Shown here piece by piece: positions 1-5,521 of a DNA stretch of 5,521 nucleotides; positions within the stretch are counted from its first letter, which is position 1; the number at the start of each line of letters is the position of its first letter. The notes below the pieces were generated by a model. That model searched no databases and was not told the DNA's origin. It saw only the letters and a list, made by a program, of their open reading frames with translations. The DNA is from a virus. Location of the stretch: the UHGV virus genome UHGV-0231424; one strand, given 5' to 3'. The translations under genes and the position numbers were made by a program.

Positions 1-149
1 ACATAAGAACAGATCGATTCGAAGTAGCGATAGACGCGATGGACAAAATCAACCAAAGCACAGCGGACCAGATCGCGAAGAACAAGGGCGAAACCGAAAG
101 TGTGAAAACCTTCGGGACAGAAGGAAAAACCGATCCCGAAAAGAGCTAA
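1..149 (+). CDS. C-terminal part of a 107-aa hypothetical protein that begins at 5347 and wraps around the window junction (circular genome); possible internal scaffolding (VP3-like) protein by position
   Basis: Frame 3 is open from the first base to the TAA at 147..149 (…IRTDRFEVAIDAMDKINQSTADQIAKNKGETESVKTFGTEGKTDPEKS*). The last base of the window (g5521) plus the first two bases (ac) make a GAC codon that joins the ORF starting at 5347 in the same frame. Third-position T usage is low, as in the confident genes. Not in the ORF track because it has no in-window start. Confidence 0.55.
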   Translation, partial: IRTDRFEVAIDAMDKINQSTADQIAKNKGETESVKTFGTEGKTDPEKS

Positions 150-178
150 AGCAGTCGTATAAAGATCTACCAAAACTC

Positions 179-210
179 AAAGAGGGGGGATATTTCCGCC
201 CCCCTCTTTT
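179..210 (+). terminator. Rho-independent-type terminator: perfect 11-bp GC-rich stem (AAAGAGGGGGG / CCCCCCTCTTT), 9-nt loop, followed by a T run
   Basis: Read directly: 179-189 aaagagggggg, loop 190-198 atatttccg, 199-209 cccccctcttt (exact reverse complement), then t210. It lies 30 nt downstream of the stop of the wrapping ORF and upstream of VP2. Confidence 0.6.
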
Positions 211-304
211 AACCCTCGTAAATATATGTGGCACAGAGCGGTAGACATTTATACATATATAACAAGAACTATAGGTATAAATTCTTTTTTAAAAAAGAAC
301 GAAA
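211..304 (+). promoter_or_regulatory. AT-rich non-coding leader upstream of VP2, the only sizeable intergenic region; putative promoter and possibly replication-origin region
   Basis: No ORF with sensible codon usage. Contains TAGACA (242-247, -35-like), TATAAAT (276-282, -10-like, though the spacing to TAGACA is too long for a pair), and an 8-bp inverted repeat atatatgt(222-229)/acatatat(253-260). Assignment of specific promoter elements is not secure. Confidence 0.25.
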
Positions 305-1513
305 ATGAACTTCAAAGAACTACTGAAATTACTCGAAAAAGGAGAGGATCTCATGAGCCCTCTCTCGGGAATTGTAGGCGATGTTTCAGGAATCCTCAAT
401 ACGCTGGGCGTAGGCAGAAGGAGGCAGATAAGACAGCAGAAAGAAATGGCAGAAAACGCAGCCAAAATAAATTACAAATACGGAGAAATGGCGGCGGAGA
501 ATGCATTCGAAAGACAGCAAGTGTTATACAACAGGACCTATCAAGACCAAAGTTACGCCAACCAAGTCGCGCAAATGGATGCAGCGGGATTGTCTCCCGG
601 TCTGATGTATGGCAAAGGAGGTGCCGGAGGCGGAGGAGCCGGTTCGACAACCGGTGCTCCAATGGGTGCAACAGGAGCTACAGGAGCAGGATCAGCAGCC
701 GATCCGAATATGCAACTACAGGCATTGATGTCATTGCGACAAGTACGGATGAGCGAACGAAAGAACGAAGCAGAAATCAACCTGCTCAATACGCAAGCAG
801 AAGCACTCAAAGCAGAAGCGGGCAAAAGCAAAGAAGAAACCACGTCAATAATCGAAAAGAGAATATGGCAGGTAAAACAGGAAATGTTCGAAGGCTGGAA
901 AGGCTTTATCGGCACAGCAAATCAACTATGGGACCAGATGGTAAAATGGCAACCCACGGAAAAAACGACGATCGACGGCAAAGAAATCGAGATACCTAAA
1001 TACTTCGAAATAGAGGACGATAAATTCGGGAAGATCGTATTCGGAGAAAAATCATTCCAGGGCGATATGATGAAAGCCGAAAAACAAATCCTCGAAGGAA
1101 CAGCGGCAATCAAAACTCTGGAGAGCATATATGCAGACGAGAAACTATCGGCAGAAATCAACAAAATAAACGCGGACGCATGCAGCGCAATGGCTCAAGC
1201 AGCTTACTTCTACGCAGCGGGCAAAAATCAAGAAGCAGAAGCAAAAGTGGCCGAAGCAAAAAGAAGGACCGAAGAAGCAACCGCAGATCTGCGAGAACTC
1301 CAATACTGGACCGAAATAGCGAATACAATCCTCAAACTCGCGCAAGTAGTAGGAAATATGGTAATCGGAGGAAAAACAGGAAAAGCGATCAGAGAATACA
1401 CGGAAAGAAGGATGAACGAAACACCCCCCAAGAATTCATCGACAGTAACACAACACTACGATCCGGAGATGAATTTTAAGGGAGTAGATAAGACCGTAAC
1501 GACAAAATGGTAG
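305..1513 (+). CDS. VP2: Microviridae VP2-like minor capsid / DNA pilot protein (402 aa)
   Basis: The N-terminal region carries the pattern I recognise from Microviridae VP2/H-type pilot proteins (…NYKYGEMAAENAFERQQVLYNRTYQDQSYANQVAQMDAAGLSPGLMY…). It is followed by a Gly/Ala/Thr-rich low-complexity linker (611-706) and a long coiled-coil-like, charged C-terminal half. Codon usage is typical for this genome. Alternative start at ATG 353 (MSPLSGIVG…), preceded by a strong Shine-Dalgarno aaaaaGGAGAGG (341-347, 5-nt spacing). Confidence 0.85.
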   Translation: MNFKELLKLLEKGEDLMSPLSGIVGDVSGILNTLGVGRRRQIRQQKEMAENAAKINYKYGEMAAENAFERQQVLYNRTYQDQSYANQVAQMDAAGLSPGLMYGKGGAGGGGAGSTTGAPMGATGATGAGSAADPNMQLQALMSLRQVRMSERKNEAEINLLNTQAEALKAEAGKSKEETTSIIEKRIWQVKQEMFEGWKGFIGTANQLWDQMVKWQPTEKTTIDGKEIEIPKYFEIEDDKFGKIVFGEKSFQGDMMKAEKQILEGTAAIKTLESIYADEKLSAEINKINADACSAMAQAAYFYAAGKNQEAEAKVAEAKRRTEEATADLRELQYWTEIANTILKLAQVVGNMVIGGKTGKAIREYTERRMNETPPKNSSTVTQHYDPEMNFKGVDKTVTTKW

Positions 1514-1551
1514 AAAAATGATTTTAAAGGGGGAAAATTCAATTAAAAGCA

Positions 1552-2463
1552 GTGTGCCTATATCCAAGTACCATAGAGAATCCAAAGTACGCCAAATCGA
1601 ACGAAAACGCTAAAAGAATAAGAGATCGTCGTCTGAGATGGATACAAATTCCATGCGGACACTGCGAAGAATGCAGACGCGCAAAAGCAAATGAATGGAG
1701 AGTAAGATTGATGGAAGAAATAAAATCCAATCCAAAAAATACTATATTCGCCACGCTGACGTTCTCAGAAGAAAGCCTAAAAAGATTAGAATATGACGAA
1801 AACGAACCGAACAAAACACCTCAAAAAGCAATCAGCCTATTCAGAAAACGATGGTGGAAAAAGCATAAAAAACCACTCAAACACTGGCTAATCACAGAAA
1901 TGGGACACGACAATACCAAAAGAATACATCTACACGGCATTATATGGACAGAACTAACAGAGGAACAATTCGAAAAAGAATGGGGGTACGGCTGGGTATT
2001 CTTCGGGTATGAAGTAAACGAAAGAACAATAAACTACATCATAAAATACATAACAAAAAGAGACGAAAGCAACCCTGAATTCAACGGAAAGATATTCACC
2101 TCAAAAAGAATCGGAATAAACTACATAAACAAAAACTCACTCAAAAGGCATAGATATCAGGATAAATTCACAGAAGAAACATACAGAACAAATTCAGGAA
2201 TAAAAACAGCACTACCAGCATACTACAGACAAAAACTATGGACGGATCAGGAACGCGAAGCCCTCCGGATCATAAAGGAGGAGAAACAAGTAAAATACTA
2301 CAACAAAACCCCTATCAAAGTGGAAACAATAGAACAATACAAAGAGTATGTACACGCAGTAAAATACTGGCAATCAATCAAAAAGTATGACGGAAAGAGA
2401 AAAGAAGGAAATATGCAAAGGATATGCAGACCTGATCATAAAGAAGGAAAAATTAATTCGTGA
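1552..2463 (+). CDS. VP4: Microviridae VP4-like rolling-circle replication initiation protein (Rep, HUH endonuclease; 303 aa, GTG start)
   Basis: N-terminal C-L-Y-P then CGHCEEC zinc-finger-like motif. RCR motif 1 FATLTF (1747-1764), motif 2 HLHGIIW (1927-1947), motif 3 with paired catalytic tyrosines YIIKYITK (2035-2058), matching phiX174 A protein YVAKYVNK. Starts with GTG at 1552 (no in-frame ATG upstream; TAA at 1525). The last ~25 codons (2401-2463) have atypically high NNT codon usage; see findings. Confidence 0.88.
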   Translation: MCLYPSTIENPKYAKSNENAKRIRDRRLRWIQIPCGHCEECRRAKANEWRVRLMEEIKSNPKNTIFATLTFSEESLKRLEYDENEPNKTPQKAISLFRKRWWKKHKKPLKHWLITEMGHDNTKRIHLHGIIWTELTEEQFEKEWGYGWVFFGYEVNERTINYIIKYITKRDESNPEFNGKIFTSKRIGINYINKNSLKRHRYQDKFTEETYRTNSGIKTALPAYYRQKLWTDQEREALRIIKEEKQVKYYNKTPIKVETIEQYKEYVHAVKYWQSIKKYDGKRKEGNMQRICRPDHKEGKINS

Positions 2464-2584
2464 AATATGGGAAACGGAATTTGCAATCAGAAAAGTAGAG
2501 AATATATTGACCAGAAACAGGATAATAAATTCGCCAAAGGAAGAGGAGACATCGGAGATAGATCCACTAATCTTACAAAACTAA
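2387..2584 (+). CDS. Candidate overlapping gene (65 aa, charged/helical) spanning the rep 3' end and the start of the next ORF; alternatively a frameshifted segment
   Basis: Frame +2 ORF MTEREKKEICKGYADLIIKKEKLIREIWETEFAIRKVENILTRNRIINSPKEEETSEIDPLILQN. Third-position T about 10% (genome-typical), versus about 28-30% for the annotated frame over the same nucleotides. Positionally analogous to phiX174 gene K, which overlaps the A end and the C start. Confidence 0.3.
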   Translation: MTEREKKEICKGYADLIIKKEKLIREIWETEFAIRKVENILTRNRIINSPKEEETSEIDPLILQN

Positions 2585-2826
2585 TCGGTGCAGAAGCAGT
2601 ATCCAGACGAAACTTCAAATACGAAGGAACATTCTACGTGACAGAAGACGGAGAAACATTCGACAAGGAATACGTAGAAACTCATAAACCGCAAAGAACA
2701 GGCATCAGCTTCTACGAGGTAAGCAACTGGATATACAACGAAAGAAAACAACTGTACGAACCTATTATCAGAAGGATAGTAATGATCAAAAACACCAACA
2801 TTCAATTATCACTGAACTATGAATGA
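2467..2826 (+). CDS. Hypothetical protein (119 aa) immediately downstream of rep
   Basis: ATG 4 nt after the rep stop, in the same frame. The C-terminal ~80 codons (from about 2585) have genome-typical codon usage and protein-like composition (…FKYEGTFYVTEDGETFDKEYVETHKPQRTGISFYEVSNWIYNERKQLYEPIIRRIVMIKNT…). The N-terminal 39 codons look compositionally off-frame. The stop TGA (2824-2826) overlaps the start of the next gene (ATGAATGA). Confidence 0.5.
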   Translation: MGNGICNQKSREYIDQKQDNKFAKGRGDIGDRSTNLTKLIGAEAVSRRNFKYEGTFYVTEDGETFDKEYVETHKPQRTGISFYEVSNWIYNERKQLYEPIIRRIVMIKNTNIQLSLNYE

Positions 2827-2989
2827 AAAAGTAAAGAAAATCGTAAAATGGATCGCGGTAATAGCAGCCGCAATCGGCGCCGCAGCTGCCGTAATCATGG
2901 AGCAAGGATGCTCTCACAAGCACTACCTCAAAGCAAACGGAATCAAAATCGACACAGTCGAAGTATCAACAACAACAAAAATCAAGTAA
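2819..2989 (+). CDS. Small single-pass membrane protein (56 aa): MNEKVKKIVKWIAVIAAAIGAAAAVIMEQGCSHKHYLKANGIKIDTVEVSTTTKIK; candidate lysis/membrane-targeting protein
   Basis: Not in the supplied ORF track (below its apparent ~60-aa cutoff); found by reading frame +2. ATG 2819 overlaps the upstream stop (ATGAATGA); TAA 2987-2989 is followed 1 nt later by the next ATG. Lys-rich N-terminus, then a 17-20 residue hydrophobic Ala/Ile/Val helix. Only 3/56 NNT codons, which is genome-typical. It fills the gap between flanking genes exactly. Confidence 0.55.
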   Translation: MNEKVKKIVKWIAVIAAAIGAAAAVIMEQGCSHKHYLKANGIKIDTVEVSTTTKIK

Positions 2990-2990
2990 C

Positions 2991-3296
2991 ATGGACAAGA
3001 AATTCAGAAATCAGCTACTTGCTGAAAGCGGAAAAAAAGAGAGCGAAATCGAAAGCGTAAACCTCGAAATCGAAGAAAGAGAGCAATCGAAAAACGGCAT
3101 ATTCGTGCTGATCCGCAACAAGAAAAACAAATGGCTGATCACAATGTGCGGCTCGCTCTTGAACGGAAAGGAATTCGACACTAAAGAGGAAGCCGAAGAA
3201 CACATAGCTAAAAAAGAATGGGAAGACATCCTGACCGCAACATCCGTATTCTTCCTGCACGTATACCATGAAATGAAAAACACTCAAACAAAATAA
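2991..3296 (+). CDS. Hypothetical acidic/charged protein (101 aa) immediately upstream of the major capsid gene
   Basis: ATG 1 nt after the preceding stop; its own stop lies 3 nt before the VP1 ATG. Genome-typical codon usage (~7% NNT). Glu/Lys-rich, with a hydrophobic core segment (GIFVLI…WLITMCGSLL). No motif I can assign. Confidence 0.6.
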   Translation: MDKKFRNQLLAESGKKESEIESVNLEIEEREQSKNGIFVLIRNKKNKWLITMCGSLLNGKEFDTKEEAEEHIAKKEWEDILTATSVFFLHVYHEMKNTQTK

Positions 3297-3299
3297 GCC

Positions 3300-5342
3300 A
3301 TGAAAAAAACATTAGGAGGAGACAGAATCCGGAGCGAAAGCAAAATGGAAGTATATCTGCCCAATTTCGGCAGATCGTCACATAACATAGGAAAAATAGT
3401 TCGAACATCACAAGCATGCGGCACAATCGTTCCCTATTGGTGCCAAATAGGTATGGATGGAACGACGTTCTACATCGACATCACGACAAAAGTAAAAACA
3501 ATGCCGACGACCGGACCCGTATTCGGCAGCTTCAAACATCAAATCGACGTATTCGTAATTCCGATCAGACTCTATATAGCAGCGCTGCACAACAACGCTC
3601 TGGGAGTAGGGCTGAACATGAGCAAGGTGCTGCTGCCGCAATTCAACGTATATTCAGGTACTACATCAATTTACGAAAACGACACCAATAGAGGGCAAGT
3701 CAATCCGAGCTCGCTGCTCTCATATCTGGGAATCAAGGGGTTCGGATATTCTAAAGTCAATCCGCACCTTCGCAGCTTTCCTGCGATATTCAATCTGGCG
3801 TACTGGGACATATTCAAAAACTACTACGCCAACAAACAAGAAGAAAACGCATATGTAATCACCGGAATAGACCATATCTGGAAGAGCATCAGCGTAGAAG
3901 ATGGAGTCAAGCAGCTTAGGACATGGACGAGCAACAAGAGTACGACATACAGGATCGCTCCGACAGCTGATAAACCGTTGTACATCAAACTGGAATTCGA
4001 GGAAAACGTCTCACCAGAAGTGGTCAACGAAATCCAGTTCATGACGAATATTCCCGACACAACGCAGAAATTAAACGAGTTGACGAAACTCGGTGACACC
4101 TTCGTATTCGAACGAACAGACCCGGATGCATTGGGAATTAGGGAACCAAGCAACCTGAGAAAAGCAACTAAGGTCTTCGCATACAAAGTCAAAAAGACTA
4201 TCGAGATCGCATACAACATGAATACGGTCGGAGAGCATCCGATAACAATGCCGGACAACCAGAAGATCAAACTAACACAATTTCCATTAAAAAACATCGA
4301 CGATGAACGGAGTGCAATCTTAGCAGCACCCAGCACCTCGGCATATACGGTAAGTAATGATAAAATGCCATACGCAGCTGCACTCAAAACTCTGGAGCTA
4401 CCGAATTACGACCGCACAAAAACATACCGTAGCTCAAATTCATGGTACTCACAAGCGGGGTTAGCAGTAAAAACATACCTTAGCGACAGGTTCAACAACT
4501 GGCTGAACACCGAGTGGATCGACGGGACGACCGGAGGGATCAACGCGATCACGGCGGTAGATGTGAGCGATGGAAAACTTACGATGGATGCTCTGATCCT
4601 TCAAAAGAAGATTTTCAACATGCTGAACCGCGTAGCCATTACAGACGGCACCTATCAGGCATGGAGAGAAGCGACATACGGGATCAGAAGCACGACGCTG
4701 CCTGAATCTCCTATCTTCTGCGGCGGAATGCAGAGCGAAATCGCATTCGACGAAATCGTATCGAACTCAGCGACAGATGAAGAGCCATTAGGAACACTTG
4801 CCGGCCGAGGAGTCGCAACCATGTACAAATCCGGAAGGGGCTTGAAAATCAAATGCACGGAACCAAGCATGATCATGGCCTTAGGATCGATCACACCTCG
4901 AATCGATTACAGCCAAGGCAACAAATGGTGGACAAGACTGCAAAATATGGATGACTTCCATAAGCCGACATTGGACGCAATCGGATTTCAAGAACTGATA
5001 GCGGAAGAAGCAGCTGCATGGAGTACAGAAACCACCGATGACCACCGACAAACGTACCAATCATTGGGAAAACAACCGTCATGGATCGAATATACGACAG
5101 ACGTAAACGAAACGTACGGCGAATTTGCAGCCGGAATGCCTTTGGCGTTCATGTGTCTGAACAGGGTGTACGAGGAAAACAAAGACGGCTCGATCAAAAA
5201 CGCATCGACATACATCGATCCTACGATATACAACAACATATTCGCAGAGTCGAGATTAAGTTCACAGAACTTCTGGGTACAAGTAGCGTTCGACGTAACA
5301 GCACGTCGAGTAATGTCAGCAAAACAAATTCCAAATCTGTAA
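3300..5342 (+). CDS. VP1: Microviridae major capsid protein VP1 / F-like (680 aa)
   Basis: N-terminal signature SSHNIGKIVRTSQACGTIVPYWCQIGMDGTTFYID…VFVIPIRLY corresponds to the conserved LSHxxxxT…G.LVP…PGDTF…FF.P.RL block of Microviridae F/VP1 proteins. Long, clean ORF with consistent codon usage. Alternative start at ATG 3345 (MEVYLPNF…; GGAG at 3331-3334, 10-nt spacing) would give an N-terminal length more like homologues. Confidence 0.9.
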   Translation: MKKTLGGDRIRSESKMEVYLPNFGRSSHNIGKIVRTSQACGTIVPYWCQIGMDGTTFYIDITTKVKTMPTTGPVFGSFKHQIDVFVIPIRLYIAALHNNALGVGLNMSKVLLPQFNVYSGTTSIYENDTNRGQVNPSSLLSYLGIKGFGYSKVNPHLRSFPAIFNLAYWDIFKNYYANKQEENAYVITGIDHIWKSISVEDGVKQLRTWTSNKSTTYRIAPTADKPLYIKLEFEENVSPEVVNEIQFMTNIPDTTQKLNELTKLGDTFVFERTDPDALGIREPSNLRKATKVFAYKVKKTIEIAYNMNTVGEHPITMPDNQKIKLTQFPLKNIDDERSAILAAPSTSAYTVSNDKMPYAAALKTLELPNYDRTKTYRSSNSWYSQAGLAVKTYLSDRFNNWLNTEWIDGTTGGINAITAVDVSDGKLTMDALILQKKIFNMLNRVAITDGTYQAWREATYGIRSTTLPESPIFCGGMQSEIAFDEIVSNSATDEEPLGTLAGRGVATMYKSGRGLKIKCTEPSMIMALGSITPRIDYSQGNKWWTRLQNMDDFHKPTLDAIGFQELIAEEAAAWSTETTDDHRQTYQSLGKQPSWIEYTTDVNETYGEFAAGMPLAFMCLNRVYEENKDGSIKNASTYIDPTIYNNIFAESRLSSQNFWVQVAFDVTARRVMSAKQIPNL

Positions 5343-5346
5343 TACT

Positions 5347-5521
5347 ATGAAAACAGCAAAAAATAGAAAAGGATGCATCGATAATCCAGACCTTACCTAC
5401 GAGGCAGAACCGAGGGAAGTGAAACTAAGAAAGATAATCAGCGGAGAAGCCAGTAACATGGAGGATGGAGTATTCCCGACAATCTACACGGAAAAAAAAG
5501 ATGGAGTGCGACCCGAATACG
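5347..5521 (+). CDS. N-terminal part (58 aa + split codon) of the 107-aa hypothetical protein that continues at position 1
   Basis: ATG 5347 lies 4 nt after the VP1 stop. MKTAKNRKGCIDNPDLTYEAEPREVKLRKIISGEASNMEDGVFPTIYTEKKDGVRPEY, with no stop before the window end. It joins frame-exactly to the ORF at 1..149. Codon usage is genome-typical. Confidence 0.55.
   Translation, partial: MKTAKNRKGCIDNPDLTYEAEPREVKLRKIISGEASNMEDGVFPTIYTEKKDGVRPEY

Follow-up and report, generated by a model that had tools for sequence, protein, structure and literature searches.

A 5,521-nt viral sequence as the probable unit-length circular genome of an uncultivated Microviridae member, opened within a conserved gene of 107 codons

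The viral sequence UHGV-0231424, a stretch of 5,521 nt that was analysed over its whole length (hereafter the window), ends inside an open reading frame, which raises the question of whether its last and first bases adjoin in a complete circular genome or only happen to fit in frame. The ORF begins at ATG 5347, the nearest upstream in-frame stop being the TAA at 5311, and runs for 175 nt (58 codons and a G) to the last base. G5521 with A1 and C2 forms GAC (Asp59), and past the join the frame stays open through 3..146 to the TAA at 147-149, giving 324 nt in total (107 aa and the stop). The two parts are as follows.

5347..5521, + strand: 5' part of the 107-aa gene (codons 1-58 and the first base of codon 59), running off the window end; pN/pS 0.13
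1..149, + strand: 3' part of the 107-aa gene (last two bases of D59, codons 60-107, TAA at 147-149); pN/pS 0.19

Calculated from 23 genomes, these ratios compare with 1.1-1.5 in the two other frames, and both halves are under purifying selection. The joined protein is recorded verbatim as a single called gene (P0418), its cluster at 90% identity has 91 members, and 109 GenBank microvirus records hold the gene unsplit, mostly directly after VP1. Homologues of the joined protein form 2050 clusters, the best 120 of which are almost all 107 aa long and covered at 100%; 834 clusters at 50% identity match it, and the family as a whole comprises more than 5600 clusters at 90% identity. The split codon, D59, lies inside YDIRTDRFE (Y58-E66), the most conserved motif of the family and part of its near-invariant core, (Y/F)TERKDGV-x-P-x-YDIRTDRFEIA, and an invariant block spans the join. 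Moreover, homologues at 43-45% identity from published circular genomes align across it gap-free. The 107-aa ORF is a single conserved and selected gene, beyond chance. A preliminary description of this DNA had read a continuous ORF through 5521/1 whose homologues should cross the join without a gap, and both parts of that reading held.

Evidence on the molecule itself comes from public assemblies. Two contigs, L090 (ENA ERZ27266801, contig k115_143325, 5636 nt) and L091 (ENA ERZ28659311, scaffold_6198, 5576 nt), match the window at 100% identity across its 5521 nt, with 0 mismatches. Both are opened elsewhere and have exact end overlaps of 115 and 55 nt, respectively, and therefore the unit is 5521 nt. 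The join 5521/1 corresponds to 2596/2597 of L090 and 76/77 of L091, with nothing inserted, and the 120-mer spanning it is internal in both; they are possibly two assemblies of one sample, independent in method and perhaps not in material. The two halves of the gene are contiguous in these contigs and in all relatives. Another 22 related circular assemblies, collinear with the window at 82-94% nucleotide identity, have exact end overlaps of 25-127 nt, the length varying by contig, and form units of 5522-5535 nt; whole-genome alignment reveals indels of only 1-6 nt relative to the window, none of them at 5521/1. Window positions 5521 and 1 also adjoin in L017, L033 and L089, and dozens of further public assemblies, 82-97% identical, have the same genes and the same length. 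At the window ends themselves, no exact terminal direct repeat of at least 5 nt was found, ungapped comparison of the two ends gives at best chance-level identity, and AT skew and GC content are equal across the join (0.376 in 5001-5500 vs 0.380 in 1-500).

Altogether, we put at about 97% the probability that the window holds exactly one turn, 5521 nt, of a circular genome from an uncultivated Microviridae member, opened in the middle of codon 59 of the conserved 107-aa gene, much as the preliminary description had proposed in taking it for a complete circular microvirus genome without terminal repeat. The break point has no biological meaning and is just where the sequence was opened. The phiX174 record J02482, also of a circular microvirus genome, is opened inside genes too, with A, A* and the internal scaffolding gene B crossing its start, so the splitting of a gene by the coordinate origin is routine for the Microviridae. 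Among the public records of this virus and its close relatives are also many Logan and IMG/VR contigs and the NCBI TPA protein DAG62870.1 ('Microviridae sp.'); the assemblies start at different points of the genome and carry no further annotation.

Circularity is read here from assembly end overlaps, which alone do not distinguish a circular molecule from tandem copies or from a linear one with terminal redundancy, as a tandem repeat or concatemer would give the same pattern. It is nevertheless very improbable that assemblers turned a tandem concatemer, or a linear genome bearing terminal direct repeats, into an apparent circle with the window as its repeat unit. The end overlaps vary (30, 54, 55, 77, 78, 99, 115 and 127 nt) and lie at different genome positions, which fits the assembly of a circle and not a fixed biological repeat; the gene content is that of the Microviridae, whose circular ssDNA genomes are established, and there is an initiator of rolling-circle replication carrying HUH and Y-x3-Y motifs. 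Still more improbable, to the point of being negligible, is that the window belongs to some larger molecule, either a longer phage or a chromosomal prophage, the in-frame fit of its ends being a coincidence or a trimming artefact. Prophage integration does occur in some microviruses (Alpavirinae, some gokushoviruses) (PMC3091885, PMC7062461), and the related contig L017 is 11.6 kb long. However, L017 holds one complete unit with a contiguous junction, followed by 6.1 kb without a match to the window or its proteins (blastn, tblastn), and none of the ~240 homologue clusters listed contains a contig longer than 11.6 kb. Against a larger molecule stand also the self-closure of the identical contigs and of the 22 relatives at practically one length, and the lack of any match between the ORFs and the integrase families of Pfam and PHROGs. 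When VP1 patterns, which reach close relatives only, were run against the genomes of 185,579 species, no integrated copy turned up, just a free 5.7-kb contig (5673 nt) in a draft assembly of Acinetobacter lwoffii.

On this circular genome the order is VP2, VP4, the ORFs of 65, 119, 56 and 101 aa, VP1 and the 107-aa gene, after which come 155 nt of non-coding sequence that include a strong hairpin. The conserved ORFs are all on the + strand of the 5521-nt unit; those other than the 107-aa gene are listed here.

305..1513, + strand: VP2, H-like DNA pilot protein, 402 aa; PHROG pilot-protein matches
1552..2463, + strand: VP4, A-like rolling-circle replication initiator, 303 aa, GTG start; PF23343, phrog_942 and motifs
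2387..2584, + strand: 65-aa ORF, overlapping the VP4 3' end and the 5' end of the 119-aa ORF; ATG and open frame kept
2467..2826, + strand: 119-aa ORF, lineage-specific and weakly constrained; open in all relatives
2819..2989, + strand: 56-aa ORF, with one hydrophobic segment (residues ~8-27), then Cys31
2991..3296, + strand: 101-aa ORF, directly upstream of VP1; pN/pS 0.32
3300..5342, + strand: VP1, F-like major capsid protein, 680 aa; PF02305, phrog_514, PDB 8des

VP1 (pN/pS 0.19) matches PF02305 (Phage_F) at E = 2e-11, over the curated cut-off, and phrog_514 at 7e-41, its closest solved structure by sequence being PDB 8des, 'Major capsid protein' (2e-7). VP2 had no Pfam match and is recognised by phrog_8693 and seven other PHROGs named 'pilot protein for DNA ejection' (best E = 7e-9); its ORF is intact at 402 aa in 22/22 relatives, with a pN/pS of 0.13. 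VP4 matches PF23343 at 7e-12 and phrog_942 at 2e-30 from residue 1 onwards, and the motifs FATLTF (66-71), HLHGII (126-131) and YIIKY (162-166, Y162-x3-Y166) can be read from its sequence. Eleven relatives begin VP4 with GTG and the other 11 with ATG; the pN/pS of codons 1-53 is 0.20. These profile matches confirm the VP1, VP2 and VP4 set proposed earlier, and all eight ORFs that had been named are indeed on one strand. In public assemblies the called VP4 is shorter, at 250 aa, as it begins at an internal ATG; the ENA contigs also have a VP1 called from a later ATG (665 aa).

The 65-aa ORF had been listed in brackets; it exists, and the brackets are hard to maintain, as it is probably a real gene. 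Its ATG is conserved and its frame open for 61-65 codons in 22/22 relatives, and in the overlap with VP4 the pN/pS is 0.19 in the 65-aa frame vs 0.80 in that of VP4. This ORF is missed by gene callers in public assemblies. The part of the 119-aa ORF outside overlaps has a pN/pS of 0.45 vs 0.88 in a control frame, and genomes with 50-56% VP1 identity yielded no homologue of it. The 56-aa ORF, intact in all relatives (pN/pS 0.13), had been described as transmembrane, which agrees with its one strongly hydrophobic stretch (maximum Kyte-Doolittle 19-residue mean 2.33); a small membrane or lipoprotein-like protein is predicted. The 101-aa ORF is kept in genomes with just 50-56% VP1 identity, with tblastn matches in PQ006946, MG945452 and MG945511.

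The non-coding features are these.

150..304, + strand: main non-coding region, 155 nt, between the 107-aa gene and VP2; hairpin and conserved AT-rich block (~238-268)
179..209, + strand: hairpin AAAGAGGGGGG / ATATTTCCG / CCCCCCTCTTT; 11-bp stem, 9-nt loop, T-rich 3' side
1514-1551: second non-coding gap, 38 nt

A single intergenic terminator-promoter region had been proposed, but there are two gaps (155 and 38 nt), and no promoter was demonstrated, sigma-70-like matches being at chance level in the scan and none falling inside the main region. The hairpin is real and its position conserved. The main region has a DNA fold z of -4.0, its conservation being seen in the alignment of 23 genomes, and the hairpin stem is nearly invariant (single-base changes in 4/22 close relatives) with a variable loop. 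Distant relatives have different G+C-rich hairpins 20-45 nt after the homologous gene, many then followed by T runs. The hairpin is probably a transcription terminator; the terminator scanner missed it because its 9-nt loop exceeds the 8-nt limit. It may end a single long transcript that would start in the same non-coding region. In the Microviridae the coding strand is the packaged strand. The genome is probably ssDNA and would undergo rolling-circle replication after a nick by VP4, in view of family membership and the HUH and Y-x3-Y motifs.

Membership of the Microviridae (order Petitvirales) is supported by an F/VP1 capsid protein, an A/VP4 HUH initiator with two catalytic tyrosines and an H/VP2 pilot protein, and by a circular genome with genes on one strand whose 5521 nt fall within about 4.4-6.5 kb; an ssDNA genome in an icosahedral T=1 virion would be expected from the gene set. 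Two published circular genomes from rodent/civet faeces, bajarodmic virus 724 (PQ006946.1, 5528 nt) and Microviridae sp. 7879-1612 (MG945452.1, 5728 nt), have the gene order of the window ('VP1, ~107 aa, gap, VP2, VP4, small ORFs') and almost its size; a comparison of gene order with reference genomes had been proposed as a check. In both, a hypothetical protein of 106-109 aa follows VP1 and precedes a gap of ~180 nt. Their proteins are 55-56% (VP1; 56% for bajarodmic virus 724), 46-50% (VP4) and 43-45% (107-aa protein) identical to those of the window, the YDIRTDRFE block being identical, and the 101-aa ORF is common to all three. However, they have no nucleotide-level similarity to the window, whose single megablast match (46 nt) is to another record, and its 65-, 119- and 56-aa ORFs have no detectable counterpart in them.

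The order VP1-VP2-VP4 is general to most microviruses and is that of the Alpavirinae (PMC9239249). In this group (BMV1-7 Bacteroidetes prophages and gut genomes; 'Family 5' of Kirchberger et al. 2022), only VP1, VP2 and VP4 are recognisable and genomes are larger than those of gokushoviruses, as in the window, and a conserved unassigned ORF directly after VP1 was proposed to encode a VP3-like scaffolding protein (PMC3091885, PMC3394797). The window has the same layout of three recognisable genes, an ORF after VP1 and the order VP1-VP2-VP4, compared with the descriptions in PMC3394797 and PMC3091885. The VP1-pattern scan, covering close relatives, found no Bacteroidetes link or integrated copy, and NCBI taxonomy holds no taxon Alpavirinae. 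The Gokushovirinae (Chlamydia phage Chp2, Bdellovibrio phage phiMH2K, phiEC6098) share with the window an F-type capsid, a VP2 pilot and a VP4 initiator, and likewise have neither a phiX174-type spike nor an external scaffold. Yet the window is ~1 kb longer, no ORF matches the VP3 family PF09675 (Chlamy_scaf), and in Chp2 and phiMH2K VP3 follows VP2, not VP1. The C-like VP5 and the ~4.5-kb genome of that subfamily are absent too, no small ORF matching Pfam or PHROG entries. Pichovirinae have the order VP1-VP4-VP2 (PMC3394797), as against VP1-(107 aa)-VP2-VP4. Bullavirinae such as phiX174 have D, G, J, E, K and C genes, unlike the window, in which no ORF matches external scaffolding D or major spike G (Pfam, PHROGs); nor is B like the 107-aa family. 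Beyond those named, Pfam and PHROGs gave no microvirus protein family match for any ORF of the window.

The 107-aa protein had only isolated weak single-member matches in Pfam and PHROGs and none among PDB sequences, and no source gives its family a functional name. Aligned with hhalign, the family profile reached 0.2% probability against gokushovirus VP3 (29 sequences) and 0.6% against phiX174 B; no homology to these known scaffolding proteins is detectable. Conservation is concentrated in the middle (residues ~17-75), the C-terminal tail being variable and charged. The AlphaFold model is poor (pLDDT 63, pTM 0.26), mostly extended with one long helix at 60-93.

It is possible, at somewhat short of even odds, that the protein takes the part of an internal scaffolding protein in capsid assembly, a role suggested solely because of the position after VP1, as proposed for Alpavirinae (PMC3091885, PMC3394797). 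The chances are about even that it is no scaffolding protein and instead has some other role, in the virion or in regulation; it could bind or package DNA, for example, or be a minor structural component. This alternative would agree with the missing VP3 or B homology, with the mostly extended model and its single helix, and with a conserved middle and variable tail, in contrast to phiX174 B, which binds the coat protein by its C-terminus. It is countered by the constant place of the gene, right after VP1 and before a terminator-like hairpin, in genomes with VP1 ~46-56% identical, and by the lack of any other ORF matching a scaffolding family (Pfam, PHROGs), where a single-scaffold microvirus would be expected to need a scaffolding protein. 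The prediction in PMC3091885 points the same way. More speculatively, this very large family, lying outside Pfam, PHROGs and PDB, might be a third way of internal scaffolding, independent of VP3 and B, or might serve some other essential step of assembly. The lineage that carries it is widespread and has come mainly from samples of faeces and gut.

The gene that the window divides between its two ends can be read as a single unit. The preliminary description had an ORF of 107 aa leaving the 3' end of the window and re-entering at its 5' end, from an ATG at 5347 to a TAA at 147-149, and this reading was recovered when the ends were joined by script and the sequence was read through:

5347-5521, + strand: 5' part of the 107-aa gene, 175 nt from the ATG
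5521 plus 1-2, + strand: split codon of the 107-aa gene, G5521, A1 and C2 giving GAC
3-146 in frame, then TAA 147-149, + strand: 3' part of the 107-aa gene (whole gene 324 nt, 107 aa)

No terminal direct repeat of at least 5 nt was found by the same script, again as described, and a repeat search of the window returned short repeats at chance level only, none of them terminal. Base composition is equal on either side of the join (the 5521/1 boundary).

The strongest evidence that the window is one circular turn is direct: a public protein collection contains the joined 107-aa sequence exactly, called as one gene (P0418), and the contigs carrying it that were retrieved are two ENA contigs that show 0 mismatches to the window across 5521 nt, are opened elsewhere and have no insertion at the window join:

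L090 (ERZ27266801, contig k115_143325): 5636 nt, exact end overlap 115 nt, unit 5521 nt, window join at 2596/2597
L091 (ERZ28659311, scaffold_6198): 5576 nt, exact end overlap 55 nt, unit 5521 nt, window join at 76/77

These are separate assemblies with distinct break points, possibly from a shared source sample. Relatives support this independently: exact end overlaps of 25-127 nt, varying by contig, were also found in 22 related contigs, with units of 5522-5535 nt. When the window and these 22 units were aligned over their whole length (identity 82-94%), length differences consisted only of indels of 1-6 nt, none at the join, and positions 5521 and 1 are neighbouring bases in the related contigs L017, L033 and L089. 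The sequence around the join (600 nt, with the join in the middle) matched three Logan contigs from other runs at 96-98%, with at most one single-base gap, and about 35 IMG/VR contigs at 85-88%. The exact 39-nt junction pattern gave 0 matches in IMG/VR, a null that is uninformative because identity around the junction does not exceed about 88% in any relative that IMG/VR contains. Given the identity and end overlaps of the two ENA contigs and the 22 collinear relatives, the earlier proposal of a unit-length circular genome is correct and has good support. It is routine for a circular microvirus genome to be cut open at an arbitrary position, and the phiX174 reference record is likewise cut inside genes (A, A*, B). 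The finding is ordinary, and nothing in the architecture of the virus is unexpected; the genome of this common microvirus was already in public assemblies, unannotated. The window can serve as a genome that is complete and exact in length, in which the ORF fragments at both ends are to be annotated as one gene.

Comparison with homologues across the join, which had been suggested as a check, agrees with a single gene. In alignments with homologues of 43-45% identity, taken from published circular genomes, the residue of the split codon (D59) falls within the invariant block Y58-D-I-R-T-D-R-F-E66, which is nearly invariant also among 80 and 110 diverse sequences; the core of the family reads (Y/F)TERKDGVxPxYDIRTDRFEIA. 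Homologues formed 2050 clusters, the best 120 being nearly all of 107 aa with 91-99% identity and 100% coverage. An exhaustive search yielded 834 clusters at 50% identity, mostly of 95-120 aa and matching across residue 59, and the family counts more than 5600 clusters at 90% identity. The gene stands in one piece in 109 GenBank microvirus records, mostly directly after VP1 (the major capsid protein), and is intact at its full 107 aa in 21 of the 22 relatives. Across the window and these relatives (23 genomes), pN/pS is 0.13 in the half at the 3' end of the window and 0.19 in the half at the 5' end, with values of 1.1-1.5 in the two other frames. One 161-aa homologue (P0271) scored 223 bits against the family profile, some 80 above the next-best members (~145), an excess which suggests that it carries a duplicated core domain.

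The wider interest of the genome is confined to the family of this split gene, a very large microvirus protein family that is conserved, has no entry in Pfam, PHROGs or the PDB sequences and is only presumed to act in scaffolding. Searched with the 107-aa protein together with 80 of its diverse relatives, Pfam and PHROGs returned no consistent family, only isolated weak matches of single members, and a profile search of PDB sequences gave no match. Profile-profile comparison showed no relationship to gokushovirus VP3 (0.2%) or to phiX174 B (0.6%). AlphaFold2, given an alignment of 110 sequences, produced a model of low confidence (pLDDT 63, pTM 0.26), largely extended but with helices at 23-32 and 60-93. 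In microvirus prophages of Bacteroidetes, the product of the conserved ORF that follows VP1 was predicted by Krupovic and Forterre to be an internal scaffolding protein like VP3 (PMC3091885), a prediction restated by Roux et al. (PMC3394797). This positional analogy is the sole functional lead, and it would make internal scaffolding the likeliest role of the 107-aa protein, at somewhat less than even odds.

The window holds 46 ORFs of at least 40 aa, the long ones exclusively on the + strand, and three of its genes belong to recognizable microvirus families:

3300-5342, + strand: VP1, the F capsid protein (PF02305, phrog_514, PDB 8des)
305-1513, + strand: VP2, the H pilot protein (eight PHROG families)
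1552-2463, + strand: VP4, the A rolling-circle initiator (PF23343, phrog_942; FATLTF, HLHGII and Y-x3-Y readable)

Beyond these, Pfam and PHROG searches placed no ORF in a further microvirus protein family, and they gave no match of any window ORF to PF09675, the VP3 family of gokushoviruses. ENA gene calls place the VP1 start at a later ATG (665 aa; region 3300-3344). The 680-aa call is the better one, since ATG 3300 is kept in 22/22 relatives and alignments with the VP1 of PQ006946 start at residue 1. VP4 starts at GTG 1552, a codon shared by 11 relatives and replaced by ATG in the 11 others. Purifying selection acts on codons 1-53, and both profile and tblastn matches start at residue 1. 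In public calls VP4 has 250 aa, counted from an internal ATG, and these 53 conserved residues are lost, among them a C-x2-C-x2-C cluster (CGHCEEC, residues 35-41).

Compared with GenBank phages by megablast, the whole window had just one 46-nt match, so tblastn was used for this comparison. Among annotated genomes, those of bajarodmic virus 724 (PQ006946; a circle of 5528 nt), with 56% identity in VP1, and of Microviridae sp. MG945452, with 55%, are the nearest. Their gene order is the one that had been read from the window, with VP1 followed by a hypothetical protein of about 107 aa, then a gap, VP2, VP4 and small ORFs. VP1-VP2-VP4 is the general order in most microviruses (PMC9239249), and the window differs from the VP1-VP4-VP2 order of Pichovirinae (PMC3394797). 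Gokushovirus genomes are about 1 kb shorter. Alpavirinae have been described as having VP1, VP2 and VP4 alone recognizable and a conserved, unassigned ORF after VP1 (PMC3394797; PMC3091885), and the gene content of the window agrees with this published description.

The 65-aa ORF (2387-2584) has a conserved ATG and is open in all relatives, and where it overlaps VP4 its frame is the constrained one (pN/pS 0.19 vs 0.80 in the VP4 frame). It is uncalled in every public contig. VP4 stops 15-18 codons sooner in 16/22 relatives, so that the window VP4 bears a C-terminal extension that most relatives do not have. The 65-aa ORF is also overlapped by the first 39 codons of the 119-aa ORF, which appear to be under weak constraint or none. 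Stop-codon readthrough from VP4 into the 119-aa ORF was considered, the two sharing a frame with only TGA 2461-2463 and one codon (AAT) between them; it was dropped because of the shorter VP4 in those 16 relatives and the almost neutral evolution of the last 25 codons in the VP4 frame. In two relatives, both with earlier stops, a sense codon (CGA or AGA) replaces this TGA, and the comparison gave no support for readthrough. At position 2816, one base present in all 21 IMG/VR relatives is missing from the window and the related contig L001, which changes the frame of the final codons in the 119-aa ORF and makes the stop of this ORF overlap the start of the 56-aa ORF.

The 56-aa ORF (2819-2989) is among the most conserved genes, with the same pN/pS as VP2 and VP4 (0.13) and 96% aa identity to its copy in L017, while the L017 genome has 83% nucleotide identity. 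A hydrophobic stretch of 20 residues stands between its lysine-rich N-terminus and Cys31, a layout that may indicate a signal-anchored or lipoprotein-like product, for example, a lysis or exclusion factor. The 101-aa ORF (2991-3296), just upstream of VP1, has no match to any known family and is kept in PQ006946, MG945452 and MG945511 (VP1 identity 50-56%); the 65-, 119- and 56-aa ORFs are lineage-specific.

With the assigned gene set, 96% of the circle is coding. The non-coding features are:

150-304: long gap, 155 nt
1514-1551: second gap, 38 nt
179-209: hairpin, 11-bp G+C-rich stem, 9-nt loop, T-rich 3' side

Three further gaps measure 1-4 nt each. The preliminary description counted a single intergenic region, a terminator-promoter region; this count is nearly right. 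A terminator-like hairpin does lie in the long gap; a sigma-70 promoter scan was at chance level and had no match there. The hairpin (DNA fold z = -4.0) has a stem nearly invariant among the 22 close relatives (single-base changes in 4/22) and a variable loop, and distant relatives have sequence-unrelated hairpins 20-45 nt past the homologous gene, with T runs often coming next. Such conservation by position rather than by sequence fits a transcription terminator. A terminator scan, itself at chance level, overlooked the hairpin because of its 9-nt loop. An AT-rich block at about 238-268 (GCGGTAGAC.TTTATACATATATAACAAGAA) is invariant in the 22 relatives, which differ by 6-18% overall; that it is a promoter of another type or a replication/origin signal is speculation. 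An Rfam search gave no match.

Two related contigs are unusual in their context. L017 (IMGVR_UViG_3300007105_000184, 11,646 nt) contains one full virus unit followed by 6.1 kb; its positions 5543-11646 had no blastn or tblastn match to the window or its proteins, and it is probably a chimeric assembly. The sole return of a bacterial-genome scan was a free 5.7-kb contig in a draft assembly of Acinetobacter lwoffii. This relative (L089; NZ_JACWEU010000076.1, 1-5673) is a free unit-length scaffold of its own in the isolate assembly, with a VP1 84% identical to that of the window and an imperfect end overlap, and its presence there is probably due to contamination rather than to a host link.

Follow-up and report, generated by a model that had tools for sequence, protein, structure and literature searches.

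A switch of selected reading frame at the 3' end of the replication gene of a human-gut microvirus, probably reflecting three overlapping genes

In phiX174, gene K overlaps the 3' part of gene A and the start of gene C, gene B also overlaps A, and the product of gene K is a membrane protein. In the reekeekeeviruses, the overprinted gene OG63, which was found by conservation and pN/pS and is missed by gene callers, lies in the C-terminal end of Rep (PMC9865509), and in the Bdellovibrio phage phiMH2K the gene orfN is annotated inside Vp4 (AF306496). Gokushoviruses carry a small gene, VP5 (Chp2 ORF5, phiMH2K Vp5), after VP4 (PMC3394797).

The window analyzed here is the whole stretch of 5,521 nucleotides of the virus genome UHGV-0231424. 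Its features at the 3' end of rep are listed in Table 1.

Table 1. Coordinates of rep and of the ORFs at its 3' end, numbered from the first nucleotide of the window
Feature	Position	Strand	Description
rep (VP4)	1552..2463	+	Frame 1, 303 aa, GTG start; stop TGA 2461-2463
Stretch constrained in both frames	2387..2409	+	Rep '...YDGKRK(K/E)' in frame 1; ORF65 'MTEREKK' in frame 2
Rep tail, putatively dispensable	2410..2463	+	Frame 1, over the ORF65 helix-coding region; pN/pS 1.15
ORF65	2387..2584	+	Frame 2, 65 aa, ATG; shares 77 nt with the 3' end of rep and 118 nt with the 5' end of ORF119
ORF65 helix, residues 3-43 (predicted)	2393..2515	+	Single long amphipathic alpha-helix; AlphaFold2 pLDDT 94-98
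ORF65 acidic tail	2516..2581	+	Predicted disordered, length-variable; pLDDT ~50; frame-2 pN/pS 0.58-0.89
ORF119	2467..2826	+	Frame 1, 119 aa, ATG 2467
ORF119 ATG	2467..2469	+	Last base of ORF65 codon 27 (I/L/V, always NNA) plus TG of the Trp28 codon
ORF119 N-terminal extension, ~28 codons	2467..2550	+	Over ORF65; unconstrained at the protein level, free of stops
ORF119 conserved part	2551..2826	+	Frame 1; 'DIGDRS.NL.KLIGAE...YEGT.YVTEDGE...RRIVMIK...QLSL'

ORF65 resembles phiX174 gene K in being a small ORF that bridges, in another frame, the 3' end of the replication gene and the 5' end of the gene behind it, and the overlapped part of Rep is, as in phiX174, the least conserved region of Rep. 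However, the predicted product of ORF65, which includes the peptide EICKGYADLIIK, consists of a charged amphipathic helix and an acidic tail, with no hydrophobic or membrane segment, and the distant ORF65-like gene does not overlap rep at all. Nor did ORF65 show membership of the protein K family: it had no match in Pfam or PHROGs, and orfN of phiMH2K, annotated as E/K-like, showed no similarity to its profile. An earlier sequence-only reading of this DNA had proposed an overlapping frame-2 gene similar to gene K; the overlapping gene stands, and the likeness to K is positional only. With OG63 and orfN, ORF65 shares the character of a predicted extra ORF over the 3' region of rep in Microviridae outside the phiX group, but it overlaps rep by just 23-77 nt among relatives, and the comparison with OG63 is one of descriptions only. 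Because there is no overlap with rep in the distant relatives, the overlap is probably a run-on of rep combined with a 5' extension of the next gene, and not the birth of a gene inside rep.

Like gokushovirus VP5, ORF65 would be a small non-structural gene directly downstream of rep. However, hmmsearch with the ORF65 and ORF119 HMMs against Chp2 ORF5 and ORF8 and phiMH2K Vp5 and J gave scores below 1 bit (about -2 bits for VP5), which does not indicate homology to VP5, and the gene order here (VP4, small ORFs, VP1, VP3, VP2) is unlike the orders described for gokushoviruses (PMC3394797). The frameshifting of dnaX and of the tail-assembly chaperones G/GT is similar to the present case in that an upstream ORF is followed by an ORF in the -1 frame without a nearby start. 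Here, however, no conserved slippery heptamer precedes the frame-2 stop, the stop of the upstream frame is variable, and the downstream frame has an ATG and avoids stops well upstream of any shift site.

The genome avoids T at codon position 3, and the sequence-only reading had used this property to detect the anomaly at the end of rep. Its estimates hold up well on recounting: NNT codons make up 13% of VP1 (about 13% estimated), 30% of frame 1 in 2401-2460 and 28% in 2467-2583 (28-30%, in the rep tail and the start of ORF119), and 11% (7/65) of frame 2 across 2387-2581 (about 10%, over the same bases). The two ORFs it had named, one of 65 aa in frame 2 and one of 119 aa in frame 1, each with an ATG, are both present at its coordinates. 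Compared with a background of 11.5% (157/1360) across VP1, VP2 and the Rep core, frame 1 contains 29% NNT (19/66) over 2386-2583 (binomial p = 1.2e-4), falling to 9% across 2584-2823. The reading-frame anomaly at the 3' end of rep is therefore confirmed as real. NNT codons are scarce in frame 2 and abundant in frame 1 there, probably because only frame 2 is under protein-level selection from 2386 to ~2520. Avoidance of T at the third position also means that the -1 frame of any gene seldom gains stops, and run-ons and N-terminal extensions can therefore evolve easily. There are many long spurious ORFs in the genome, and the by-product ORFs sit in the -1 frame of real genes.

To locate the frame under selection, we compared 47 distinct related genomes from independent metagenome assemblies, with nucleotide identities of 81-95%; being phylogenetically related, they do not make a count of 47/47 equal to 47 independent trials. 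In the alignment, purifying selection acts on frame 1 up to ~2385, passes to frame 2 over 2386 to ~2520, and returns to frame 1 at ~2551. Variability peaks correspondingly at the third positions of frame 1 up to 2385, of frame 2 from 2386 to ~2530, and of frame 1 from ~2560. In the Rep core up to 2385, the frame-1 pN/pS is 0.16. Over 2386-2466, it is 0.16 in frame 2 vs 1.15 in frame 1, and over 2467-2520 it is 0.25 vs 0.86. The frame-1 value reaches 1.67 in 2521-2550; the stretch 2520-2550 is the most variable of the region and carries indels of 3 and 6 nt, and all indels of the region in the 47 genomes are multiples of 3. In 2551-2583 the relation is inverted, with a pN/pS of 0.33 in frame 1 and 0.89 in frame 2, and in 2584-2823 frame 1 has a value of 0.39. 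Purifying selection at the protein level thus acts on frame 2 over 2386-2520 and on frame 1 over 2551-2583. The frame switch is not peculiar to a single sequence but recurs at the same places in the 47 genomes. The resumption of coding in frame 1, which had been placed after 2585, is borne out, but the comparative data move its boundary to ~2551.

We suggest, with a probability of about 0.75, that three separately translated genes are packed by overlap into 2387-2584. Which frame is selected, that ORF65 and ORF119 are conserved along with their ATGs, and that the stops of Rep and ORF65 vary was observed directly; that the two proteins are made, and that ORF119 starts at ATG 2467, is what we infer from these sequence patterns. 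The functional sequence of Rep would end at ~2376-2409, and its frame would run on to a chance stop, here TGA 2461. ORF65 would start at ATG 2387 in frame +2, which would be the sole frame under protein-level selection from 2386 to ~2520. ORF119 would start within ORF65 at ATG 2467 in frame +1, the -1 frame of ORF65, so that its first ~28 codons would be dictated by ORF65, and its own conserved sequence would begin at ~2551, over the variable tail of ORF65.

Over its catalytic core, the Rep matches the family profiles of the Microviridae replication initiator (VP4, phiX A-like HUH endonuclease), namely, Pfam REP_ORF2-G2P (PF23343) at 7e-12 and PHROG 942 (phrog_942) at 2e-30, and its residues 1 to ~275 share 40-49% identity with annotated Reps. 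The homology to 694 Reps of the phage database stops at residues 270-281 for most of them (residue 275 in the comparison with L070). Residue ~275 corresponds to nt ~2376, upstream of 2387, and the conserved part of Rep ends at nt ~2376-2409 ('...KYWQSIKKYDGKRK'). The stretch constrained in both frames has the lowest variability in the alignment, with a pi of 0.00 at the positions with mod 3 = 2 in 2380-2409, and both of its peptides are kept in 47/47 genomes. Beyond it, the last ~18 codons of Rep evolve neutrally, as passenger sequence rather than functional protein. The Rep stop is found at no fewer than four positions among the relatives (KRKK*, ...(G/R)NM*, ...HK*, and ...INS*); many of them naturally have the KRKK* stop, after Rep codon 286. 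In most of them, Rep ends earlier than here, with TAA or TGA after KRKK or (G/R)NM, and one to three further stops follow before ATG 2467. In L004 (TGG), L008 (GGA), and L016 (CGA) the stop is lost and Rep is fused to ORF119; in the present genome, the TGA 2461-2463 lies in the frame of ORF119, one codon ahead of ATG 2467. A recoded TGA (code 4 or 25) behind the Rep stop was considered and rejected, since all other genes are intact under table 11 and most relatives use other stops.

In 47/47 genomes, the ATG and residues 1-46 of ORF65 are conserved, and none of these genomes closes frame 2. The sequence-only reading had held that two observations would speak against an overlapping gene: homology staying in frame 1 through 2401-2583, and relatives with frame 2 closed by stops. 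Neither was encountered, as the Rep homology stops at ~275 and frame 2 with its ATG is open in 47/47; the pN/pS of 0.16-0.25 in frame 2, vs 0.86-1.15 in frame 1, also agrees with such a gene. The stop of ORF65 varies from codon 53 to codon 65 (earliest in L015 and L016), giving a protein of 53-65 aa. These data, together with 331 ORF65 protein clusters in metagenomes, point to ORF65 as a real gene, small and conserved. In the predicted helix, hydrophobic residues, as read from the sequence, follow a heptad-like 3-4-3-4 spacing. We tentatively guess, judging solely from the location of ORF65 beside rep and the structure predicted for its product, that this product might be a small, non-structural accessory protein that self-associates as a coiled coil and acts together with Rep or takes part in DNA packaging.

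ORF119 most likely starts at ATG 2467, as judged from the following comparisons. This ATG is present in 47/47 genomes, although codon 27 of ORF65 switches between Ile, Leu, and Val, and frame 1 has no other ATG, GTG, or TTG after the Rep stop until 2638. The sequence-only statement that there is no frame-1 start past 2584 is literally incorrect, because there is a GTG at 2638; as a statement about plausible starts it holds, since this GTG falls inside the conserved domain. Frame 1 is open over the extension in 47/47 genomes, and ORF65 and ORF119 are thus both alternative-frame ORFs that have a start and remain open in all relatives. Resampling of synonymous codons gave, per independent draw, the open frame with a probability of 0.25-0.28, the ATG with 0.33-0.37, and the two together with 0.08-0.10. 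T is absent from the frame-2 third positions that precede AA, AG, or GA; among the inferred third-position changes, T occurs in 0/29 at these stop-risk sites vs 39/74 elsewhere. The C-ending stop-risk codons at 2488 and 2518 never change to T, whereas the other pyrimidine-ending columns do (11/11). The stop avoidance is partly confounded by codon class, and the columns with a majority of A or G alone give 0/28 vs 5/35 (p = 0.06). The invariant A at 2467 is paralleled by that at 2413, where the ATA-TG context recurs although no start is needed, and the conservation of ATG 2467 by itself is therefore weak evidence. The pN/pS values suggest that the first ~28 codons of ORF119 are passenger sequence and not functional protein. 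The structure model of ORF119 was unusable (pLDDT 39), and the protein forms 2389 clusters.

In distant relatives, whose Reps are 40-47% identical, an ORF65-like ORF lies immediately 3' of rep without overlap. The ORF65 HMM matched the ORF directly behind rep in MG945515 (E 3e-6) and gave weaker matches to ORFs in three other distant relatives (E 0.005 in bajarodmic virus 18); the homology is weak outside MG945515, and ORF65 is a low-complexity helical sequence. In MG945515, positions 51-116 of the ORF119 HMM matched a 66-aa ORF with a GTG start (E 0.006), and in MG945511 they matched an ORF of 68 aa. The distant ORF119-like gene is short and comprises the conserved C-terminal part only, without the N-terminal extension, and the ORF65-like and ORF119-like genes are separate, with another gene between them. 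Only HMMs built from the 47 sequences picked up these syntenic ORFs: tblastn of ORF65 and ORF119 against the phage collection returned nothing at E <= 1, and pairwise BLASTP of both gave no significant match to the ORFs that follow rep in PQ006946 and MG945511. Searches of Pfam, PHROGs, and PDB sequences gave no significant family for ORF65, ORF119, ORF56, or ORF101. HMMER searches of the whole library with ORF119 retrieved one real cluster of 50% identity and about 20 truncated or chimeric fragments, with no distant homologues. A scan for promoters and terminators gave no more matches than in shuffled sequence, and the bacterial genomes searched for a host yielded a single match, to a free 5.7-kb contig from an Acinetobacter lwoffii assembly, which is uninformative on the host.

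Several other explanations of the frame structure have to be considered. Rep and ORF119 share a frame, are one stop apart, and are fused in three relatives, as would be expected if two compensating single-base indels, real or produced by assembly, lay within one longer frame-1 Rep or Rep-adjacent protein. This possibility, raised by the sequence-only reading, is refuted and retains next to no probability, because the same frame-1, frame-2, frame-1 structure is found in dozens of independent metagenome assemblies (47 distinct sequences), frame 2 carries a conserved ATG of its own, the Rep homology in the 694 database relatives ends before 2387, and the indels are multiples of three. The common frame and the replacement of the TGA by a sense codon in three relatives might also suggest that the Rep stop (TGA 2461) is read through to give a functional Rep-ORF119 fusion. 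However, the Rep tail evolves neutrally, and the Rep of most relatives ends earlier and is followed by one to three more stops, and such relatives are evidently viable; we regard read-through as highly improbable. It is about as hard to maintain that frame 2 is not translated, whether it is constrained at the nucleic acid level (by RNA structure or by a signal for replication or packaging) or ORF65 is one more of the many long spurious ORFs of this genome. By-product ORFs sit in the -1 frame of real genes, but relative to Rep and ORF119, ORF65 occupies the +1 frame, which avoidance of T at the third position does not protect from stops, and the three-base periodicity, the low pN/pS, the conserved ATG, the heptad-patterned conservation, and the syntenic post-rep ORFs of distant relatives are signatures of a protein.

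The remaining alternatives concern how the conserved part of ORF119 is translated. A programmed -1 frameshift, in which ribosomes from ATG 2387 slip from frame 2 to frame 1 within 2520-2584, would yield an ORF65-ORF119 fusion of ~145 aa instead of, or alongside, the separate products. It would account for the passage of the selected frame from 2 to 1 across an unconstrained linker (2521-2550) and for a conserved ORF119 sequence that lies in the -1 frame of ORF65 without a nearby start codon, and A_AAG tetramers occur at 2527 or 2536 in some genomes. However, these tetramers are present in just 17-18/47 genomes, no position in 2467-2584 has a canonical X_XXY_YYZ heptamer in the phase of frame 2 in more than 3/47 genomes, and the presumed site falls in the most variable stretch of the region, with its 3- and 6-nt indels. 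The movable frame-2 stop (codons 53 to 65), the avoidance of frame-1 stops and the conserved ATG already at 2467-2520, upstream of any such site, and the separation of the two genes by another gene in distant relatives also argue against frameshifting, which we consider very unlikely; the shift near 2576-2584 listed as an option by the sequence-only reading fails on the same grounds. There is only a slim chance that, besides the separate products, some ORF65 ribosomes shift by -1 in 2520-2550, for example, at the A_AAG tetramers, and make a helix-linker-ORF119 fusion; if so, two frames of the locus would give three proteins. Alternatively, the conserved part might be translated from a non-canonical start (ATT/ATC) or by re-initiation past 2467 through coupling to ORF65 termination, with ATG 2467 and the open frame upstream being incidental. 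The lack of protein-level constraint in the first 28 codons, the tendency of third-position T avoidance to keep the -1 frame open, and the MG945515 homologue, which begins just 6 residues ahead of the conserved motif, are compatible with this idea. It is nevertheless improbable, considering that the frame-1 constraint from ~2551 begins ahead of every ORF65 stop except those of L015 and L016, that 2470-2637 contains no ATG, GTG, or TTG in frame 1, that the open frame and ATG occur together in 47/47 genomes vs ~0.1 expected per independent draw, and that, from 2476 on, T is shunned at stop-risk sites. A milder idea than that of an additional fusion protein is that the extension of ORF119 might be a recently captured coding sequence, kept open but not yet shaped by selection. 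If this is true, the locus would show a visible intermediate of overprinting, derived from a swap in the order of the membrane-protein gene and the ORF119 core in this lineage.

The interpretation as three overlapping genes implies that an abundant lineage of human-gut microviruses carries a conserved gene of 53-65 aa that gene callers usually drop (331 protein clusters for ORF65 vs 2389 for its neighbor ORF119). It also implies that the annotated Rep and ORF119 are partly misleading, as the last ~18 codons of the former and the first ~28 residues of the latter would be passenger sequence. The arrangement is ordinary for the Microviridae, where gene overlap is classical, and the understanding of the biology of the family is unchanged. 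The locus illustrates cleanly, and with ample data, how the -1 frame stays open when one base is avoided at codon position 3, and this openness lets genes run on or gain N-terminal extensions over their neighbors.

The reading-frame anomaly at the 3′ end of rep is real, and three overlapping genes (Rep, ORF65 and ORF119), each initiated independently, would account for it; we put the probability of this explanation at about 0.75, and that of ORF65 being a gene higher still. The sequence-only reading had based the anomaly on codons ending in T (NNT), and its two ORFs, their coordinates and its counts held on recount. The NNT share is 13% in VP1 (11.5% in VP1, VP2 and the Rep core together), 29% (19/66; binomial p = 1.2e-4) in frame 1 over 2386-2583, 11% (7/65) in frame 2 over the same bases, and 9% in frame 1 beyond 2584. 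Rep and ORF119 both lie in frame 1, with only the TGA at 2461-2463 and one further codon between them. We aligned the window with 46 distinct related sequences spanning 2200-2900, which were drawn from metagenome contigs (L004-L023) and from IMG/VR (L026-L058) and have 81-95% nucleotide identity to it. In this alignment of 47, variability is maximal at frame-1 third positions up to 2385 and at frame-2 third positions from 2386 to ~2530, and is again highest at frame-1 third positions from ~2560 onward. The pN/pS ratios, computed pairwise by region and frame, agree with this switch. The selected frame over 2386-2520 is that of ORF65. Both measures uphold the proposed order of frame 1, frame 2 and frame 1 again, but they place the return at ~2551, not 2585.

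Pairwise pN/pS in the two reading frames, alignment of 47 genomes
Region	Frame 1	Frame 2
Rep core	0.16	1.23
2386-2466	1.15	0.16
2467-2520	0.86	0.25
2521-2550	1.67	0.58
2551-2583	0.33	0.89
2584-2823	0.39	0.80

All genes of this microvirus are on the + strand. The VP3-like ORF crosses the window ends ('...RPEYDIRTDRFEVAIDAM...'), which makes the window a complete circular genome of 5521 nt, cut within that gene. Rep matches the profiles PF23343 (7e-12) and phrog_942 (2e-30). Among database genomes the closest are faecal Microviridae, whose Rep identities are only 40-49%, and close relatives number thousands in metagenomes, mainly from the human gut. A free, genome-sized contig of 5673 nt from the same lineage (L073, NZ_JACWEU010000076.1; Rep 86% identical) is found in a draft assembly of Acinetobacter lwoffii; it is not integrated and may be contamination, so the assembly does not identify the host. 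Compared with shuffled sequences, the 155-nt spacer separating the VP3-like gene from VP2 folds with z = -4.4. Its hairpin at 179-209, 11 bp long and G/C-rich (AAGAGGGGGG...CCCCCCTCTT), precedes TTTT and is a possible terminator, replication signal or packaging signal.

Features of the genome and ORFs in the -1 frame of its genes
Feature	Position	Strand	Frame
VP2 pilot protein	305-1513	+	2
Rep/VP4	1552-2463	+	1
ORF65	2387-2584	+	2
ORF119	2467-2826	+	1
ORF56, putative small membrane protein	2819-2989	+	
ORF101	2991-3296	+	
VP1	3300-5342	+	
VP3-like scaffold gene, 107 aa	5348-5521 joined to 1-149	+	
ORF over VP2, 257 aa	226-999		-1 frame
ORFs over VP1	3416-3691, 5081-5350		-1 frame

T at codon position 3 is rare overall and rarest before AA, AG or GA (7.4% vs 12.7% elsewhere), so that any gene's -1 frame acquires few stops and long meaningless ORFs stay open there. 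Those over VP2 and VP1, with further ones at 1180-1479 and 4514-4705, are an expected by-product of this avoidance and show no sign of being genes. Relative to ORF65, frame 1 is the -1 frame, so the run-on of Rep and the extension of ORF119 are both cheap to evolve. ORF65 itself occupies the +1 frame relative to Rep and ORF119, and thus not the frame that T avoidance incidentally frees of stops. In all 47 genomes the ATG and residues 1-46 (MTEREKKEICKGYADLIIKKEKLIREIWETEFAIRKVENILTRNR) of ORF65 are kept; its tail is variable, with the stop anywhere in codons 53-65, and gene callers have predicted it in 331 protein clusters. When an HMM of the 47 sequences was compared with 609 ORFs of distant relatives, the top matches were the ORF directly 3′ of rep, in MG945515 ('MTNKEW...LLLKKESLFKDIWTIE', E 3e-6), in bajarodmic virus 18 (E 0.005) and, more weakly, in MG945452 and MG945511; this ORF overlaps rep by ≤4 nt in MG945515, bajarodmic virus 18 and MG945511. 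The AlphaFold2 model of ORF65 has one helix over residues 3-43 (pLDDT 94-98) and then a low-confidence acidic tail. The 3-4 spacing of hydrophobic residues read from the sequence (9, 13, 16, 23, 27, 34, 37, 41) suggests a coiled coil, and, going only by predicted structure and position, ORF65 may be a coiled-coil accessory protein.

Two other explanations had been raised, a ribosomal frameshift linking frame 2 to frame 1 near 2576-2584 and a pair of compensating indels. Frameshifting is very improbable: X_XXY_YYZ heptamers phased with frame 2 occur within 2467-2584 in 3 of the 47 genomes at most, and A_AAG or A_AAA tetramers at 2527 or 2536 in just 17-18. The site proposed for the shift is not conserved among relatives, in which the frame-2 stop is itself mobile, and the candidate zone is the most variable stretch of the region, with 3- and 6-nt indels inside it. 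Compensating indels or an assembly artefact can be set aside almost entirely, being contradicted by a frame structure common to dozens of independent assemblies, for which such errors cannot account.

For ORF119, ATG 2467 is the sole in-frame ATG, GTG or TTG upstream of the conserved part. All 47 genomes have this ATG and an open frame 1 over 2467-2583. When synonymous codons were resampled for each genome's ORF65 protein with the codon usage of the window genome, each independent draw gave an open frame with P ~0.25-0.28, the ATG with P ~0.33-0.37 and both with P ~0.08-0.10; synonymous divergence is high in this stretch (pS 0.62), and many of the genomes are therefore effectively independent there. 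Stop avoidance is also seen when parsimony-inferred changes are placed on an NJ tree built from the alignment. Changes involving T at frame-2 third positions were 0/29 before AA, AG or GA and 39/74 at other sites, a comparison confounded by codon class, and 0/28 vs 5/35 (p = 0.06) in A/G-majority columns alone. The C-ending stop-risk codons ATC 2488 and AAC 2518 never change to T, whereas other pyrimidine-ending columns do (11/11), and in the Rep-tail control upstream of 2467, T occurs at five stop-risk columns and gives variable Rep stops. Because the A at 2413, in another ATA-TG context, is as invariant as that at 2467, the ATG alone is weak evidence. On balance, we consider it probable that ORF119 starts at ATG 2467.

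Rep homology to database relatives stops at residue ~275 (nt ~2376). Within the lineage 'KYWQSIKKYDGKRK' is invariant, and past it Rep ends in KRKK*, (G/R)NM*, HK* or INS*. In three relatives (L004, L008, L016) the TGA has given way to TGG, GGA or CGA, which fuses Rep in frame with ORF119 into one ORF of ~420 codons. The variable or lost stops and the frame-1 pN/pS of 1.15 show that codons past ~2409 are without protein-level constraint; the Rep tail is a run-on, and true constraint in both frames is limited to 2387-2409. Most other relatives have the KRKK* ending, 18 codons earlier, which stems from the second of two A-runs of 6-8 (2380-2385 in 27/47 genomes, 2400-2407 in 33/47; A5 and A4 in the window), sites at which slippage errors, from sequencing or the polymerase, are to be expected. 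Rep starts with GTG in the window (1552-1554, MCLYPS...) and with ATG at that codon in L003 and in two distant relatives, PQ006946 and MG945511.

ORF119 is conserved from ~residue 28 ('DIGDRS.NL.KLIGAE...') to its end. Metagenomes contain 2389 clusters of it, but a library of 1.8 billion proteins has essentially one 50%-identity cluster, and it is thus lineage-restricted. In distant relatives its HMM matches only over positions ~44-116: the ORF119-like ORF has 66 aa in MG945515, with a GTG start six residues upstream of the 'YV.DDG' motif, and 68 aa in MG945511. In both, a small membrane-protein gene sits between the ORF65-like and ORF119-like genes. In the window's lineage ORF56 is placed after ORF119, so the gene order is swapped and the ORF119 core adjoins ORF65 with no start codon of its own. 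In ORF56 a Cys comes after the single hydrophobic segment ('...EQGCSHKHYLKANGIKIDTVEV'), and by eye the protein resembles the ORFs of those two relatives (L070 1114-1317; L002 1088-1300), whose motifs (FTSC, LSSC) look like lipoprotein signals; ORF56 is possibly a lysis or membrane protein. Residues 70-102 of ORF119 ('RTGISFYEVSNWIYNERK', 2674-2772) weakly resemble homeodomain helix 3/HTH (PDB Meis1/2, E 0.09, non-significant), and Pfam HTH families gave no match. Many representatives of 50%-identity clusters related to ORF119 (P0241, P0249, P0254, P0246, P0251) are chimeric, joining pieces of ORF119 to Rep or ORF65, a pattern suggestive of misassembly or of recombination between strains of this abundant phage that occur together.

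The classical overlap at the rep 3′ end is that of phiX174, in which genes B and K overlap gene A. ORF65 is like K in position only, and has no membrane segment. It has no similarity to gokushovirus VP5, ORF8 or J, nor to orfN, annotated inside Vp4 of phiMH2K. In reekeekeeviruses, an overlap at the rep 3′ end has been inferred by similar conservation and pN/pS reasoning (PMC9865509). ORF65 is a further case of this already known Microviridae-type overlap.

What the first reader, a model, noticed from the sequence alone, without database searches (positions are those of the whole stretch)
2819..2989. Unannotated 56-aa single-pass membrane protein wedged between rep-proximal and capsid-proximal genes: candidate single-gene lysis (amurin-like) protein
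The ORF is missed by the supplied six-frame track. It is translationally coupled on both sides (ATGAATGA overlap upstream, TAAcATG downstream). It has the codon bias of the real genes and encodes a Lys-rich N-terminus followed by one strongly hydrophobic Ala/Ile/Val helix (WIAVIAAAIGAAAAVIM) and a short polar tail. phiX174-type microviruses lyse with a small N-terminal-TM protein (E, an MraY inhibitor). Most gokushovirus/alpavirus-like genomes have no assigned lysis gene, so a small TM protein at this position is a plausible and largely uncharacterised lysis or membrane-docking factor. The competing overlapping Arg-rich ORF (2848..3060) has poor codon usage, supporting the TM frame as the real one.
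Basis: partly seen in the sequence, partly recalled or inferred. Interest (0 to 1): 0.65.

Follow-up and report, generated by a model that had tools for sequence, protein, structure and literature searches.

The report
Small lipoprotein-like gene of gut microviruses
The 56-codon ORF is a real, very strongly conserved gene of a gut microvirus; it probably encodes a lipid-anchored envelope peptide rather than a phiX174-type membrane protein, and it is the best candidate for the unknown host-lysis gene.

Summary
ORF 2819-2989 (+) exists and is coupled on both sides. It is the only strongly hydrophobic segment on the coding strand and has the best codon score of any + strand ORF. All 37 close relatives that cover the locus keep it in synteny. 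In-frame dN/dS is 0.086 (35 sequences), the lowest in the genome; the other two frames give about 2. The rival Arg-rich ORF is broken by stops in 26 of 36 relatives.

The interpretation needs revising. Cys31 and the small residue before it are invariant. Profile searches place the protein in a large, microvirus-only, unnamed family. Several branches of that family carry textbook lipoprotein signals (LLTSC, IGGC, GVSC). So it is probably a pro-lipoprotein, not a phiX174 E-type anchor. There is no similarity to E, colicin lysis proteins, spanins or Llp/Cor.

One caveat: the window clade's EQGC fails the strict lipobox rule because of Glu at -3.

Residues 1-31 (dN/dS 0.023) are far more constrained than the tail (0.186), so the helix matters in itself.

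Function is inferred. Lysis is most likely. Superinfection exclusion is the main rival. Nothing in the searched literature describes this family.

The parts
2819..2989 (+). Complete coding sequence (56 codons plus TAA) of the small envelope protein ('tm56')
   Evidence: ORF listing. Kept in all 37 close relatives that cover the locus. dN/dS 0.086 in frame. Best codon score on the strand.
2819..2848 (+). n-region, residues 1-10 (MNEKVKKIVK), net positive
   Evidence: Sequence. dN/dS 0.014 with pS 0.26.
2849..2899 (+). h-region / helix core, residues 11-27 (WIAVIAAAIGAAAAVIM), Ala/Gly-rich and uncharged
   Evidence: KD mean 2.44. AlphaFold2 helix 3-28, pLDDT about 85. dN/dS 0.040.
2900..2911 (+). 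Lipobox-like motif E28-Q29-G30-C31; Cys31 is the predicted lipidation and cleavage site
   Evidence: No amino-acid change in 35 genomes despite pS 0.67. Cys is invariant and the -1 residue is G/S/A across the whole family. The motif fails the strict lipobox regex because of E at -3.
2912..2986 (+). Tail of 25 residues after Cys31 (SHKHYLKANGIKIDTVEVSTTTKIK). It is basic, has alternating polar and hydrophobic residues, and contains the conserved (I/V)-D-(S/T) motif.
   Evidence: dN/dS 0.186. D45 is invariant in alignment A2. AlphaFold2 gives pLDDT below 50, so no confident fold.
2819..2826 (+). ATGAATGA: the start codon overlaps the stop of the upstream ORF (translational coupling)
   Evidence: Sequence. 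Relatives have an ATGA overlap at the same junction.
2987..2993 (+). TAAcATG: the stop lies one base before the start of the downstream 101-aa gene
   Evidence: Sequence. TAA/TGA-N-ATG is conserved in all 35 copies.
2991..3296 (+). Downstream neighbour (101 aa, unknown function). It is the gene directly before the capsid gene and defines the syntenic slot.
   Evidence: Conserved at 63-78% in close relatives, with weak homologues in distant ones. dN/dS 0.26. No Pfam or PHROG assignment.
2467..2826 (+). Upstream neighbour ORF (119 aa as listed); only its 3' two-thirds look coding in this frame
   Evidence: dN/dS is 0.75 for codons 1-39 and about 0.36 beyond. No family match.

Best explanation
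What is shown:
- The window is a complete 5.5-kb gut microvirus genome. Its genes are a pilot protein, Rep, a 680-aa capsid protein and a VP3-like protein.
- ORF 2819-2989 is a real gene in the single coding-strand gene array, translationally coupled to both neighbours.
- It belongs to a large family found only on microvirus-sized contigs.
- The family layout is: a basic N-terminus, a 13-17 residue uncharged hydrophobic stretch, a small residue followed by an invariant Cys, then a 25-45 residue polar tail with a conserved (I/V)-D-(S/T) motif.

What is inferred about processing:
- The layout is that of a bacterial pro-lipoprotein.
- The precursor would be inserted through Sec, and Cys31 would be diacylglyceryl-modified by Lgt.
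- Signal peptidase II would then cut before Cys31.
- That would leave a 26-residue basic lipopeptide on the periplasmic side. Because it lacks the acidic surface-export signal of Bacteroidota, it would not be flipped to the cell surface.
- It would also leave a free 30-residue Ala-rich helix in the inner membrane.

What is inferred about function (weaker):
- This is the virus's host-lysis or release effector.
- The N-terminal 31 residues are the most constrained protein stretch in the genome. The helix itself probably makes a sequence-specific contact in the membrane, as the transmembrane helices of phiX174 E and phage M LysM do with MraY and MurJ.
- The lipid-anchored tail would act at the periplasmic face.

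The target is unknown.
For: Real gene.

Family:
- Profile A1 finds 2288 90%-identity clusters at E <= 1. The 120 listed are 65-104 aa; most with long contigs sit on contigs of about 5.3-7.5 kb (one 11.9 kb). The few that carry a source name are called hypothetical.
- Profile A2 finds 75 representatives at E < 0.001 among 1.84 billion proteins. Nearly all are small; two are evident false hits (P0294, P0296) and a few are truncated or chimeric assemblies.
- The window clade and the VQSC clade align without gaps over the first 40 columns. M1, C31 and D45 are invariant and Q29 nearly so.

Lipoprotein reading:
- The Cys is invariant.
- The -1 residue is S/G/A in 40 of 48 distinct box variants. The remaining 8 come from truncated or chimeric sequences, or from the parser picking a different Cys.
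- Branches at the same locus carry canonical boxes that pass the strict regex: LLTSC (L038, L062), IGGC with a 13-residue h-region too short to span a membrane (L044, L047, L048, L066), GVSC (L060, L063) and TTSC (L068). LLAC (L065) also looks canonical, but the regex did not match it because of a charged residue further upstream.
- There is no acidic cluster after the Cys (SHKHY). The Bacteroidota surface-export signal is C-X-K-(D/E)2 or SDDDD (PMC5080379).

Lysis reading:
- tm56 is the only strongly hydrophobic segment in any frame of the coding strand.
- No peptidase or other lysis-like domain is found in the seven window proteins scanned.
- The same slot in other relatives holds unrelated small hydrophobic ORFs without Cys (L040, L041, L056, L061, L050, L059). 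Such turnover is typical of lysis genes.
- The cultured Bacteroides fragilis microvirus phiHBP1 has no such gene. It has a 134-aa ORF with an M15-peptidase-like motif (by eye, not scanned).
- Residues 1-31 have dN/dS 0.023 against 0.186 for the tail. In phiX174 E the N-terminal helix is likewise the functional part (own knowledge).
Against: - The window clade's box is E-Q-G-C. A charged residue at -3 fails the strict PROSITE-type lipobox rule in 0 of 120 clade members. It also fails the 'largely uncharged, nonpolar' criterion used for Bacteroides (PMC12889592). Lipidation of this particular clade is therefore less certain than for the family.
- A 17-residue hydrophobic run can also serve as a permanent signal-anchor.
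- Ordinary signal peptides evolve fast. Near-invariance of this one is unusual for a mere export signal.
- Six relatives (L042, L043, L051, L053, L058, L067) have no hydrophobic segment in any frame of the coding strand. Lysis in this group does not always need such a protein, and the gene behaves partly like an accessory gene.
- The host is not identified. The only hit in bacterial genomes is a free 5.7-kb contig in an Acinetobacter assembly, probably a contaminant. The Bacteroidota rules are applied by inference from the literature on Alpavirinae (PMC3091885, PMC3394797).
- There is no functional datum of any kind.
Confidence: 0.38

Rival explanations
1. Uncleaved signal-anchor protein acting as an E/LysM-type 'protein antibiotic'. 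The helix stays in the inner membrane, N-in and C-out. It blocks a membrane step of peptidoglycan precursor supply, such as MraY, MurJ or a Bacteroidota equivalent. Cys31 would serve another role, for example a disulfide-linked dimer at the periplasmic face.
For: - The 17-residue uncharged helix is flanked by K10 and E28, and AlphaFold2 predicts helix 3-28.
- The helix region is the most constrained part (dN/dS 0.023-0.04).
- The Ala/Gly-rich face suits tight helix packing (sequence).
- EQGC fails the strict lipobox rule.
- Small single-helix lysis proteins are the rule in small phages (PMC7693330, PMC12506998 abstracts).
Against: - The invariant Cys with a small residue at -1 across the family is the signal peptidase II signature.
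- Other branches have canonical lipoboxes, and one has a 13-residue h-region too short to span a bilayer.
- There is no similarity to E.
Confidence: 0.18
2. Superinfection-exclusion or receptor-masking lipoprotein, working like T5 Llp or phi80/N15 Cor. The lipid-anchored tail binds the outer-membrane receptor of the virus. Infected cells and their debris then no longer inactivate progeny or admit competitors.
For: - Lipoprotein-type architecture.
- Patchy distribution: present in 37 of 37 of the window clade, but absent or replaced in roughly 40% of more distant relatives.
- The tail is the more variable part, as expected for a host-interface surface.
- Known small phage lipoproteins outside lysis cassettes are mostly of this kind (own knowledge).
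Against: - It is the most constrained gene in a genome of about eight genes (dN/dS 0.086 against 0.135 for the capsid protein). This is unusual for an accessory exclusion gene.
- The constraint sits on the signal region and not on the putative receptor-binding tail.
- A mature peptide of only 26 residues, with no confident fold, is small for a specific receptor binder.
- No similarity to Llp or Cor families.
Confidence: 0.2
3. Secreted soluble periplasmic peptide released by signal peptidase I before Gln29 (the Bacteroidetes 'Q-rule'). The product would be pyroGlu-G-C-S-H-K..., which is not lipid-anchored.
For: - Q29 is nearly invariant in the two largest subfamilies (EQGC, VQSC/AQSC).
- In Bacteroidetes most signal peptidase I substrates expose an N-terminal Gln (PMC5837995).
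Against: - The residues that would be at -1 (Glu or Val) are poor signal peptidase I sites (own knowledge).
- Gln is absent from other branches (LLTSC, IGGC, GVSC, LLAC), while the Cys is invariant.
Confidence: 0.05
4. Spanin-type or other helper of an enzyme-based lysis system, or a membrane-docking or assembly factor with no direct role in lysis.
For: - Small outer-membrane lipoproteins (Rz1-type o-spanins) are standard parts of phage lysis cassettes (own knowledge).
- The position is just before the capsid-proximal genes.
Against: - No partner with an N-terminal membrane helix, and no endolysin, is encoded. tm56 is the only strongly hydrophobic segment on the coding strand, and no peptidase domain is found.
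- There is no C-terminal membrane helix, so it is not a unimolecular spanin.
- The tail is not proline-rich.
Confidence: 0.07

Closest known systems
phiX174 protein E (Microvirus lysis protein, Pfam PF04517; MraY inhibitor)
   Same: It is a small protein of a microvirus with a charged N-terminus and a single N-terminal hydrophobic helix. The helix part is the functionally constrained region. It is a candidate sole lysis factor in a genome with no endolysin.
   Different: There is no sequence similarity and no helix proline. It is a stand-alone gene, not embedded out of frame in a scaffold gene. It is 56 aa against 91 aa. An invariant small-residue-Cys motif follows the helix, pointing to lipoprotein processing, which E lacks.
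Colicin lysis proteins / bacteriocin release proteins (Pfam PF02402)
   Same: From own knowledge, these are 45-52 aa precursors with a signal peptidase II signal and a roughly 28-residue mature lipopeptide. Both the lipopeptide and a stable released signal peptide contribute to envelope permeabilisation. tm56 shows the same size and layout, and the same hint that the signal region itself is functional.
   Different: There is no sequence similarity. They are plasmid genes of enterobacteria, not phage genes. Quasi-lysis through outer-membrane phospholipase A would not obviously release 25-30 nm virions through intact peptidoglycan. The window clade's box EQGC is non-canonical.
Phage superinfection-exclusion lipoproteins (T5 Llp, phi80/N15 Cor)
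   Same: They are small phage-encoded lipoproteins directed to the envelope. They are single genes with no enzymatic domain.
   Different: Llp and Cor have folded mature domains of about 60 residues or more (own knowledge). Here the mature part is 26 residues with no confident fold. There is no sequence similarity. Constraint is concentrated on the signal region, not the mature part.
Rz1-type o-spanins
   Same: They are very small outer-membrane lipoproteins of phages, with short mature parts.
   Different: They need an inner-membrane partner (i-spanin) and an endolysin, neither of which is encoded here. They are proline-rich, and the tail here is not.
Single-helix Sgl proteins of ssRNA phages (e.g. 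LysM, 37 aa, MurJ inhibitor)
   Same: They are tiny membrane-helix proteins that are the sole lysis factor of a minimal phage. They are fast-turnover genes, with unrelated sequences filling the same role in related phages (compare).
   Different: They come from a different virus realm. None is reported with a lipoprotein signal; no mention was found in PMC7693330. No homology.

Membership tests
phiX174 E-type lysis protein (PF04517) | Sequence similarity to protein E | tested here: not met
   No Pfam-A hit at E <= 1 and no lysis PHROG. No hit for any of 10 family members.
phiX174 E-type lysis protein (PF04517) | N-terminal transmembrane helix with the conserved proline (P21), needed for SlyD-dependent activity | tested here: not met
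   A helix is present, but residues 1-31 contain no proline (sequence).
phiX174 E-type lysis protein (PF04517) | Gene embedded out of frame within the external scaffold gene | tested here: not met
   It is a stand-alone ORF that overlaps its neighbours by 8 nt and 0 nt only.
phiX174 E-type lysis protein (PF04517) | Inhibits MraY and causes septal lysis | not testable with these tools
   This needs expression and suppressor genetics.
Bacterial lipoprotein precursor (signal peptidase II substrate) | Positively charged n-region followed by an uncharged h-region | tested here: met
   MNEKVKKIVK followed by 17 uncharged residues. The same holds in all subfamilies.
Bacterial lipoprotein precursor (signal peptidase II substrate) | Invariant Cys at +1, located 15-40 residues from the start, with a small residue (G/A/S) at -1 | tested here: met
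   Cys31 is preceded by Gly30. The Cys is invariant in alignments A1 and A2 and in the representatives. The -1 residue is S/G/A in 40 of 48 distinct box variants; the remaining 8 come from truncated or chimeric sequences or parser mis-picks.
Bacterial lipoprotein precursor (signal peptidase II substrate) | Lipobox positions -4 to -2 uncharged (PROSITE PS51257-type rule, quoted from memory) | tested here: not met
   Window clade: 0 of 120 pass because of Glu at -3. Other branches pass: L038, L044, L060, L062, L068, 26 of 66 representatives and 20 of 120 VQSC members. The feature is therefore met at family level but not by this clade.
Bacterial lipoprotein precursor (signal peptidase II substrate) | Diacylglyceryl modification and globomycin-sensitive cleavage | not testable with these tools
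   Needs labelling or mass spectrometry. SignalP and LipoP were not available.
Colicin lysis protein / BRP (PF02402) | Sequence similarity to the family | tested here: not met
   No Pfam hit at E <= 1 for the window protein or for 9 other family members.
Colicin lysis protein / BRP (PF02402) | Precursor of about 45-55 aa, giving a mature lipopeptide of about 25-30 residues | tested here: inconclusive
   The sizes fit (56 aa precursor, 26 aa after Cys31). Processing itself is unproven.
Spanins (Rz/Rz1 or unimolecular) | Partner i-spanin gene, or a C-terminal membrane helix in the same protein | tested here: not met
   There is no other strongly hydrophobic segment in any + strand frame. The tail is polar.
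Llp/Cor-type exclusion lipoproteins | Sequence or fold similarity; blocks the phage receptor | tested here: not met
   No family hit in Pfam, PHROGs or NCBIfam. No solved-structure relative; the only hit is a spurious Alba match at E 0.013. Receptor blocking is not testable here.
Microvirus small Cys-lipobox protein family (unnamed; defined here) | Size 49-75 aa; located between Rep and the gene preceding the capsid gene; h-region followed by small residue and Cys; (I/V)-D-(S/T) motif in the tail | tested here: met
   Synteny. Gap-free alignment to the VQSC clade with M1, C31 and D45 invariant. The A2 profile recovers L060/L063 (E about 4e-5) and L068 (1e-3) among all ORFs of the loci.
NCBIfam NF033879 'smalltalk protein' (29-aa Bacteroidetes family) | Score at or above the curated cut-off of 24.7 bits | tested here: not met
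   The window protein has no hit. The best family member reaches 18.1 bits, on residues 8-32.

The most novel reading that the evidence does not exclude
This is the lysis gene of a large group of gut (probably Bacteroidales-infecting) microviruses, and it works as a lipoprotein-type single-gene lysis protein. That class is not among the known Sgl/amurin mechanisms. It could act through the lipid-anchored 26-residue peptide at the periplasmic face. It could act through the unusually conserved released signal helix. Or it could act as a decoy substrate, with its atypical but invariant E-Q-G-C box jamming lipoprotein maturation (Lgt/LspA). Any of these would give a new antibacterial target in Bacteroidota.
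Probability: 0.25. Interest if true: 0.85.

Novelty: new variant of a known kind. Interest (0 to 1): 0.6.

Why it matters
Microviruses are among the commonest viruses of the human gut. Outside the phiX174 group, how they get out of the cell is unknown.

This gene is the most constrained in the genome. It belongs to a family of thousands of unnamed variants carried only by such viruses. It has the hallmarks of a lipid-anchored envelope peptide.

If it is the lysis gene, it would be the first lipoprotein-type single-gene lysis factor. It would also be a direct handle on a vulnerable envelope step in Bacteroidota: the family can be synthesised and tested by inducible expression and suppressor screens.

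If it is instead a receptor-masking lipoprotein, it would be the first exclusion system described in Microviridae, and a route to identifying the receptor and the host.

Either way, annotation pipelines with a 60-aa floor will miss it.

Tried and rejected
- The alternative Arg-rich ORF 2848-3060 is rejected. It has stops in 26 of 36 relatives, dN/dS above 1 in that frame and a poor codon score.
- Membership in the E, BRP, spanin and Llp/Cor families is rejected. There are no hits in Pfam, PHROGs or NCBIfam. PHROG 7696 at E 0.015 is of unknown function and too weak to use.
- The solved-structure search gave only a spurious Alba hit.
- AlphaFold2 gave one helix plus an unconfident tail (mean pLDDT 63). 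No fold search was run, because it would be meaningless.
- tblastn of the window protein against 50,697 GenBank phage records found nothing. Two other subfamilies are present in 49 and 21 records, always 'hypothetical' or unannotated.
- Host identification failed. An NCBI contig carrying a relative (GCA_002120435.1) is again a free viral contig. IMG/VR contig L005 joins the virus to integrase-bearing DNA inside a Gly-rich coding run, so it may be a chimera or a provirus; this is unresolved.
- The test for mutual exclusion with M15 peptidase yielded only phiHBP1 and three relatives. The hydrophobicity scan of those T-rich genomes was uninformative.
- Eight full-text literature searches found no description of a lipoprotein or of this family in Alpavirinae-like microviruses. 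This is absence in the held library, not proof of absence.
- 'Colicin Biology' (PMC1847374) is not held. One accession recalled from memory was wrong.
Full report
**What the window is.** All long ORFs lie on the + strand.
- A pilot protein is at 305-1513 (PHROG pilot families).
- A rolling-circle Rep is at 1552-2463 (PF23343, PHROG 942).
- A 680-aa major capsid protein is at 3300-5342 (PF02305, PHROG 514).
- A VP3-like ORF runs off the end at 5347-5521 and continues at 1-149, giving 107 aa. It matches a 107-aa gene called in relatives.

The window is therefore a whole circular microvirus genome. Relatives with 80-90% identical capsid proteins are 5.5-5.7 kb circular contigs in IMG/VR and in ENA and Logan metagenome assemblies. 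The nearest GenBank records, at 56% capsid identity or less, are faecal microviruses. The long capsid protein suggests an Alpavirinae-like virus. Its host was not identified here.

**The observation.** ORF 2819-2989 is exactly as described.
- Its ATG overlaps the TGA of the upstream ORF (ATGAATGA).
- Its TAA is one base before the next ATG.
- Relatives keep both junctions, with the commoner ATGA overlap upstream.
- The product has four Lys in its first ten residues and then 17 uncharged hydrophobic residues (W11-M27).
- That run is the only 17-mer with mean Kyte-Doolittle hydropathy of at least 2.0 in any frame of the coding strand.
- Its codon score against the three large genes is the best of all + strand ORFs: 0.405 bits/codon, against -0.64 and -0.38 for its other frames and -0.08 for the Arg-rich ORF.

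**It is a gene.**
- All 37 close relatives that cover the locus contain it, in the same place and at 56 codons.
- Thirty-five nucleotide-distinct copies are 84-93% identical to the window at DNA level. Most of the variable sites are at third codon positions (16/7/39 by position).
- Nei-Gojobori dN/dS is 0.086 in frame, against 1.9 and 2.3 in the other frames.
- This is the lowest value in the genome. The others are pilot 0.10, Rep 0.12, capsid 0.135, the downstream 101-aa gene 0.26 and the upstream ORF 0.48.
- The competing ORF 2848-3060 carries stops in 26 of 36 relatives.
- Public gene callers call the ORF, and one copy is in GenBank as a hypothetical protein. It is 'unannotated' only in the sense of falling under a length cut-off.

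The four residues after the helix, E-Q-G-C, show no amino-acid change in 35 genomes, although synonymous divergence there is 0.67.

I looked at more distant relatives with 36-56% capsid identity. The slot between Rep and the gene preceding the capsid gene often holds a small ORF of the same build whose hydrophobic stretch ends in a textbook lipobox:
- LLTSC (L038, L039, L062, L064)
- IGGC, after only 13 hydrophobic residues (L044, L047, L048, L066)
- VQSC (L049, L054, L057)
- GVSC (L060, L063)
- LLAC (L065)
- TTSC (L068)

An alignment of the window clade with the VQSC clade needs no gap over the first 40 columns. It has M1, C31 and D45 invariant and Q29 nearly so. The window clade simply lacks a 12-residue Asn/Gln/Thr-rich linker.

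A profile of ten diverse members finds 2288 clusters at E <= 1. The 120 listed are small proteins; most with long contigs sit on microvirus-sized contigs, and the few carrying a source name are called hypothetical. A profile of the two large clades, searched against 1.84 billion representatives without a word index, finds 75 proteins at E < 0.001. Apart from two evident false hits and a few truncated or chimeric assemblies, all are small and carry the Cys. No cellular homologue appears. The residue before the Cys is S, G or A in 40 of 48 distinct box variants. The rest are truncated or chimeric assemblies, or cases where the parser picked a different Cys.

**How strong is the lipoprotein reading?** Three features together are the signature of a signal peptidase II substrate: an invariant Cys directly after an uncharged h-region, a small residue at -1, and a basic n-region. 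No other common explanation accounts for all three.

Several branches pass a strict PROSITE-type regex. The window clade does not (0 of 120), because of Glu at -3. It also fails the 'largely uncharged, nonpolar' criterion that a recent Bacteroides study used (PMC12889592).

I therefore file the family as probable lipoproteins, and the window protein as a homologue with an atypical but invariant box. If it is lipidated, the residues after Cys (SHKHY) lack the acidic export signal that sends Bacteroidota lipoproteins to the cell surface (C-X-K-(D/E)2 or SDDDD; PMC5080379). The 26-residue mature peptide would then face the periplasm.

A minor alternative is cleavage by signal peptidase I before the conserved Gln, following the Bacteroidetes Q-rule (PMC5837995). 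This is unlikely. Gln is not conserved family-wide while Cys is, and Glu or Val at -1 are poor sites.

**An unusual constraint pattern.** Signal peptides normally evolve fast. Here residues 1-31 have dN/dS 0.023 with normal synonymous divergence (pS 0.36), while the tail has 0.186. The constraint therefore acts on the protein and not on an overlapping DNA element.

The Ala/Gly-rich helix is thus likely to make a sequence-specific contact. Two known cases are analogous, both from my own knowledge: the transmembrane helix of phiX174 E is the active part, and the stable signal peptides of colicin lysis proteins are active. AlphaFold2 predicts helix 3-28 (pLDDT about 85) and gives no confident structure for residues 30-56.

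**Function.** Nothing here is a functional test.

*For lysis:*
- It is the only membrane-directed product of a genome with no peptidase or other recognisable lysis function in the seven window proteins scanned.
- It is co-translated with late genes.
- In related viruses the same slot holds unrelated small hydrophobic ORFs without Cys (L040, L041, L056, L061, L050, L059). This kind of turnover is seen in single-gene lysis proteins.
- The one cultured Bacteroides microvirus, phiHBP1, lacks such a gene. It carries a 134-aa ORF that by eye has an M15-peptidase-like motif; it was not scanned against Pfam. M15 peptidases were proposed as endolysins in some Alpavirinae (PMC3394797).

*Against lysis:* six relatives, including the nearest outgroup L067, encode no hydrophobic segment at all on the coding strand. 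The gene is therefore not indispensable across the wider group.

The main rival is a superinfection-exclusion or receptor-masking lipoprotein like T5 Llp or Cor. That would fit the patchy distribution. It fits poorly with the extreme constraint, with its concentration on the signal region, and with the tiny unstructured mature part.

Spanin-like roles are excluded by the lack of any partner or endolysin.

My estimates are:

| Reading | Probability |
|---|---|
| Lysis, all forms | about 0.55 |
| — processed as a lipoprotein | about 0.38 |
| — as an uncleaved E-like anchor | about 0.18 |
| Exclusion | about 0.2 |
| Other | remainder |

**Comparison with what is known.** The protein is not a member of the E, colicin-lysis, spanin or Llp/Cor families by any test available. 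It most resembles colicin lysis proteins in size and layout, and E in genomic role.

Eight full-text searches, and reading the two founding Alpavirinae papers, found no mention of a lipoprotein or of this family. GenBank copies of sister subfamilies are 'hypothetical' or unannotated.

I rate it a new variant of a known kind: small phage envelope lipoproteins and single-gene lysis candidates. The family itself is uncharacterised.

**Limits.**
- The host is inferred, not shown.
- SignalP and LipoP were not available.
- The lipobox rule is quoted from memory.
- The relation of the LLTSC, IGGC and LLAC branches to the window clade rests on architecture, position and a short motif, not on significant profile scores.
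- The M15 co-occurrence test had too few genomes.

Noticed in passing
window 2387-2584 (+): A 65-aa ORF overlaps the 3' end of Rep and the 5' end of the listed 119-aa ORF. It is intact in nearly all of the 38 close relatives searched (in-frame stop near the 3' end in L012 and L004), at 58-83% identity. It is the frame under purifying selection there: dN/dS is 0.15-0.37, against 0.99 for the Rep-frame tail and 0.75 for the first 39 codons of the 119-aa ORF. It is probably a real overlapping gene, and the 119-aa ORF's true start is probably near 2584. The motif (E/Q)(I/L)W.TEF(A/G) recurs in distant relatives L062, L064 and L038.
   Followed up: partly
window 179-209: A perfect 11-bp inverted repeat (AAAGAGGGGGG / CCCCCCTCTTT) has a 9-nt loop and is followed by a T-run. 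It lies in the only long intergenic region (150-304). It could be a terminator or a replication-origin hairpin. Further AT-rich inverted repeats lie at 247-299.
   Followed up: no
window 5347-5521 joined to 1-149: The VP3-like scaffold ORF (107 aa) wraps around the window ends. The window is therefore a complete, circularly permuted genome.
   Followed up: partly
L040 2888-3070, L056, L041 2213-2365, L061 3744-3905: A different small hydrophobic protein family occupies the same slot upstream of the capsid-proximal gene in other relatives. It is 50-60 aa, has the shared motif VIPT(V/S)(N/K)NW(S/T), and has no lipobox Cys. L050 (34 aa) and L059 (26 aa) hold yet other tiny hydrophobic ORFs there.
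   Followed up: partly
L064 4173-4601; L054 1740-2003; L049 5346-5660; L039 5808-6191: In some relatives the lipoprotein ORF is in frame with upstream or downstream sequence, giving 87-140 aa ORFs. The lipoprotein probably starts at an internal Met (MNEK... in L064). Automatic gene calls will give misleading lengths.
   Followed up: no
L069 (NZ_JACWEU010000076.1, 5673 bp): A complete close relative of this virus (84% capsid identity, with an intact 56-aa gene) sits as a free contig in an Acinetobacter lwoffii whole-genome assembly. This is most likely contamination and not evidence of the host.
   Followed up: no
L005 about 5133-6668 (IMG/VR contig of 11.6 kb): The viral genome is joined, inside the Gly-rich run of the pilot gene, to non-viral DNA. 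That DNA encodes a tyrosine-integrase-like protein and ATPases, and the contig has no self-repeat. It may be an assembly chimera or an integrated provirus.
   Followed up: partly
family members, residues 8-32 (VQSC subfamily): There are weak sub-threshold matches (18.1 bits against a cut-off of 24.7) to NCBIfam NF033879 'smalltalk protein'. That is a 29-residue Bacteroidetes family, and its profile ends at the Cys. There is no hit for the window protein itself.
   Followed up: partly
L070 84-488 (-) (Bacteroides phage phiHBP1, PV598014): A 134-aa ORF annotated as hypothetical carries an M15-type peptidase-like motif (SGYR...H...CAAD). This was judged by eye and not scanned against Pfam. It would be the putative endolysin of the only cultured Bacteroides microvirus.
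   Followed up: partly
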